A DNA stretch of 64,000 nt from Candidatus Latescibacterota bacterium (lineage in GTDB: Bacteria > Krumholzibacteriota > Krumholzibacteriia > WVZY01), in the NCBI GenBank assembly GCA_963791045.1, contig CAWBQK010000015.1, positions 128,001-192,000 of the forward strand. The letters run 5' to 3'. Numbering within the stretch: position 1 is the first letter of the stretch; each line of letters begins with the position of its first letter. A model generated the notes under the pieces. It was not told the DNA's origin and searched no databases. It saw nothing but the letters and a program-made list of their open reading frames with translations. A program made the translations under genes and the position numbers. This document shows positions 1-64,000 of this stretch, one piece after another.

Positions 1-1909
1 CCTGATTCGTCTGCGCAGTCGTGTACATGATTGTGTTCGGGAGCGTTGCGTAGGGACCGGTAAACGCGAACCCATCGGGAAGAGTGTCGTTTATCGTCCA
101 CGCGGCGACCTGGGCCGGGTCCGGGTCGAACGGCCACAGCCCGGGAAAAGTGAGCAGCCCGCGGGAAACGTCCACCACGCCCGAGGTGAGGTCGATGCGG
201 CTGTCCGGCGGCCCCGTGCCCGTCTGGTCGGTCTGGTCGAGACCGAATATACGGATAAAGGGAACATCGAGAGAATCGGGTGTCGTCGGGTTCTGACGGA
301 TCGAAATCTCAGCGATTTCGAGTTCGAGCGAGCTCGCATCGATGTTCGAGAGACCGAGGTTGTAAATGTTCCGCATCATGTACTGCCATGTGTACCCGAA
401 ACGCCCCGTCGGCAACGGATCGGCCGGCCAGATGAGTTCAAATTCGAGCGGCGCATCCTCGAGATCCGACGCGGGTTGTGCGTAGTCACCGATCGTATCG
501 CCGGCAACGTTTACATAGGCGACGGCGAGCACCTCGCCCTTCGAGACCGGCCGGACGAGTTCGATCCCGTTGACATCCTCGGTCACCGCGTCGAGGACAA
601 AGAGGTAGTCATCGCCCGGGATGAGGATTTCGAACTGTCTCTTTTCGAAATCATCCCCGCGTCCGATGTCAGTTCCGGTTCCAAACGTATCAACGTATGC
701 GATTCCCCATGTTTTCGGCCTCGAGGACGCCTCGAAGTCCTGGATCGACCGGTACACATCGATCAGACCCACTCTTGGCCGGACAAAGCGGCCGCCCATT
801 CCAGGAGTGGGCGGATGGTCGAGATAGAAATATTTATTCGCGACGAAGTTGAGACTCGAAATGGTTCGCTCTTCGGTCTGACCGAGAGATCCGCCGGACG
901 GGGTGAACGACGCACGCGATGCCTCGCCCTCCTCCTTGCTCGCGATCACCGTCATGTCCATCGGGCCGACCTGGGCCAGCGTTTTGATCCCGAAAAGCCC
1001 CTTCGATGATGTCGAAAAACTCACGAGCGGCGACCCGGGGAGCGACAAACTTGTGTTTCCGAGTTCGATCAGCTTAATGATGTCATCGTCGAAACCCACA
1101 TAGTTCAACCGGATCCGGTTCTGCCCCTCGAGTGTGCTGCTGCTCGTATGATCGACCTGTATATTGATTTTCTCACCGATCTGCCCCTGGAGACGCACAT
1201 CGAGTTCCTGCTTCATATCGAGCGACGGGAAGAGCGGTTGCTTTTGCTGTCCCTCTACGCCATAGAACGGGCTCACGCGGCGGGTTTCCCCGGCAAACGT
1301 AATCTGCTCGCGGCCGGAGATATCGATGTTGGTCTTGTCCCCCTCGCCGATAAGCTTTTCGACGGCGCCGGGAAGGGGAACGGGTATATTTATGTTAAGA
1401 AGCCCCTTCTGTTCCTCCTGATCCTGGTCCAGCGCGGTTACCGAATGGACAACCGACTCGCGCCACACCTCGTTGCGCGTGGAATGGAAGCGAGCCGCGG
1501 CGATTTCATCCACGGTTTCCAACGTCACTTCGACGCCGGGCGCGTCGATCGGCCGTAGTGAGAAAGCGATGAATTCCCCATCCCGGACTTCGTCGCTCTG
1601 GAACCGCTGTGTGAGGGGCACACGAAAGGTGATTTTAAGGTTGGCGTTCGGAGCGTACTCCTCGATTACACGCTGGCGCGAGAAATCGCTCGAGAGGAAG
1701 TTCGGAACGGTGTGGTGTTCACCAAGATAGACGACGTTGAGGGGAGTGCGCAGTGTATCCCACGGATTTTCTACATAGAGATCGCGAAAATCATTGAGGT
1801 CGAGGGTAAAACTTTGGGCGTGGATCGTTGTATAAGTTGTAAGTGAGATGACCGCTGCCGTCAAAAGCAGCAATAGCCGCCTTGCAGATGTTCTACTCGT
1901 CAAATGCAA
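1..1909 (-). CDS. sprA: SprA/Sov-like outer-membrane translocon of type IX secretion (N-terminal ~635 aa; gene continues past the left edge)
   Basis: Missing from the ORF track because no stop lies in the window. Manual translation from TTG 1909 (or 1903) gives a signal peptide (..RRLLLLLTAAVISLTTYTTIHA|Q) and SprA-type blocks: LDMKQELDVRLQGQIGEKINIQVDH..NRIRLNYVGFDDDIIKLIELGNTSLSLP..KGLFGIKTLAQVG, WQYMMRNIYNLG and IRIFGLDQ..PDSRID..GLLTFP..PF. Confidence 0.85.
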   Translation of the reverse strand, partial: MHLTSRTSARRLLLLLTAAVISLTTYTTIHAQSFTLDLNDFRDLYVENPWDTLRTPLNVVYLGEHHTVPNFLSSDFSRQRVIEEYAPNANLKITFRVPLTQRFQSDEVRDGEFIAFSLRPIDAPGVEVTLETVDEIAAARFHSTRNEVWRESVVHSVTALDQDQEEQKGLLNINIPVPLPGAVEKLIGEGDKTNIDISGREQITFAGETRRVSPFYGVEGQQKQPLFPSLDMKQELDVRLQGQIGEKINIQVDHTSSSTLEGQNRIRLNYVGFDDDIIKLIELGNTSLSLPGSPLVSFSTSSKGLFGIKTLAQVGPMDMTVIASKEEGEASRASFTPSGGSLGQTEERTISSLNFVANKYFYLDHPPTPGMGGRFVRPRVGLIDVYRSIQDFEASSRPKTWGIAYVDTFGTGTDIGRGDDFEKRQFEILIPGDDYLFVLDAVTEDVNGIELVRPVSKGEVLAVAYVNVAGDTIGDYAQPASDLEDAPLEFELIWPADPLPTGRFGYTWQYMMRNIYNLGLSNIDASSLELEIAEISIRQNPTTPDSLDVPFIRIFGLDQTDQTGTGPPDSRIDLTSGVVDVSRGLLTFPGLWPFDPDPAQVAAWTINDTLPDGFAFTGPYATLPNTIMYTTAQTNQ

Positions 1910-2263
1910 TGGGTATCTCTTGGCCACGTTTTGTCCAACAACGGGGAAGTCATGGGTTCACAAACCACTTTGGGGAAGACTTCGAGTTCGATCACCATCT
2001 CAAAATATGTCAGAGCACCCCGGGTGGGCATACGTCGGGCTGTCCCTGTTTCGATACAGAATCCTGCTGAATTGTCACCTTTTGGCGACAGTTTCCCATC
2101 GACACCTAGACCCCGACCGGTCAATCCCGCCACCGGCAAACCTTTTCGGTTTTGTCGCGGGACCGGTCAGGTGTCACATGTACAAAGTGCTTGAAAACAA
2201 AACAATTATTTGTGTATATAAATACGAAGTTTCGAATTTCTTAACGCTGAAGGATCGACATCA

Positions 2264-3688
2264 ATGATTCTCGAACGTTACATAGTCCGCAACTACATCG
2301 GACCGTTCATATTCTCGCTGTCGATCTTAACTTTCATTTTTATAATGGATTTCATCCTTCGCTACATCGATTTGTTTCTCGACAAAGGCGTCGCCTTTCA
2401 CATCGTCCTTCAGACATTTGTTCTGAGTCTTGGTCACATGTTTGCATTAATCATACCAATGGCCGTGCTGCCCGCAACGCTGATGGCGTTTGGTAACCTC
2501 GCATCTGAAAACGAGATAACGGCCATGAAGGCGAGTGGGATCAGCCTTTACCGAATGGTGCTCCCGGGGTTCGTCCTCGCGTCCCTGCTCACGTACGGAA
2601 TGATTCTCTACAACAATCACGTTCTGCCGGAGAGCAACCACAAGCTGCTCAACCTCCTCATCGACATCAACAAGAAGAAGCCGACGATAGAGATAAAGGA
2701 GAATGTTTTTATCGATGCCTTCGAGGGATACAAGATCTACGTCAGACACAAAGATGACAAGACGGGCAGAATCCGAAACGTCCAGATTTTCGAAAGCGAC
2801 AAGAAGGGCACGCTCATAAAGACAATCACCGCGGAACAAGGAAAGCTCGAATTCATCGAGGCGAGCCAGATTCTTCGTTTCGAGCTGGAGAACGCGGAAA
2901 TTCACGAGATACCCCAGGGGAACGACCCCTCGACCTACCGCCGGACGGTTCTGAAGAACTACATAATGAATATCAAGGACATCGACCGGTCGCTCAAAAG
3001 AAGCGAAAGAAACTACCGCGGCGACCGTGAAATGAGCGCCCAGATGATGCGCGACAAAATCGGAGACATACGGAACGACATCGTCGAAACCCGGGCGAAA
3101 ATGACGAGAATGGCGGGGCTCCAGGTTAACAACATGCTCGCCCTTCTCGAGCCCGCCGTCCGCGACAGTGTGTTCGGCGAGGGCAAGAGCCCGGAAACAC
3201 ACTCGCCCGACGGAAGGCCGAGACCCAGAATCCAGGCCCACGATGCCCAACCGAAACGGGAGACGGGCGAGAGACAATCCAAGGAGCTGCTGACGCGAAA
3301 GGCGCTTGAGAGCCAGTCCGAAATAAAGAAATCGTACTTCAGACAGATCGACCGGTATCGCGTGGAGATTCACAAGAAGTATTCGATACCCTTCGCATGT
3401 GTTATCTTTGTCCTCATCGGCTCCCCCATCGCAGTACGTTTGGGACGATCGGGGATGAATACGGCGATCGGTCTTAGCATTCTCGTTTTTCTCGTTTACT
3501 ATATCTGCTTGATTGGTGGCGAAAAACTCGCCGACCGGCGTATACTCAGTCCGGTGATCGCGATGTGGGTCCCGAATTTTCTGTTTGGAGTCGCCGCATT
3601 GATTCTTATTCGGAGAACCACACTCGAACAGGGCGCAATCCGCTTTCGCTTTCTTAGCCGTTTCAAGGTATTTCGAAAAAACCCATGA
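2264..3688 (+). CDS. lptF: LPS export ABC transporter permease LptF (long form)
   Basis: YjgP/YjgQ architecture with 3 N-terminal TMs, ENEITAMKASGISL, a periplasmic domain and EIHKKYSIPFAC followed by 3 TMs. First of a tandem pair. Confidence 0.9.
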   Translation: MILERYIVRNYIGPFIFSLSILTFIFIMDFILRYIDLFLDKGVAFHIVLQTFVLSLGHMFALIIPMAVLPATLMAFGNLASENEITAMKASGISLYRMVLPGFVLASLLTYGMILYNNHVLPESNHKLLNLLIDINKKKPTIEIKENVFIDAFEGYKIYVRHKDDKTGRIRNVQIFESDKKGTLIKTITAEQGKLEFIEASQILRFELENAEIHEIPQGNDPSTYRRTVLKNYIMNIKDIDRSLKRSERNYRGDREMSAQMMRDKIGDIRNDIVETRAKMTRMAGLQVNNMLALLEPAVRDSVFGEGKSPETHSPDGRPRPRIQAHDAQPKRETGERQSKELLTRKALESQSEIKKSYFRQIDRYRVEIHKKYSIPFACVIFVLIGSPIAVRLGRSGMNTAIGLSILVFLVYYICLIGGEKLADRRILSPVIAMWVPNFLFGVAALILIRRTTLEQGAIRFRFLSRFKVFRKNP

Positions 3689-4767
3689 ATTTCCGCATAC
3701 ACGACAGATACCTGCTCAAACAGTTCATTCGGATTTTCTTTATCGCCATCCTGGCGTTCACGGTCATCTATATCACGATCGATGTCTTCGAGGAGATTGA
3801 CAACTTTATCGATCACGAGGCGAGCCTGCCGACGATCGGTCTCTACTACCTTTTTTCGATCCCGTTTATTCTCACATACATCATTCCCGTCTCGCTTCTC
3901 CTCGGGGCAATATTCGCGCTTGGCATCATGTCCCGCCGAAACGAAATCACCGCGTTTATCGCTTCGGGGCTGAGCCTTGTCCGGATTGCGACGCCTATTC
4001 TGGTCACAGCCGTCGCCGTGAGCATCTTTTCAACCTGGTTCAATGACGAAGTGGTTTCCAAAGCCAACCGCCGCAGCGAGGACATAAAACATCACGAAAT
4101 CGAAGGCCGTACCAGGTCGAACCCAACGATCAAGGAAAACTTCCACTACCTGGGGGAAGATGGCTATGTGTATCTCGCCCGCCGCTACAGCATCGCGACA
4201 AAGACACTGCACGACGTCGTCGTACAAAAGTTCGATGAGACAACCCTGATTCGGCGTGTTGACGCGAAGAAGGCAAAGTGGAACGACGGCCAATGGACAT
4301 TCACAAATGGCTTTGACAGGCTTTTTGATTCCGACGCCGAGCATGTCCAGGCTTTCGATGAACTCCTGATCCCCGAGATTCACGAGCTGCCGAATGATTT
4401 CGCCAAAGACCAGGTCGACGTGGAGCACATGAATTTCAAAGAGCTGGCCACGCACGTTGAGAAAGTCCAACGAAGCGGGGGCGATGTCGAACGCTACCTC
4501 ACCGATCTTTATTTCAAATTCAGCTATCCCCTCGCCGGTTCGATATTCGTCCTGCTTGGCGTCGCGTTGTCCTCGGGCAAAAGAAAGCAATCCATCGCCA
4601 CCGGCTTCGGTCTCACCCTGGCGATCAGCTTTATCTACTACGGCGTATTGAGGGTCGGTCAAACCCTCGGGTACAACGGTGTGCTGCCGCCTTTGCTTGC
4701 GGCGGAGCTGGGAAACATTATATTCCTGGTAATAGGAATCGCACTCGTCGCCAGGGCAAACAAATGA
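3685..4767 (+). CDS. lptG: LPS export ABC transporter permease LptG
   Basis: DRYLLKQF start, NEITAFIASGLS, KFSYPL; ATGA overlap with lptF. Confidence 0.9.
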   Translation: MNFRIHDRYLLKQFIRIFFIAILAFTVIYITIDVFEEIDNFIDHEASLPTIGLYYLFSIPFILTYIIPVSLLLGAIFALGIMSRRNEITAFIASGLSLVRIATPILVTAVAVSIFSTWFNDEVVSKANRRSEDIKHHEIEGRTRSNPTIKENFHYLGEDGYVYLARRYSIATKTLHDVVVQKFDETTLIRRVDAKKAKWNDGQWTFTNGFDRLFDSDAEHVQAFDELLIPEIHELPNDFAKDQVDVEHMNFKELATHVEKVQRSGGDVERYLTDLYFKFSYPLAGSIFVLLGVALSSGKRKQSIATGFGLTLAISFIYYGVLRVGQTLGYNGVLPPLLAAELGNIIFLVIGIALVARANK

Positions 4768-6425
4768 TCATCGTTTTATTCATAAGCATTTTTCTCGCGT
4801 TGGCAGGAGCCGCAGCACCGATTGCCGCCGGCAATCCGACCTACAAGATCAAGAAATCGGACGTCGAGCTTCTCTCCTCCGATATGCAGGAGATCTTCGC
4901 CGGAACCCAATACCTCATGAATCCCTTCCAGATCCGGCACTTTTTGTCGCTTGCGACCGAGGAAGATCACATCGAGTGGATCAACCGTTTCTGGCAGCTC
5001 AACGACCCCACACCCACGACACCGGAGAATGAGAGGCGCGAGGAGCACCTCGTACGCGTCAAGCTCGCCAAAAAGTTCTTCCCGAGCAGAAAATGGCCGG
5101 GGTGGGACAAACGTGGCGAAGTTCTCATCCGGTACGGTCCTCCCGATTACCGGGGCAAGATATGGGGAGAAGTCACCATCAAGAAAATGCGACCGCCGGG
5201 AGAGCTGTGGTACTTCCAGCGCCACGACATGCTCATCGCGTTCCAGCAGTTCGGCCTCAACGACGAATACATTTATGCGATAAACGGCACGGGGATCTGG
5301 AACGATCTCTCCCCCGACCTCATCGAGTTTCTGCTTTATGACACGTCGGAAGGACTTGCCCAGAAATTTCCCCTCGACATGATGGAATCATATGAACCCG
5401 TCGCCTTCGACGAGGGCTATCAGAAACTCGGAGACCCGATCGCTGAAGCCAATTATCTCCAGGCGCAGGCGCCTAACCTACCGGAAAATATCGACGCGAT
5501 AATGGACCCCAATGTCCAGCGCAGCATGCCAAAGGACATATCCGATGTGTTCCAAAGGGACAAGATCATGGAGGTCGCCAACAATTTTGAGATCGTGCTC
5601 GAAGACATACCGGCAAGCTACCCGTTCAACTTCAACCGCAAAGAGCTTCCATTCTATTTCGGCGTCGACCAGTTTCGAAGTGGCGACGATCACAACAGAG
5701 TCGACATCAATCTCGAACTCCCCGTGGTATTCGAGGGCGGCTCATCGTTCGAGGAGACGTACCATGCGGAGGTTGTGATCTGGAACTCAGAATTCGAGGA
5801 GGTGGCGCGAAAACAACGAGACATAGTGCTCAAAACCGCGCCGGACGTGGACGATTTCGCCAATCTAGTCCCCACGCAATTGGTGCTTTCGCTCGAAAAA
5901 GGTTATTACAGGATGGCGGTTTCGGTTAGAGGCGAGAATTCAGGATCCGAATCGTCTTACAAGACATCGTTCACCTGCCGCACTTTTGGGCCCGAGCTCG
6001 AACTCAGCGATATCCTTTTTGCCCGGCGGATCGCGCAGAGCGAAAGATCGTCTATTTTCTCGCGCGGAGCGCTCGAAGTCATACCACATCCCGTCCGGGC
6101 CTACGGCCGTTCAATCGCGATACCGCTCTACTTCGAAATCTACAATCTCACATTGGATGAACGCGGCGTATCGTCGTACACGATTGGTTACCAGGTCATT
6201 CCACATTCTAAAAAGAAAAAACACATATGGGACCGGTTCGATGACGCCCTGCCCATCGTGTCGTCGCGTTTCGAATCGTCGGGGTACAGCGAGAACGAAA
6301 CACGCTATATCAACGTCGGAACCCACAATCTCTCCCAGGGTTCTTTCGATATCCTCGTAACCATCACGGACAACCTTTCCGGCGACGTCACCTTCCGCAA
6401 AGGCACTTTCTCAATAGTCGAATAA
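4764..6425 (+). CDS. Exported GWxTD-domain protein with C-terminal beta-sandwich region
   Basis: Signal peptide; FWQLNDPTPTTPENERREEHLVRV..GWDKRGEVLIRYGPPD..ELWYF matches the GWxTD family pattern with a variant core. ATGA overlap with lptG. Confidence 0.8.
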   Translation: MIIVLFISIFLALAGAAAPIAAGNPTYKIKKSDVELLSSDMQEIFAGTQYLMNPFQIRHFLSLATEEDHIEWINRFWQLNDPTPTTPENERREEHLVRVKLAKKFFPSRKWPGWDKRGEVLIRYGPPDYRGKIWGEVTIKKMRPPGELWYFQRHDMLIAFQQFGLNDEYIYAINGTGIWNDLSPDLIEFLLYDTSEGLAQKFPLDMMESYEPVAFDEGYQKLGDPIAEANYLQAQAPNLPENIDAIMDPNVQRSMPKDISDVFQRDKIMEVANNFEIVLEDIPASYPFNFNRKELPFYFGVDQFRSGDDHNRVDINLELPVVFEGGSSFEETYHAEVVIWNSEFEEVARKQRDIVLKTAPDVDDFANLVPTQLVLSLEKGYYRMAVSVRGENSGSESSYKTSFTCRTFGPELELSDILFARRIAQSERSSIFSRGALEVIPHPVRAYGRSIAIPLYFEIYNLTLDERGVSSYTIGYQVIPHSKKKKHIWDRFDDALPIVSSRFESSGYSENETRYINVGTHNLSQGSFDILVTITDNLSGDVTFRKGTFSIVE

Positions 6426-6540
6426 CCAAAAAAAGAGCACGCCGTATTGTCATTCCAAATAAGGAACAAACAAGCCGGCGTGCCCGTCTGCAATTCTCGC
6501 CCGGCGCCTTCGAAATCAGACACGGCGCCGAAATCCCGGA

Positions 6541-7695
6541 CTAGCCAAGGGCTCCCTTGAGCTTGTCGGCGAAATCCGTCTTCTCCCAGGTGAAATCCTG
6601 CTCTTCCCTGCCGAAATGACCGTAAGCGGCCGTTTGGCGGTAAATGGGACGCCTGAGATGGAGCCTCTCGATGATTCCATCGGGAGTGAGATCAAAAGTC
6701 TTGCGGACGATCTCGGTAAGCTTGATGTCTTCGACCTTACCCGTACCGAAGGTATCAACCATGATCGACACGGGCTCGGGCTCGCCAATCGCATAGGCGA
6801 CCTGGATCTCGCAGTTATCCGCCAGGTCCGCGGCAACAATGTTCTTGGCGATGTGCCGTGCCGCGTAAGACGCGCTGCGGTCGACCTTCGACGGGTCCTT
6901 ACCCGAGAACGCGCCACCGCCGTGGCTACCGACGCCGCCGTAGGTATCGACGATAATTTTGCGTCCGGTGAGGCCGCAGTCCGCCTTTGGACCACCCTCC
7001 ACAAACCGGCCGGTCGGATTGACGAACAGAATGTAGTCGTCGTCCGTCTTCATCTCGTATTTTTCGAGGACGTATTCGACGACGTGTTTCTTGAGGTCTT
7101 CGCGAATCTGATCGATGGAGACATCGTCGTCGTGCTGCGTCGAAACAACGACGGTGTGAACGCGTTTCACCGCGCCGTTCTCATACTCCACCGTGACTTG
7201 TGACTTGCCGTCGGGACGAAGATAGGACAGGTCTTTGATTTCCCTGCGGACTTCGGCCAGTCTGCGTGTGAGCTGGTGCGCCAGAAAGATCGATACGGGC
7301 ATCAGGACTTTTGTCTCTCGGCACGCATAACCGAACATCATGCCCTGGTCTCCGGCCCCGCGCTTGTCGACGACGCCGAGGCGAATGTCGGGCGACTGCT
7401 CGTCGATCGACGTGATAACCGCACAGGTGTGGTAATCAAACCCGAATGACGCATCGGTGTAACCGACGTCCTTAATTACCTGTCGCGCGATACTGGGGAT
7501 GTCAACATATGCGTCCGTGGTGATTTCGCCGGTGATGAAGGCCATCCCGGTCGTGACGAGCGATTCGCACGCCACCTTGCCGTGCGGATCTTTCGCGAGC
7601 ACCGCATCGAGAACGCTGTCAGATATCTGATCGGCGACCTTGTCTGGGTGTCCTTCCGTTACCGATTCCGATGTAAAAAGCCGATTCACAGCCAT
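6541..7695 (-). CDS. metK: S-adenosylmethionine synthetase
   Basis: [31 protein letters not shown] 7695 follows an AGGAGG RBS. Confidence 0.98.
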
Positions 7696-7736
7696 TCTGT
7701 CCTCCTTCACAAGAACGGTAATTAACCAAGCACCGT

Positions 7737-8717
7737 CTATTTAATTATGACTTCGCTCGAGTCTCCAATGTTGAGATTCTGAAAGCCCCCTCTTACCACG
7801 GCGTTTGAACCAATGATGCTTCCATCGAGAAGACAATTGTTCACGTTGGCGCCCCGGTCGAGCACAGAATCCTTTATGATTGAATTTTCGACAACCGAAT
7901 CGGCCGCTATCGATACGTACGGCCCGACTATCGAGTTTACAATCTTAACCGACGGCGCGATGAAAACGGGCGGTATTACTATCGAACCATCCGCCGCCGG
8001 CGCCTCATGCACTCCTTCGAGAAGCCGCCTGTTCGTCTCGAGCAGCGCCTCGGGTTTTCCGCAATCAAACCATTCATCAATTCCGAACGTTTCGAATTCC
8101 GCCCCCCGGTCAATCATCATTTGCAGGGCGGTCGTTATTTGATACTCACCGTGTTCCCTGATGTCCTTATCGATCTGCTCCTGAAGTACTTCAAAAAGAA
8201 GCGATGAGTCTTGAATATAGTAAAGTCCCACCAGAGCCAGGTTACTCGGGGGTTTTTTGGGTTTCTCCACCAGACGGGTGACCCTACGACCATCAAGTTC
8301 GCAAACACCGAACCGTCTTGGATCCTCGACTTCCTTGACGCCGAGGACGTTTGTCGTCGCCCCCGTGATGCTTCTGAGGTCAGAACGAACGACGGTATCA
8401 CCGAGTATCGTGAGAAGCGGCTCTCCCGTGTTCGCCGTGTCCCTCGTCATGTTCATCGCGTGGCCGATCCCGAGCCGTTCCGCCTGGTAGACAAAAGTCG
8501 CGTCGAGATCCTTGTACTCGGCCTTCACGTATTCTTCTATGAGCTCACCCTTGTATCCGACGATGAGCACAACCGACGAAACACCGAGTTCAATGACATC
8601 GTCGAGAATATGCGATATGATCGGCCGTCCGGCAACATAAAGTAGCGCCTTCGGCAACGTATAAGTATGGGGTCTGAGACGTGTTCCGATCCCAGCTGCG
8701 GGGATAATAGCTTTCAC
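7737..8717 (-). CDS. Sugar-phosphate nucleotidyltransferase (glucose-1-phosphate thymidylyltransferase-like) with C-terminal beta-helix
   Basis: [24 protein letters not shown] and a hexapeptide-like tail. Confidence 0.9.
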
Positions 8718-8772
8718 CTCATCACAGCCTTTCCAAGCAAATTTTGTCTCGTGATTGACGCCAGACTACGCC

Positions 8773-9843
8773 TCAGTCGGGGTTTCTCTTGAGGCGGTCT
8801 TTCAGAAAATCGATGTTTGTCACGGGCGTTGGATCAACGCCGTTCAAATATGCCAAATACACGCTTGCGAAGTCACCAAGAATCATCGCAGCCAGGATTC
8901 TCGTCATTCGGCCCCCAACCACGTTCGGGATCCGGATGATGCCGCCGGAAAGCGGGCCGATGATTTCGAGGGCAATATCGGCCTGTCTGAGAGCCATCGG
9001 ATCATCTTCCTCGTCTTCGAGAGAGATAACCACGATCTGATCACGGATGGAATCGAGCGCTTTCCAGCCGACGATCTCGTTGTGATTGAGCTCGGAAAAG
9101 GTCGCGAAATGGGCGAGCGACTTCCCGTTTTCGTTTATCTGACAGCTCCATCTTCGAGCGACGGCGTCGAAAAGCCCTCCGCAGGAATACACGAACGGAA
9201 GCTTTCCCTCAAACCGGCGGGCGAGATCCGCCGCTTCGTTTTCGGGCGAATCCGGAGCGTATTCGCGACAAAGTATGCTGAGTTTCTCCCTGGCCTCTTC
9301 GAATTCCGCATCTTCGACCCTGGCAATCCCCATGGCGCTGAGCGTACAGATCAGCGGAAAAAACGAATAGGCAATCGCCGACCGCGGCGGCATTCCCCCG
9401 GGGATCTTGCACACCGGAATGGAATCGCGCTGGCAGCGTTTTTCGAGTTCTCCGCCACTCGTTATCGCGACCGCCGGCATCCCCGCGTCGCGAACCGCAT
9501 CGTAGGCGGAGAGCGTCTCACCGGTATTGCCCGAGTAACTCGAGAAAACAAAAAGCGCGTCTTCGTGCAGTGAAGACGGCACGTCATAGGCACGGTTGAC
9601 GTGGAGCGGAATATTCAAGCGGTTGCCAAAAAACGAGCGCACCATGTCACCGCCGATTGCGGACCCACCCATCCCGAACACCACTATTTTTTTTGGTGAT
9701 TGCGGAGAGAGAGTTTCGGCAAATTTCTTTCCGCGCTCCCACGCGTCGGACATATGCGATGGGAAGGCCAGAACGAGGTCCAGCATTCCTTTCTTGTCAA
9801 ATTCGCCGCGGAGTTTTTCAAAACTTACAGATTTATAGGCCAT
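8773..9843 (-). CDS. Bifunctional phosphoglucose/phosphomannose isomerase (SIS)
   Basis: GMGGSAIGGD, SYSGNTGET, QINENGK, ELNHNEIVGW. Likely ATG 9843 overlaps the ptsI stop. Confidence 0.92.
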   Translation of the reverse strand: MAYKSVSFEKLRGEFDKKGMLDLVLAFPSHMSDAWERGKKFAETLSPQSPKKIVVFGMGGSAIGGDMVRSFFGNRLNIPLHVNRAYDVPSSLHEDALFVFSSYSGNTGETLSAYDAVRDAGMPAVAITSGGELEKRCQRDSIPVCKIPGGMPPRSAIAYSFFPLICTLSAMGIARVEDAEFEEAREKLSILCREYAPDSPENEAADLARRFEGKLPFVYSCGGLFDAVARRWSCQINENGKSLAHFATFSELNHNEIVGWKALDSIRDQIVVISLEDEEDDPMALRQADIALEIIGPLSGGIIRIPNVVGGRMTRILAAMILGDFASVYLAYLNGVDPTPVTNIDFLKDRLKRNPD

Positions 9844-11689
9844 GTTGTGTTCCCTCGACAAACAATGAAAGCTCGGGAATCCGATCCATCAAGAACGCTC
9901 TGACATGCGATTCGATTTTCTCGGTCGTGGAGTACTTCTGGATACGTTTCACGAGCAGTTTACATTCGTCATATGTGACCGACCGGACGATTTTCTTGAC
10001 TTCAGGCATCGCGTTCGGACTGCAGCTGAATTCATCAACGCCGAGCCCGAGAAGAATAACTGTTGCGAGCGGGTCCGCGCACATTTCGCCGCAGACCGCC
10101 GTCGGAATGTTGTTCTTCTTTGCGGCATCCACCGTCATTTTCAAAAACCGTATAATGCTTGGGTGTAGATGCTGATACAAATGCGAAATCTTCGTATTGC
10201 CTCTGTCAACCGCCATCGTGTACTGGACCAAATCGTTGGTTCCAACAGAGAAGAAATCAACTTCCTTCGCGAGCGCTCCCGCCATGGCGACCGCCGCCGG
10301 AGTCTCGACCATGATGCCGATTTTTACATCGGGATCGATGCGGTAACGGCTCTTCGTCAAGTCAGCCTTAACCTCTTCGCAAATTTCCTTGGCCAGGATG
10401 ACTTCCTCGATCCCGACGATGAGAGGAAACATGAGCCGGACTTCTCCGTAAGCGCTTGCGCGGTAAATGGCTCGAAGTTGTGTTTTGAAAATATCTTTTC
10501 TTGTCAGAAGAAAGCGAATACCGCGCCACCCCATAAACGGGTTCAGTTCCGCCGAACTGTGCAGATATCCCGCGATCTTGTCGCCGCCGATATCGAGCGC
10601 ACGTATCGTTACAGGCTTGCCCTTGATATTGTCAACGACCTCGCGATAAACCTTGTATTGCTCCTCCTCGGTGGGAAGCTGGTCCTTCGCGATGAAGAAG
10701 TACTCGGTCCTGAAGAGCCCGATGCCCTCCGCACCGAAGTTGAGCGCGGACTCGATCTCTTCCGGCAGATCGATGTTCGCCTCGAGAAGAATCTTCCTGT
10801 GGTCGAGCGTTTCGGCGGGGTATCCGGTCAGAGTGAGAAGCTGTTTCTCGAACTCTTTCCAGCGATCGATCTCGACCTGGTATTTCTCTACGGTGCTATC
10901 AAGCGGATTGATGATCACGGTGCCGCAGTTACCATCGAGGATCACCATATCCCCGGTCTCGATCAGCGGACTGGTGTCTTCGAGACCAACGACCGCGGCG
11001 ACGCCCTGAGATCGAGCGATGATCGCCGTGTGCGACGTCCGACCGCCAAGGTCGGTGGCATATCCGAGCACGAGACGGCGGTCAAGCTGCGCGGTATCGC
11101 TGGGAGAGAGTTCGTGAGCGACTACGATAGAGGGTTCGGCCGGATTGAGAATCATCTCCCGTTCCATCCCGAGAAGCTTTCGCAGCACGCGTCGTTTGAC
11201 ATCAAGAATGTCAGCGGCGCGGTCTTTGAGATATTCGTCGCCGATATTGCCGAAGCTCGAAACAACCTTTGATATGACGACCTTCAGGGCCCACGCGGCA
11301 TTGAATCCCTCGGTGCGAATCAGGGCTTCGGTGTCGTCGACCACCATCACGTCATCGAGGATGAGAAGATGGGCATCGAAGATTCGAGCATGGTCCTCGC
11401 CCATTTGATTGGCGAGGTCGGTCTTGATTTCAAGGAGTTCTTCACGGGTAACCGCGAGCGCCGAGTTGAAATTATCAACCTCGGACTCAACCATGTCGTG
11501 CGGAATCCGCGTGTGCGGAACGCTGAGGTCCTCCGAGTCCACGACGTGTGCTTTGCCAATGACGATCCCCGGCGCGGCGGAAATGCCGTACCGGATTACT
11601 TCGTCTTTGGATGAACGCGCGGAATCATCCTTTGACTCGCTTCGGGAGCCCACAGTGTCCTCCGAAGATTTAAGCCGTTTGGTGTCCAT
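9833..11689 (-). CDS. ptsI: PTS enzyme I
   Basis: GGRTSHTAI phospho-His, GIGLFRTE, MVETP, SVGTNDL, CGEM. Confidence 0.97.
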   Translation of the reverse strand: MDTKRLKSSEDTVGSRSESKDDSARSSKDEVIRYGISAAPGIVIGKAHVVDSEDLSVPHTRIPHDMVESEVDNFNSALAVTREELLEIKTDLANQMGEDHARIFDAHLLILDDVMVVDDTEALIRTEGFNAAWALKVVISKVVSSFGNIGDEYLKDRAADILDVKRRVLRKLLGMEREMILNPAEPSIVVAHELSPSDTAQLDRRLVLGYATDLGGRTSHTAIIARSQGVAAVVGLEDTSPLIETGDMVILDGNCGTVIINPLDSTVEKYQVEIDRWKEFEKQLLTLTGYPAETLDHRKILLEANIDLPEEIESALNFGAEGIGLFRTEYFFIAKDQLPTEEEQYKVYREVVDNIKGKPVTIRALDIGGDKIAGYLHSSAELNPFMGWRGIRFLLTRKDIFKTQLRAIYRASAYGEVRLMFPLIVGIEEVILAKEICEEVKADLTKSRYRIDPDVKIGIMVETPAAVAMAGALAKEVDFFSVGTNDLVQYTMAVDRGNTKISHLYQHLHPSIIRFLKMTVDAAKKNNIPTAVCGEMCADPLATVILLGLGVDEFSCSPNAMPEVKKIVRSVTYDECKLLVKRIQKYSTTEKIESHVRAFLMDRIPELSLFVEGTQHGL

Positions 11690-11700
11690 ATTTCCGGATT

Positions 11701-11967
11701 TTATTCTTCGTAAAACTTATTGTTGATGAGTTCTTCGATGGCATCACGGGCTTCCGATTCGTCGCCCCCATCGATCTCAATGGTTATCATCGCGCCGGGT
11801 TCAATCGCCAGGCTGGCCAGCCCAAGGATGCTCTTGCCGTTCGCCTTTTTGCCATCCTTGATGACAAAAACTTCGCTGTCGAACTTCGTAGCTGTTTTGA
11901 CGAATTCACCCGCTGCTCGCAGATGCATCCCGATCTTGTTGGTCACTTCGGCCTCAAACTGTATCAT
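11701..11967 (-). CDS. ptsH: Phosphocarrier HPr
   Basis: GMHLRAA (His15 equivalent) and NGKSILG (Ser46 equivalent). Confidence 0.95.
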   Translation of the reverse strand: MIQFEAEVTNKIGMHLRAAGEFVKTATKFDSEVFVIKDGKKANGKSILGLASLAIEPGAMITIEIDGGDESEARDAIEELINNKFYEE

Positions 11968-12039
11968 AACTATACTCTGTTCTGTAACCGGCCGTTCGAT
12001 ATCTCTCGCCGGTTTGCACGGGCGACCCGCATGACAACC

Positions 12040-12792
12040 CTAGCCAATTAGAAGAGCTATAAACGCAGAGGTTGGGAAAAGGATTATTGCAACCCAGGAA
12101 GCTGGAACATCTCTTCTCAAAAGATAAAGGGTAACCGCCGCCAGGATAACGGCCAGCAACAACGTGATATGGCCGTGTTCGGGGAACCGGTGAAAAAGAA
12201 CCCCAAGAAGCACCCCCGCCACACCCGCACTCATCCCTTCGACGATGCTCAATACCTTTTGGAACTCGGGACCCGAGAAGACGTCCACGAGCTCCCAGCC
12301 TTTGGCGTAGCCAAAGAAAACTCCCCACAGGCGGCACGCGACTATCATCACGTTATATAGCAAAAAAACTGCCAATAACCCCAAGGGGAGCTTATATATA
12401 GCAAAGATACATGCGAAAGTCAATGCCAAGGGTTTTAGATTTCCGATAAACAGCATGTCCCCCATGGCGGCAAGAGGCCCGGTCAACGCGCGTTTAAAAT
12501 ATTCGATATCATCGTCGGTTACCGGCTTCCCGTCCCTCTTATCCTGCTCGAGCCTGAGCACTCCTCCAACAACGAGAGGTGTAAAATTCGGGTTGCAGTT
12601 AAAGAACGATAAGTGCTTGAGGAGTAAGGCGGTTCCACCCGTCGAGTCCAACTTTCCGCTGGCCGGCCCGAGGGCACTCACCAACCCCAGGTTCTGCATC
12701 CCACGCCGGTTGAGAAGCCCCTGGAGAAAGAGGAGCCGGAGGAATACGCGAAACAGCGTAAAACGGCCGATCTTGGTTTTTACCTCAGCCAC
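12040..12792 (-). CDS. PTS mannose/fructose/sorbose family IID
   Basis: MQNLG, HLSFFNCNP, GPLAAMGD. GTG 12792 overlapping the IIC stop is more likely than the ORF-track start at 12903. Confidence 0.88.
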   Translation of the reverse strand: MAEVKTKIGRFTLFRVFLRLLFLQGLLNRRGMQNLGLVSALGPASGKLDSTGGTALLLKHLSFFNCNPNFTPLVVGGVLRLEQDKRDGKPVTDDDIEYFKRALTGPLAAMGDMLFIGNLKPLALTFACIFAIYKLPLGLLAVFLLYNVMIVACRLWGVFFGYAKGWELVDVFSGPEFQKVLSIVEGMSAGVAGVLLGVLFHRFPEHGHITLLLAVILAAVTLYLLRRDVPASWVAIILFPTSAFIALLIG

Positions 12793-13478
12793 AGGAATAT
12801 CACCACCACCACGGCACAGACCAACAACGCGCGTCGGAGATGGTGCTGCCAGAACAGGTGGACGAGCGATGCGGCGCCTATCGCGGGAACGAGTAGACTC
12901 CACTTTGTAGCGCCTTCGACGAGCAAGCCGCCGGTAAACCGGGTCAGTCTGTCACCCGCGTAGTAACCTCCCGCCCCGAGAGCCAGGATGAGAAGCGCCT
13001 CAACAAGAAATATAAATCCGACGGCCCCCGCGTGGACCCAAAAGATCCGGCGCACCGTGGTCTTCCCGGTGGCGTCCGCGGCAAACTCGATTCCGCTCAG
13101 CATCCGATTTTGCAGCCCAAAAAGCGGTGCAGTTATCCGCGCCCCCACCTCGCCCGCAAGGAGTCCTATAAACACACCTATGGCGCCAACGAAGACAAAC
13201 CTCGGATCGCTGGTATTCTGAATGAGGAGGGCGGCGGTGCCAGCGCCAACAACCCCGGCGGCAATCTGATCCGGAATCCTTGCCCCGCGCATGGGAACGA
13301 TCGAGAGGTAAACGAGCTCGAGAATCACCCCGACGGCGAGCGCGATTTCGATCTCACCGATGGCGAACCCGACGGCGGCGGCGGAAAACACGGGCTGGGC
13401 GAGCAGACTCTGCCACCCCGCCCTGTAATCGACGGCGAGAATCCCGCCCATTATTCCCAGTATGACAAACGAACTCAT
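12780..13478 (-). CDS. PTS mannose/fructose/sorbose family IIC
   Basis: Hydrophobic; QPV, GVILELVYL..G..IPD pattern; lies between IIB and IID. Confidence 0.85.
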   Translation of the reverse strand: MSSFVILGIMGGILAVDYRAGWQSLLAQPVFSAAAVGFAIGEIEIALAVGVILELVYLSIVPMRGARIPDQIAAGVVGAGTAALLIQNTSDPRFVFVGAIGVFIGLLAGEVGARITAPLFGLQNRMLSGIEFAADATGKTTVRRIFWVHAGAVGFIFLVEALLILALGAGGYYAGDRLTRFTGGLLVEGATKWSLLVPAIGAASLVHLFWQHHLRRALLVCAVVVVIFLWLR

Positions 13479-13589
13479 TTATCGAGCCTGGTTGGTGTGC
13501 CGTTCGAAATTGTAAACGAATGTCATTTTATAAGAGAAATCGCTGAGAATCCATGCAAATCCCCAGCATTCGATTGAACGTTGCTTGGC

Positions 13590-13712
13590 GCGGGGCGGGA
13601 CATGCCGTTTGCTTCGCGCTCTCCGCTGGCGGTCGGCTAACCGTCGGCTGCGCCGCCGGTGGATCCTCCCTGGCTCCGAGCAATGCTACGCAAACGGCAT
13701 GTCCCGCCCCGC
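13590..13712. repeat. 123-bp element bounded by a perfect 23-bp inverted repeat (MITE/REPIN-like or structured RNA)
   Basis: GCGGGGCGGGACATGCCGTTTGC (13590-13612) and its exact reverse complement (13690-13712), with an inner imperfect stem TCCGCTGGCGG/CCGCCGGTGGA. Confidence 0.85.
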
Positions 13713-13740
13713 ATAGGAGGCAACGAAGCAAGAGGGAGGG

Positions 13741-14217
13741 TCAGACTACGATAGAGTTTATGATCGTGGGGGTGTTGCCGGGGATGTCCTGGGCCGTCAA
13801 CGTCACGCCCTGCTTGACCAGCTCGCGCAGCAGGCGCTTGTCTTCTTCTGAGAGGAATACGAACGGAAGGATCTCGTCGGTCTGGGGGCGGTAGTGCAGC
13901 CCGCCGACATTTATTTCCTCGAACCGTGCCCCGGATTTGATCACTTCGTAGACGTCGGGAACGGACTCAAAAAGCATCAATACCGATTCCGATTTGAAGA
14001 TGTCGTCATGAAGACCCGCGGCGGTTTCGGCGAGCGTATGAAACGAGACCTTCATCTGCGGGGGTACGCTCGCCGTGTAGAACTTGCGTTCCCACGTGTT
14101 CCCCGCGATACGGTCGTTGGACACAACTATCCGATCGGGCTTCAACACCCTCGCCCACCCAAGGACCACCTGTCCATGGATAAGCCGGTCGTCTATGCGG
14201 ACAAGACTTAGCGGCAT
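13741..14217 (-). CDS. PTS mannose-family IIB
   Basis: RIDDRLIHGQV phospho-His motif, INVGG. Confidence 0.95.
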   Translation of the reverse strand: MPLSLVRIDDRLIHGQVVLGWARVLKPDRIVVSNDRIAGNTWERKFYTASVPPQMKVSFHTLAETAAGLHDDIFKSESVLMLFESVPDVYEVIKSGARFEEINVGGLHYRPQTDEILPFVFLSEEDKRLLRELVKQGVTLTAQDIPGNTPTIINSIVV

Positions 14218-14609
14218 TACATTTGGTTGGGATCCACCGACTGGATACTGCTGTGTCCGCGGCCAAGGATTTCCGCGGGAAGTTGCTCGAACGACACACT
14301 CTCTCGCTTGTTAAGAAAAGCGAGCAACATAGGCAGGTTGACCCCCGTTATTATCGGGACGTCATCACGCTCGACTTTCAGTTGCATACACGCGTGACAA
14401 CAACTCCCCCCAAAAAAATCGACAAAGACAACACATCGCTCGCCCGCCGCTGCCGCAACCAGCGAGTCGATCTCTTGTTTGAGCGCCTGAGGTGATTTCC
14501 CCTCATTGGTGACGCCGTGACAGTGCGAGAATTCGCCAAAAATGACTTTGGCGGTTTCGATCAACGCCGTCGCGAGCCTGCCGTGCGTGACAAGAATACC
14601 TGTGACCAT
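14217..14609 (-). CDS. PTS mannose-family IIA
   Basis: ILVTHG, DFFGGS, GVNLPML. True start is ATG 14609; the ORF-track extension overlaps hprK. Confidence 0.92.
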   Translation of the reverse strand: MVTGILVTHGRLATALIETAKVIFGEFSHCHGVTNEGKSPQALKQEIDSLVAAAAGERCVVFVDFFGGSCCHACMQLKVERDDVPIITGVNLPMLLAFLNKRESVSFEQLPAEILGRGHSSIQSVDPNQM

Positions 14610-14635
14610 GTTCGACCTGATTGATGAATTCGGTG

Positions 14636-15610
14636 CTACTCCGTATCGTACCTGAGATAATGGCGGGTCCGCCGGTCGCTTTCCATCTTGTCGATGAGGA
14701 GCTGGTTGAACCGGTCGGCCGCCTTGTACCCGTAAACCTTGAACATATGATTCATCGCGATGACCTCGGAAATTACCGTGATGTTCTTTCCGGGAAAGAG
14801 CGGGACGTCGACCCTCGGTATTTTGACTCCGAGTATTTCTGTGTAAACCTCGTCGAGGCCCTGGCGCTCCCAGTCTTTCTTCCTGTCCCATTCCATCAGG
14901 TTCACCACTACCTCGAGGCGTTTCTGGACGCGGATCGACCGGATACCGAACTTGGCCTGTATGTCGATGACGCCGATCCCGCGGATTTCCATGAAGTGCT
15001 GGAGGTGTTCATGCCCGCGGCCCAGGATGATGTCTTCGGCCTTCTTCATCATAAACACGCTATCATCCGCCACAAGCCTGTGGCCGCGTTCGACGAGATC
15101 GAGCGCGATCTCGCTCTTGCCGATTCCACTCTGGCCGGTGAAGAGCAGGCCGACGCCGTAAACATCGACCATCGTGCCATGAACGAGTTCCGTCGGAGCA
15201 AAATAGTCATCCAGAAATCGGGTGAGTTCGTGGATAAACGGCGTCGTCGACATGCTCGTTCTGAGCAGCGGAACACCGTGCTCGTTGCACGAATCGACAA
15301 GCTCGATTGGAACATCGAGATGGTGTGTGATGATGAAACAAACGAGCGGGACGGAGAAAAGGTTTTCCACGACCCGCTTGCGTTCTGATTCTTTTCTTGT
15401 ATTCAGATAGAGAATTTCGGTCTCGCCAAGAATCTGAATACGCTCGTTCAGGAATGTCTGCATAAAACCGGTTAGAGCGATTCCCGGCCTGTGAACGTCC
15501 GTAACCGTAATCGGCAGAGCTCCTTCGATGTGATCGTTGAGGTGTTCGAGCGCCAATGCTTCGGTGGTCGTCTCGAAGAACTCATTTACGGAGAGCATCT
15601 CTTTCTTCAT
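14636..15610 (-). CDS. hprK: HPr kinase/phosphorylase
   Basis: GQSGIGKSE Walker A, LVADD, MEIRGIGVID. Confidence 0.97.
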   Translation of the reverse strand: MKKEMLSVNEFFETTTEALALEHLNDHIEGALPITVTDVHRPGIALTGFMQTFLNERIQILGETEILYLNTRKESERKRVVENLFSVPLVCFIITHHLDVPIELVDSCNEHGVPLLRTSMSTTPFIHELTRFLDDYFAPTELVHGTMVDVYGVGLLFTGQSGIGKSEIALDLVERGHRLVADDSVFMMKKAEDIILGRGHEHLQHFMEIRGIGVIDIQAKFGIRSIRVQKRLEVVVNLMEWDRKKDWERQGLDEVYTEILGVKIPRVDVPLFPGKNITVISEVIAMNHMFKVYGYKAADRFNQLLIDKMESDRRTRHYLRYDTE

Positions 15611-15613
15611 GTA

Positions 15614-16144
15614 CTACGCCTCGATAAGCCCCAGTGATCCGTCCTCTCGCTTGAAGAGAACCGACAAACGCTTAGTGTTTTTGTTCGAAAAGATACTGAA
15701 TCCCTTGCCATCCGAATTCATCTTCTTGACCGCCTCGCTCAAGGTCAAAAACGGAAATTCGATCGGATCAACGGCGACAATCCCCTCGCCGCCTTCAGCA
15801 CCCTGCAGAGGCTCCTCGGGCGGGAGATCGACTTCGATCTCCCCGAGCTTGGGAGATTTCTTACTGAACCGCTTCCCCTTGTATTTGCTGATTTGCCTTT
15901 CGAGTTTTTCGACAACCCTGTCGACGGAGACGTACATGTCTTCGGATTCCTCGCGGCTGTTGAAATCCTTCCCGTTTACATGGACTGTAACCTCCACGGA
16001 ATGCCTGTATTTCTCGAGTTCGAAGATGATATGGGCGTTCACTATGTTGTCAAAATGCTTTGTCAGCTGCTCCACCTTGGTCTCTGCGTATTCCTTGAGT
16101 GCTGGGGTCAGTTCGTAGTGTCTGGAAGTCGTTTCAATGTTCAT
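15614..16144 (-). CDS. hpf: Ribosome hibernation promoting factor (long form)
   Basis: DMYVSVD..KLERQI.KYK with a C-terminal S30AE-like tail (VLFKREDG..GLIE); directly downstream of rpoN. Confidence 0.93.
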   Translation of the reverse strand: MNIETTSRHYELTPALKEYAETKVEQLTKHFDNIVNAHIIFELEKYRHSVEVTVHVNGKDFNSREESEDMYVSVDRVVEKLERQISKYKGKRFSKKSPKLGEIEVDLPPEEPLQGAEGGEGIVAVDPIEFPFLTLSEAVKKMNSDGKGFSIFSNKNTKRLSVLFKREDGSLGLIEA

Positions 16145-16411
16145 GTCTCACCTCTCTATAGCAATAAAGGTCAACTCACATGCCGCCTGCGGACACATCA
16201 AGATTCCGAACCGGGAGACAGGAGCTTGAGGTAAAGTTTCGCGTCTGTAAGACTTTTCTGGAGAGTGATGGAAATGCTGTTAAGTATCTAAATATCAACT
16301 CTTTCGCCTGTTTGATAGGTATTAATTAACGAGTTAACAAAGAGAGTTTTTCACTCTTCAATTACAGTATACATGGATGGGCGTAAACCCGCCAAGACTT
16401 TTAGCCGGCCG

Positions 16412-17851
16412 TTAATACTGCTTTCTCATCCTCGCCGGCAGTATGTTGAGCTGCTCCCTGTACTTCGCCACCGTACGCCGAGCGATATTGAGACCATCGG
16501 CCATTAGAATGTCGGCTATCTTCTGATCACTCAGTGGGTTATGGTCATTTTCCTGCTCGATAATCCGGCGTATTTTGTCCTTGGCGCTTTTGGCCGAAAT
16601 CTCGTTGCCGTCCTGAGTCCCAAGACTGCTCGAGAAGAAGAACTTGAGTTCGAAGACGCCCCTTGGGGTCTGAACGTACTTATTTGTCGTCACGCGGCTG
16701 ACCGTCGATTCGTGCATGTTGATCTCGCTCGCCACCTGCTGGAGGGTGAGCGGTCTCAAGGCTGCCGTCCCTTTTTCAAAAAACTCGCGTTGTTTCCGGA
16801 CGATGCACTCCATCACCTTTACCATCGTGCGGCGGCGCTGCTCAATCGTTTGAATCAGCCAGCGCGCCGACTTGAGCCGCGACTGGATAAACTCCTTCGT
16901 TTCACGATTACCTTCGTGGTTTTCCTTGAGAAGCTCTTCCTGGTACACCGAGTTGATCCGGAGCCTGGGGATATTCTTGTCGTTGAGATAAATTACGTAT
17001 TTTTCGTCGACCTTCTCCACAACGAGATCCGGAATCACGTAGTGCGGGTCTCCCGCCATGATCTCCAACCCCGGTTTGGGATCGAGCGTGCTGATTACTT
17101 TGCACTGGTTCTGAATATCGGGAATCGAAACTTTGAGCTTTTTGCTCAGCTCGGGGTATTTCTTCTGTTTGAATTCATCAAAGTGGTCGCGGATGATTCG
17201 TGCGGCCAGAGAGTCTTCCAGCCCGCGAACGGCGAGCTGAATGAGCAGGCTTTCCTTAAGATTGCGAGCCCCGACGCCGGGCGGGTCGAACGTCTGGATG
17301 ATGCTGAGGACCTTCTGAACTTCCTCGGTCGATGTCTCGAAGGTGTTTGCAACTTCTTCGAGTTCACAGGTGAGATAGCCGCTATCGTCCAGGCTGCCGA
17401 TGATATAGTCGCCAATCTCGATAGTGCGCTCGTCGTCGGTCACTATCCGCAGCTGGCTGATCAGCTGCTCGGTAAAAGAACGTTTTGCGACGGGAACTCT
17501 TTCGACAAAATCCTCCGGGGCCTCCTCGCCCAGACCGGCGGCAACTTCCCAACCGGACTGCAAGTATTCTTCCCAGTCCACTTCTTCGTCTTTTTCTTCC
17601 GAGTCATTCTCGTCGGCCTTCTCTTCGTTCTTGTCGGTCTCCGCTTCCTGGCGCTCTTCCTCCTGTTGGGTCTCGAGGAAATCCTCTTCTTCATCGAGGA
17701 GAGGGTTCTCCATGATTTCCTGCTTGAGCATCTGCTGAAGCTCGATCGCGGGCATCTGGAGAAGCTTGAGCGCCTGCTGGAGCTTGGGCGTCATCACCAG
17801 CTGTTGTCTCTGCCTTAAGTGCAGGCCAATTTTCATTTCCATCGCAATCAC
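16412..17851 (-). CDS. rpoN: RNA polymerase sigma-54 factor
   Basis: Gln-rich region I (MTPKLQQALKLLQ), HESTVSR, RpoN box ARRTVAKYRE. Start may be 17842. Confidence 0.98.
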   Translation of the reverse strand: MIAMEMKIGLHLRQRQQLVMTPKLQQALKLLQMPAIELQQMLKQEIMENPLLDEEEDFLETQQEEERQEAETDKNEEKADENDSEEKDEEVDWEEYLQSGWEVAAGLGEEAPEDFVERVPVAKRSFTEQLISQLRIVTDDERTIEIGDYIIGSLDDSGYLTCELEEVANTFETSTEEVQKVLSIIQTFDPPGVGARNLKESLLIQLAVRGLEDSLAARIIRDHFDEFKQKKYPELSKKLKVSIPDIQNQCKVISTLDPKPGLEIMAGDPHYVIPDLVVEKVDEKYVIYLNDKNIPRLRINSVYQEELLKENHEGNRETKEFIQSRLKSARWLIQTIEQRRRTMVKVMECIVRKQREFFEKGTAALRPLTLQQVASEINMHESTVSRVTTNKYVQTPRGVFELKFFFSSSLGTQDGNEISAKSAKDKIRRIIEQENDHNPLSDQKIADILMADGLNIARRTVAKYREQLNILPARMRKQY

Positions 17852-17870
17852 CTGGTCCAGTCGTTATTGC

Positions 17871-18625
17871 CTAGAGCCGGAAAGACTCGCCGAGATAGAT
17901 TTCTCTGACTTCGGCGTCTTCCGCAAGTTCATCGGGCGCACCGGATCTTTTGATGCTTCCCTCATACATGACGTAGGATCTGTCGGTTATGCTCAGGGTA
18001 TCCCTCACGTTGTGATCCGTAATCAGGATCCCGAGCCCGCGCTGCTTGAGCTTTTTGACGATTTTCTGCAAATCCGCCACGGCAATGGGGTCGATTCCGG
18101 CAAACGGCTCGTCGAGAAGCATGAATTTGGGCTCAATAACCAACGCCCGTGTGATCTCGACCCGTCTTCTTTCCCCCCCGAAAGCTGGTATCCCATACTC
18201 TTACGAATGTGCGAGATATCGAGCTCATCGAGGAGCAAATCGAGCTTTTCCTTACGCTCAGATTTGGTCATTTTCATCGTCTCAAGGATAGAAAGCAGGT
18301 TTTGTTCCACAGTCAGCCCTCTAAATATTGAAGGGTCCTGAGCGAGGTAACCTATTCCCATTCTTGCACGTTTGTACATCGGCGTCTTTGTGACGTTTTT
18401 ATCCCCGAGAAATATCTGGCCACCACTGGGCCGAATCATTCCAACTACCATGTAGAACGTCGTGGTCTTACCAGCGCCATTTGGCCCAAGAAGTCCAACC
18501 ACTTCCCCGGCATCAACCCGGATACTGACGTCGCTCACGACACGGCGTTTGCTGTACACCTTGACCAGGTTCTCGGTCTGGATATAAACCTCGTTCGAAG
18601 ATGGGGATTTCGCGTCTTCCGTCAT
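17871..18625 (-). CDS. lptB: LPS export ABC ATPase LptB, split by a 1-nt frameshift at a G7 run (18173-18179)
   Basis: GPNGAGKTT and YLAQ in ORF 18023-18625; [17 protein letters not shown] and YLGE in ORF 17871-18143. One extra G restores [15 protein letters not shown]. Confidence 0.93.
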
Positions 18626-19176
18626 CCGTCGAATTCACCTTCCTCGTCGATGATCGTCGCCTTAACGTCGCGTTTTATATCTACTTTTCCAAGATCGTCC
18701 CGGCACTCGAGACCGTACCCCGTCATCACGTCACGACCGCGCGTGAGCTTGACGAATGAATCGCTCAAAATCTTGTTTTTCTGATTGTCCCACAGCAGGC
18801 TGTCCGTCTCGAGAATATCCCCGTCAACCGACGTCACAACCACATTTCCCCAGGCGAGCATATTCCTGGTGTCCTCGTAGTATTCCCCAGAGTCCGAGAC
18901 GAGTGTCGTCCTGATATCACCCAGCTCGTCGAAGAATTGAAAGGTTGGGTTGTCGAGAATCACAAGCTTCTTTTCCTTGTACCGGCTCGCCATCGGTGCG
19001 GTGAGCCTCCAGGTGGCAAGCCCACTGTCGGTCTCTTCGGTCACAAAATCTACAAAGACGTCGTCGGGTGTGTCGCCGACTTCGTACGCGATTTCATCGG
19101 ATGGCTCGCTCGAACACGCGGCGAGGAAAAGCCCGGCGATTATCCCGAAATACAACAGCCTATTGAACCGTATCAT
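18622..19176 (-). CDS. lptC: LPS export periplasmic protein LptC (lipoprotein-like N-terminus)
   Basis: LFLAAC lipobox-like sequence; beta-jellyroll-like [23 protein letters not shown] 19176; ATGA overlap with lptB. Confidence 0.85.
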
Positions 19177-20086
19177 TTTCACCCTCCACCCTCTCCTGTT
19201 CACGCCACCTGTCATGGAACCACACCCACTGCTTTGGATCGTACCGGATAAGCTGCTCGATGGCCAACGAGCATCGTCGAGTAAGCTCCTCAATTTTCTG
19301 ATTCTTGTCCAATGTTTTTTCCGGCGGTTCGACCCGTGGAAGAATCCGGATCTCGTGCCGCCCGTTGTGCCTCATGTAGATCGCCATCGGCACCACCGGC
19401 GCATCCGTCTGCACGGCAAGTCTCGCCACACCAGTCGGGGTATGCGCCGGTCGATCGAAAAACGGGACATAGATTCCGCTCACCCGGGTGTGCTGATCGA
19501 TAAGCACGGCCAGCGCTTCGCCGTCTCTCAGTACCCTGAGCACTTCTTTGCCGCCTGTATCTCGATCGATCGTTGTGTACCCCATCGATGCCCGGATCTT
19601 CACCAGCCGCTCATTCAGGCGCCTTTCCCAAATCTCGCGACCTACCACGTTCAGCGGGTACCCGTGATGGGCAAAATAGCCGGCAAGAAGCTCGAAACAG
19701 CCGATATGGCCCGTAATTACTATAATTCCCTTTCCAACCTCCAACGCCTCGTCGAGGTATTCCCGGCCTTCGACCTTCTCGACGAGCCCGGCCAGCCGTT
19801 CTTGCGAACTTCCCTCGAGATTGAGAAATTCGTAGAAATTCTTACCCAGCGTCTTGAAAGTCGCGCCGGCGAGCGCAGCGCGGACCGAGGCCGGCGACTC
19901 GGGAAACGCAAGGGCCAGATTCGACAGGGCGCGGTCGCGGTCCTTTTTGAAGATCCGGCTTGCCGTCATCCCAACCGCCGAAAAGAATTTCAACCCCACA
20001 CCGCGGGGAATGGTCCGAGCGAAGTGCATCAACCCGTTAAATGCGAGGACTTCGAGATTTCTTTTTATTTTTTTTGATCTTCTCAC
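19160..20086 (-). CDS. Lipid A late acyltransferase (LpxL/HtrB family)
   Basis: HIGCFE motif, LIDQ, VPFF, P.QWVWFHDRW; LPS gene context. Confidence 0.9.
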   Translation of the reverse strand: MRRSKKIKRNLEVLAFNGLMHFARTIPRGVGLKFFSAVGMTASRIFKKDRDRALSNLALAFPESPASVRAALAGATFKTLGKNFYEFLNLEGSSQERLAGLVEKVEGREYLDEALEVGKGIIVITGHIGCFELLAGYFAHHGYPLNVVGREIWERRLNERLVKIRASMGYTTIDRDTGGKEVLRVLRDGEALAVLIDQHTRVSGIYVPFFDRPAHTPTGVARLAVQTDAPVVPMAIYMRHNGRHEIRILPRVEPPEKTLDKNQKIEELTRRCSLAIEQLIRYDPKQWVWFHDRWREQERVEGENDTVQ

Positions 20087-20189
20087 CCTTGTACCCTAAA
20101 ACACCCTCTAAAAAGAAAGCATCAACTACTCCGCAAAATCTCTAAAAACCTTACACTTATATAGTTAGCACACAGGCAGGCGCTCGTCA

Positions 20190-20205
20190 AGCAAAATGTA
20201 TGCCA
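20190..20205 (-). promoter_or_regulatory. Sigma54 -24/-12 promoter upstream of lpxL-lptC-lptB-rpoN
   Basis: TGGCATACATTTTGCT (GG-N10-GC), about 100 nt upstream of the acyltransferase start. Confidence 0.7.
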
Positions 20206-20319
20206 CAAGAAACGACTAGAAGGTCAAGGGCGGGAGGGGATCGTATTGGGAACAGGGTTGGCGGGTGGGGAGCGGTGAATATTTCGCACCTGGAGATTCG
20301 CGCGCCGGGGCGAGGAATC

Positions 20320-21381
20320 CTATTCGACGCTCAGCCCCGCCTGGAGGATATCATGGATGTGCAGGAGACCGGTTGGACGCCCGGAGTCATTGGTAATAAA
20401 GAACATAGTAAGCGGCCCACTCGCGTTCATCTCCATTCGGTTCAACGCGACCGACGCAAGCACATGGGGTCCGATCGTCTTGGGATTTCTTGTCATCAGG
20501 GTGTGTACCGGCGCTTCGAGCGAGTTGTCCTTCCGGACCAGAATCCGCTTGAGATCACCGTCGGTGATGATCCCGCACAATACACCGTCGCCGTCGACAA
20601 CACCGACACACCCGACGGCTTTGTCCATCATTTCGAGAAGCGCCTCCTGGAAGGGCGTTTCATGGGTCACGAGCGGAACGGCATCCCCCGTACGCATCAG
20701 TTCTTTTACCCGCAGCGTGAGCCGCTTGCCCAGAATTCCGCTCGGATGGAACCGCGCAAAATCTTCCGGCTTGAAACTCCGCCGTTTCATGAGCGCCGCG
20801 GCCAGCGCGTCACCCATGACCAACGCGACGGTTGTACTCGTTGTCGGGGCGAGATCGAGCGCGCACGCTTCATGGTCGACCTGTGTGTCGAGAACGATGT
20901 CGCTGTGCTCGGCAAGAAACGATTTGGTGTTGCCCGTCATCGCGATGATGGTGACTCCGAGACGCCTGAGAGTCGGGAGCAGCGGCCGAAGCTCGTCGCT
21001 CATTCCACTCTTCGAAAGAAAAACGACAACGTCGTCGCTGGTTACGAGACCCAGGTCTCCATGGGCGGCTTCGACCGGGTGAAGATAAAAACTCGGAGTT
21101 CCCGTGCTCGTGAGCGTCGCCGCGATCTTCTTCGCGATAAGACCGGACTTACCGACGCCAAAAATAATCAGACGCCCGCGGCATCTGAAAATCGTGTCAA
21201 CGGCATCGTGAAAATAGTCGTTGACCCTCCCACCGACCTGCTTGAGGCCTTCGATTTCATCGCGGAACACCGCTTTGGCGATATCGATGTCCTGCTTGGA
21301 CGCCTTCTCGTCGACCGGCCGCAATCTCGCCGTTGGCGACTCCGCGATCAATTTTTCTTTTTTTTCTGTTACTTTCTTCAT
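20320..21381 (-). CDS. kdsD: Arabinose-5-phosphate isomerase (KpsF/GutQ family, SIS + CBS)
   Basis: GVGKSG, EAAHGDLG, APTTSTT, FHP.G.LG, CBS pair. Confidence 0.95.
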   Translation of the reverse strand: MKKVTEKKEKLIAESPTARLRPVDEKASKQDIDIAKAVFRDEIEGLKQVGGRVNDYFHDAVDTIFRCRGRLIIFGVGKSGLIAKKIAATLTSTGTPSFYLHPVEAAHGDLGLVTSDDVVVFLSKSGMSDELRPLLPTLRRLGVTIIAMTGNTKSFLAEHSDIVLDTQVDHEACALDLAPTTSTTVALVMGDALAAALMKRRSFKPEDFARFHPSGILGKRLTLRVKELMRTGDAVPLVTHETPFQEALLEMMDKAVGCVGVVDGDGVLCGIITDGDLKRILVRKDNSLEAPVHTLMTRNPKTIGPHVLASVALNRMEMNASGPLTMFFITNDSGRPTGLLHIHDILQAGLSVE

Positions 21382-21412
21382 TCTGTTTCCGCCTCTGGAT
21401 CTCCAGGGGAAC

Positions 21413-22246
21413 TTAGTTTTCGTTTTTTAAGCGTCGTGAAATTTCAAATATACGCCGTGCGTTCTCGAGCAAACTCTCCAGGTCGGAAAATGGGAGCATC
21501 GACGCGCTGTCGCTCTTCGCACGCGCCGGATCCACGTGCGTTTCGATAAACAATCCGTCACACGGCATAGCCGCCGCCGCGCGCGACATGGCCGCGGCAA
21601 GAGCAGGTTCGCCACCGGATTTGTCCCCGAGACCACCCGGGCGCTGCAGGCTGTGCGTCGCGTCAAAAATCACCGGGCATCCAAATGATTTCATCCTTGG
21701 TATCCCGCGGAAATCAACCACGAGATCGTTGTATCCAAAAGTGGTTCCACGTTCGGTAACAAGTATGTTCTTTGCGCCGACGTTCTGCACCTTCTGGATC
21801 GCCAACCCGATCGCATCGGGGGAGAGGAACTGGCCCTTTTTTATGTTCACCGCGCGCGCGTGCCGGCCGGCGGCCTCGAGCAAGCTCGTCTGCCTGGAAA
21901 GAAAGGCTGGAATCTGAACAATGTCAAGCACCTCGGCCGCCGCCACCGTTTCCTCGACGGTGTGGACATCCGACAAAACCGGGCAACCGACGCTTTCCCT
22001 TACCTTTTCGAGGATTCTCAAACCCTCTTCGACGCCGGGCCCCCTGTAACTTCTGCCGGAACTCCGGTTGTCTTTGAGGTAACTGGCCTTGAATACGAAC
22101 GCGTACTCTTTTGTCACCGGCAGCCCGGCGATCTGTTCGGCGAGACGAATCGTCTCGGTTTCGTCCTCGATTACGCAAGGACCCGCGATCAACACCGGGG
22201 GGGAGTTTTCATCAATGGTTATCTGGCCAATTCGAGTCGGCTGCAT
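21413..22246 (-). CDS. kdsA: KDO 8-phosphate synthase
   Basis: IAGPCVIE, KASY.K.NRSS, QIPAFL.RQT, ERG, DATHS. Confidence 0.96.
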   Translation of the reverse strand: MQPTRIGQITIDENSPPVLIAGPCVIEDETETIRLAEQIAGLPVTKEYAFVFKASYLKDNRSSGRSYRGPGVEEGLRILEKVRESVGCPVLSDVHTVEETVAAAEVLDIVQIPAFLSRQTSLLEAAGRHARAVNIKKGQFLSPDAIGLAIQKVQNVGAKNILVTERGTTFGYNDLVVDFRGIPRMKSFGCPVIFDATHSLQRPGGLGDKSGGEPALAAAMSRAAAAMPCDGLFIETHVDPARAKSDSASMLPFSDLESLLENARRIFEISRRLKNEN

Positions 22247-22272
22247 TTTGTCAGTTCTCGTTTGTCTGGGAA

Positions 22273-23910
22273 TTAGGTGTTGATGGCCCGTCGAACTTCG
22301 ATTGTCGATTCTTTGGATACCTGCTTCGCCGCCCTTACGAGTTCTTTAAACAGTGGGTGGGGTCGGTTGGGCCTGCTCTTCAGTTCCGGATGAAATTGAA
22401 CGGCGATAAAATAGGGGTGGTCTTTGATCTCTATGATTTCAACCAGACGGTCGTCGGGTGATGTACCCGAGATGACGAGGCCTTTTTCCTCGAACAACTC
22501 GCGATACTTGTTGTTGACTTCCCAACGATGCCGGTGTCTCTCCGCGACCTCCGCGGTTCCATAGCACCTACTGGCAAGCGTGTCGGGTTTGATCCGGCAT
22601 GGATAAGCACCCAACCTCATCGTCCCGCCCTTGTCTCCGTCGTGCGTCTGGTCTTTCATCAAATCGATAACAGGGTTCTGACAGTTGGCGCTGAATTCGG
22701 AACTTGCCGCATCGGGTATTTCGCAAACATTGATAGCAAATTCAATAACGGCGCTCTGAAGACCAAGGCAGATTCCAAGAAACGGAATTTTGTTTTCGCG
22801 CGCGAAACGCACGGCATCGAGTTTACCCTGGATACCGCGCTCTCCAAATCCGCCGGGAACGAGAACGCCCGACACATCCTTCAAGTAACGTTCGGCGCCA
22901 TGACTCTCAATGTCTTCCGCGTCGACCCACACGATGTTGACTTTCACATCGTTGTGGATTCCCGCGTGGGTGAACGCTTCGATGATCGATTTGTACGCGT
23001 CCCGCAGGTGGACATATTTGCCGCAAACGGCGATCGACACTTCGTCTTCAGCATCCGCCATCCGCTTGAGCAGACGCTGCCATTCGTCGAGATCCGGCTC
23101 GGGCACGTCCAGATCGAGCGCCTTTATGACAATGCTATCCAGCCGTTCTTTGTGAAACTGGATCGGCACCTGGTAGATCGAAGCCACGTCTTTTGCCTCT
23201 ATAACGGCCTCTTCGCGGACGTTACAGAACAACGCGAGTTTCTGGCGGATGTCCCGGTTGAGTGGAACTTCCGTCCGGCACAGAAGAATATCAGGCTGGA
23301 TGCCGATTTCCCTGAGCTGGCGGACGCTGTTTTGCGTCGGTTTTGTTTTCAGTTCCTTGGCCGCCCTTATATAGGGCACAAGTGTGAGATGAATAAACAG
23401 GCAATTTTCCGCGCCAATTTCAAGACGAAGCTGGCGCACCGCTTCCAGGAATGGCTGGCTCTCGATGTCACCCGTCGTCCCGCCGATCTCGGTGATGACG
23501 ATGTCGGGCGAAGCGTCGGACTCGCCGACTCCGCGTATCCGGCTGATGATCTCATCGGTGATATGCGGAATCACCTGGACGGTCTTGCCGAGATAACCGC
23601 CCCGGCGTTCGCGGTCAATGACCGCCTGATAAATTTGGCCGGTGGACACGCTGTGGTCACGCGTGACATCGGAATCGATAAACCGTTCGTAATGCCCGAG
23701 GTCCAAATCGGTCTCCGCCCCGTCGTCCGTGACAAAAACTTCGCCGTGTTGAAAGGGACTCATCGTTCCGGGATCGACATTGATATAGGGGTCCATTTTC
23801 TGGATCGTCACCTTGAGCCCGCGCTGCTTCAACAGAAGCCCGAGCGACGTCGCCGCGATTCCCTTTCCCAGAGACGAAATGACTCCACCGGTGACAATTA
23901 TGTGTTTCAC
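22273..23910 (-). CDS. pyrG: CTP synthase
   Basis: GGVISSLGKG, KTKPTQ, GICLG, QFHPE. Likely start is GTG 23910. Confidence 0.98.
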   Translation of the reverse strand: MKHIIVTGGVISSLGKGIAATSLGLLLKQRGLKVTIQKMDPYINVDPGTMSPFQHGEVFVTDDGAETDLDLGHYERFIDSDVTRDHSVSTGQIYQAVIDRERRGGYLGKTVQVIPHITDEIISRIRGVGESDASPDIVITEIGGTTGDIESQPFLEAVRQLRLEIGAENCLFIHLTLVPYIRAAKELKTKPTQNSVRQLREIGIQPDILLCRTEVPLNRDIRQKLALFCNVREEAVIEAKDVASIYQVPIQFHKERLDSIVIKALDLDVPEPDLDEWQRLLKRMADAEDEVSIAVCGKYVHLRDAYKSIIEAFTHAGIHNDVKVNIVWVDAEDIESHGAERYLKDVSGVLVPGGFGERGIQGKLDAVRFARENKIPFLGICLGLQSAVIEFAINVCEIPDAASSEFSANCQNPVIDLMKDQTHDGDKGGTMRLGAYPCRIKPDTLASRCYGTAEVAERHRHRWEVNNKYRELFEEKGLVISGTSPDDRLVEIIEIKDHPYFIAVQFHPELKSRPNRPHPLFKELVRAAKQVSKESTIEVRRAINT

Positions 23911-24002
23911 GGTCCGCTCCCCGTCTGGCTTGTTCGTTGTCGCTCTGTGACCCACCGTTTATCTCCTGGACCCGTTGAATTGTGGAAAAACCCAGTCTAT
24001 GC

Positions 24003-24764
24003 CTAGCCCAATGCTTTTTCAACGTTTTTTACATCACCTGGAACATCAACACCCACGGTCGCTTCAGCGGTTTCCACCACATGGATCACCATATTGTTTT
24101 CCAGCGCGCGCAGCTGTTCGAGGCTTTCGGACTTCTCAAGCGGCGCCTGCGGCAGCTCCGCGAAACGAATAAGCGAATCGCGCCTGAAGACATATATGCC
24201 CACATGACGGTATCCGAGCGTCCCTTCATCGTCGGGTCGCGTATTCGTCGCCGCCGGATTGAAACGGTGCGGGACAGGAGAACGCGAAAAATAAAGCGCA
24301 CGCCCCCCCCCGCCAACGACCACCTTGACAATATTTGGATTGTTGAATTCGGCTTCTTCGTATATCGCGTGACAAGCCGTCACGATGTCGATCGCCGGAT
24401 CTTTTTCCATCGCCGCGACCATTTCTTCGACGAGCCCGATAGGAAAAACCGGTTCGTCGCCCTGGAGATTTACCACAATCCCGGCATCGAGCGTCGCGGC
24501 GACCTCGGCAACGCGGTCGGTGCCGGTGCGATGATCGCCGGTCGTGATGACAACTTCGCCGCCAAATTCCCTTACGGCGGCGGCGATGCCTTCGTGGTCG
24601 GTCGCGACAACGACACGCGCTGCTCCACGTATCCTCCGCGCCCGTTCGTAGACCCATTGGATAAGTGGTTTACCGGCGATTAACGCGAGTGGTTTGCCGG
24701 GAAAACGCGACGACTGGTGACGTGCGGGCAGAATAATAGCAAAGCCCGAGGGCATTACAGGCAC
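24003..24764 (-). CDS. kdsB: CMP-KDO synthetase
   Basis: PAR..SSRFPGKPL, GTDRVAE, NLQGDEP, LYFSR, LEQLRALE. Confidence 0.96.
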   Translation of the reverse strand: MPVMPSGFAIILPARHQSSRFPGKPLALIAGKPLIQWVYERARRIRGAARVVVATDHEGIAAAVREFGGEVVITTGDHRTGTDRVAEVAATLDAGIVVNLQGDEPVFPIGLVEEMVAAMEKDPAIDIVTACHAIYEEAEFNNPNIVKVVVGGGGRALYFSRSPVPHRFNPAATNTRPDDEGTLGYRHVGIYVFRRDSLIRFAELPQAPLEKSESLEQLRALENNMVIHVVETAEATVGVDVPGDVKNVEKALG

Positions 24765-24866
24765 CTCGTTCTAAAAAAGGGGTCCATGCAGTAAGGGGCG
24801 TTAGAAGGGGGAAGAGGGACTGGTACCAGGCGGGGCTGCGCAGGACAAGGCCGTCCAGGGATCACC

Positions 24867-25124
24867 CTAGGCGGCCTGATGTACGCTGACCCGTTTCTTG
24901 TTCTTGCCAAATGACTCGAACCGGACCACTCCATCTATCTTTGCAAAGAGCGTATCGTCTTTGCCCTTTCCTACGTTCTCACCGGGATGAATCTTGGTTC
25001 CGCGCTGACGGATGATAATACTGCCGGCGCTAACTCGTTCACCCGCATAATGCTTGACACCCAGCCGCTTTGCCTGGCTGTCTCGCCCGTTCTTTGTGCT
25101 TCCAAGACCTTTTTTGTGAGCCAT
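24867..25124 (-). CDS. rpmA: 50S ribosomal protein L27
   Basis: [20 protein letters not shown]. Confidence 0.99.
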
Positions 25125-25161
25125 CTAGTTACACCTCGTTCAAAACCTGGAACAAACCGCC

Positions 25162-25482
25162 TCAACCGGCAAATGTCTTTATCCGGACTTCGGTAAAACC
25201 CTGGCGGTGTCCGTTGGTTCTGCGATAATCTTTTCTTCTCTTTTTCTTGAAAACTATGACTTTTTTGTCTTTACCGTGACGAACGACTTCGGCTTTGACA
25301 CTTTTGCCCTCGACGTACGGAGTGCCCACCTGGATCTTTTGTCCGTCCGAGAGGAGCATCACCTTGTCAAAAGACACCTCGGCACCAACCTCGTCTTCCG
25401 TTAGCGGAATCCGAACCAGCTCTTCGGCAGCGACTTTGCACTGGCATCCGTCGACATCAACAATCGCGTAGGTATCCATCAT
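25162..25482 (-). CDS. rplU: 50S ribosomal protein L21
   Basis: YAIV..G.Q, FKKKRRK.Y..GHRQ; adjacent to rpmA. Confidence 0.98.
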   Translation of the reverse strand: MMDTYAIVDVDGCQCKVAAEELVRIPLTEDEVGAEVSFDKVMLLSDGQKIQVGTPYVEGKSVKAEVVRHGKDKKVIVFKKKRRKDYRRTNGHRQGFTEVRIKTFAG

Positions 25483-25548
25483 GCCTTCCTGAATCCGTTG
25501 AAAAATCGTCAAATAACCTTTCTTTAATACCGAAAATCACCCCGATTG

Positions 25549-27096
25549 TCAAGACAGTTCTTGCACCAGATCGCGGAAGCTTCTCATGGAAACGACTTTG
25601 AAGTCCTCGCGATGGAGCCGGGGATCGTCCTGAATCTCGATCTTGAAACGGTACTGCCGTTCGATCGAGTCGAAAGACGCCCGCCGCTCCTCTTCCAAGA
25701 AGAGTGCAAGTGATGAATTGACACGAAGTTGGATCCGCTTCTCGTTGGTGCGGGAGCCGATCCGCCGAATCCACTGTTCGATTTTGTTGGCCAGCGAGTC
25801 GAAGGACAACACCTTGCCCGTCCCTTTGCAGTACGGGCATTCGTCGCTAAAAAAATGAAGCAGGCTTGGTCGGACTCGCTTACGGCTGACCTCGACAAGC
25901 CCCAGATCGCTCACGGCAAACGCCTTGGCCCGCGACTTGTCTTTGCGGAGATAGTGACGGAGTTCGGAGAGGACCTTGCGCCGGTTGGCCTCCCTCTCCA
26001 TGTCGATAAAATCGATGACGATGATCCCGCCGATGTCCCGAACCCGCAGCTGCCTTGGAATTTCCTTCGCCGCCAGCATGTTGGTTTCGAAGATGGTCTC
26101 CTCCTGATCTTTCTTCCCCACATACCGCCCCGTGTTGACGTCGACCGCCACGAGCGCTTCGGTCGGATCGATGGTTATGTAACCGCCCTTTTTGAGCCAG
26201 ATCTTCCGGTCGAGGGTTTTTTCGATTTCGCGTTCGATATTGAATTTGTCGAAAATCGGCGTCTTGTCGCGGTACAGTTTGACTCGCGAACAGAGATTGG
26301 GGCTGAACGTCTTGAGATACTGCTGCAGTATCTTGAATTCGCGTTCGTTGTCGATGAGTATCCTGTCGACGTCATCGGTCATGACATCCCGGACCATCCC
26401 GATCAGAAGACCGACTTCCTCGTGGATTCGCAAGGGGGCCGCCGCCTTTTCCGACCGCGTCTTAATCTCCTGCCAGAGTTTGTGGAGATAGTTGATGTCT
26501 CCGACAATCTTCTTGGAATCAACACCGGTGCACGCCGTTCGCGCGATGATCGCCGTGTTGGCCGGCTTGCGGCGCGCGATAAGATTCTTGAGTCGTGCGC
26601 GTTCCTGCCTCGACTCAATCTTTCTCGAAACACCGAGATAGCTCAGGCTCGGCAGGTAGACGACAAACCGTCCGGGGAGCGATATCTGGGTCGTCAACCG
26701 CGGCCCCTTGGTACCTATCGCCTCTTTGGTCACCTGGACGAGGACTTCCTGCCCCTTTTTGAGAACCTTTTCTATGGGTGTCGGAGGGGGGGCATTCTTG
26801 TCGCGGGGATCCCTGCGCCCACCCCTGCGCCGGGGTGTTTCGACGATATCGAATTCTTTGAGCTTTTCGGGCGAACCCGAAAGATCGTTGGCGTGGAGAA
26901 ATCCCGCCTTTTCATATCCGATATCCACAAACGCCGCCTGGATTCCCGGGAGAATCGCGTTGACCCGTCCGAGGTAGAGATCGCCGACGAGTCGTTTCGA
27001 CTCCTCGCGTTCGACGAGAAACTCGACGAGATCGCCGTCCTCCAATGTCGCCACCCGGATTTCGAGCGACGTCATGTTGATTATGATTTCTTTCAT
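25549..27096 (-). CDS. rng: Rne/Rng family ribonuclease (RNase G-like)
   Basis: GIQAAFVDIG, KGPRLT, DVNTG, GGIIVIDFIDM, CPYC.G.G. ATG 27096 (MKEIII); the upstream ORF-track extension is spurious. Confidence 0.93.
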   Translation of the reverse strand: MKEIIINMTSLEIRVATLEDGDLVEFLVEREESKRLVGDLYLGRVNAILPGIQAAFVDIGYEKAGFLHANDLSGSPEKLKEFDIVETPRRRGGRRDPRDKNAPPPTPIEKVLKKGQEVLVQVTKEAIGTKGPRLTTQISLPGRFVVYLPSLSYLGVSRKIESRQERARLKNLIARRKPANTAIIARTACTGVDSKKIVGDINYLHKLWQEIKTRSEKAAAPLRIHEEVGLLIGMVRDVMTDDVDRILIDNEREFKILQQYLKTFSPNLCSRVKLYRDKTPIFDKFNIEREIEKTLDRKIWLKKGGYITIDPTEALVAVDVNTGRYVGKKDQEETIFETNMLAAKEIPRQLRVRDIGGIIVIDFIDMEREANRRKVLSELRHYLRKDKSRAKAFAVSDLGLVEVSRKRVRPSLLHFFSDECPYCKGTGKVLSFDSLANKIEQWIRRIGSRTNEKRIQLRVNSSLALFLEEERRASFDSIERQYRFKIEIQDDPRLHREDFKVVSMRSFRDLVQELS

Positions 27097-27884
27097 GTTC
27101 TTGACTCCAATGCCGCACGGCTTATCGGGGAAACCAACGCGTTCGCTCTCTTGACGTAGAGTGAACTTCTCACCACGTGTACCGGTGTCTCGAAAGAACC
27201 GGGATCCCCGGCGAAAGGCGCGAGAATATTTTCGGGAAAGAGACTCTTCCCGCCGTGCATTGTGCTGACGTATTCGATTCTGATTACGGCATCCGACTCT
27301 GGCCCGCTTGGTTTGTCGATAGATGATTCCAACATTGTTGGAGTATCGGGCGCCGCGTCCGGCTGAGCATCGTGCTTTCCGCCCGCGGCAGGAAACCGCT
27401 CGCCGAAGGCCCTGGCAAAGTCGTCGAACGACCGCACCACGATCCTCGCGTGGGGTTCCCCCGATCCATCGGATACCTCGAAATTTGGTACACCGGCTCC
27501 GCCGGAAGACGAGCCAAAAAGGTCCGCCGCGTCGACCCGGACTTCGTACCGGGCCGCTTCGACATCGGCGGCGAGTTTTCGAACCGACTCCTCGACACGC
27601 CCCGTATCCAGAACCCGAATTCCTTCGGGGAGAACGGCATTGCACCGGTCCGGCACGTCTTCGGCCGGTGTGTCAAGAATCACGTCCACGAACTCGTCGA
27701 GACCTTCCCAGCCGGTACGAAGCGACGGCCCGAAGGACATCTTCGGGTGGGGGTTGAACCCCTGCGAGAAACTGACGGGTAACCCGGCGGTGGCAAAGCA
27801 GCGCCGGAAGATCCGCAAGAGATCCCGATGCGATGTAAACCGGATCGGGCCCCGTTTCTCATACCTGATTCGCAGACGCACCAT
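27093..27884 (-). CDS. DUF2344 / TIGR03936-type radical-SAM-associated protein
   Basis: RY.K.G..RFTSHRD, FSQGFNPHPKMSFG, LPEGI; usual position upstream of rng. Confidence 0.85.
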   Translation of the reverse strand: MVRLRIRYEKRGPIRFTSHRDLLRIFRRCFATAGLPVSFSQGFNPHPKMSFGPSLRTGWEGLDEFVDVILDTPAEDVPDRCNAVLPEGIRVLDTGRVEESVRKLAADVEAARYEVRVDAADLFGSSSGGAGVPNFEVSDGSGEPHARIVVRSFDDFARAFGERFPAAGGKHDAQPDAAPDTPTMLESSIDKPSGPESDAVIRIEYVSTMHGGKSLFPENILAPFAGDPGSFETPVHVVRSSLYVKRANALVSPISRAALESRT

Positions 27885-27899
27885 GGCTAGTTCCGACGG

Positions 27900-28918
27900 A
27901 CGCACCTCCAGGGCCGGCATATCGCCGCACGCGTGCTGACAGAGAAAGTTTCTCGCACGACATAAGCTGCCCCGGGCTTGAGTCCGGTGGTTTTAGTTTT
28001 GCGCTGAGCCTTTTTCCAGGATGGACCTTTGCGGCGTTGTCGAGTGTGGCACTTTGAAGTCCCCGTTCGAACATCGATATCAAACGGGTGGCGAGCAGAT
28101 CCGCGGGTGCGCTTCTTTGGCACCGGCGTGCTTGGGCATATGAACGAGTTTTTTCATCGTCGATTCTCGAACTACTGAATCATCCACTACCGCGACCCGC
28201 TTGCCCCTTAGAACTCCCTTTACCGGACTGAACTTGATGCCGACGTTCGTGTCGTGCATCGACTGTTCCGGTTGGTTAAAAGTTCCACCCACATAAAGAT
28301 TTCGGATGAATCCAAGTTCGAATGAGATGCCGTGATCCTGGGAAAATCCAAGTGTGGATAAGTTGCTCGAGTCCGTAATGGCAATCACCATTTCCGCTTC
28401 CACGGGGTGATTCTTCGCGAGCGCTACTCCCAGCTGCCGGCTCATTTTATCCACGTTTTCTTCAATTACTCTTCGGTCTGGACGTGAAAAATAAATAAAC
28501 TCGAAAATGCGTTTGGCCTGCTCCGTCGATTCGGCAACGGCCGTCGACGTTATGCCTTTCTTGTCGACAACGACAAGTTTTCCTGGCCGTACATCCCTGA
28601 TGTACTCGGCTCCAATCATGACCTCCAGCCGCTTTTTCTGGCTTCTTGCTCAAAGAAGAACAACCTCGGCATCCATGGTCGCGGTGATAATCGAGCCGTT
28701 TCTTTTCATTTCCGAACGGCATTCGAACGCGTCGACGTGGATTTAGTTTTTCGCCAACGCAAACTCACCGACCCTTCGGTCTACGACCGGCGGCTGGATA
28801 TTTGTGAAACGAGGTTGCCCGGTGGTGAAGGACACAGACTCGGAAACGCGTGGAAGGCGGCGACGGAACAATTCCAAATTCCGAATACGCCGCAACATTC
28901 GCCAGTGGGCTCAACCAT
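27900..28918 (-). pseudogene. purF: Degraded amidophosphoribosyltransferase
   Basis: ATG 28918 gives MVEPTGECCGVFGIW (PurF start). A frameshifted block reads NIQP..FALAKN*..GSI..TMDAEV..*. ORF 28080-28619 has IFEFIYFSRPD and VDDSVVR, then a premature TGA after SPPV. The left boundary is approximate. Confidence 0.88.
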
Positions 28919-29592
28919 TACTCGGTCAATTCGATTTTCTCAACGCCAAGAAAACGGAACCCCTGGTAGTTGGGGTTGAGAAGAAGTCCTCTGTCGCGCC
29001 TTTCGGTCACGACAATTTCCCTGGCGATCGCCCTGGCGTCCTCATCCGAATCGGCAGCGACTGCCAATTGCCACCACGTTCCCAGTATGTGTACCACCAC
29101 TGGAGCCGCAGAAAGCTCGTCCTCGAGCTTTCTCGAAATCTTCTCTTTCGCGGAGGTATCTATATCCTCCACGAGGATATCGGTCTTAAAGACCGACGTA
29201 TCTTTAAGGATAACCTGAATCTTTTCTTCATTGCCAATGAAATCTGGTCCGGAGCCCGCTGTAATTGACGATCTGACCTGCGCGGCAAGCTGGTGATTCT
29301 GTTCCAGCGGCGAGATTCCGTCCACGAACTCCTCTCCATCCCATGCACACCTCAGCAAATAGTTGTGTTTATTTCGATTATAGAATGTAGCCTGTGTGTT
29401 GAGCACACGCCGCAGCGTCGCAAGAGTCTTCTGGGGGTCATCGGTCTCGATAGAGAACGCGAATGAGTCCATCCGCCTCAGGCCTAGAAGCTTACGCTCA
29501 TAACCCATTTTACTGCAAAGGGTTATCATCGCCGTGTTCGCGACGAGATCGGCGCCCTTGAGCATTACATCCAGTGTCACATCGATCGTCAC
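28918..29592 (-). CDS. Putative PurS-like protein with two tandem PurS-like units
   Basis: In the purL-purQ operon (ATGA overlap with purQ). Unit 1: V.LK..D....T..GY..LRR..FYNRNK. Unit 2 ends in LLLNPNYQ, similar to the PurS LLANP motif. Confidence 0.6.
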   Translation of the reverse strand: MTIDVTLDVMLKGADLVANTAMITLCSKMGYERKLLGLRRMDSFAFSIETDDPQKTLATLRRVLNTQATFYNRNKHNYLLRCAWDGEEFVDGISPLEQNHQLAAQVRSSITAGSGPDFIGNEEKIQVILKDTSVFKTDILVEDIDTSAKEKISRKLEDELSAAPVVVHILGTWWQLAVAADSDEDARAIAREIVVTERRDRGLLLNPNYQGFRFLGVEKIELTE

Positions 29593-30413
29593 TGCGCAAG
29601 CCCCTTTCGGAGTGACTCAAAAAATCCTCGACCGGGACCCGGGAGATACATGGAATCTCCGCCGGCCGTCTCACGTGTCCGCCCCCACACACCACCCATG
29701 CGTCTCGGCACCTGGTGAAGCCATGTGGCGCGCTCGGGGTGCGGCATAAGAGCCAAAACATTGCCACCGGGGTTTGTCACACCGGCAATAGCAAGGAACG
29801 AACCGTTTGGATTGTCGGGGAATGTCTCCGCCGTGCGGCCGTCGGCCGACGCGTAGAGCACCGCTATGCCCTTTTGTGATTCGAGGCTGCCCGCAACACC
29901 CTTCGAGGCGGTTACAAATCGTCCCTCGGCGTGGGCGAGCGGCACCGGAACCGTCCCCGCGTCGTCGTCGAGGCCGTCGAAAAAATCGGTGAATATGCTC
30001 GGCGCGGGCCCCTTCTTCAAACGGACCCAGTTGCAATAGTATCCGCTCCGGTCCGGCATCCGGTTCGGCGCAAGCGCCAGGTCGATCGCCCCGGATTCGA
30101 AACCAGGAACTGCGCCCGCTTCGACCAATATCTGCGCGCCGTTGCAGATTCCCATCACGGGAATGCCACGCTCGGCCGCTTCGAATACCGCGTCCATGAT
30201 CTGGTCCTTGGCGGCGACCACACCGGCGCGAATCCGGTCCTGATAGGAAAACCCGCCGGGGAGCACGATTGCCGCGGCGTCCCGGAGAGATTCGGCCGGA
30301 GCGTTCCAGCGGAGAATCCCCGCTTCGAGCCCAACCGCCTCGAGTGCAAGAACGGTTTCATACTCGCAGTTGACACCGGGAAACTGAATGACGACGACTT
30401 TACCCTTCATCAT
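29589..30413 (-). CDS. purQ: FGAM synthase glutaminase subunit
   Basis: FPG.NC, PGGFSY.D, GICNG.Q, AH.EG, NPNGS, MPHPER. Confidence 0.96.
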   Translation of the reverse strand: MMKGKVVVIQFPGVNCEYETVLALEAVGLEAGILRWNAPAESLRDAAAIVLPGGFSYQDRIRAGVVAAKDQIMDAVFEAAERGIPVMGICNGAQILVEAGAVPGFESGAIDLALAPNRMPDRSGYYCNWVRLKKGPAPSIFTDFFDGLDDDAGTVPVPLAHAEGRFVTASKGVAGSLESQKGIAVLYASADGRTAETFPDNPNGSFLAIAGVTNPGGNVLALMPHPERATWLHQVPRRMGGVWGRTRETAGGDSMYLPGPGRGFFESLRKGLAQ

Positions 30414-30419
30414 TATCCT

Positions 30420-32795
30420 CTATGCGAAAAGCGGGTTGCACTTGCCGTTGACACGGTGCGCCGAATCGATTTCGGCGACGGTCACGTTGACTTCTTCTCC
30501 GCCCCACTTTATGACGAGCGAGGCATCTTCGGTTGTTTCGCCGAGCGGCTGCCACGTTGTTCCATCCGCGGCGAGGTCCTTTGCGAAATCGTCCCAGCGG
30601 TCGGGAGCGATTTCAACGACGATGCCGCCAAACTCGCCAAAGAGATATGGCGCGGCGGCATCTCCATCGGGCACGACTCCAGTGAGATCAATCAGACACC
30701 CGCGCGGAGACGGCTCGCCGGCGATCATCATTTCTCCGAGTGTGACGGTAAGTCCGCCGTGGCTGATGTCGTGCGCGGCAAGGACGGCGCCGTTCGCGAC
30801 CCCGTCGATGAGCGATCGGATCATCGACGCTTCGCGGTCGAGATCGGGGGCGGGCGCATCGTACACGGCGTCCGGCATGAACCGGCGCGCGTATTTGCTT
30901 CCACCCAGACGGTCGTGGAGTTCACCGAGCAAGACCAGTTTTGATCCGGCGCGTTTGAACCCCATGTTCTTGCTCACACTGACGTCGTCAATTCGTCCCG
31001 CCGCGGCCACAATCGGCGTGGGAGCGATTGGTTGTCCGTTTTCGCTCTGGTTGTAGAACGAGACATTGCCCGACACAACGGGGATACCGTGATCGCCGTC
31101 GCGCGAAAGTTTAAGTCCTCTGCACGCGTCGCCGATTCCGCGCACGCCTTCGGAGAATTCCCAGAACACCTCTGGCTGTTCGGGATCTCCGTAGTTCAAA
31201 CAATCCGTGATCGCGAGAGTGCGACCGCCCACGCAGGCGACGTTTCTCACCGCTTCACACACCGACCACACACCACCGAGATACGGATCGACCGCCCCGA
31301 TTGCCGAGTCGCCACCAATACCCGCGGCGACACCAAAATTCTCGCCCCTCATAAAAACAGCGACGGCGGCGTCGGCTTCACCCGGCCGGAGGACGGCCCG
31401 CCCCTGGACTTCACAATCGTAGTGCCGGAAGAGTATCGACTTGTCCGACACGTTGTACGACGAGAGAAGCTCGAGTAACGCGTCTCGCACCGGCGGCGCA
31501 ACGCTAGTGTCCGGTTTGTCCGCGGGCTTTTTCGCCCTGGGCGCGGACTCGCGGTCGTACTCGATTCCCGTGGTGATAACGTCGACATGCGCGTCACATA
31601 CGACTTCCGACCCGCGGGTCAGCTTGAATCTCAGGTCGTCGGTGACGCGACCGATCACGAAGGCGCCCGCGCCCGCATAAATGTGCGGCAAGTCAAAATC
31701 TTCGTTGTAAATCTTTAAGACGGCAGGTGTGAAATCAGTGGGCACAAACAGCGCGTACCGTTCCTGGGTTTCCGAACAGGCGATAACCTCGGACAGGAGA
31801 GAATCCGACGACTTGTGTACATCATCGAGGTTGAGTGTCGCGCCCACACCGCCGGCCTGAGCCATTTCCGACACCGCGCAGGCGATCCCGCCGGCGCCGA
31901 GATCCTTGAAACCGATCGGAATACCGAGCCTCTTTGTCTCGGCAAGAACCACCTTGGTCGCTTCGGCAAGCACCCGTTTGAGGAACGGGTCGGGCACCTG
32001 GACGGCTTCCTGGCGCTCCTTCTCCTCGTCGCCGCTTAGTCTTTCCGACGCGAATGCGGCGCCGCCAAAACCCGATGCGTCGGTGGGCTTGCCGATCAAA
32101 ATAATATCGAAGGGCTGTGTCTTCGCCGCGTCGGGCGCCCGGCTCCTGATCATGTCTTCCTCCGCCACGATGCCGAGCGCCACCACATTGACGAGACAGT
32201 TATCGTCGTAAGTCGCATCGAAGTAGGTGTCGCCGCCCCAGTTAGGGACGCCGAGGGCGTTCCCGTATTGCGCAATTCCATCAACCACGCCGCGAACGAT
32301 ATCGCGGACGCGTTTGGCGTTGGGCCCGTCGGGATCGCCAAACCGGAGGGGGTCCATCACGCCGATCACGTCGGCTCCCATACAATAAACATCGCGGACG
32401 ATTCCACCGATCCCCGTAGCGGCGCCCTCGACGGGGAGCACTTGCGACGGGTGGTTGTGGCTTTCGTGCGCGAGCACGAGACAGTAATCTTTGCCGTCTT
32501 TTTTGCAGAACCGGACGACACCGGCATCTTCACCGGGTCCGAGAACCACGTCGGGGCTTTTTGTCGGGAGGAATTTCTTGAGCGCAGGGCGTGAGCTCTT
32601 GTACGAGCAGTGCTCGCTCCACATGATATTAAAAATATGGAGTTCGACACGCGATGGATTGCGCTCGAAAAGTTCGCGGATACGGACGAGTTCGTTGGGT
32701 TTCAAGCTGATGTTCTGCTCGACGAGAAACGTCTTGAGTTCCGGCGCTTCGGGGTTTTCGAGATTGACGGTATTTTCGAGTTGATCGTTTTTCAT
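30420..32795 (-). CDS. purL: FGAM synthase synthetase subunit (small PurL)
   Basis: WSEHCSYKSS, ESHNHPS, DLGAGG, SETQER, VSGNVSFYN, HDIS.GG. Confidence 0.97.
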   Translation of the reverse strand: MKNDQLENTVNLENPEAPELKTFLVEQNISLKPNELVRIRELFERNPSRVELHIFNIMWSEHCSYKSSRPALKKFLPTKSPDVVLGPGEDAGVVRFCKKDGKDYCLVLAHESHNHPSQVLPVEGAATGIGGIVRDVYCMGADVIGVMDPLRFGDPDGPNAKRVRDIVRGVVDGIAQYGNALGVPNWGGDTYFDATYDDNCLVNVVALGIVAEEDMIRSRAPDAAKTQPFDIILIGKPTDASGFGGAAFASERLSGDEEKERQEAVQVPDPFLKRVLAEATKVVLAETKRLGIPIGFKDLGAGGIACAVSEMAQAGGVGATLNLDDVHKSSDSLLSEVIACSETQERYALFVPTDFTPAVLKIYNEDFDLPHIYAGAGAFVIGRVTDDLRFKLTRGSEVVCDAHVDVITTGIEYDRESAPRAKKPADKPDTSVAPPVRDALLELLSSYNVSDKSILFRHYDCEVQGRAVLRPGEADAAVAVFMRGENFGVAAGIGGDSAIGAVDPYLGGVWSVCEAVRNVACVGGRTLAITDCLNYGDPEQPEVFWEFSEGVRGIGDACRGLKLSRDGDHGIPVVSGNVSFYNQSENGQPIAPTPIVAAAGRIDDVSVSKNMGFKRAGSKLVLLGELHDRLGGSKYARRFMPDAVYDAPAPDLDREASMIRSLIDGVANGAVLAAHDISHGGLTVTLGEMMIAGEPSPRGCLIDLTGVVPDGDAAAPYLFGEFGGIVVEIAPDRWDDFAKDLAADGTTWQPLGETTEDASLVIKWGGEEVNVTVAEIDSAHRVNGKCNPLFA

Positions 32796-32908
32796 ATTGT
32801 ATCTCGGGCTGGCTGAGCGGTTTTAAAGGGCCGTGACCGGGGAGAAAAGACAGACGCCGCGGCGGGAGATCGTCGCGACGTTTGAATTTTTACCGGGAAA
32901 GCGGAAGC

Positions 32909-34198
32909 TTACAACACACGGTCGAAAATTGCATCCACTTCTTTAATAAAATTATCCAGCGTAAAGATTTCGGCGATCTTGTCTTCGGGGAGCCGGGATG
33001 TGATCTCGGTTTCGGCCCGCACGGACTCCTCGAACGGAGCCCCCGTCTCCCATGTTTTCATCGCCGCCGTCTGGACCCATTTGTAGGCTTCCTCGCGTGA
33101 AATCTCGGCACGCGTCAACTCGAGCATGAGCTTCTGCGAAAAGACCAGGCCGTTTGTCTTTTCCAGGTTCGTCATCATGTTCTCGGGATAAACGAGCAGG
33201 TTCTTGACGACCCAGGTGAATTTCTCGAGCATGTAATCCATCCCGATCGTCACATCGGGGAGGATGACGCGTTCGACGGACGAGTGGCTGATATCGCGTT
33301 CGTGCCAAAGGACCACATTCTCCATCGCGGCCAGCGAATGTCCGCGGACGAGACGCGCGAGACCCGACACGCGCTCCGAGATGATCGGGTTACGTTTGTG
33401 GGGCATCGCCGAGCTGCCCTTCTGCCCTTTCTGGAAAAATTCCTCGACCTCGAGAACATCCGTCCGCTGGAGATTTCTGATCTCGGTGGCCATCTTATCG
33501 AGCGAGGAAGCCAGAACGGCGAGCGTGGTCACGTATTCGGCGTGTCGGTCGCGCTGAACGATCTGGGTCGACACCGGGGCAACGCCCAGCCCGAGTTTGC
33601 CCAGGACATACTCTTCGACACGCCGGTCCAGGTGGGCATAAGTGCCTACGGCGCCTGAAATCTTGCCGAACGAAATCGTCTCCATCGCGTTCGCGAACGC
33701 TTTTTCCCGCCGCTGAATCTCGTCGTACCACAGGAGCATCTTGAGACCAAAGGTAATCGGTTCCGCGTGAATCCCGTGGGTGCGGCCGATCATCACTGTT
33801 TTCTTGTGTTCGAGCGCCCGGTCCTTGAGGGCTGCTTTCAACCGCCCGAGCTGCTGGAGGATGATTTCACCCGCCTGCTTGAGCTGGCAGGAGAGGGTGG
33901 TGTCGAGGAGGTCGGAGCTCGTCATCCCCACGTGGATGAATCGCGATTCGGGGCCGACGTGTTCCGCCACGCTGGTCAGGAACGCGATCACGTCGTGGTG
34001 CGTAACTGCCTCGATCTCGAGGATGCGCTTTATGTCGAAATCCCCTTTGGACTTGATCACTTCGACGGCGTCCCTCGGGATTTCACCCAGGTCGGCCAAC
34101 GCTTCGCACGCGAGAATCTCGATCTTGAGCCATGTCCTGAATTTGTTTTCTTCCGACCAGACGGCCCCCATTTCGGGCCGTGTGTACCGTTCAATCAT
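32909..34198 (-). CDS. purB: Adenylosuccinate lyase
   Basis: MIERY, GRTHG.HAEP, GSSAMPHKRNP. Confidence 0.98.
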   Translation of the reverse strand: MIERYTRPEMGAVWSEENKFRTWLKIEILACEALADLGEIPRDAVEVIKSKGDFDIKRILEIEAVTHHDVIAFLTSVAEHVGPESRFIHVGMTSSDLLDTTLSCQLKQAGEIILQQLGRLKAALKDRALEHKKTVMIGRTHGIHAEPITFGLKMLLWYDEIQRREKAFANAMETISFGKISGAVGTYAHLDRRVEEYVLGKLGLGVAPVSTQIVQRDRHAEYVTTLAVLASSLDKMATEIRNLQRTDVLEVEEFFQKGQKGSSAMPHKRNPIISERVSGLARLVRGHSLAAMENVVLWHERDISHSSVERVILPDVTIGMDYMLEKFTWVVKNLLVYPENMMTNLEKTNGLVFSQKLMLELTRAEISREEAYKWVQTAAMKTWETGAPFEESVRAETEITSRLPEDKIAEIFTLDNFIKEVDAIFDRVL

Positions 34199-34234
34199 CT
34201 GTCCTCCAAATCGCGGGCTGGTTCGCCCGATCGC

Positions 34235-35467
34235 TCAGATTTCGTTTTGACGCTCCTCGAGTACGAGGGTGACCTGCTTGATGTCTCCCTCGCGCATGAT
34301 ATCAAATGTGAGCCGGTCCCCCACCTTCAAACCAAAAATCGTCCGGTTGGCGTCGCGTGTGGTGCTGACGCCGACTCCGTTCACCGAGGTAATGAGATCG
34401 CCCGGTTTGAGTCCCGCTTTGTCCGCCGGGCTTTCGAGTTGGATTTCCCTTATAAGAAGGCCTTCCTTCGCTTCCAGGTCGAGAGCGGTGGCGAATTCCG
34501 GTGTGACTTCCCTGACGGTGATACCCACCCAGACCTTGCGCACCCGGCCGTACTTCTGGATTTCTTCGAGGACCCACTTGCCGCGGTTGATCGGAATGGC
34601 AAAGCCCATCCCCAGGCTTCCGCCGCCGCCGGCGGAAAAAATAAATGTGTTTATCCCGATGAGATCGCCCCTCGAATCGAGTAGCGGCCCGCCGGAGTTG
34701 CCGGGATTGATCGCCGCGTCTGTCTGGATCATGTCCTTGAATACACGCTGGTCGTTGCCCCCGCCTTTGACATCGCGGTGGAGCGCGCTGATCACGCCGA
34801 CGGTGACGGTTGGCTGCGTATCGCGGAGCAGCTGTCCGAATGGGCTTCCGATAGCGATGGCCCACTCGCCGACCATCAGCGAGTCCGAGTCGCCAAGGCC
34901 GACCTTCGAGTAACCGGCGCCGTCGATCTTGACGAGCGCGATGTCGTAGTCGGGCGCGCTCCCCACGATATGACCTTCACGGGTCTCGCCGTTTTGAAGA
35001 GTGACCTCGATGACATCTGCGTTGTGGACGACGTGTTCGTTCGTGAGGACGTAGCCGTCTTCGTGGATGATCACTCCGGACCCGAGCGATGAATACTGTT
35101 TCTGATAGGTTTCGGGCATTCCAAAAAACTGCTCGAGCCATTCGCGGGCCACCGACGACCGGAACGGGTGCCTCTGGACGACTCTTGTGTAACGCGAAGC
35201 GATGCTGACGACGGCGGGCGCCGCTTTTTCCGTCGCCGTAACAATCGCGTTTCGCCGCCCGCTGGATATCGAGGGTGTCGTTGTGGGCGGGTTCGACGCA
35301 TGGACGTACGCCGGGGTCGTCGATGCGCCGCTATTCGCTTCATCGCCGCGGGAGGCTTTAAAAAAGAACACGCCCGAGACGATTATGAGCCCCAGCGAGA
35401 CGCCGAGCAGCGCCCCGAACACATAAGGTAGAAATTTGAATCGTTTGGGCTGGTCGATGAAATCCAT
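34235..35467 (-). CDS. HtrA/DegS-like serine protease with N-terminal anchor and one PDZ domain
   Basis: GSGVII, TNEHVV, DIAL, GNSGGPL; C-terminal PDZ (SPADKAGL). Confidence 0.93.
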   Translation of the reverse strand: MDFIDQPKRFKFLPYVFGALLGVSLGLIIVSGVFFFKASRGDEANSGASTTPAYVHASNPPTTTPSISSGRRNAIVTATEKAAPAVVSIASRYTRVVQRHPFRSSVAREWLEQFFGMPETYQKQYSSLGSGVIIHEDGYVLTNEHVVHNADVIEVTLQNGETREGHIVGSAPDYDIALVKIDGAGYSKVGLGDSDSLMVGEWAIAIGSPFGQLLRDTQPTVTVGVISALHRDVKGGGNDQRVFKDMIQTDAAINPGNSGGPLLDSRGDLIGINTFIFSAGGGGSLGMGFAIPINRGKWVLEEIQKYGRVRKVWVGITVREVTPEFATALDLEAKEGLLIREIQLESPADKAGLKPGDLITSVNGVGVSTTRDANRTIFGLKVGDRLTFDIMREGDIKQVTLVLEERQNEI

Positions 35468-35599
35468 TATTGATCACGTCCTTCGCGGTCTCCACGGTTT
35501 CTAATATCCCGGAATTCTTATGATAAGAAATGCGAGGCTCCAAGTCCAAAGCCAATTCTATGGATGGTCCCCGGTTCTTCGCGGGAGCATCGGCGCGTA

Positions 35600-36334
35600 T
35601 CAGCCGTCGTACTCGACCTCCGCCAGAAATAGCCCATTCGGCGGAACTGTCCGCCCGGCGGCCCCACGATCCTTTTTACACAGAATCGCCTCCATATGTT
35701 CCGGTTGCCATTTTCCCCGGCCCACTTCAATCAGTGTTCCGACGATCACACGAACCATATTGTGGAGAAAGTGATCGGCGCGGACGGTGATCGCGATGAC
35801 CCCGTCTTCTTCATCGACGGAGAGCTCGCGCAGATCGCACGTCGGCGGGACGCCCGTCCAGCGGGTCGGCGTGAAACTCGTGAAATCTCTTTGGCCGACG
35901 AGATGGGCCGCTGCCCGCCTCATCGCTTCAATATCGAGAGAAAAAGTGACGACATGGGCGTACCGCCTCCATATCGCCGATGGTTCGGTCCTCAGATAGT
36001 AAACATAACGCCTGCCGGTCGCGCTGAACCGCGCGTGAAAATCGTCGCCGACCTCCTCGACTTCGCGGATCCGGATATCTTCCGGGAGACGCGAGGAGAG
36101 CGCTCCGCCGATCTGCCTGGGAGCCCTGGCTGTATCGACGGCAAAGTGGAACACCTGCCCCAAGGCGTGAACACCCGCGTCGGTCCGTCCCGCGCCATAA
36201 ATTGTAATTCGTTTTTGCAAAATCGATTCGATGGCATCTTCGATGACGCCCTGGACCGTTCTTAATCCCGGCTGTATTTGCCAACCGTGGAAATCGGTGC
36301 CGTCGTATTCAACTTTGAGTTTGAAGTGTCGCAT
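35600..36334 (-). CDS. truA: tRNA pseudouridine(38-40) synthase
   Basis: YDGT.F.GWQ, GRTDAGVHA, FL..MVR. Confidence 0.97.
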   Translation of the reverse strand: MRHFKLKVEYDGTDFHGWQIQPGLRTVQGVIEDAIESILQKRITIYGAGRTDAGVHALGQVFHFAVDTARAPRQIGGALSSRLPEDIRIREVEEVGDDFHARFSATGRRYVYYLRTEPSAIWRRYAHVVTFSLDIEAMRRAAAHLVGQRDFTSFTPTRWTGVPPTCDLRELSVDEEDGVIAITVRADHFLHNMVRVIVGTLIEVGRGKWQPEHMEAILCKKDRGAAGRTVPPNGLFLAEVEYDG

Positions 36335-36354
36335 GATTTCTTTGCCTAAACGGG

Positions 36355-37134
36355 TCAGACGATTTTTGCCGCGGCAATTATTATAATCAACGTCGCCGTG
36401 ACAAACAAATAGTCGCGCTGAGTCGGCCGATCCAGTATCAGTATGTTTCCAATCGTTGTCTTGACGTCGCGGAGTTCGACGGCCATCGCCAAATGCTCCG
36501 AGCGATGGATCGCCGACACAAACATGGGCACGAGAAGGAGCCTGGCGCCTCTGAGCTTGCTCCCCAGTCCGCCCTCGAGCCCTCCCCCACGGAATTTCTG
36601 CGCTGTACGGACACGTTCGAGTTCATCCGCAAAGAGCGGCAGGAATCCGAACGACAAAAACACGTAAAGCGCAACGCGTCTCGCGAAATCCGGCGAAAAC
36701 GGGCGGAGAAACCCGGACAGACCTCGCGCCATTTCTTCCGGCGACACAACGGCAAGAAATACCACGGCGCCAAAATAGAGTATCAACACACGGACCGCGC
36801 TGTGGATCCCGCTTGTGATTCCCTCACGAGTAGGAATCGAAAAACCCGACACCAGAGACTCACCGCTCACCATCACCGCATTGATCGCGATTATGAGGAG
36901 AACAAAAGCGCCAATACTCTTTCCATTTTTAATCAGTGTTCTTATTGGAATTCCCGCCAGATGGGCGAGCATCAAAACGTATGCGAAGACGAATACCAGT
37001 CCGGGCGTCTGCGGGATGACAAATGCGGACACCGTTATCAAAAGAAAACCGGCGATGAGAAACCTCGGGTCGCCGGCAATAAACCTGGCGGGCCCCGTGC
37101 GGTTCGCCGGGTTGTATAGATGATGCTTCATCAT
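36355..37134 (-). CDS. ECF transporter transmembrane T component (EcfT/CbiQ family)
   Basis: DPR motif, several TMs, coupling helices AQKFRG and AMAVELR. Confidence 0.85.
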   Translation of the reverse strand: MMKHHLYNPANRTGPARFIAGDPRFLIAGFLLITVSAFVIPQTPGLVFVFAYVLMLAHLAGIPIRTLIKNGKSIGAFVLLIIAINAVMVSGESLVSGFSIPTREGITSGIHSAVRVLILYFGAVVFLAVVSPEEMARGLSGFLRPFSPDFARRVALYVFLSFGFLPLFADELERVRTAQKFRGGGLEGGLGSKLRGARLLLVPMFVSAIHRSEHLAMAVELRDVKTTIGNILILDRPTQRDYLFVTATLIIIIAAAKIV

Positions 37135-38139
37135 CCGATCATCAGCTCGCCGATCTGGACGGAATTCGTGGCCGCGCCTTTACGGAGGTTGTCTCCCACG
37201 GCCCAGAACGACAGCGCGTGTGGGCGGGTCGTGTCACGGCGAAGCCGACCGACGAGGATGTCATCCCTGCCCTCGACATCGAGGGGCGTTGGTATTTCTC
37301 CCGTGTATTCGACACCCGGCGCGTCTTGCCACAGCTTGACCGCTTCGTCCACCGACAGCGCCGCCGTCAGCTCAATGTTAATCGACAGCGCGTGACCGAC
37401 ACGCGTCGGCACCCTCACGGCGGTCGGGACCACACACATCGCCACGCTGCCGAGAATCTTTTGGGTCTCTTCTACTATTTTCTCTTCTTCTTTTGTGTAT
37501 CCGGATTCCCTGACGTCTCCGATCACAGGAAAGCAGTTGAACGCGATCTGCTTGGGAAGAACTTTCGCTTCAATTGGTTTTTTCGCCGCGTCCGCCTCGA
37601 CTTGTGTTTCCAGTTCGTCCAGCAGATCTTTGCCCGCGCCGGAGACCGACTGGAACGACGTCACCACCACTCGCTCTATCGCGACGGCCCGGTGGATCGG
37701 CGCGAGCGCCATCACCAGCGCGACCGCCGCACAATTCGGACACGCGACAAGAGTTGATTCGGGGGTTACCAGCGAGCCGTTTATTTCGGGGACCACCAGT
37801 GGAACGTATTCGTCCATTCGATACGCCGTGGTGTTGTCAACGACGCGACACCCTGCCTCCACCGCTTTTGGCACGAGCGTCTCACTCACCCCTGCGCCCG
37901 CCGTAAAAAACCCGATGTCTATTCCTTTGAAATCAATTTCGTCCACGGTTCGAACCGGCCAGGTGTTTCCGAATGCCTCGACGGTTTGACCCTTCGACGC
38001 CTGCGTCGCTATGGGCAAGAAATCCCCAACCGGGAAACTCGCGTTCTTCAAGTATCCGGGCTATCGTCAGGCCCACGACGCCCGTGCCGCCAACGACGGC
38101 AACTGTTTTGCTTGAATTCTTTTTGTTGTCGTTCGTCAT
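37131..38139 (-). CDS. asd: Aspartate-semialdehyde dehydrogenase, split by a 1-nt frameshift near 38031-38037
   Basis: Rossmann motif VAVVGGTGVVG..LEEREFP in ORF 37933-38139; PNC, QSVSGAG, VRVP..GH and DNLRKGAATN in ORF 37131-38051. Removing one base in TTTCCC joins them. Confidence 0.9.
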
Positions 38140-38250
38140 GTCTTTGTGTGGGTGGGGGGCTTTCTTTTTTCCCGATTTGGACGGCCGGCGTGTGGCCCTG
38201 TTGTTTTTTGCTTGTTTTTGTCCGGCGAGAACACGCCTTTGTTGTCATGC

Positions 38251-38280
38251 ACCGTATCACAGAATTTTTGTGTGTGTCAA
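38251..38280 (-). promoter_or_regulatory. Candidate sigma70 promoter for the asd operon
   Basis: TTGACA-N18-TACGGT with a TGn extension, about 110 nt upstream of the asd ATG. Confidence 0.45.
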
Positions 38281-38658
38281 TCATGGGCCAGACGGCCGGT
38301 TTCCGGGGTCTGCTTTGGCTCCATATCGCTCATCGCACGCGCGCTGGCGTGGATGCTGCGGCGGCCGCCCTCTTCCGCCGGATCGGCACTGTCTTTTTGT
38401 CGGTCATCTTCCGGCGAGCTTATGCCGCGCGTATGCCGCTTATGCCGTCGTAACTTTTTTTGTTCTCGGTTGATTTTCCAGAAGTTTTTTCTTGACGGTT
38501 TTTTGAACGCAACTTTTTGCGGGCTGTGATCGTGTCGTGTTTTTGTGTTGTACGCCTGTCTATGCGTGATGTCGGCGTCTTGATTTTATCGAGACGTTTT
38601 TGTTTTGTTGGGTCGTGTTATGCTTTGTCGCGCGTCGTGCGAACGCCAAAAACCCTCG

Positions 38659-38687
38659 TGTTATAATGCTAGTGTAACCATGGGAGG
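38659..38687 (+). promoter_or_regulatory. Extended -10 promoter and RBS of the HNH gene
   Basis: TGtTATAAT at 38659-38667; GGAGG at 38683-38687 ahead of ATG 38691/38694. Confidence 0.65.
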
Positions 38688-40052
38688 TTGATGATGATCG
38701 CACGTGAACAACTTCGTCTCAAGAAGCTCTCCGACAAGACACTCCTCCAGTCGCTCGACTCCCTCGTCGGAAAAGAAAAGAACTCGACCCTCGCCGTTCT
38801 TCTTCATTTGATCGAACTCGATCGCCGGCGAACGTATCTCAGTCTTGGATTCCGTTCGCTCTTCGAGTACTGCACCCAGCATCTCAAGTACTCATCCTCT
38901 TCCGCGGGACGCCGTATCCATACGGCACGGTGCGTCGCTCGTTTCCCTGAGATCTACGAACTTCTCGTCAAAGGATCGGTAAACCTGAGCACCGTCTCGC
39001 AGGTCTCGGCGATTTTGAACGAGAGAAACAAGGATGAACTTCTCAGGGGGATCCAGGGCAAGTCCCAGCGTCAGGTCGAGCGTTTAATCTCGGTGTTTCA
39101 GCCGCCGTCGGCGTATCGCGATACGGTGAAGCCCGTTCGCGTGGCCGTCGCGGCGAAACCACCGGAATCCGGAACGCCCACGGCTGCCATGGCAACTCGC
39201 TCGGTCTTTGCCGTGACCTCGGTGACCCATAAAACCACGACAGAGCCTGGATTGGCGACCGACCCGGCCGGCGGTCAAAACTGGACCTCTTTGTCCAATT
39301 CCTCCCGCAGCGGGAGTAAACCGACTAATGGGTATATGGTGCAATCGAAAGCACACACACAAGATACGCCATCCGCCGGTGATTCTGCCGCCAATGAAGC
39401 CGCGGATTGCGGGGCAAAAAGCTGTTACGAGCAAAAGCTTCTGATCCGGTTTTTGGCGAGTTGTGGCTTCAAGAAGAAGTACGACGAGGCCTGTTCACTC
39501 CTGTCGAACCGATTGCCCAATCAAACCTTTGAGGCGGTCTTCGAAGTCGTACTAGATGAGTTCATCGATCGGCACAGCCCGGAGGCGCGCCACAAACGAC
39601 GGGAGAAACGCCGGACCAAGAAGCTCGAGGAACAAAACGAGAAACAAGATCGGGAACCCAAGCGCAAAGAAAAGACTGACGCGGACAAACGACGAAACGA
39701 TAAGCAGAAACCCACGGGAAAAGGAGGGGCTGTCGGGAACGAACGACGAACAGAGAAGCGGCAGCCCGCTATTGCTCGTATGGGCGCCGAAAACAAACGC
39801 GCGCGACACATCCCTGCGGCCGTACGAGACAACGTGTTCAAGCGCGACGGTGGGAAGTGCACGTTCATCGGCAAAGATAACAAACGCTGCAACTCGACTT
39901 GGGGGCTCGAGATCGACCACATCAAACCATTCGCGCGGGGCGGCGGGAACACTAGAGAAAACCTGAGGCTTCTTTGCGGGAGACATAATCGTCTGGCCGC
40001 CGAGAAGGTTTACGGCAAAGGGTTCATGAAAGGGCACTACAAGAGAGAATAG
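38688..40052 (+). CDS. HNH endonuclease with DUF222-like helical N-terminus and low-complexity K/R/E linker
   Basis: C-terminal R.IPAAVR..V..RDGGKC..C..LEIDHI.P.A.GG..ENL.LLC..HN. N-terminal LSD..L..LV..E..HL.E.D.RR..GF.SLF.YC..L.YS..A.RR is typical of dispersed stand-alone HNH genes. Confidence 0.88.
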   Translation: MMMIAREQLRLKKLSDKTLLQSLDSLVGKEKNSTLAVLLHLIELDRRRTYLSLGFRSLFEYCTQHLKYSSSSAGRRIHTARCVARFPEIYELLVKGSVNLSTVSQVSAILNERNKDELLRGIQGKSQRQVERLISVFQPPSAYRDTVKPVRVAVAAKPPESGTPTAAMATRSVFAVTSVTHKTTTEPGLATDPAGGQNWTSLSNSSRSGSKPTNGYMVQSKAHTQDTPSAGDSAANEAADCGAKSCYEQKLLIRFLASCGFKKKYDEACSLLSNRLPNQTFEAVFEVVLDEFIDRHSPEARHKRREKRRTKKLEEQNEKQDREPKRKEKTDADKRRNDKQKPTGKGGAVGNERRTEKRQPAIARMGAENKRARHIPAAVRDNVFKRDGGKCTFIGKDNKRCNSTWGLEIDHIKPFARGGGNTRENLRLLCGRHNRLAAEKVYGKGFMKGHYKRE

Positions 40053-40247
40053 ATGTGGCTCGATTTGGAGACCGGCGCCGGGCATGCAAGCGCACAGCAG
40101 ACCGCAATACCACCCCAACGGCAAAAAGAACAACTGCTTGACACTTTTCGAGTTGGCATGAAATAGTCAGGCAGCCGAAACACGCCAGACCAGGATTCCG
40201 AACCGCGTCAAAAACCGCCCGGTTAACAAGAGGATACGAGGCCAAAA

Positions 40248-42242
40248 ATGAAAAAATATATTTTGGGTGTCTGTGTGGTTGCCGTACTGATTACCCAAAC
40301 CGTCCTGTCGTCCGCACAGGATCCGAGCCGGTATCAGTCACTCCTCGCGACGTCGGCCGGTCGGGACAGCCTGCTGAACCTTGCGATGTGGGAAGACGGC
40401 CGTGTCACGGGGAACGGCAGACTCTTCAGATACCTGCAATCGGCGAATCCGCTGATTCGATTCCGTACGGTCGAAGTCATCGGGCGAATTCAGGATCCCC
40501 AGGACGTTCCAAAACTCCTGCCGATGCTCAAAGACAATAATGAAAGCGTCGTGCTCGCAACGGTGTTCGCACTCGGGCAAATCGGGTCCGAAGAAGCGAC
40601 GCCCGGTCTGATCGAGTTGAACAAGAAAGCAACTCCGGCGAAGCAGATAATCATCGCGGACGCCCTTGGTAAGATCGGCGGAGAGGAAGCCTTGAAAACC
40701 CTGGATCTGATGCGGGGCGCGTTCAAATCGAATGTGCGGGCGGCAGCCATGGAGGCGTTCGCGCGTGCCGCCGACCCTCAAACGGTCCAGATGGTCCTGG
40801 CTGCGGTACACGACGGTGACCCGGAGGTAATCTGGCGGGCGGTTTATGCACTCGAAAAGTTTGAGACCGACCGGACCGCGTCTGCGGTCATCCCCTTGCT
40901 GGAACACAAAGACGCAACGGTACGGGCCTTCGCGGCACGCACACTCGGCAAGCAAAAGATCGATCCGGCCGTGGGCTCGCTTGTGGCCACACTCGACGAC
41001 GATGACATCCGGGTGGTAATAAACTCCATCAACGCGTTGGGACAGATCCTTGAAAACTCGAACAACGAAGACGTGATGTCGACACTGGGCCAAATTCTCG
41101 CGAAGCACCCGAACCATCATGCGCGAAAAGCGGCGGCCACCGCCCTGGGCAGTATGGGCAACAAAAACGCCCAGGACTACCTGGTTCAATCGGTGCTCGA
41201 CAAGAGCCCGGGCGTTCGTATCGAATCATACAAAGCGCTCGCCATGGTTCTCGACGAGCATGCCACACCGTTCATCGCGGGCGGCCTCAACGACGGCCAA
41301 AAACTCGTGCGGGCGGCAGCCATCGAAAGCTATGGAATCGCCGAAGACAAGAACAGGATCAACTATCTGATCGACATCACCCGAAAAAACAAGGACCCGA
41401 TCCTGCGGGCGGCCGCTGTAAGGAGTCTATCGCATTTTGACGAGGACGAGGTTGAGGCATGCCTCGTCGAGAAGCTCTCCGACGAGGACTGGGTCGTCGC
41501 GACCGAAGCGGTAACGGGACTCGGGGCAATTGACGAAAAAAGGACCATCCCAGCGCTGATCGACACGTACGGAAAGAGAACAGACCGCCTCGATGTCGAT
41601 GTGCGCCTGGAAATTCTCCGCGTCCTGAAGGATTTCGAAGCGGAGGAAGCCCAGCAGCTCGCCGTCGAAGCTTTGGATGACGCCGACCCCCGGATCCGCG
41701 CCGCCGCGAAAGAGCTTCTTGAAGGGATCGGGGCGCCGGTGCCGGAAATCATGAGCGACCGCGATTTCTATGAAGAAGATTTTAACCCGCGCCGCAGGAG
41801 TGAGCTTTCACTCCCCTTTGGAATACGGCGGGCCATCATCGAGTGCAAGCACGGGGAGTTCGAGATTGAACTGTTCGGAGACGACGCAACGCAGACGGCG
41901 ACGAATTTTATCAAACTCGCGGAATCCGGCTTTTACGACAACCTCACGTTTCATCGGGTCGTTCCGAATTTCGTCGCCCAGGGTGGATGTCCCCGCGGCG
42001 ATGGCTGGGGAGATCCCGGTTACACGATCCGCTCCGAATTCAACGCCTATCGGTATGAGCGCGGGTTTGTCGGCATCGCGCACTCAGGCAAGGACACCGG
42101 CGGCTGCCAGTTTTTTGTGACGCATTCGTATCAACCGCGTCTCAACGGCCGCTACACAATATTTGCAAGGGTGACAAAGGGGATGGATGTGGTCGACAAG
42201 ATCGATCAGGGAGATACTTTCAAGGTTCGTATCCTCGAATAA
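40248..42242 (+). CDS. Exported HEAT-repeat protein with C-terminal cyclophilin-type PPIase
   Basis: Signal peptide; repeated D.D..VR..A..ALG units; FHRVVPNFVAQGG, QFF, YTIF. Confidence 0.9.
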   Translation: MKKYILGVCVVAVLITQTVLSSAQDPSRYQSLLATSAGRDSLLNLAMWEDGRVTGNGRLFRYLQSANPLIRFRTVEVIGRIQDPQDVPKLLPMLKDNNESVVLATVFALGQIGSEEATPGLIELNKKATPAKQIIIADALGKIGGEEALKTLDLMRGAFKSNVRAAAMEAFARAADPQTVQMVLAAVHDGDPEVIWRAVYALEKFETDRTASAVIPLLEHKDATVRAFAARTLGKQKIDPAVGSLVATLDDDDIRVVINSINALGQILENSNNEDVMSTLGQILAKHPNHHARKAAATALGSMGNKNAQDYLVQSVLDKSPGVRIESYKALAMVLDEHATPFIAGGLNDGQKLVRAAAIESYGIAEDKNRINYLIDITRKNKDPILRAAAVRSLSHFDEDEVEACLVEKLSDEDWVVATEAVTGLGAIDEKRTIPALIDTYGKRTDRLDVDVRLEILRVLKDFEAEEAQQLAVEALDDADPRIRAAAKELLEGIGAPVPEIMSDRDFYEEDFNPRRRSELSLPFGIRRAIIECKHGEFEIELFGDDATQTATNFIKLAESGFYDNLTFHRVVPNFVAQGGCPRGDGWGDPGYTIRSEFNAYRYERGFVGIAHSGKDTGGCQFFVTHSYQPRLNGRYTIFARVTKGMDVVDKIDQGDTFKVRILE

Positions 42243-42278
42243 ACAACCCGCGAAACGCAAACCAATATGCGGCCGACG

Positions 42279-42797
42279 CTACAACAGCCCGGCCGCATAT
42301 TCTTTTGTGATATCCGCCAGCGCGTAGCGATGGGCCCGAAACGCGATGCCTTCGGGCAAATCGTCGAGGAGAAAAAACCGGGCGTCGCTCGCGTCATCTC
42401 CACACTGGAGATCCCCGCCGGTTTTCTTGCCGTGGTATAATAGAAGTACAACCGAAGTTCTTGGATCATCGAAAGCCGAGTACACATTGAACAGCCGGAC
42501 CAACTCGACATCGATATTGGTTTCTTCTTTCATTTCCCTGACGGCGCAGCCAGCGGCATCTTCATCCGCCTCGACAAATCCGGCGGGGAGTGTCCACATA
42601 CCCACCCGAGGTTCGAATTTTCGTTCGACCAGCAGCACCCTGCCGTCTTCGATGAGGATGACACCTGCCGCCGGCACCGGGTTCTGATAATGGACAAACT
42701 CACACGATCCGCAGACGAGCCGCGTCCTCCCGTCCGTAAGTTTCTCCGTCAGACCGCTCCCGCAAAGCGGGCAGAACTTGTAGACCTTGCCGATCAT
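42279..42797 (-). CDS. NUDIX hydrolase with N-terminal zinc ribbon
   Basis: FCPLCG..CGSC; Nudix box GFVEADE..AVREMKEET. ATG 42797 overlaps the upstream stop. Confidence 0.92.
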   Translation of the reverse strand: MIGKVYKFCPLCGSGLTEKLTDGRTRLVCGSCEFVHYQNPVPAAGVILIEDGRVLLVERKFEPRVGMWTLPAGFVEADEDAAGCAVREMKEETNIDVELVRLFNVYSAFDDPRTSVVLLLYHGKKTGGDLQCGDDASDARFFLLDDLPEGIAFRAHRYALADITKEYAAGLL

Positions 42798-44113
42798 TGA
42801 CCCGGCCCGGTTGAAGTCGAATCGGCGGCGGCCGAGAAATCGAGCTTCTCGAGAAGCTTCTGCCATTCGGCCTCGGCATCCACAACGGATATTCCGTACA
42901 CCTTTTCAAATGCCGTCGCAAACTCTTGCGGACTGTTCGCCGCGTTGCCCTCACGGTGAAGGTCGAGAAACTTGCCCGGCCCTCCAATCTCGAGTAAATA
43001 CCCAACAAATGACGCCGCGGACGGCGCCACTATATCAGGATTGATCCGCCTCATGATCCCAGGTGAAAGCATCGACTGAAGACTCGGCAGATTTCCATCC
43101 TTAAGAATGTTCTGAGCCACCTGGAGCACGGGGGCGCCATTGTAATTTCCAATAAGGTAGAACGCCGTTCCCTCGGTCAAGGGAAGCGGGAGTATTCCGT
43201 AAGGCTTGGTAACAATATGGATAATTTCATGATCGTCGACGGGATATATCGAGTGAACCTCGCGTTCATCCCAGTATGATTTCTTGGGCGACCGGGATCC
43301 AATCGTCTGGAAAAGAGTCACGCTGTCAGGATAGAAAAATGTCGAAATGTGCGGCCTGTCCACTTCGGCAATATTGAGCCGCTGACAATAATAATCAAAG
43401 AGTTCCTGCTGAAATTCCTTGGAACCCTCCGGATAGTCCGAACCGGAGAACCAATGAAAGGTGAAGTTCTTTGACTCGCTTGTATTCCAAGCAATGCCCG
43501 TCGGAATTTCGACTGAAATATTGTCGAACCAGACCTTACCCTCCATACCCAGCGCACAATGGAATTCCACATAAGCGGTGTTGTCGGGAAGACGGTATAT
43601 ACGATCTTCGGAAATCCAACCATCCGACGTATCCATCCGAGGCTCCGTCCTCAGATCATAGAACCGTCCCGACTGGAACCGGTTCCCCTCTGCGTCGTAA
43701 AACGTGAGGGCGTAGTTCGACTGTTGAAACTGCCCGTAGTTTCGTTTGACTTCGAGCGTTTTGATGTCGCCGCGTACGCGAATCCGCTGGACATCTTTGA
43801 CCTCAATCCCCTGCGTGAGAACAAAAAACCGGCGAGTTTCCTGATCGGCCATAAAGAAGAATGAATTCTTGCCGTCGGTCGCGCGCTCTCCATCGATCCC
43901 CCACTCCGCCGGGATTTCCGTATCGAGCCCTTTGAACGATTTCACTTCCCAACCCACCGGCAAACCATCGACGACCTCTTCGAACGACGAATTCTTCAAC
44001 AGGTTGGTGTCGAGCGGTGTGGTCTTTTCGCCACAACCAACGGTCCCGAGGGCGGCGGCAAAAAGGCCGACGAGAATAAGTCCGATAAACAAACCAGATT
44101 GCTTTTTATACAT
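42794..44113 (-). CDS. Putative lipoprotein with a CBM-like beta-sandwich and a gluzincin-like peptidase domain
   Basis: TVGC lipobox-like sequence; NLLKN.SFE..WFDNIS pattern; HEIIH..EG.A zinc motif. Confidence 0.7.
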   Translation of the reverse strand: MYKKQSGLFIGLILVGLFAAALGTVGCGEKTTPLDTNLLKNSSFEEVVDGLPVGWEVKSFKGLDTEIPAEWGIDGERATDGKNSFFFMADQETRRFFVLTQGIEVKDVQRIRVRGDIKTLEVKRNYGQFQQSNYALTFYDAEGNRFQSGRFYDLRTEPRMDTSDGWISEDRIYRLPDNTAYVEFHCALGMEGKVWFDNISVEIPTGIAWNTSESKNFTFHWFSGSDYPEGSKEFQQELFDYYCQRLNIAEVDRPHISTFFYPDSVTLFQTIGSRSPKKSYWDEREVHSIYPVDDHEIIHIVTKPYGILPLPLTEGTAFYLIGNYNGAPVLQVAQNILKDGNLPSLQSMLSPGIMRRINPDIVAPSAASFVGYLLEIGGPGKFLDLHREGNAANSPQEFATAFEKVYGISVVDAEAEWQKLLEKLDFSAAADSTSTGPGQ

Positions 44114-44248
44114 CTCCGTCACTCTCCCAGTAACCAACTTAAAATAAATGAGTTCGAATCCACCACTATACCACTGCGGGGCCGTTCAGGCAATCGCAAA
44201 CCCTCCCACTCCGCCACGCACGTGGTGTCGTGCGGCGCATGGCTTGGA

Positions 44249-45523
44249 TCAACTGATCTCGGAAGGCGTATCTTCTCCCTGGAGTTTTGAAATCACCGCG
44301 CACCCCACAGTGTCTCCCCAAACATTGACCGTCGTCCGGCACATATCGAGTATCCGGTCGACGGCAAGAATCATCCCGATCCCTTCGAGCGGGAGTCCCA
44401 CCGCTTTCAATACAATCGCCATCGTAACGAGTCCCGCGCTCGGTATCCCCGCCGCGCCGATCGCGGCAAGCGTGGCGGTAAAAAAGACCATCATTTGTTG
44501 GGGAAACGAAAGATCGATCCCGTAAACCTGGGCGATAAACACAGCGGCTACCGATTCGTACAGCGCGGTGCCGTCCATGTTTATTGTTGCTCCAAGGGGC
44601 AAGACAAAACTCGCGACGCGCGGTTGAACCCCGGCACGCTGTTCGACACAGTCGATGGTAATGGGGAGCGTCGCCGAACTGCTAGACGTGGAGAAAGCAG
44701 TGGTCAGCGCCGGAGATACCTTTGCAAAGTATTTCTTGGGATTTACGCGCCCGATCATCTTGAGAATAACGGGGAGCGTAATAAACGCGTGGATCGCCAG
44801 GCCGAGAAGCACCGTCACCATGTACTTCCCGAGATTCGCGAAGATCGAAAAACCCGTATCGGCCACGACTTTCGCTATGAGCGCAAACACGCCTATCGGC
44901 GTGAGAAGGATGACAACGTCCGCCATTTTCATCATCGCCTCGTTGAGGCTGTCAAAGAAATCAACGAGGGGCTTCCCCCTGGTCCCCATCGTCGTCAAAA
45001 TCGCTCCGAGGAACAACGCGAAAACGATGATGGGGAGAATGTTCATATTGGCCATCGCCTCGAACGGGTTCGCGGGGACCATATTGATGATTACGTCCCA
45101 CACGCCGATATTCGCGCGCGCCGCCTCTGGAACTTCGCCCATAAGCATCGGCGACCCGGCGCCCGGCTTGATCATGTTCACGGCGAAAAGCCCCACCGCG
45201 ACCGATGCGAACGTCGTCAGCAGGTAAAAAACGAAGGTGCGTCCACCCAACCCGCCCAGTTTGCGTATATCGCCGACCTTGGCAACACCAACAATCATCG
45301 ACGCGAGAATAAGCGGAACGATGAGCATCTTGAGGAGCTTGATGAAAAGCGTCCCCGTGGGACCGATCAGCGGGCTGAACACAAATACGACCGCGGTGCG
45401 AACAAAAGAGAATTTGCCAATAAACGCGCCAAAGGAGCCGCCGATGACAAACGTATCGTTAATCAAAAGACCGACAAGGATGCCGGCTACCATTCCAATA
45501 AGAATTTTCCAGTGGAGTTTCAA
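44249..45523 (-). CDS. Dicarboxylate/amino acid:cation symporter (DAACS, GltP/GltT-like)
   Basis: AFSTSSSSATLP, GATINMDGTA, AVDRILDMCRT..NV.GD. Confidence 0.95.
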   Translation of the reverse strand: MKLHWKILIGMVAGILVGLLINDTFVIGGSFGAFIGKFSFVRTAVVFVFSPLIGPTGTLFIKLLKMLIVPLILASMIVGVAKVGDIRKLGGLGGRTFVFYLLTTFASVAVGLFAVNMIKPGAGSPMLMGEVPEAARANIGVWDVIINMVPANPFEAMANMNILPIIVFALFLGAILTTMGTRGKPLVDFFDSLNEAMMKMADVVILLTPIGVFALIAKVVADTGFSIFANLGKYMVTVLLGLAIHAFITLPVILKMIGRVNPKKYFAKVSPALTTAFSTSSSSATLPITIDCVEQRAGVQPRVASFVLPLGATINMDGTALYESVAAVFIAQVYGIDLSFPQQMMVFFTATLAAIGAAGIPSAGLVTMAIVLKAVGLPLEGIGMILAVDRILDMCRTTVNVWGDTVGCAVISKLQGEDTPSEIS

Positions 45524-45590
45524 GTTGCCGCTTTCGGTACGGAAAGGTCAACAGCGCGCCCACGCGCAGCGCCCACAACACGCAAACACA

Positions 45591-46406
45591 CTACTTCGTT
45601 GAACCGTCGTCGCCGTCCTGTTCGTCCAGGCGGACAAGGAGGTATTCCAGGTCATGATGATTGGAATTGATCCTGGTGATGATACCGTTCGAGTCGACAA
45701 AGAGATCAACCCCGGGGTACCGCCCCGTGTGATAGCGATACCACGACACCTTCTCTTCCTTTTGTTTCTCCGCTCCGGCCCAGTCCGGGGAAACAAACGT
45801 GGAGTCGCCCGCGGTTTCCAACGAGACCTCGGTCGTCGCGCCTCCAAGAGGGTCGAAAGCGCGAAAAGCCTGCTTGCCCCCGCCGTTAGGATTGAATCGC
45901 GCGAGAACGCCGGAGAGCTGATTGGCGATATTGCCCTCAACAAAGAGACACCCCGTCGGAAGCGCAACCACCGTTCTTTTCCCGCGCTCATCCTGGCTCT
46001 CGTCAATGACCGCCACATTGGCGAACAAATCAATTGTAACTTCGATAGTATGTTCTTCGCCTGGGAATGCGCTTCGCCGGTAGCTGTAATATTTCCGCGG
46101 GAAACCCGAATCCTCTTCGTACTCAAGCCGGTTGTTTCCCGAGATCATCACGCTGTCCCTTTCGAGCACTTCGTAAACCGTCTCGACGACGACAACGTTG
46201 TTGGTATATGTGGTGCGGATAAAATCTTCAACCCCGGCGATTTCGCCCCCGCGCCTCACCTCGTATTGGCCCTTTACCAGGCTTTTTACGGTTGGCTCCG
46301 GAAGTTCAATTTTGCCGGCCACCGCGTGTCCCGCGCGTCCCGCGACAAGACCCAGGGCCAGACCCGCGATAAGAATCGGCAATACCAACCCGGCAGTTCT
46401 ACGCAT
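45591..46406 (-). CDS. Exported hypothetical protein (beta-rich)
   Basis: Signal peptide-like N-terminus; overlaps the alaX stop, so it fits the operon. Confidence 0.7.
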   Translation of the reverse strand: MRRTAGLVLPILIAGLALGLVAGRAGHAVAGKIELPEPTVKSLVKGQYEVRRGGEIAGVEDFIRTTYTNNVVVVETVYEVLERDSVMISGNNRLEYEEDSGFPRKYYSYRRSAFPGEEHTIEVTIDLFANVAVIDESQDERGKRTVVALPTGCLFVEGNIANQLSGVLARFNPNGGGKQAFRAFDPLGGATTEVSLETAGDSTFVSPDWAGAEKQKEEKVSWYRYHTGRYPGVDLFVDSNGIITRINSNHHDLEYLLVRLDEQDGDDGSTK

Positions 46407-47607
46407 TCCTTATATCCTCTGAAATCTGCTCGAGAAATTCAGCCGCCGAAACGCCCGCCGGCAACCGCACCGTCGCAAAACCACCCTTGCCGCCTCCACT
46501 CCCACCAAGCCCCTTGGCCTTCTCGACGACGGCGGACGCGAGATCGATGTCGATATCTTTCGATGCATTGCAGATGACAAGCCCCTCTTTGGTGCCGAGG
46601 AGACTTATTGTATTTTTGTACGATTTAAGATTCGATGAAAGTAGCCGCAGGTACTCTTCGCCGGCGTCGGACAAGAGTTCAACGACATAGACACGATCCT
46701 CCGCAGGGTCTGCCGCCGCGTGGAACCGCGCCGCCTCCAGTTCGGCGAGTTTTTTTGCCGTTCTTTGCGAGTCCTTCCGCAACCGTTGGTGCTCGGCGTT
46801 AAGTTTTTCGATCTTGTCTTCCACGCTGTCAACCGAAGTAGTAAACCGGTTAGCGATTTGCTTTATAATTTCATGCTTCTTTATGAAATCAGCCAACGCG
46901 CGTTTGCCCACCACAAAGGACACGCGGTTCGCGCCCTTTGCTTTCTCCAATTTGAGTATCTTGATAAGACCCAGTTCGCCTGTGCGCTTCACGTGCGTGC
47001 CGCAGCACCCACACGTGTCGAAATCGGCCACTTCCACAAGCCGGACCTCGTCCACGCCGTCGGGGAGCGCCTTGCGCAGCGACCCGTCCGCCATATCATC
47101 GGGCGAGCACAGAATGACGCGGACGTCACGGTTTTCCAACACGATGTCGTTCGACAGCGCTTCCGCCTTCGCAGCGATCTTGTCGCTGACGCCGCCGCCT
47201 TCAAGATCGATCGTGCAGCCATCCTCGCCCAGGTGAAAAGACACCGTGTCGAGTCCGGCAACTTCGATAAACGCACGGGAAAGAATGTGTTGTCCGGTGT
47301 GTTGCTGCATGTGGTCGAAGCGTCTGTCCCAATCCACTCGACACTCCACGGGCCCCGGTGTGACCTGGCCTTCGACCTGGTGATAAACGTTGCCCGCATC
47401 GTCTTCCCACACGTCGACCACGCGAACGTCACCGATAGTCCCCCGATCGGAGGGCTGCCCTCCGGAATCCGGATAGAAATGGGTCTTGTCGAGCACGGCG
47501 ATCCGCCGGCCCGTATCGTCGGTTTCGCAGGACAAAAGAGAAGCCTGGAAGGATGCGGTGTACGGGTTGGTGAGGTAGAGTTTTTCGGTCGGAGTGTTCT
47601 TGTCCAT
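46399..47607 (-). CDS. Alanyl-tRNA editing protein (AlaX-L type) with DHHA1 domain
   Basis: FYP.SGGQP.D.G, HMQQHTGQH, CCGTH, GGSGGG. Confidence 0.92.
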   Translation of the reverse strand: MDKNTPTEKLYLTNPYTASFQASLLSCETDDTGRRIAVLDKTHFYPDSGGQPSDRGTIGDVRVVDVWEDDAGNVYHQVEGQVTPGPVECRVDWDRRFDHMQQHTGQHILSRAFIEVAGLDTVSFHLGEDGCTIDLEGGGVSDKIAAKAEALSNDIVLENRDVRVILCSPDDMADGSLRKALPDGVDEVRLVEVADFDTCGCCGTHVKRTGELGLIKILKLEKAKGANRVSFVVGKRALADFIKKHEIIKQIANRFTTSVDSVEDKIEKLNAEHQRLRKDSQRTAKKLAELEAARFHAAADPAEDRVYVVELLSDAGEEYLRLLSSNLKSYKNTISLLGTKEGLVICNASKDIDIDLASAVVEKAKGLGGSGGGKGGFATVRLPAGVSAAEFLEQISEDIRNA

Positions 47608-47972
47608 TATGTTGCGAACGATCTTCGGACAACCTGGTTGTTCTCGTCCAGCAGAACGATTTTCGGAGAGAAAGTGTTGACCTCGGCCTCGGGAATCGAC
47701 GCAAACGCGAAAATGATAATCCGGTCGCCGACCTGGCCGAGCCGTGCCGTGGCGCCGTTGAGCTGGATGTCGCCCGAGCCGCGAATACCTTTGATTACAT
47801 AGGTTTCAAACCGGTTACCATTGTTTCCGTTGGCGACAAGCACCTTTTCGAACTCGTGGAGCCCGACCTCTTCCATCAGCTCCTCGTCCACAACGATGCT
47901 GCCCTCATAACGGGTGTCCGTACCGGTCACCGCGGCGTTATGTAGCTTTGATTTGAGCATTGTGACGTACAT
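47607..47972 (-). CDS. panD: Aspartate 1-decarboxylase
   Basis: LKSK.H.A.VT, YEGSI self-cleavage site, RFETY, LNGA.AR. Confidence 0.96.
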   Translation of the reverse strand: MYVTMLKSKLHNAAVTGTDTRYEGSIVVDEELMEEVGLHEFEKVLVANGNNGNRFETYVIKGIRGSGDIQLNGATARLGQVGDRIIIFAFASIPEAEVNTFSPKIVLLDENNQVVRRSFAT

Positions 47973-48047
47973 AATTTTGATACCCCGTTTCTGGCATCAT
48001 AATATAACCGTTCCGTCCGAAACACAAGTGGAACTTGAGGTTGACCG

Positions 48048-49607
48048 TCAAACCCGCCCCCCCCGGCTCCGAAGCCCCCAGAGGATCCAGCCAAAAACCA
48101 TCAGAATCGAGGCGAGCAGAAGAGGCACGTCGCCATATCGAGTGTAAAGTGTTGTCTCGTCGAGGGTGTAGATTTCATCAATGAGGATTCCCTCCCGGTT
48201 CATCCCGAAGTCGGCGACGACGTGTCCGGTGGGGCCGACAATCATCGTCACCCCGGTGTTTGCGGACCGGACGAGGAACCGGCGATTCTCGATCGATCGA
48301 AGGATCGCCATGTCGTTGTGCTGGTGCGGTCCCGGTGTACCGCCGAACCAACCGTCATTCGTTATGTTGATAAAAACTTCGGCGCCTCTCCGCGCCGCCT
48401 TTCGCGCAGGCCCGGGAAAGATCGATTCAAAACAAATCAGCGGCGCCAGATTTCCGATCTTTGACGGGATCGGTTTGCGTTCCGGCCCCGGCTGAAAATT
48501 GGCCTGGCCAAAATCGATTTTCTTGAGCCACCTGAATTTCCACGAAAAAGGGAATGTCTCCCCGACCGGAAGCAGGTGCTGCTTGTCGTACAGGGCGAGC
48601 GTCCCTCCCGGATACAAAAGCCCCGACGAGTTGTAAACGTTGAGATCCCCTTCGGGCCCGTCGTAGCGGCCGTCAAGAAAACCGATATACAACTCGACCC
48701 CCAGTTCCGCGACAAGATTCTGAAGCATGGGGCGATAGGTACGGTTGTGGCGAAGATATACCGGGGCGCACGTCTCGGGGAAAATTATCAAATCCGGGTC
48801 GAAACCCGCCGCACTGCGGCTCAGCCTGTCAATAAGTCTGAACGTGGAATCGGTGAACTCAGGCTTCCATTTCAATGCAAGATCCACGTTGGGTTGAACT
48901 ATCGCGATTCTGCTTTTAGTATCGGGAACGCTCGAATCCAAACGGGCGATCGTTCGCCGGCCGAGCGACACGTTGATCGCCACAAGGATAAGACCTGCGG
49001 CGACAAACGCCGTCTTGCGGTTAACACTTTTCGTGAGGAATGCTCTGCCCCACAGCATGTTGACGAAGACAATCCACGCGCCGACACCGAGAACACCGTA
49101 GATCGCCGCGCCCTGCGCCATCGAGGGAAACCTCGCGAATGCATGTCCGATACCCGCCCACGGAAAACCGAGCTCTCCGTTCGAACGAAACCACTCGATA
49201 AGCACCCAAAGGGCCGGCGCCAAAAGCGGAATCGAAAGCTTGTGCCCCCTGCCTATCAAGCGCAGCAGCCAGAAAAACAGCCCCGGGTAGACGGCAAGAT
49301 ACAACACGATCCCCGCGACGGCGGGCCCCATCAGCCACGGAATCCTGATACTCGACGCATCGGATAACTCGACGATCCACCAGAGATGTGCGAGGAAAAA
49401 CGAACACCCGAATATATAACCCGTCTTAAAAAAAAGACGCGGACCGCGGGGAACGCGATACAAAGCAAAGATCATTGGCGAGAGGGCAACGAGGGCGATG
49501 GGACCGTATGAAAATGGCGGAAACGCCAGGGCGAGCAACGCGCCCGAGCCCACGGCGGGGAGCAGGAGTGAAAGCGGAGGGAACCATTTCAAGGGCGAGC
49601 GTCTCAT
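48048..49607 (-). CDS. lnt: Apolipoprotein N-acyltransferase
   Basis: GFPW, QPN, PE, YDKQHL.P.GE, ICFE, TNDGWF. Confidence 0.95.
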   Translation of the reverse strand: MRRSPLKWFPPLSLLLPAVGSGALLALAFPPFSYGPIALVALSPMIFALYRVPRGPRLFFKTGYIFGCSFFLAHLWWIVELSDASSIRIPWLMGPAVAGIVLYLAVYPGLFFWLLRLIGRGHKLSIPLLAPALWVLIEWFRSNGELGFPWAGIGHAFARFPSMAQGAAIYGVLGVGAWIVFVNMLWGRAFLTKSVNRKTAFVAAGLILVAINVSLGRRTIARLDSSVPDTKSRIAIVQPNVDLALKWKPEFTDSTFRLIDRLSRSAAGFDPDLIIFPETCAPVYLRHNRTYRPMLQNLVAELGVELYIGFLDGRYDGPEGDLNVYNSSGLLYPGGTLALYDKQHLLPVGETFPFSWKFRWLKKIDFGQANFQPGPERKPIPSKIGNLAPLICFESIFPGPARKAARRGAEVFINITNDGWFGGTPGPHQHNDMAILRSIENRRFLVRSANTGVTMIVGPTGHVVADFGMNREGILIDEIYTLDETTLYTRYGDVPLLLASILMVFGWILWGLRSRGGRV

Positions 49608-50623
49608 TTATTAAACGTTACCTCTTTGCCCGCCGCGGCTGAATCGTACATAGCGTCGAGAATGCGAAGAACGGACAGCGCTTCCTCTCCCGTCGCCAGC
49701 GGTTTCTTTTTGCGCTGGATGCACTCGACAAAATGATTGATTTCGGCTTCGTAGCTTTGCTTGTAATAGTTGCTCTGGTCGTCGAGCGTCGGCGTCACGT
49801 TAACGAGATGACCGTGCATCGCCTTGTGAATCTTGAGTGGGTGGAGATTCGCCCCGCCGCGGCTTCCATAAAGTTCGAGGTATGATTGATCCTTGGGCTC
49901 GAGAAGATTCCACATCACTTCGAGAGTCAGGCAGCTTCCACCGGCAAAATTAACCAGCGCGCAGGCCGAATCCTCGACTCCGGCTTTGCCTTTCTTGCCA
50001 AACACATTGCAGGTCACCCGCATCGGTTTCTTGAGACCCGCAATCCAGATTGCGAGATCCATAATCGGCACCCCGAGGTCGAGGAGGGCGCCGCCACCCG
50101 ATTTCTTCGGATCGGTAACCCAGTCGCGATCGTGCCAGTCTCGTGCGATCCGCTGCCAGCCGATCCTTACCATCTGGATATCGCCGAGTTCGCCCCTTTT
50201 TACAAACGTCTTGAGGATCTCGACATCCTTGCGAAACCGGTTGTTCATCGCCACCATGAGCGTGCGACCCGACTTCTTCGCCATCTCCACCATCTTGGCG
50301 GCTTCGGTCGCGTTGCGGGCGAGCGGTTTTTCGCAAAGTACGTGGTGACCCGATCTCAACGCGGCAATCGCCATCGGCGCATGAAGATAGTTCGGTGTGC
50401 AAATATCCACTCCATCCACATCTTCCTTCGCAAGCATCTTCGTAAAATCTTCGTACGTCCGAGCGATGCCATAGTGCTCCTGGAGAGAGGCGCACTTGAC
50501 GGGGTCCTCGTCCACCAGCGCCACGATCTCGACGTCCGGGTGTTTGTGGTAGGCGGGAAGATGCGCGATCTGCGCAACATTGCCGGCGCCGACCAGGGCG
50601 ATTTTTACTTTTTTGTCGGGCAT
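49604..50623 (-). CDS. Gfo/Idh/MocA family oxidoreductase
   Basis: GAG.VA, HVLCEKP, GGGALLDLG. Confidence 0.92.
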   Translation of the reverse strand: MPDKKVKIALVGAGNVAQIAHLPAYHKHPDVEIVALVDEDPVKCASLQEHYGIARTYEDFTKMLAKEDVDGVDICTPNYLHAPMAIAALRSGHHVLCEKPLARNATEAAKMVEMAKKSGRTLMVAMNNRFRKDVEILKTFVKRGELGDIQMVRIGWQRIARDWHDRDWVTDPKKSGGGALLDLGVPIMDLAIWIAGLKKPMRVTCNVFGKKGKAGVEDSACALVNFAGGSCLTLEVMWNLLEPKDQSYLELYGSRGGANLHPLKIHKAMHGHLVNVTPTLDDQSNYYKQSYEAEINHFVECIQRKKKPLATGEEALSVLRILDAMYDSAAAGKEVTFNK

Positions 50624-50787
50624 GATATTTCACCACTCCTTGCAAAGATTCCCGAGAGATTCTATGCGAATCTCCCCGGGTTGTAAACGACCTCCTTTCT
50701 ATCCGTCCGTTCGCTCAGGGCGCACGTCAGGGGAGGTTCGCCCGCCCCCGGGACACCACCGCCCCCCCGCCCCCCGGCGCCTGTCTC

Positions 50788-51804
50788 TCAACCGCCATCA
50801 TCCGCGTCATCGAAATTGGACGATTCGGGCTCGATCCCGTAACGCTTGATCTTTTTCAACAGCCCCTGTCTCGAGAGTCCCAATTCTCTCGCCGATTTCG
50901 ATTTATTCCAGTTGTTCTTCGCCAGCATCTTTCTGACGAGGTTTTCTTCGAGATACCCGACCGCCCGTGGGAGCGGCGACTCGCAGAGAAGACCGACATC
51001 GAACGTTCCGGCGGCACACTTGCGGGCAACCCGGTCGGAAAGCATTTCGGCCATCACCACTGCGGAGCGCGGATACAGGACGGATATCCGTTCGATTTCA
51101 TTATCGAGTTCCCGAATGTTGCCCGGCCACCGGTAACGCGACAAACACTCCACCGCGTCGGGGTCAAGGCGACGCGCGGGAATTCCGCGCAGCGCAAAGA
51201 AATGATCGATGAGCTCGGGGATGTCCGCCATCCGTTCGCGGAGCGACGGCACTCGGATCGAAAGAACGTTGAGGCGATAGAAGAGGTCGAGGCGGAAAGT
51301 CCCGTCGTCGATTCTTTTTTCGATGTCGGCATTTGTCGCCGATACAACACGGACATCGACGTACCGGGTCGTCGCGGTGCCCATTCGCCGCACTTCCCTG
51401 TCCTGGAGAACTCGCAGAAGTTTCGCCTGGATCGATCCAGGAACTTCACCGATCTCGTCGAGAAAGAGCGTTCCGCCATTCGCCTGTTCGAACAAACCGG
51501 CATGCGCGGCGATCGCGCCGGTGAACGCGCCCTTGCCATGGCCGAACAACTCGCTCTCGAGAATACCCGTCGCCAACGCGGCGCAGTTTACGGCGACAAA
51601 CGGGCGGTCGAACCGTTCACTCAAGCCGTGAAGGTTGCGCGCGATAAGTTCTTTGCCCGTGCCGCTCTCGCCCGTTATCAAAATGTTCGACCTGGCGTCG
51701 GCGAATCTCAAAACGGATCCACGAAGACGCGCCGCGGCGTCGGACGAGCCGATAATAGGTGGATCGAATCTTGTGCGTTGGTTTCGCAATGTTGGCAGGT
51801 TCAC
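50788..51804 (-). CDS. Sigma54-dependent activator (AAA+ and Fis HTH) with no N-terminal sensory domain
   Basis: GESGTGKE, ESELFGH.KGAFTGA, FLDEIG, WPGNIREL, C-terminal HTH. An in-frame stop lies about 66 nt upstream of the GTG. Confidence 0.92.
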   Translation of the reverse strand: MNLPTLRNQRTRFDPPIIGSSDAAARLRGSVLRFADARSNILITGESGTGKELIARNLHGLSERFDRPFVAVNCAALATGILESELFGHGKGAFTGAIAAHAGLFEQANGGTLFLDEIGEVPGSIQAKLLRVLQDREVRRMGTATTRYVDVRVVSATNADIEKRIDDGTFRLDLFYRLNVLSIRVPSLRERMADIPELIDHFFALRGIPARRLDPDAVECLSRYRWPGNIRELDNEIERISVLYPRSAVVMAEMLSDRVARKCAAGTFDVGLLCESPLPRAVGYLEENLVRKMLAKNNWNKSKSARELGLSRQGLLKKIKRYGIEPESSNFDDADDGG

Positions 51805-51820
51805 CGCAAGTTCGATGCCA
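51805..51820 (-). promoter_or_regulatory. Sigma54 -24/-12 box abutting the activator start
   Basis: TGGCATCGAACTTGCG (GG-N10-GC); palindrome GTGTAA-N10-TTACAC at 51852-51873 upstream. Confidence 0.6.
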
Positions 51821-51988
51821 CCAGGCTGGGACGGAACCCTCCTCGCACTTCGTGTAATGACAACAAGTTACACAACACACTTCAACCGGAGACAACGGGC
51901 CCAATCGGCGTATCGGAGAGGATGCCGCCGCGCCGATGGTGTGACGGCGCGCGTCGGAACACGATAGGAATGTCGGGTTGGAGATGGC

Positions 51989-52012
51989 GCGTTGTCGAGA
52001 TTTCGACAACGC
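51989..52012 (-). terminator. Hairpin right after the lipoprotein stop codon
   Basis: Perfect 10-bp stem GCGTTGTCGA-GATT-TCGACAACGC; no U-tract. Confidence 0.4.
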
Positions 52013-52633
52013 CTATTTGATTTCGAGTGCGCCGCCCGGCGCGACGATGATTCCATATTGTGAAATCATCACGGTGGGTTTTCCGTCATTTTGTTGGTTT
52101 CCGTGATGGGACTCGCCGACCACCCAGACCTTCGCGCCCGAGTAGCTCGAAAAGAGATCTTTGAAATCTCCCTCTATAACGTAGACCTTGCCGTCTTCGC
52201 CGCGGATGACCACCACATCGTTGCCAGAGAGCTCGACGATCCCGATGATCGGGCGTTCCCCCGTCGGGAGACGAAGAAGCTGGTACGATTGGACCGACAA
52301 GGCGGGAGCGTCACCTTTGACCTGAGGGAGAACGGTCGCGTTGACACCGACATTCATGTCTTCCAGCCGTTTGAGTTCCTGGGAGAGCGGAGACGAATCG
52401 ATCATGTAAAACGTGTCGTCTTCGGATTCGAGCAAAAGAAGTTCAAACGGGGTGCTTCCACGGAGCGAGATCTTGCCTTCGACATACACGGACTCCCCCG
52501 GCGTAGATCCGTCACCATTGCGGCTCTTCGCGCCGCCACACCCGCATATGCCGAGCACGGCGAGAGAACACAAGACACATCCGGCAAAAGCCAGCCAGCT
52601 CCGCAGTTGTTTTTGATTCCAAAGGACAGACAC
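52013..52633 (-). CDS. Putative lipoprotein with two small OB-fold-like repeats
   Basis: Hydrophobic N-terminus ending in ICGC; two similar G....L..EDG..Y.I....V.V.G units. Confidence 0.7.
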   Translation of the reverse strand: MSVLWNQKQLRSWLAFAGCVLCSLAVLGICGCGGAKSRNGDGSTPGESVYVEGKISLRGSTPFELLLLESEDDTFYMIDSSPLSQELKRLEDMNVGVNATVLPQVKGDAPALSVQSYQLLRLPTGERPIIGIVELSGNDVVVIRGEDGKVYVIEGDFKDLFSSYSGAKVWVVGESHHGNQQNDGKPTVMISQYGIIVAPGGALEIK

Positions 52634-52643
52634 GCGCGTACCC

Positions 52644-54458
52644 CTATTCGGTTCTTACCACGACACAACGTACCACGGCGCTCGATGAACTCGACACACC
52701 GAATTTGAGCGACGCGGATTGGGTTCCGGATACCAGGTAGAATTTTCCGGTCGCACTCCTGACGGCGCCCGAAAATCCACCCGCGGAGGCGGACCGGTTG
52801 TCCAGATCGAGGGCGCCAAAGGTATCCTGAAAATCGAACGATGTAAAATTGTACCTCGGATTCGACGTGATTCCGCGATTACTCAGATACAGTGTGGCCA
52901 GATAGTCCGCCATCGATGCGTGGAATTCCATATCGGTCACGTCGGCGATCGACGCCTCGCCGAGCAATGGGCTCTGGACGATTGTCTTGTAAATGTCTTC
53001 CCCAAATTGATCGCCGAGATAACGAAGATAGAGAAAAATCCCGCCGCGCTGCTCGAGCGTATCGTGCGCATACGGCCGCAGCTCGGCGTTTCCGAGAAGA
53101 GAGGTCGCGTACGGCGTCTTAAGATACAAATTAGCGCGGAGGATGTTCTGCGCGTCCATTTCGTTCAAGTCCTCCGCCATGTGGGCCATACCCTCTTCGA
53201 GCCATGTTTGCTGGAGGAAACGCCAATCGGTTCCCCCTCCCAGAACGACAAAGCGGTACCCATTGCTTATCATGTGCTCGAATTCGTGGGCCAACGTGCC
53301 GGGAACAACACTCTCGACCACCGTCTTAGGAAAAGTATTCCCCGTCTCGCCATTCGGATCGGGGACCATTGAATAAAATACTTCTCCGCCATTTGTCGTT
53401 CCCGCTGGGAACACGTTGGGCGCGATGTCGTTAAAAAGGACGAATCCCGAGATAAACCCGCCCGTCTGGGCGGTTCCATCGGGCGTCAACTCATTGACAC
53501 GCGGTGTGAAGAGAATAACGATCTTGCCATTGTTGTCGATATCCGTCGGCGAACCGAAGAACTCCGTGTTGGTCGCATAGATCGAATTGTCAAAATTGGC
53601 GCCGAAGGCATCGTAATCCGCCTGCGTAAAACCGCCCGTGGGCTGATTGACATCGCTGTAAATCAGCGCATGAGCCCCGTCGTAGCGAAGATCGGCTGTA
53701 ACGGTCGCAAAGCTGCTGGGGGATTGTATGCTGCACCCCGTGCAGCTCAGCACCCAAAAATTCCGCGACGCCGGTGCGGCGGTATCGGCTGAAGAGGGCG
53801 CCTCGCGGGCGGGCTCACGCTCACGCGGCTCATGAGTCTTGAGATACTCAATCGCCTCTTCGCGCGCAGCCGTCGTGAAATCAAAGGCGAAGTCCCGCGT
53901 CCCGGCCATGCCCGCCATGACGGCCTCGTCCTGCGCGGCAGCGGGCGGGAGATTGTTGGGTGTCACTTCGTAACCATAAGACACACCGGTCGACGTCGCA
54001 GAATGAGGGATGATGAGATACCTTTCGGAACCGGTCTCGACCGGAACGGTGAAATCATAACCGCTGCCTCCCCCAACGACCCACACGTCGCCCACACCAC
54101 GCCCTTCAACAAGCACATTGATCTTGTTGCTCGCCACACCCTTCGACGTGACATACAAACCGCCGGTGTTGGCGTTCGCCGACACAATAACGGCAAGCGA
54201 ATCCGGCGCCGCAAAGAACGGAACCGAAGCCGCCTCAGAATTGTTGAACACCACCCGGTTGCTCGACGCCGGCGAAGCGAATTTGGCTCCTGTGAGGGTG
54301 AGCGTATCACCCGGCGAAATTGTCGAGTCGCTCAAAGCGGTCAGAACGGGAATGACCACCGGCACATCGGCCGGGGTGTCATCATCCGAGCTGCACGAGG
54401 ACAAAAGAACCGCTCCAATAAGTAACAGTATCCAGAACTTGCTTGTGATGTGGTTCAT
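52644..54458 (-). CDS. Lipoprotein zinc metallopeptidase (IPT/TIG domain plus M30-like domain)
   Basis: LSSC lipobox; PGDTLTLTG..F..N.V.F (TIG); DIDNNGKI.IL, TLAHEFEHMI, WLEEGMA. Confidence 0.82.
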   Translation of the reverse strand: MNHITSKFWILLLIGAVLLSSCSSDDDTPADVPVVIPVLTALSDSTISPGDTLTLTGAKFASPASSNRVVFNNSEAASVPFFAAPDSLAVIVSANANTGGLYVTSKGVASNKINVLVEGRGVGDVWVVGGGSGYDFTVPVETGSERYLIIPHSATSTGVSYGYEVTPNNLPPAAAQDEAVMAGMAGTRDFAFDFTTAAREEAIEYLKTHEPREREPAREAPSSADTAAPASRNFWVLSCTGCSIQSPSSFATVTADLRYDGAHALIYSDVNQPTGGFTQADYDAFGANFDNSIYATNTEFFGSPTDIDNNGKIVILFTPRVNELTPDGTAQTGGFISGFVLFNDIAPNVFPAGTTNGGEVFYSMVPDPNGETGNTFPKTVVESVVPGTLAHEFEHMISNGYRFVVLGGGTDWRFLQQTWLEEGMAHMAEDLNEMDAQNILRANLYLKTPYATSLLGNAELRPYAHDTLEQRGGIFLYLRYLGDQFGEDIYKTIVQSPLLGEASIADVTDMEFHASMADYLATLYLSNRGITSNPRYNFTSFDFQDTFGALDLDNRSASAGGFSGAVRSATGKFYLVSGTQSASLKFGVSSSSSAVVRCVVVRTE

Positions 54459-54661
54459 GATTCTCTCAAAGGTAGAGTTGTGTCTTGTTATGACCAGTTC
54501 GTGCTTGCACCCCTAATCCTACAGAATCTAACGAATACCCGAAACGCGTGCAAGAAGTATCCCCCGACCCACCGCTTGTGTAACCCGGAGTTTACAGTCG
54601 GCACACCTTCCACAACCGCCTTGATTTACGCATACGGACGCGATCAAACCGCCGCCGCATG

Positions 54662-54677
54662 GGGCACGGGACTTGCA
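54662..54677 (+). promoter_or_regulatory. Sigma54 -24/-12 promoter candidate for the downstream activator gene
   Basis: GGGCACGGGACTTGCA (GG-N10-GC), about 100 nt upstream of ATG 54779. Confidence 0.55.
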
Positions 54678-54778
54678 CGATGGGAACAGCCTGTCCAGCC
54701 GCGTGCGCGCATGCGGAATGATAAGGAAAAATAAGGTCACAGTGGTTTCTTTCAACCCCAGAAGGTTTCGAGGGCATA

Positions 54779-56194
54779 ATGGAATTTGCAATCCACATCA
54801 TTGAGCAAAGCAACTACGACGCCCAGAATGTCATCGACCTGACAAAAAAACTCGCCTTTCCCACGCGGATTGTCGAACCGGCCGATATCGACAAGGGACG
54901 GACGGCCATAGATGTCGTCATTCTCGGCTTGTCGTCCGAGCTCGACGTGTCGGACGCGCGCGTGCGCCTGTCGCGGATCAAATCGATCTGCCCGAGCGCC
55001 CAGGTGGTTCTGTGCACGCCGGCGGAAACCGAGTCCCTCGATTCGACGATTATGAGCCTCGGCGCGCGGGCGTTTCTTCTGAAGCCGCTCGAGGAGGACA
55101 CGTTCGTCTCGCTGATCAATAAGATGCTCTCCCAAATACAAAAGAGGAGACAGCGCGAGAAATACCTCAAGGACTCAAAGAAGACATCGCACGTCCGCGA
55201 CGTCATCGGCAAGAGCCAGGCGATGAAGGAAGTCCTCGCCCTCGTCGAACGCGTGGCCCAGAGTCCGTCGACATCGGTGCTCCTACTTGGGGAATCGGGA
55301 ACGGGCAAAAGCTTCTTCTCGCAGACTATCCATGAGATGAGCGATCGGGCGAGCGGACCTTTTATCGAAATCAACTGTGCGGCGATGCCGCAGAATCTTA
55401 TTGAAAGCGAGCTATTCGGTTATGAACCCGGCGCGTTTACCGACGCGAAGACACAGAAGGTTGGTCTTATCGAGCTCGCCGACAACGGAACGCTTCTTCT
55501 CGACGAGATCACGGAAACCGACACACAGACCCAGGCCAAACTTTTGAAGTTTCTCGACTCCAAGAAGCTGAGGCGGCTAGGCGGCGACGAGGAAATCGCG
55601 GTCGATGTCCGGATCGTCGCGGCGACCAACCGGAACCTGCGCGAAGAGGTTAAAGAGAAGCGTTTCCGCGAGGATCTCTTCTACCGTTTGAATGTTATTG
55701 AAATCAATATCCCGCCCTTGAGAGAGCGGGCGCAGGATATCGACAAAATCGCGACGTACTATCTCGGTTATTATAAGAAGAAGTTCAAGAAACCGTACCT
55801 GCAGATGGCGCCTGACGTGCAGGCGATGCTACGCGAGTATCCGTGGCCGGGGAACGTCCGCGAGCTTATTAATGTGATCGAACGCGCGGTGCTTCTTTGT
55901 AAGGACGCGAAGATTCGCAAGGTCGATCTGCCGATCGAGAAGAAACCGGACCCGCACGTGATCTCGTTCTCACAGGAATACGACGATCTGGTGGTAACGA
56001 TACCACCGGGCGGCGTGAATCTGGATGTGATCGAGAGAAAGGTTATCGAGGCGACGCTGGTCCAGACGAAGGGGAATGTGTTGAAAGCGTCAAAGCTCCT
56101 CGGGATGAGCCGCGGCGCGCTTCGTTATAAGCTGGCGAAACACAAGATCGACCCGCAGAACCTGGTACGGAAGCAGTTGGTCAAGACGACTTAA
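54779..56194 (+). CDS. NtrC-family sigma54 activator with a degenerate receiver domain
   Basis: GESGTGKS, ESELFGYEPGAFTDA, LLDEI, WPGNVREL, HTH. Receiver-like N-terminus keeps the KP motif but reads DVVILG. Confidence 0.92.
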   Translation: MEFAIHIIEQSNYDAQNVIDLTKKLAFPTRIVEPADIDKGRTAIDVVILGLSSELDVSDARVRLSRIKSICPSAQVVLCTPAETESLDSTIMSLGARAFLLKPLEEDTFVSLINKMLSQIQKRRQREKYLKDSKKTSHVRDVIGKSQAMKEVLALVERVAQSPSTSVLLLGESGTGKSFFSQTIHEMSDRASGPFIEINCAAMPQNLIESELFGYEPGAFTDAKTQKVGLIELADNGTLLLDEITETDTQTQAKLLKFLDSKKLRRLGGDEEIAVDVRIVAATNRNLREEVKEKRFREDLFYRLNVIEINIPPLRERAQDIDKIATYYLGYYKKKFKKPYLQMAPDVQAMLREYPWPGNVRELINVIERAVLLCKDAKIRKVDLPIEKKPDPHVISFSQEYDDLVVTIPPGGVNLDVIERKVIEATLVQTKGNVLKASKLLGMSRGALRYKLAKHKIDPQNLVRKQLVKTT

Positions 56195-56226
56195 TCGCAC
56201 CAGCCTCCTCACTTGACGACCCGCCG

Positions 56227-56374
56227 CGGCTGCATCCGGAGTAATACACGCGATCTATCTGGGGCCCGCACTTCGCTTCGCTCGGGTCCTGTCGCCGAAT
56301 GCCGGCACGGCTGTGTCCGAGGCAACACCTGCGATCTGCCTTGGGCTCGCACTTCGCTTCGCTCGGGTCCTGTC
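56227..56374. repeat. Two-copy tandem repeat (period 81 bp) with a REP-like hairpin core
   Basis: CGCACTTCGCTTCGCTCGGGTCCTGTC ends at 56293 and at 56374; the upstream CGGCTG..TCCG..GCGATCT is also repeated. It lies between convergent genes. Confidence 0.85.
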
Positions 56375-56397
56375 ATCAATACTCAATAATCCGGAGA

Positions 56398-57063
56398 TCA
56401 GTCGGAATAGAGAGCCTTCATTTTGCCCCACGTCGTGTCCTGAGTAAGCGTTGTGGCGGCGCTCAGTCCATACAGCAGATTTCCCATATCATCGTTCCAG
56501 GAGACGATCCGCCACGAACCACCCTCCCCATCCGGCCGGCGAACGGTCACCAACGCCTGGAGATTGTCTCCGACGTACGTAAAATAGCCGGCTTCGAGCG
56601 TCAACCTGTATCGGAAGACTTTCGAGTACCAGGTCTCACCGGGGTACTCTTGAGGATCGGGGTCAAGTTCCTGCCATGAGTCTTCGCCCTCGGTGTAAGT
56701 GAGAGTCAAATTGATCGAACTCACCGCAGATTGTCCCGGCTTGACAAATTCCGGGTCGAACATGTTCCCGACCGCGGCCATCTCGGCCGGGCGGTCCCAC
56801 TCCGATATCATCACGTCACCATTCTTGACATCCGCGTTGGAAAAATGAAATACGAACACGTCATCAAGAAGTTCGTCGTAGCGGACAAGATTCCGTTCAT
56901 TCCATGCTTTCGACAAGTTAAAGAGAACATTGTCACGCACGGTGAGCGCCCGGTAGGCATCAGGGTCGGGTATTACAATGTTGTCGTCCGAATCGTCACT
57001 GCACGAAAAGATGAACGGGAGGACGAAGAGCAACACCATCGGGATAAGCAAACGTTTCGACAT
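56398..57063 (-). CDS. Lipoprotein, NTF2-like domain with C-terminal TTWGKMKALY tail
   Basis: ATG 57063 with a GAGGAG RBS; IFSC lipobox; Y.ELL...F.F.F and WRIVSW.D. Confidence 0.8.
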   Translation of the reverse strand: MSKRLLIPMVLLFVLPFIFSCSDDSDDNIVIPDPDAYRALTVRDNVLFNLSKAWNERNLVRYDELLDDVFVFHFSNADVKNGDVMISEWDRPAEMAAVGNMFDPEFVKPGQSAVSSINLTLTYTEGEDSWQELDPDPQEYPGETWYSKVFRYRLTLEAGYFTYVGDNLQALVTVRRPDGEGGSWRIVSWNDDMGNLLYGLSAATTLTQDTTWGKMKALYSD

Positions 57064-57419
57064 GACGGGACTCCTCGGTAAGGGGCGGAGTGGGATTCGG
57101 GATATAATTATATCATACTCGGCATCGCTCGACACGACGCGGCACGGTGCGCCCGCACAACCCGGACCGGAAGCCCAAATCCACAAGGTGGCCGGTGTCG
57201 GCCACAAGGGCGATAACTAATTTCATTATAGAAAATTACGCGCGCGGCGACGGATCGGCCCCGTGTTTATGTCAACGATTCACACCCAATTTCGAGGCGC
57301 GATGAAGATCCACAGCTCAACCCAACGCCCGAACAATGCCCACATAACTGATTACAAAAATGCATGTTACGCAATTGGCCTGACGTGCCGATCGCGCAAA
57401 AACGGTCACCCAGAACGCG

Positions 57420-57435
57420 TGGCACTTCGCTTGCC
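57420..57435 (+). promoter_or_regulatory. Sigma54 -24/-12 promoter of the Cys-rich lipoprotein
   Basis: TGGCACTTCGCTTGCC, near consensus, about 60 nt upstream of ATG 57494. An AT-rich IHF-like tract lies at about 57345-57370. Confidence 0.75.
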
Positions 57436-57493
57436 TTAGCATAGGGTGAGAGCGTTGGATTTCGTACAGTGATCGAAAGGATCGGCAAATAAG

Positions 57494-57892
57494 ATGTCCC
57501 GACCAAACTCAATAAAACTCCTCGCCCTGCCGGCCATCGTGGTTGTCGGCCTCATGGCAGGCTGTACGTTCTCCGATACTGTTACCGGTCCCGATTTCAC
57601 CGATCAGACATTGGCCGAGAATCTCGTCGCCGGAGGTTGCCCCGATTGGGGTGAAGTGTGCGACACGGTCGGGTGGGCCGTCTGGTCCGAGTGTCCCTTA
57701 GATGGGGACTGGAAAAACAAGGGACAGCTTGTGTCCTGCAAGAAAAAAGCTATGAAGCAGTACCTCAAGGAATACAAGGACTGCTTTACGGAAGATGAAT
57801 TGGAAGCACTGAAAGAGTGCATCTTGTGGTGGGCTCCCACGGAGTCGCCGGAGCCTGGAGGTGATACCAAGACCAAGATAACGTCGGAATAG
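57494..57892 (+). CDS. Small Cys-rich lipoprotein
   Basis: MAGC lipobox; six further Cys; WKNKGQLVSC motif; own promoter and terminator. Confidence 0.8.
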   Translation: MSRPNSIKLLALPAIVVVGLMAGCTFSDTVTGPDFTDQTLAENLVAGGCPDWGEVCDTVGWAVWSECPLDGDWKNKGQLVSCKKKAMKQYLKEYKDCFTEDELEALKECILWWAPTESPEPGGDTKTKITSE

Positions 57893-57911
57893 CTGTATAT
57901 GGACCACCAAT

Positions 57912-57960
57912 TGAAAGGCCGTCAGGATTGGAATCAAAACCAGCCCCGACGGCCTTTTCA
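57912..57960. terminator. Probable bidirectional intrinsic terminator
   Basis: AAAGGCCGTC...GACGGCCTTTT stem between convergent genes. Confidence 0.7.
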
Positions 57961-57976
57961 AATTATGTGCGCCGCG

Positions 57977-58540
57977 TCAACGCATCCGTTCCTCGATGAG
58001 CGCCGCCATCGCTTCGCCTTCGATCGTACCCTGTTCGAGTAACTCCTTTGCCACACCACCGACCGTCTCCCTCACGTCACCGCGCGTCAGAAATCGCCCG
58101 ACATCCCCCCGCACACTTTCGTAATACGCACGCTTCCCGTTTTTCGGAGCGGGGATCGCGTTCAAGAGCATCTTCGCCTGCCGGAGCCTTTCCATGTGCA
58201 GCGGTCCCCTCGGACCGTTCGGCATAAACATTCTTTGAGCGAGCGGACCGGAGAGAAGAATCGCGGCCAGGCGTTCGGCAAGAGCGGACGACTCCGCCGA
58301 TCGAACCCATTCGAAATCCACATTACGGATGGCATCGTTCCACACATTGTTCCCCGCATCCACTCCCCTGGTGAAAATCGAAACCGGCATCAACATCACG
58401 CCACGGTCCCACGCGCAGACTGCATGGCCGGCTTCGCGGAACGCCGCGGAAAAATGAAAGTCCAATCGTTTCGGTTTTCTTGGCGTCAACCCGACTCTCC
58501 CAACAAGCTCCGAATCCCCAGGATCAAAGATCGAACGCAA
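57977..58540 (-). CDS. Peptidase M41-like small protein with a degenerate zinc motif
   Basis: AFREAGHAV (compare AYHEAGHA), LSGPLAQ, and the C-terminal VAKELLEQGTIEG pattern of FtsH-protease-like domains. Confidence 0.7.
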   Translation of the reverse strand: MRSIFDPGDSELVGRVGLTPRKPKRLDFHFSAAFREAGHAVCAWDRGVMLMPVSIFTRGVDAGNNVWNDAIRNVDFEWVRSAESSALAERLAAILLSGPLAQRMFMPNGPRGPLHMERLRQAKMLLNAIPAPKNGKRAYYESVRGDVGRFLTRGDVRETVGGVAKELLEQGTIEGEAMAALIEERMR

Positions 58541-61500
58541 AAGCCATTGTAAAGTAGTGACTCCAACCCCGCTCCTGTTTGATCACAACAGGAATAGTGC
58601 CAAAGCCGGTAAGGACGATTTCCACGGGGTCCAGGGCGTACGCGGACGTCCACGTCACCGCCGTCGGGAACATGTAGAACGATCCAAGACTCAAACGAAA
58701 TTCCCCGCCGACCGAGTTCTTGTAGCCCTCGGTCGCAAACCCGGCATCGCTCCACGCATTCCCCGTTTCGAAGAAAACATTGCCGTACAAGTCCCTGAAG
58801 TAGAAATTGAAAAACTGCTTATCCATGTTTCGCCAGATTGGGAAACGGTATGACAGACTCCCGATAACCGCCTTTTTGCCACCGATACTGTAATACGTAT
58901 AACCGCGAATACCGTCACGGCCCCCGGCGTAGGTCCAGAAGAAGTCATCGACGGTCCGGTCAATGATGCTCATATAAAGCCGCACACGGAGGGAGTTCCG
59001 AAGATACGGCAGCCCGATATATTCGCGCCAGTCGAGCGTATAGCGGTTGAAGTTGTTATCCGTGTACACCGGCTTGAACCCGTACTCGAACTCACCGCTG
59101 GAAAAGAGCTTGTCGTACGCGCGCATGTACTCGAATGAAATCTGCCTACCGCCTCGGGGGTTGATGTCCGAATCGACAGCGGCGGCCAGTTGCCGATACT
59201 TCCAGGTGAAATACCACTCGTTTCCGATAAAGTACTTCCAACCGCCTTTGAACGATGTGTAATACTCCTCGTCCCTGTACTCATCCCCTTCGAGATGAAC
59301 GTTGTATTCTCCGTGCGCCCAGTACAGGGAAGCTTCATGGTAATAAAGAAGCGAGTAAAGTTCGGAGAGTTCCAACTTGAGACCAATATCAGCCTGCCAA
59401 AGACTATATTGGGTCTCGTACTCATAATAAGTCGGGGTGATGCTTTCCTCATCGATAATCGTCTGATCGTGGAGCTGACGGAGCACAATGAAGTCGGCGA
59501 ACAGGGTCGGATAAAAGTTCCGTATCTCATACATGATGTAACCATCGTATTCGCCATTGGTCCCCAGCGACCCGCCGGCGAAGAGCGACTGCTTGTCGAG
59601 AATCTCGTTGCTCGTCAGGTTGAGGCCGAATCTGACGTTCCCATCCCACACAACCACCCTTGGATAGAACTGAAACGAACTGTATGTCGACTTGTACGCC
59701 GAGCTCTCCAGCGGGCCGTATTTCGAGCCCGTGGAACTCAAGTGAGAGATCCCGGTCGTGTCCGCCACATCTCCAACCTGTCCCGGCGCGGCGTAGGAGC
59801 CAAAGCCCTCGAACCGCGGCCCACCGGTCCCGCCAACCGTCGCATCGGCAATAAGCGCCTGATCCGTCATCGGCGCATCGGCCACCGCAACACCGGCGCC
59901 GCCGGGGACATCCAATGAGGCGCTCTTCAAGAAAGCGCACTCATCGTAGGGTTTGACCACACGTGTCTCGAACCCCGAGAGGTCGAGTGTTTCGACGGGC
60001 TCGGCATCGGAACGAATGAGACCAATACCATAGCCGTCCCCGCTGTAATGACTGTAGGCGACCGCGCCGTCCTCGGACTCATCGGGCGTGAACGCGCCGC
60101 CGAGAACATTCGTCCTCTGTTCGAAGACGCCTGTCTCGAGATCGAGTTCGTATATATTGAAAATCCCCGTCCGGTCGCAGCTGAAGAGAATCCTCTTCCC
60201 GTCCCGCGACCAGCGCGCGTCCCGCTCATCGTTGGGCGTATCGACCAGATAGTGAAACCCCGAACCGTCGGACGAAATGGCCGCGATGTCGCGTGTGCCT
60301 TCTTTGAATATTCCGAAAAGAATCTGTGTGCCGTCGGGGGAAAACTGCGGGTTGTAAAACTGGGTGCCCATCCCGGCGGTATAAATCTGCTGTTCGTTTT
60401 CTCCGTCGGCGTCGAGGACAACCAGCCGGTGGGTCCCGTCACCGTTCTTGACACCAACGAGTTTGGAGCCGTCAGGAGACAGGTCGGGGTCCCCGATTCG
60501 CGATCCCTTGAGCAGTTCCTTTTCTTTTTTTGTTTCGAAATCGTAAACAAAAATATCGTTGACCACCGAAGCATACTTGTCGACGTCATGTTTCTTCGAG
60601 TAATAGACCTTCGTGCCGTCGCTGGTGAAGGCCGCGCGCGAACTGACCGCGCCTTTTATCGATTTTCCATTTTTTCCGTCGCGATCCATCAGGAAGAGAC
60701 CCGTCACCGCGTAGTCGTTCCCCTTGTTCGACTGGTAGGCGATCTTTTTCCCGTCGGGGCTGAACACCGGCGAGAAATTCATGTACCCCTTCTTCTCACC
60801 CGCATCGACGATTATCCGTCCCTCGGTGATGTTGTCGCGTATATCCTCCGTCTGGATTTCATAACGGTCCTGGAGATACGCCTTCCAATCTTTATAAAGG
60901 TCTTTGCCCTTCTTCCCGATAACATCCTCGAGCGCGCCGTCCATATTGAGACGAAGCGGTTTTTTGAGGGCCTTGGTGATATCGCGAATGGCTTCTGGGC
61001 CGTACTCCCTCGCAATGTAGTTTACGAGCCCAAAACCATGGTCGTACACCTGTTCGCCCTTCATCGACGACTTGCCGAAGAAACCCATTTCGTTGTACGT
61101 GAGCATTTTGTCTTCGAGGACGGCGGAGCGAAGAATCATGTCGCGGTGCGTATCCCAACAATCGTACCTGGTCCCTGGTGTTTGAAACTGCGCCACGCCT
61201 TCGGCGAACCACGGCGGATAGAGAACGGTCAAAAGCGGATACGAGATGATATCCTTGGGGTAACCTTGGAGAACATCCGGCCGCCTCTCCTCTTCGAATG
61301 TAATCATCTGAAAGTATATGGCGGGCAGTCGGCGCGACGTTTTCATCGCCGCCTGGATCGAAACGATGTGTCCGTATTCATGCGTAACAACATTTCGGAG
61401 CCAGTTCGTCGTACCGCGGTATCCGAAGGCGAGATTCGTCGCCCACAGTTCGACCTTGTTGTCGAAGAAGAACGCGGCACCGTTGGCGTAGTCGTCGGTG

Positions 61501-61757
61501 TCCTTTATAATAAAATGAACGGGGAGATCGGGTTCGTAATCGTAGAGTTCGATGAGCGGACCGTGGACTTCTTCGGCAATCATGGCGACTTGCTGCGCGG
61601 TCCACTCGGCGCCCTGGTGGTAATGAACCTCGAAGTGCTCGGTCTTGAGCGTTCTCCATTCGAGGGATGTATTGTTGTAAGCGTGTGCCGGCGACAGCGA
61701 CCACACACAGAGAACCACCAACGCGATAAAGAGAGCGTAAGAGATGTTAGTTCGCAT
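58524..61757 (-). CDS. Outer-membrane protein: gluzincin-like peptidase + PD40/TolB-like propeller + Omp85/BamA-like barrel
   Basis: Signal peptide; W..L.TEHF.VHY, HEYGH..WFAEG; repeated P.FSPDG; GG..IRGY (loop-6-like); amphipathic C-terminal strand. Confidence 0.85.
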   Translation of the reverse strand: MRTNISYALFIALVVLCVWSLSPAHAYNNTSLEWRTLKTEHFEVHYHQGAEWTAQQVAMIAEEVHGPLIELYDYEPDLPVHFIIKDTDDYANGAAFFFDNKVELWATNLAFGYRGTTNWLRNVVTHEYGHIVSIQAAMKTSRRLPAIYFQMITFEEERRPDVLQGYPKDIISYPLLTVLYPPWFAEGVAQFQTPGTRYDCWDTHRDMILRSAVLEDKMLTYNEMGFFGKSSMKGEQVYDHGFGLVNYIAREYGPEAIRDITKALKKPLRLNMDGALEDVIGKKGKDLYKDWKAYLQDRYEIQTEDIRDNITEGRIIVDAGEKKGYMNFSPVFSPDGKKIAYQSNKGNDYAVTGLFLMDRDGKNGKSIKGAVSSRAAFTSDGTKVYYSKKHDVDKYASVVNDIFVYDFETKKEKELLKGSRIGDPDLSPDGSKLVGVKNGDGTHRLVVLDADGENEQQIYTAGMGTQFYNPQFSPDGTQILFGIFKEGTRDIAAISSDGSGFHYLVDTPNDERDARWSRDGKRILFSCDRTGIFNIYELDLETGVFEQRTNVLGGAFTPDESEDGAVAYSHYSGDGYGIGLIRSDAEPVETLDLSGFETRVVKPYDECAFLKSASLDVPGGAGVAVADAPMTDQALIADATVGGTGGPRFEGFGSYAAPGQVGDVADTTGISHLSSTGSKYGPLESSAYKSTYSSFQFYPRVVVWDGNVRFGLNLTSNEILDKQSLFAGGSLGTNGEYDGYIMYEIRNFYPTLFADFIVLRQLHDQTIIDEESITPTYYEYETQYSLWQADIGLKLELSELYSLLYYHEASLYWAHGEYNVHLEGDEYRDEEYYTSFKGGWKYFIGNEWYFTWKYRQLAAAVDSDINPRGGRQISFEYMRAYDKLFSSGEFEYGFKPVYTDNNFNRYTLDWREYIGLPYLRNSLRVRLYMSIIDRTVDDFFWTYAGGRDGIRGYTYYSIGGKKAVIGSLSYRFPIWRNMDKQFFNFYFRDLYGNVFFETGNAWSDAGFATEGYKNSVGGEFRLSLGSFYMFPTAVTWTSAYALDPVEIVLTGFGTIPVVIKQERGWSHYFTMAFAFDL

Positions 61758-61916
61758 CGAGTCCCTCAGGCAAACCAGGGGATACCAGGAGTATCACAAT
61801 TAAGGTCATTCAAATCCAGGGGGTTGGGCGAATCAGGCTGGTGGATCTCTCTCCAGGTCACCACTTCTTTAATAATGATACGCCGCAACTGACTAAATGT
61901 CAATAAGTACAGTCTT

Positions 61917-64000
61917 TCAAATACCCAGCGTACCGGCGGGTTTAGGGTGTTCAAACGGCGTTTGAGCAACCTCGAACATACCGACGGCTCCCGCCGCGAT
62001 ATCCGGCGTCAAAATCGATTTGATCTCTTCTTTTGCCGAGACATAAATTACCTGCCACCCATCCGCGACGATACCCCTGAGAACGTTAATCTGTGTCTCG
62101 AGGCGGCTCTGGTCCGATTTGATAAACGGATCATCGAGGATCAAAAGACCCGCGCCATCGGGAAACAACCGCTCGCCGATCGACAAGCGGATGGCGAAAC
62201 GGAGTTGATCGAGCGCGCCCCCGGAGAGATTCTCCGCCTCGATCGTCTTGCCGTCTCTTTGAATCGCGGTTATCCGTGTCGTTTCGAGATCGAACGTCAC
62301 TTCGGTGTAGCGACCCTCCGTGATCCGGCTGAAATACGATGACACATTGGCATCGGCGCCAAACAGTTCGAGGACTCTCGATTTCTCTTCCGCCTCGATC
62401 TCCTCAAACACTTTGAGCGCGGCGAGAGCGTCCTGCTTGTCGCCCTCGACCATGGAAACAAATGTTTTTAGTTTTTTACGAACACGGACGAGATCTTCCG
62501 CCGTTCGAAGCACTACGTCACCACCGTCCGCAGGCGTCGCGGCGCGAATCCGACCCTCCAGGTCGCGGAGCAGATCCCGCCCCGCATTCAGATTATCCCG
62601 TAGTGTCGCGGCCGCTTCCTTCAACTCGGCGACTTCACATTCGAGTGTCCGTTCCCGCGCCTCGTCGTACGCGAGCGTATCGGCCCCTTCGGGAATTCTG
62701 TTGAAATAGTCCGCGATGATACGGCGCCACTCGCTGGTGTCGGACGCGCCGTCTTCACCTTTGCTTCGGTTGTCACGCGCGCCCGTCAACTCCGACAGCA
62801 GCGCAACTTTAGATTTTCTATCGCCAATAATCCCGGTTCTTTTCTTGATCGCGCCGGCCATCTCATCCACCGTGCCCATGCCCGACCTCCGCCGAACCTC
62901 TTCGACGATCCCCTCTTGCCTCCGGATTTCCCCGCGGATCTTTTCGGCGCGCGACGCGCACGACTCCATTTCTTTTTCCCCGGCGATGCACGATCCCGAT
63001 GTCTGTTCGAGCTCCTTCTGCGCTCCCTGAAGATCTTCGTCGAGCACGTGTCTGTGTTGGCCGACCGAGGTCACCGCGGCGGCCTCGACCCCAAGCTTCG
63101 AAGCGGTGAGCCGGATACTCTCCTCGAGTTCGGCCAATTTTGAAACCGTCTGTCTCCCCGCGATCAATCGCCACCCAAAAAAGATCATTGAGAGGAACAA
63201 TACGAGCGCCATCGGACCGTAATAAACAGTCGAGTCAACAATGGCGGCAACGAGGGAAAATGCGAGCAGCACAGAGGAGATCACCAGGCCCGACAACCAA
63301 ACCTTCCGACGCGGCTTCATTTCCGCGGACTGCAGAGCAAGCTTCTCGTGTTCGTCAAGAATCGGCGCGAGCCGTTCATCGAAAGCGGTCACACGATTTT
63401 TGAGTTGGTCAACCCGGCGCCGCATTTCCGATTGCCTATCGTCGAGAACCGACGATTGTTCCCTGAGTCTCGCTGCATCCTGCTTTTGCTCTTCGCTATC
63501 CGCGAGGAGCCTCTTGAGATCATGCTCGGCTCGCTTCCAGTTATCGAGATCCTCCACGCGCAGATGCCGGCATGCCTCGATCTCGCGCTCGATGGCCTCC
63601 AGGGCCTCGAGGTGCCCCCGCGCCACCTCGAACCGTTTGTGTGTTTTCGCCTTCCCGAGAAGCGCAAGCTCTTCCGACGAGGCACCGAGTTTCGTTTCGC
63701 GGTCGAACAAGGCGCGCTCGAGGGTGTCGAAATCCTGCCGTCTGAGCGTATCATGAGCGGCGTCGATGTCATGAAGGCACTGGACCGCCAACTTGACTCT
63801 TTGTCCGATGTGGTCGGTATCCGCGCTGCTGGCAAGTCCCGCGCTTGAACTCGAGTTCGTCAGCTTCCCCTTTTTTTGGAGCGCTTTCTTTATATTGAGA
63901 ATTCTTGACGATTGAAGACCGGCAAGCTTTTCGGAAATCCTCGTAAAATGATCACCGGGCGCATCGATACTCAGATCGCTGTCCCTCACGACAAATATGT
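61917..64000 (-). CDS. YhaN/Rad50-like coiled-coil ABC ATPase (C-terminal part; gene begins past the right edge)
   Basis: The frame stays open to the edge. Long coiled coil with a central hydrophobic hairpin, signature LSGGALDQL and Walker B LILDDPF. Confidence 0.85.
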   Translation of the reverse strand, partial: IFVVRDSDLSIDAPGDHFTRISEKLAGLQSSRILNIKKALQKKGKLTNSSSSAGLASSADTDHIGQRVKLAVQCLHDIDAAHDTLRRQDFDTLERALFDRETKLGASSEELALLGKAKTHKRFEVARGHLEALEAIEREIEACRHLRVEDLDNWKRAEHDLKRLLADSEEQKQDAARLREQSSVLDDRQSEMRRRVDQLKNRVTAFDERLAPILDEHEKLALQSAEMKPRRKVWLSGLVISSVLLAFSLVAAIVDSTVYYGPMALVLFLSMIFFGWRLIAGRQTVSKLAELEESIRLTASKLGVEAAAVTSVGQHRHVLDEDLQGAQKELEQTSGSCIAGEKEMESCASRAEKIRGEIRRQEGIVEEVRRRSGMGTVDEMAGAIKKRTGIIGDRKSKVALLSELTGARDNRSKGEDGASDTSEWRRIIADYFNRIPEGADTLAYDEARERTLECEVAELKEAAATLRDNLNAGRDLLRDLEGRIRAATPADGGDVVLRTAEDLVRVRKKLKTFVSMVEGDKQDALAALKVFEEIEAEEKSRVLELFGADANVSSYFSRITEGRYTEVTFDLETTRITAIQRDGKTIEAENLSGGALDQLRFAIRLSIGERLFPDGAGLLILDDPFIKSDQSRLETQINVLRGIVADGWQVIYVSAKEEIKSILTPDIAAGAVGMFEVAQTPFEHPKPAGTLGI

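Follow-up and report, generated by a model that had tools for sequence, protein, structure and literature searches.

A multi-copy DUF222-like/HNH cassette between the asd and HEAT-cyclophilin promoters and the probably composite nature of its strand-composition flip

The HNH nuclease gene in the window (the whole 64,000-nt stretch of a Candidatus Latescibacterota contig that was analysed, to which all positions refer) is probably part of a multi-copy DUF222-like/HNH cassette of the REP13E12 kind, about 1.6 kb in length, which was inserted between the promoters of asd and a HEAT-cyclophilin gene. On the same reading, the flip in strand composition around the gene is composite and no scar of deamination. 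We could establish the repeat structure with its boundaries, the insertion polymorphism, the segmental (mosaic) identity of the copies, the domain architecture of the protein and the inheritance of the skew. A preliminary description of the locus had proposed a selfish nuclease element that mutagenises its own neighbourhood by resection and deamination. The selfish-looking element is retained here, whereas the proposed mutagenesis is not.

A repeated unit and its insertion site

In the source genome, a metagenome-assembled draft (81% complete, 5.8% contamination), 18 protein matches were found at eight loci. DNA homology of all eight copies begins at −203 to −265, runs through the end of the ORF and extends no further. 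The HNH gene is one of eight copies of a self-contained unit of about 1.6 kb, in which a T-tract-rich leader of 200–265 nt is followed by the ORF and which ends about 5 nt past the stop codon. Two copies, C13a and C9a, have a further ~70 nt in common at the 5′ end. Identity among the copies is segmental (mosaic): between the window copy (C15) and C9a, it is 82% over the leader, drops to 67% in the part for the N-terminal region and is higher again, at 88%, in that for the C-terminal region. According to the ORF tables, five of the eight copies are split or contain stops; these frameshifts as well as the mosaic copies could partly be assembly artefacts. The same leader-plus-ORF unit is also present in a Krumholzibacteria genome, where homology starts from about −270 to −280 (−405 in one pair), and at two loci of a further MAG (L079 and L094), which have the unit in common from −259.

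asd and HEAT-cyclophilin are divergent neighbours with no HNH gene between them in nine of the ten same-family relatives whose locus was fetched; the fetched flank of the tenth showed no asd. Together with the eight paralogous units, this bears out the selfish-looking character of the element. Orthologs of the HEAT-cyclophilin gene occur in 40 of the 41 genomes searched (source genome counted), and the site is occupied in L137, a closer metagenome contig with a HEAT protein that is 83% identical. The two host promoters flank the cassette, and each of them is conserved. For the asd promoter, a stricter pattern matches the window and five of nine relatives, and a looser one gives the boundary in the window and all nine. 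The motif of the HEAT-cyclophilin promoter (−35 at 40138, second hexamer ending at 40167) is kept in the window, in nine of nine relatives and in L137. The gap between the two host −35 boxes measures 1857 nt here versus 6–367 nt in relatives. From this comparison of loci, the cassette can be recognised as an insertion polymorphism that apparently entered the spacer between the back-to-back asd and HEAT-cyclophilin promoters, and it would have done so in an ancestor of the source lineage. Between the window and L137, 67–100 nt past the stop codon differ completely, and both sides of that stretch are conserved.

The housekeeping setting that had been described for the gene was confirmed, as purB-like, HtrA-like, truA, CbiQ, asd, HEAT-cyclophilin and NUDIX genes surround it. 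No transposase, integrase or methylase gene lies within about 5 kb of the HNH gene, and neither terminal inverted repeats nor target duplications were seen at the cassette. As assembled, asd has a +1 frameshift near 38033–38045 that results in a 68-aa N-terminal ORF and a 306-aa ORF; the assembly has no second asd. Its K/N/S-rich N-terminal extension is found in relatives too.

Table 1. Features of the asd/HEAT-cyclophilin interval in the window (nucleotide ranges of domains within the HNH ORF are conversions from residue ranges)
Feature	Position	Strand	Basis
asd (aspartate-semialdehyde dehydrogenase), left neighbour	37131–38139	−	ORFs; Pfam Semialdhyde_dh and Semialdhyde_dhC
asd 5′UTR, host sequence	38140–38249	−	between asd ATG and conserved asd promoter
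Conserved asd promoter block, host sequence	38250–38280	−	pattern matches across relatives
Left spacer, GC-rich, T>A	38281–38444		no homology to paralogs or leader HMM
Cassette leader, T-tract-rich	38445–38693	+	blastn, alignments, nhmmer
5′-boundary motif (T run, TTGACGG box, T run)	38492–38506	+	8/8 copies
Near-perfect 21-nt palindrome (38576–38596) and T tract	38574–38608	+	terminator scan, 11 pairs
Extended −10 (TG, one base, TATAAT)	38659–38667	+	invariant in 8/8 copies
Shine-Dalgarno GGGAGG	38682–38687	+	sequence
HNH nuclease ORF, 452 aa	38694–40052	+	ATG at 38694; Pfam HNH
Predicted DUF222-like / ParB-KorB-like DNA-binding domain, residues 27–138	38772–39107	+	fold matches
Disordered linker, residues 163–239	39180–39410	+	
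Helical middle domain, residues 241–325	39414–39668	+	
K/R/E-rich charged stretch, roughly residues 300–366	39590–39791	+	
HNH domain, residues 367–447	39792–40034	+	Pfam, invariant residues, fold matches
Tail and right spacer	40053–40124		paralog homology stops ~40057; L137 sequence differs here
HEAT-cyclophilin promoter and A-rich 5′UTR, host sequence	40125–40247	+	promoter scan, 10/12 matches
HEAT-repeat/cyclophilin fusion, right neighbour	40248–42242	+	Pfam HEAT_2 1.3e-62, Pro_isomerase 1.2e-37

Leader and protein of the cassette

Core homology of the leader starts at 38485; upstream of the core, residual similarity persists as far as about 38445 (mean z of 2.0 in these 40 nt). A leader HMM (nhmmer) matched the eight copies and one solo fragment, and nothing else. 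TTTTG occurs 35 times in the eight leaders, i.e. ~19 per kb versus 1.6 per kb genome-wide. The 5′ box is located at −196 to −251 from the ORF in all copies; of 47 family loci in other genomes, 12 have a loose version of it (−214 to −297), and the same set gave no match to this version in the downstream 1 kb on both strands. The palindrome is a candidate terminator-like element, or alternatively an operator. It is identical in four copies despite diverged adjoining leader sequence, and the 21-mer with up to three mismatches occurs genome-wide in five leaders only. Since the extended −10 is not accompanied by a good −35, it was missing from the consensus promoter scan. With the extended −10 and the Shine-Dalgarno sequence, which is adjoined by a TTG at 38688 upstream of the ATG, the gene does have its own promoter and ribosome-binding site, as proposed earlier. 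A cis-acting leader had likewise been suggested. This holds for the family, in which many members carry, ahead of the Shine-Dalgarno sequence, a hairpin whose loop contains CCUCC, but not for the window copy, which has lost it: the ~50-nt anti-SD segment is absent here and from C13a and is carried by the other six copies.

The alternative suggestion, a guide RNA, fared worse. It is highly improbable that the ~250-nt leader is a functional RNA working with the nuclease, be it an IscB/HEARO-like guide or an sRNA of ~100 nt that extends from the 5′ box as far as the hairpin. It is true that the ORF is accompanied by a leader of comparable length across phyla, that the 5′ end of this leader carries a −35-like box preceded by an A/T tract, that a terminator-like hairpin lies ~90 nt downstream of the 5′ box, and that the HNH domain is similar to those found in IscB and Cas9. 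However, no usable −10 follows the 5′ box, the leader has no match in Rfam at E up to 1, it folds no better than shuffled sequence (z = −1.0), and its sequence recurs in none of 40 relatives, bar one 31-nt match. Moreover, RuvC and PLMP parts are absent from the protein, and the NCBIfam IscB model reaches 27.8 bits (cut-off 175) in the HNH region only.

In the protein, Pfam HNH scores 28.3 bits (cut-off 21.4), and C389, C399, D408, H409, N423, H431 and N432 are invariant among 40 aligned homologs. The catalytic and zinc residues are thus invariant, and the HNH domain is intact. Pfam DUF222 stays below its cut-off for the window protein (17.4 versus 24.4 bits) and is matched by nine of the 40 homologs (best E 2.5e-8). 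In an AlphaFold2 model (mean pLDDT 77.5), residues 27–138 superpose on the DNA-binding domains of ParB, Spo0J, Noc and KorB, which fill the 13 top rows of the fold search (Z 9.3–6.9, rmsd 2.4–3.7 Å, ~100 residues), values that are middling for a helical domain and in a range where helical folds can match by arrangement alone. ParB and KorB were again on top in a Foldseek-independent search (Z 7.5 and 7.4), in which ParB-type matches ranged from Z 7.5 to 5.0 and the top row, 6s6h, had an rmsd of 10.2 Å. Fold matches of the HNH domain include the Gme nicking HNH, McrA, GVE2 HNH and IscB HNH domains (Z 6.3–7.4). The protein is a DUF222-like, predicted DNA-binding domain with a ParB/KorB-like fold that is tethered to an intact HNH domain.

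Strand asymmetry and its sources

The strand skew around the HNH gene is genuine. Previously reported counts are exact (T24 G21 C11 A4 at 38521–38580; A22 C20 G13 T5 at 40081–40140), and the region 38140–38690 contains A65 C126 G160 T200. In 200-nt windows the AT skew amounts to −0.43 to −0.56 across 38100–38699; it is +0.44 to +0.73 in the linker within the ORF (39500–39899) and about +0.3 at 40000–40299, and the right flank (40053–40247) has A63 and T26. Genome-wide, 500-nt windows have a mean AT skew of 0.004 (sd 0.12, n = 72,935). An absolute value above 0.45 is found in 75 of them, which merge into 24 regions. Since two of these regions are the leader (166051–166700 of contig C15, window 38051–38700) and the HNH linker, the skew is far beyond chance. 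It had been described as a flip from T/G to A/C. The asymmetry as such stands, but the keto/amino framing does not, as T versus A dominates: on the left T−A is 135 and G−C 34, on the right A−T is 38 and C−G 8, and the purine fraction is 0.41 on the left versus 0.58 on the right. The skew is a T-for-A exchange.

This bookkeeping largely refutes the model in which the nuclease cuts near its own 5′ end, 5′–3′ resection bares the plus strand on the left and the minus strand on the right, and the flip then results from C>T and A>G deamination. Transitions leave the purine fraction unchanged; therefore, deamination of this kind cannot yield the skew. The geometry of the flip would fit the model, yet in the right UTR, by arithmetic on counts against pooled relatives, A was gained and T lost with G almost unchanged, and the orthologous right flank of L137 is A/G-rich (purine fraction 0.62), at odds with an A/C-rich flank as a mutagenic mark. 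Moreover, the skew enters asd for the first 11 codons only (AT skew 0.00 at 37900–38099) and ends at the start codons of asd and HEAT. Nor is there a gradient in third codon positions on approach to the element, with −0.06 in the first 300 nt of HEAT versus +0.14 to +0.36 in the four 300-nt blocks that follow, and, in the sense of asd, +0.17 in the nearest versus +0.37 in the next block. Only 22 substitutions could be assigned to the C15 lineage, with 94 of the 145 differences left unpolarised, and their spectrum is not inverted from one half to the other (left, C>T 4 versus G>A 1; right, C>T 4 versus G>A 3 and A>G 3 versus T>C 0). Finally, flank AT skew is about 0.00 at 54 full-length family loci of other genomes, namely −0.08 to +0.03 downstream in every 50-nt bin to 600 nt and −0.05 to +0.03 upstream past −300. 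All in all, we regard mutagenesis by resection and deamination as very unlikely.

The strongest parts of the skew recur in paralogs at unrelated loci. In five of five close copies, AT skew is −0.51 to −0.67 in the first 100 nt of the leader and +0.67 to +0.91 in the linker bin, and codon positions 1 and 2 of the linker reach +0.92. Both the T-rich leader and the linker with its A-rich K/R/E codons are thus inherited cassette sequence, partly protein-coding, and not a scar.

Outside the unit, the picture is less clear-cut. On the plus strand, the asd 5′UTR is T/G-rich (A8 C23 G36 T45) and accordingly A/C-rich in its own sense; 38286–38484 counts A20 C61 G59 T59, and the HEAT 5′UTR A29 C25 G20 T6. 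The AT skew of these UTRs (asd −0.70, HEAT +0.66) compares with 0.00 to −0.35 (n = 8, all in the same direction or at zero) and −0.19 to +0.40 (n = 9), respectively, in relatives without the cassette. Upstream regions of the source genome have a mean sense AT skew of 0.02 (sd 0.19), and 0.6 is reached by one of 1270. Since both host UTRs exceed relatives and genome, which would also suit the deamination model, ordinary leader composition is no full explanation. An A-rich UTR and the cassette are both present in L137, so that ancestry and an effect of the cassette are inseparable. Furthermore, the 100 nt downstream are richer in A than T at all eight copies (pooled +0.28, falling to +0.06 by 400 nt), a decay that the deamination model could equally claim, and upstream flanks have T>A at seven of eight; sequence that follows stop codons in general shows no such skew (mean −0.01, n = 1183). 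With weak flank skew at the paralogs and weaker UTR skews in relatives without the HNH gene, neither of these two comparisons gave a clean refutation of the earlier proposal.

These flanks could reflect a preference in landing or retention for sites that lie between T tracts and A tracts, or else fast-evolving distal parts of the cassette that can no longer be aligned. The fuzzy 5′ end with its 40 nt of residual similarity, the additional sequence common to C13a and C9a, and the divergent stretch past the stop codon in the comparison with L137 would be in line with this idea. We nevertheless consider it unlikely, because the downstream flanks of the eight copies have no residual homology (mean z 0.09), 48–52 family loci of other genomes lack the downstream skew, and the most skewed flank parts here are demonstrably host UTRs.

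In the preferred, composite reading, the flip would be made up of the A/C-rich 5′UTR of the minus-strand gene asd together with its K/N-rich initial codons, the inherited T-rich leader of the cassette, the lysine, arginine and glutamate codons of the linker, and the A-rich 5′UTR of the HEAT gene. The "mirror-image flip" would mostly be a chance alignment of these four features, with most of the bias built into the cassette and the leaders of its neighbours.

Relation to known systems and presumed mode of action

The mycobacterial REP13E12 repeat unit has a length of about 1.4–1.6 kb. Among known systems, this repeat family (DUF222 plus HNH) of Mycobacterium tuberculosis and other Actinobacteria is closest to the HNH protein. 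Both systems combine an N-terminal DUF222-type and a C-terminal HNH part in a repeated unit. Both are further present in more than one copy per genome, with part of the copies broken, exchange sequence between copies and have no associated transposase, and their function is undefined (passages of PMC13061034, PMC13157036 and PMC10589994). In M. tuberculosis, the loci are portrayed as gene-conversion hotspots without defined function in a passage of PMC13061034. According to one of PMC13157036, inversion breakpoints fall at these loci, which are also cited there as DNA-damage-induced. Differences concern the host phyla (by record titles Latescibacterota, Krumholzibacteriota and Eisenbacteria), the sub-threshold DUF222 score of the window protein, and the lack of a visible link to a prophage attachment site at the window locus. 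The leader with 5′ box, palindrome, extended −10 and often a CCUCC-loop hairpin is conserved here.

Free-standing HNH homing endonuclease genes of the I-HmuI type encode an HNH nuclease with a tethered, modular DNA-binding domain, have their own promoter, lie between conserved host genes and show presence/absence polymorphism among relatives. The window cassette shares all of these traits. Unlike the I-HmuI type with its one cognate site, however, it occurs in eight copies at unrelated intergenic sites, and similarity to the window protein is limited to the HNH motif. IscB with its HEARO/omega RNA is similar in that a conserved non-coding stretch of ~250 nt precedes an HNH nuclease and in that the HNH domains superpose (Z 5.6–6.4), but the window leader is not unusually structured and holds a promoter just upstream of the ORF. 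Compared with ParB, KorB and Noc, on whose helix-turn-helix domains residues 27–138 superpose, the window protein lacks the N-terminal CTPase/ParB-N domain, is fused to a nuclease and has 9–20% sequence identity.

By analogy with M. tuberculosis, where 13E12 proteins are tied to inversions and DNA-damage induction in a passage of PMC13157036, the protein might be a host-kept, stress- or damage-induced site-specific nuclease that promotes recombination and inversions between copies, the family growing by ordinary duplication. The presence of the family in 23 of 23 sister-family genomes and 33 of 41 genomes overall would agree with this, as would tight translational control through the CCUCC-loop leader of many members. 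Patchy occurrence (5 of 12 genomes) in the family to which the source genome belongs, the broken copies, the frequent repeat-like position of family copies at contig ends, the sharp ends of a unit that includes its own promoter, and the absence of a recognised LexA for an SOS link all speak against it, and we consider a host-kept role quite unlikely.

As a self-contained cassette of the REP13E12 kind, the unit would consist of the T-tract-rich leader, the conserved 5′ box, the palindrome, the extended −10, a strong ribosome-binding site and a single ORF, and the terminator-like palindrome would stop read-through. The ORF would encode a sequence-specific DNA-binding module (ParB/KorB-like helix-turn-helix), two disordered linkers, the second rich in K, R and E, and the HNH nuclease, which both linkers would join to the DNA-binding module. 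We infer that the protein recognises a cognate DNA site and introduces a nick or cut close to it, and that such lesions may cause the cassette to be copied or to undergo gene conversion, in the manner of homing or of REP13E12-type recombination.

Composition flip within a split gene pair

The strand composition of the DNA changes sign across the HNH gene (ORF 38694-40052, plus strand), which lies between asd on the minus strand and a HEAT-cyclophilin gene on the plus strand. The base counts of the preliminary description are exact (T24 G21 C11 A4 at 38521-38580; A22 C20 G13 T5 at 40081-40140), and the gene has the extended -10, ribosome-binding site and housekeeping neighbours given there. Measured in 200-nt windows, the AT skew ranges from -0.43 to -0.56 over 38100-38699, stays near zero for the initial 800 nt of the ORF, reaches +0.44 to +0.73 at 39500-39899, and is then about +0.3 up to 40299. 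The whole 3.66-Mb assembly of the source genome (G000, a metagenome-assembled draft) has an AT skew of 0.004 ± 0.12 in 500-nt windows, and absolute values above 0.45 are reached in just 75 of 72,935 such windows, which merge into 24 regions. Among these are the leader and the linker of the HNH gene in the window as well as the linkers of several paralogs. The flip is real, but it is not well described as T/G-rich against A/C-rich, since G versus C adds little: the asymmetry is mainly one of T versus A, with T-A = 135 and G-C = 34 on the left (asd) side and A-T = 38 and C-G = 8 on the right (HEAT-cyclophilin) side. Another of the 24 regions, at 49051-49600 of the window (AT skew +0.48), encodes the hydrophobic N-terminus of a minus-strand ORF of 519 aa, a predicted membrane-like sequence, and its skew has an ordinary coding cause. 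The most extreme skew of the genome is found outside the window, on contig C7:260451-261300 (AT skew to -0.77, GC skew +0.66).

The HEAT-cyclophilin locus was compared in 19 relatives, ten of which belong to the window's own family. In nine of these ten, asd is the divergent neighbour of the HEAT-cyclophilin gene with no HNH gene between them; at the tenth locus no asd lies within the flank examined. Throughout the family (window and loci L031-L045) the two genes are conserved as divergently oriented neighbours, and both promoters are still recognisable. Their -35 boxes are 1857 nt apart in the window versus 6-367 nt in the relatives, and two of the loci L031-L045 have the minimal spacing of just 6 nt. 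The pair has been split by a cassette, consisting of the leader and the HNH ORF, which fills about 1.6 kb of the extra spacer; the ~160 nt to its left and ~70 nt to its right have no traced origin. In L137, a metagenome contig with a closer relative of the locus (HEAT-cyclophilin protein 83% identical; L137:1-371), the end of an HNH gene is found in the same position. Because this site is occupied, the insertion predates the split between the window and L137. Between the two, some 70-100 nt after the stop codon cannot be aligned, with the gene end and the host promoter conserved on either side. The locus thus shows the presence/absence polymorphism at a conserved host site that is looked for in homing-type elements, empty in nine relatives and occupied in L137. 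Contigs of 151-294 nt from four DNA runs contain no empty-site joint, and one short contig from these runs bridges the 3' end of the cassette into the right flank. The asd gene in the window is the sole asd in the assembly; its +1 frameshift may stem from an indel of the assembly or be a genuine lesion of this normally essential gene.

Features of the cassette leader and of the flanking host genes
Feature	Position	Strand	Occurrence or remarks
5' box: T run, TTGACGG, further T run	38492-38506	+	8/8 copies, at the 5' edge of the unit
21-nt near-perfect palindrome and T tract	38574-38608	+	five copies; terminator-like by scan; palindrome itself at 38576-38596
Extended -10	38659-38667	+	invariant in 8/8 copies
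CCUCC motif			G000 copies C9a, C2, C11, C1, C9b, C13b; family loci L066, L067, L069, L079, L094, L095, L104, L106, L111, L112, L121 and others
asd promoter block	38250-38280	-	recognisable in window and relatives
HEAT-cyclophilin promoter	40138-40167	+	recognisable in window and relatives
asd, 68-aa N-terminal ORF	38139-37933	-	as assembled; +1 frameshift (38023-38051)
asd, 306-aa ORF	38051-37131	-	as assembled

Architecture of the cassette, its protein and its leader

The 452-aa HNH protein (ATG at 38694) yields 18 protein matches at eight loci of G000. A DNA comparison of the eight copies delimits a common unit, which starts 203 nt upstream of the ORF in the window copy (C15) and in C13a, 250-265 nt upstream in the other six, and ends about 5 nt past the stop codon. 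Outside the unit the eight copies are dissimilar, apart from a residual resemblance over ~40 nt next to its 5' end and a further ~70 nt common to C13a and C9a. The leader HMM matches the eight copies and one solo fragment outside the window (nhmmer, G000). This fragment, at C15:216491-216587, corresponds to the 5' part of the leader (E 1.9e-8) and has no HNH ORF match alongside. According to the ORF tables three copies look intact (C15, C9a, C1) and five are split or contain stops; as asd itself is frameshifted, assembly errors may account for the broken copies. C15 and C9a agree at 82% of positions in the leader and at 67% and 88% in the N- and C-terminal regions, respectively (assembly chimeras being possible), and this shift in identity from segment to segment suggests exchange between copies.

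There is no transposase beside the C15 copy, and the HNH protein is the sole ORF in the cassette. Neither an end-to-end terminal inverted repeat of the cassette nor, by eye and with the exact ends placed to within a few tens of bases, a direct repeat shared by the flanks of the eight copies was found. The earlier statement that no transposase or terminal repeats are visible holds at this copy. With no transposase or recombinase gene and no convincing terminal inverted repeats or target-site duplication, the cassette does not qualify as an insertion sequence or transposon. Of 41 related genomes, 33 contain family matches, often in large numbers. A total of 465 family loci were confirmed and 80 kept, many of them at contig ends, and judging by record titles relatives occur in Latescibacterota, Krumholzibacteriota, Eisenbacteria and similar uncultured groups.

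The protein matches the Pfam HNH domain (PF01844) at residues 400-432 of its 454-aa form (28.3 bits; cut-off 21.4), as do all of the 40 aligned homologs. Residues D408, H409, N423, H431, N432, C389 and C399 are invariant and C428 is nearly so in 40 sequences including the C15 protein; the catalytic His of the D-H pair, the Asn, the terminal His/Asn and the zinc-binding Cys/His of an HNH endonuclease are all in place. The forty homologs align over three conserved blocks with two variable low-complexity linkers between them, and the AlphaFold2 model (mean pLDDT 77.5) is confident at residues 1-160, 241-325 and 367-447 and disordered in between. Residues 364-452 of the model superpose on the HNH domains of Gme nicking HNH, McrA, GVE2 (phage) HNH and IscB with Z 6.3-7.4, in keeping with a beta-beta-alpha metal fold; pLDDT over the HNH part is ~92-95. 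In the N-terminal part the match to DUF222 (PF02720) stays below the cut-off of 24.4 (17.4 bits, E 0.003), and nine of the 40 close homologs match this domain at E<=0.01, the best at 2.5e-8. A DUF222-like domain and a C-terminal HNH domain follow one another in a single protein. The N-terminal 150 aa find 10,596 cluster representatives at E<=1e-3.

Foldseek alone returned nothing for the model at E<=0.001. When its candidates were re-aligned to residues 27-138, the top 13 were ParB/Spo0J/Noc/KorB DNA-binding domains (Z 9.3-6.9, rmsd 2.4-3.7 A over ~100 residues), and a Foldseek-independent search again placed ParB and KorB first, with Z 7.5 (rmsd 10.2 A) and 7.4 (rmsd 3.4 A). According to the tool's notes, Z values below ~13 may reflect only the arrangement of helices in helical domains. 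Since the Z values are middling for such a domain, the predicted ParB/KorB-like DNA-binding fold of residues 27-138 is a lead, not proof. The middle domain (241-325) matches just coiled-coil/bHLH-like helices (Z ~5). A sequence search of the PDB gave HNH-domain matches only, and PADLOC gave one weak HNH-level match (19 bits).

All eight leaders share the 5' box, the extended -10 and a strong Shine-Dalgarno sequence. Among 47 family loci of other genomes, 12 have the 5' box as well, at -214 to -297; four of these are copies in one Krumholzibacteria genome, and control regions of family loci from other genomes gave zero matches. It is not called a sigma-70 promoter, because in none of the subfamilies is it followed by a usable -10. 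A search for the palindrome as a genomic target, allowing up to 3 mismatches, yielded five leaders in G000 and no other site. A CCUCC motif lies upstream of the GGAGG ribosome-binding site in six of the eight G000 copies and in 24 of 51 family loci. In 14 of 18 such leaders tested it occupies the loop of a hairpin with a stem of 5-8 bp that, judged by eye, varies in sequence between loci. CCUCC(C) resembles the 3' end of 16S rRNA, and the hairpin is probably a translational repressor or control element. The C15 copy and C13a have lost the CCUCC segment. The leader DNA is absent from 40 relatives except for one 31-nt match. In a search for a link to the SOS response, no LexA above the cut-off was found in G000 (81% complete).

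The preliminary description had considered that the leader might encode a guide RNA. IscB, for which such an arrangement is known, has RuvC and PLMP around the HNH domain and a structured omega/HEARO RNA upstream, whereas by Pfam the C15 protein is without a RuvC-type domain, and its leader has no Rfam match at E<=1 (37000-41000; just two chance-level matches inside asd) and folds no better than shuffled sequence (z = -1.0). These results speak against a guide RNA. Identity with IscB/HEARO was likewise rejected, as the NCBIfam model guided_IscB reaches 27.8 bits at residues 366-438 only, with a cut-off of 175.

Sources of the skew

The first 100 nt of the unit have an AT skew of -0.51 to -0.67 in all five close copies, and TTTTG is ~12 times commoner in the eight leaders than in the genome; judging from the copies, the T-rich skew of the leader is inherited cassette sequence. 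The linker is skewed because it encodes K, R, E, N, D and Q and its third positions mostly cannot be T; its codon positions 1 and 2 have an AT skew of +0.92, common to the five close copies. Homologs also have charged linkers, of variable length. Within the K/R/E linker two adjacent 54-nt segments (39655-39762) are 70% identical, which suggests that this linker grew by tandem duplication. On the host side, the first 11 codons of asd are K/N/S-rich, as in relatives, and its 5'UTR is A/C-rich in sense, in the same direction as in 8/8 relatives. The 5'UTR of the HEAT-cyclophilin gene is A-rich and T-poor, with an AT skew of +0.66 in the window and +0.59 in L137. A mirror-image skew can therefore come from aligned ordinary features, namely a gene leader, a charged linker and neighbouring UTRs.

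Generic explanations of the UTR skews fail. Upstream 100-nt regions of 1270 ORF-genes have a sense AT skew of 0.02 ± 0.19 and downstream 100-nt regions of 1183 ORF-genes one of -0.01 ± 0.21; as these genome-wide means are near zero, it is not the case that all 5'UTRs are A-rich or all 3' regions T-rich. The left flank was rejected as a decayed leader, since the leader HMM (nhmmer) finds nothing in 38140-38484, and the downstream flanks as decayed cassette, their residual similarity having a mean z of 0.09 (28 pairs).

The preliminary description proposed that the flip would result from repeated cutting near the 5' end of the gene, if 5'-3' resection laid single strands open to C>T and A>G deamination. 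However, the skew ends at the start codons of both asd and the HEAT-cyclophilin gene, and neither gene has a gradient toward the cassette at third codon positions: the first 300 nt of the HEAT-cyclophilin gene have -0.06 versus +0.14 to +0.36 in the next four blocks, and the asd block nearest the cassette has +0.17 versus +0.37 in the next one. Moreover, as transitions, C>T and A>G would leave a strand with as many purines as before and with equal values of T-A and G-C. The purine fraction is 0.41 on the left and 0.58 on the right, and the two differences are far from equal on either side (135 versus 34; 38 versus 8). By arithmetic on the counts, the right UTR has gained A and lost T relative to pooled relatives, with G almost unchanged; the right flank of L137 is A/G-rich. 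At 54 full-length family loci of other genomes the flank AT skew beyond the unit is ~0.00 and the leader is just mildly T-rich (-0.10 to -0.17). Substitutions in the C15 lineage, polarised with three other copies (22 usable changes; 94 of 145 differences could not be polarised), do not flip either, with C>T versus G>A at 4:1 on the left and 4:3 on the right, and A>G versus T>C at 1:0 and 3:0, respectively. Of the proposed selfish, self-mutagenising nuclease, the selfish nuclease element is supported and the self-mutagenesis is not. To exclude deamination as the origin of a skew, it can be enough to count purines and pyrimidines.

Residual flank skew and kinship of the element

Part of the flank skew is left over. 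No relative without the cassette has host UTRs as skewed as the two in the window, which also exceed nearly all upstream regions of G000, where 0.6 or more is reached in 1 of 1270. The 100 nt downstream of the unit have more A than T in 8/8 G000 copies, and the pooled AT skew falls over successive 100-nt bins from +0.28 to +0.19, +0.13 and +0.06; the 100 nt upstream have more T than A in seven of the eight. Family loci of other genomes are without the downstream A>T bias. Downstream of five of the eight copies there appears to be a convergent gene (simple longest-ORF call, no family support), so coding-strand bias is not an obvious cause of the trend. Deamination chemistry is no longer open as its cause. 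The trend may reflect a target preference, unrecognised element ends or a short-range effect of the element.

The last of these would fit a more far-reaching reading, which we consider improbable: that the cassette is an autonomous element that binds, nicks and copies, and also leaves a short-range, strand-asymmetric A/T bias. The ParB/KorB-like domain would recognise sites in the leader, the 5' TTGACGG box and the 21-nt palindrome, and the tethered HNH domain would nick nearby. Repair induced by the nick would spread and homogenise the cassette, and over time the bias would build up in the host DNA on both sides. Such an element would account for the A>T downstream flanks of all eight copies and for the skewed 5'UTRs of asd and the HEAT-cyclophilin gene.

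Among known kinds, the cassette comes closest to the REP13E12 (13E12-repeat) DUF222-HNH family, of which it would be a member from other phyla, its unit sharply bounded and its leader conserved; at its eight loci in G000 it is, like REP13E12, a dispersed multi-copy repeat without a transposase of its own. In its mode of action it is most like a free-standing homing-type nuclease gene, with cleavage and copying presumed. Excerpts of the literature place REP13E12 repeats among the repetitive elements of M. tuberculosis (PMC10589994), describe them as gene conversion hotspots with no defined function (PMC13061034), and report that they coincide with inversion breakpoints, citing them as damage-induced (PMC13157036). 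Among the papers that literature searches for DUF222 and REP13E12 brought up, none is a functional study of DUF222.

DUF222/HNH (13E12) repeats are widespread, with more than 10,000 cluster representatives for the N-terminal domain alone, and in M. tuberculosis they are linked, in the excerpted accounts, to recombination and inversions (PMC13061034, PMC13157036). The lineage of the window offers a compact unit of ~1.6 kb with defined ends, conserved leader sites and, in many members, a putative translational-control hairpin, as well as a predicted ParB/KorB-like fold and natural empty and occupied alleles, so that binding, nicking and copying become directly testable. If the bind-nick-copy reading were true, the nuclease would reshape the composition of its neighbours by a route other than deamination.
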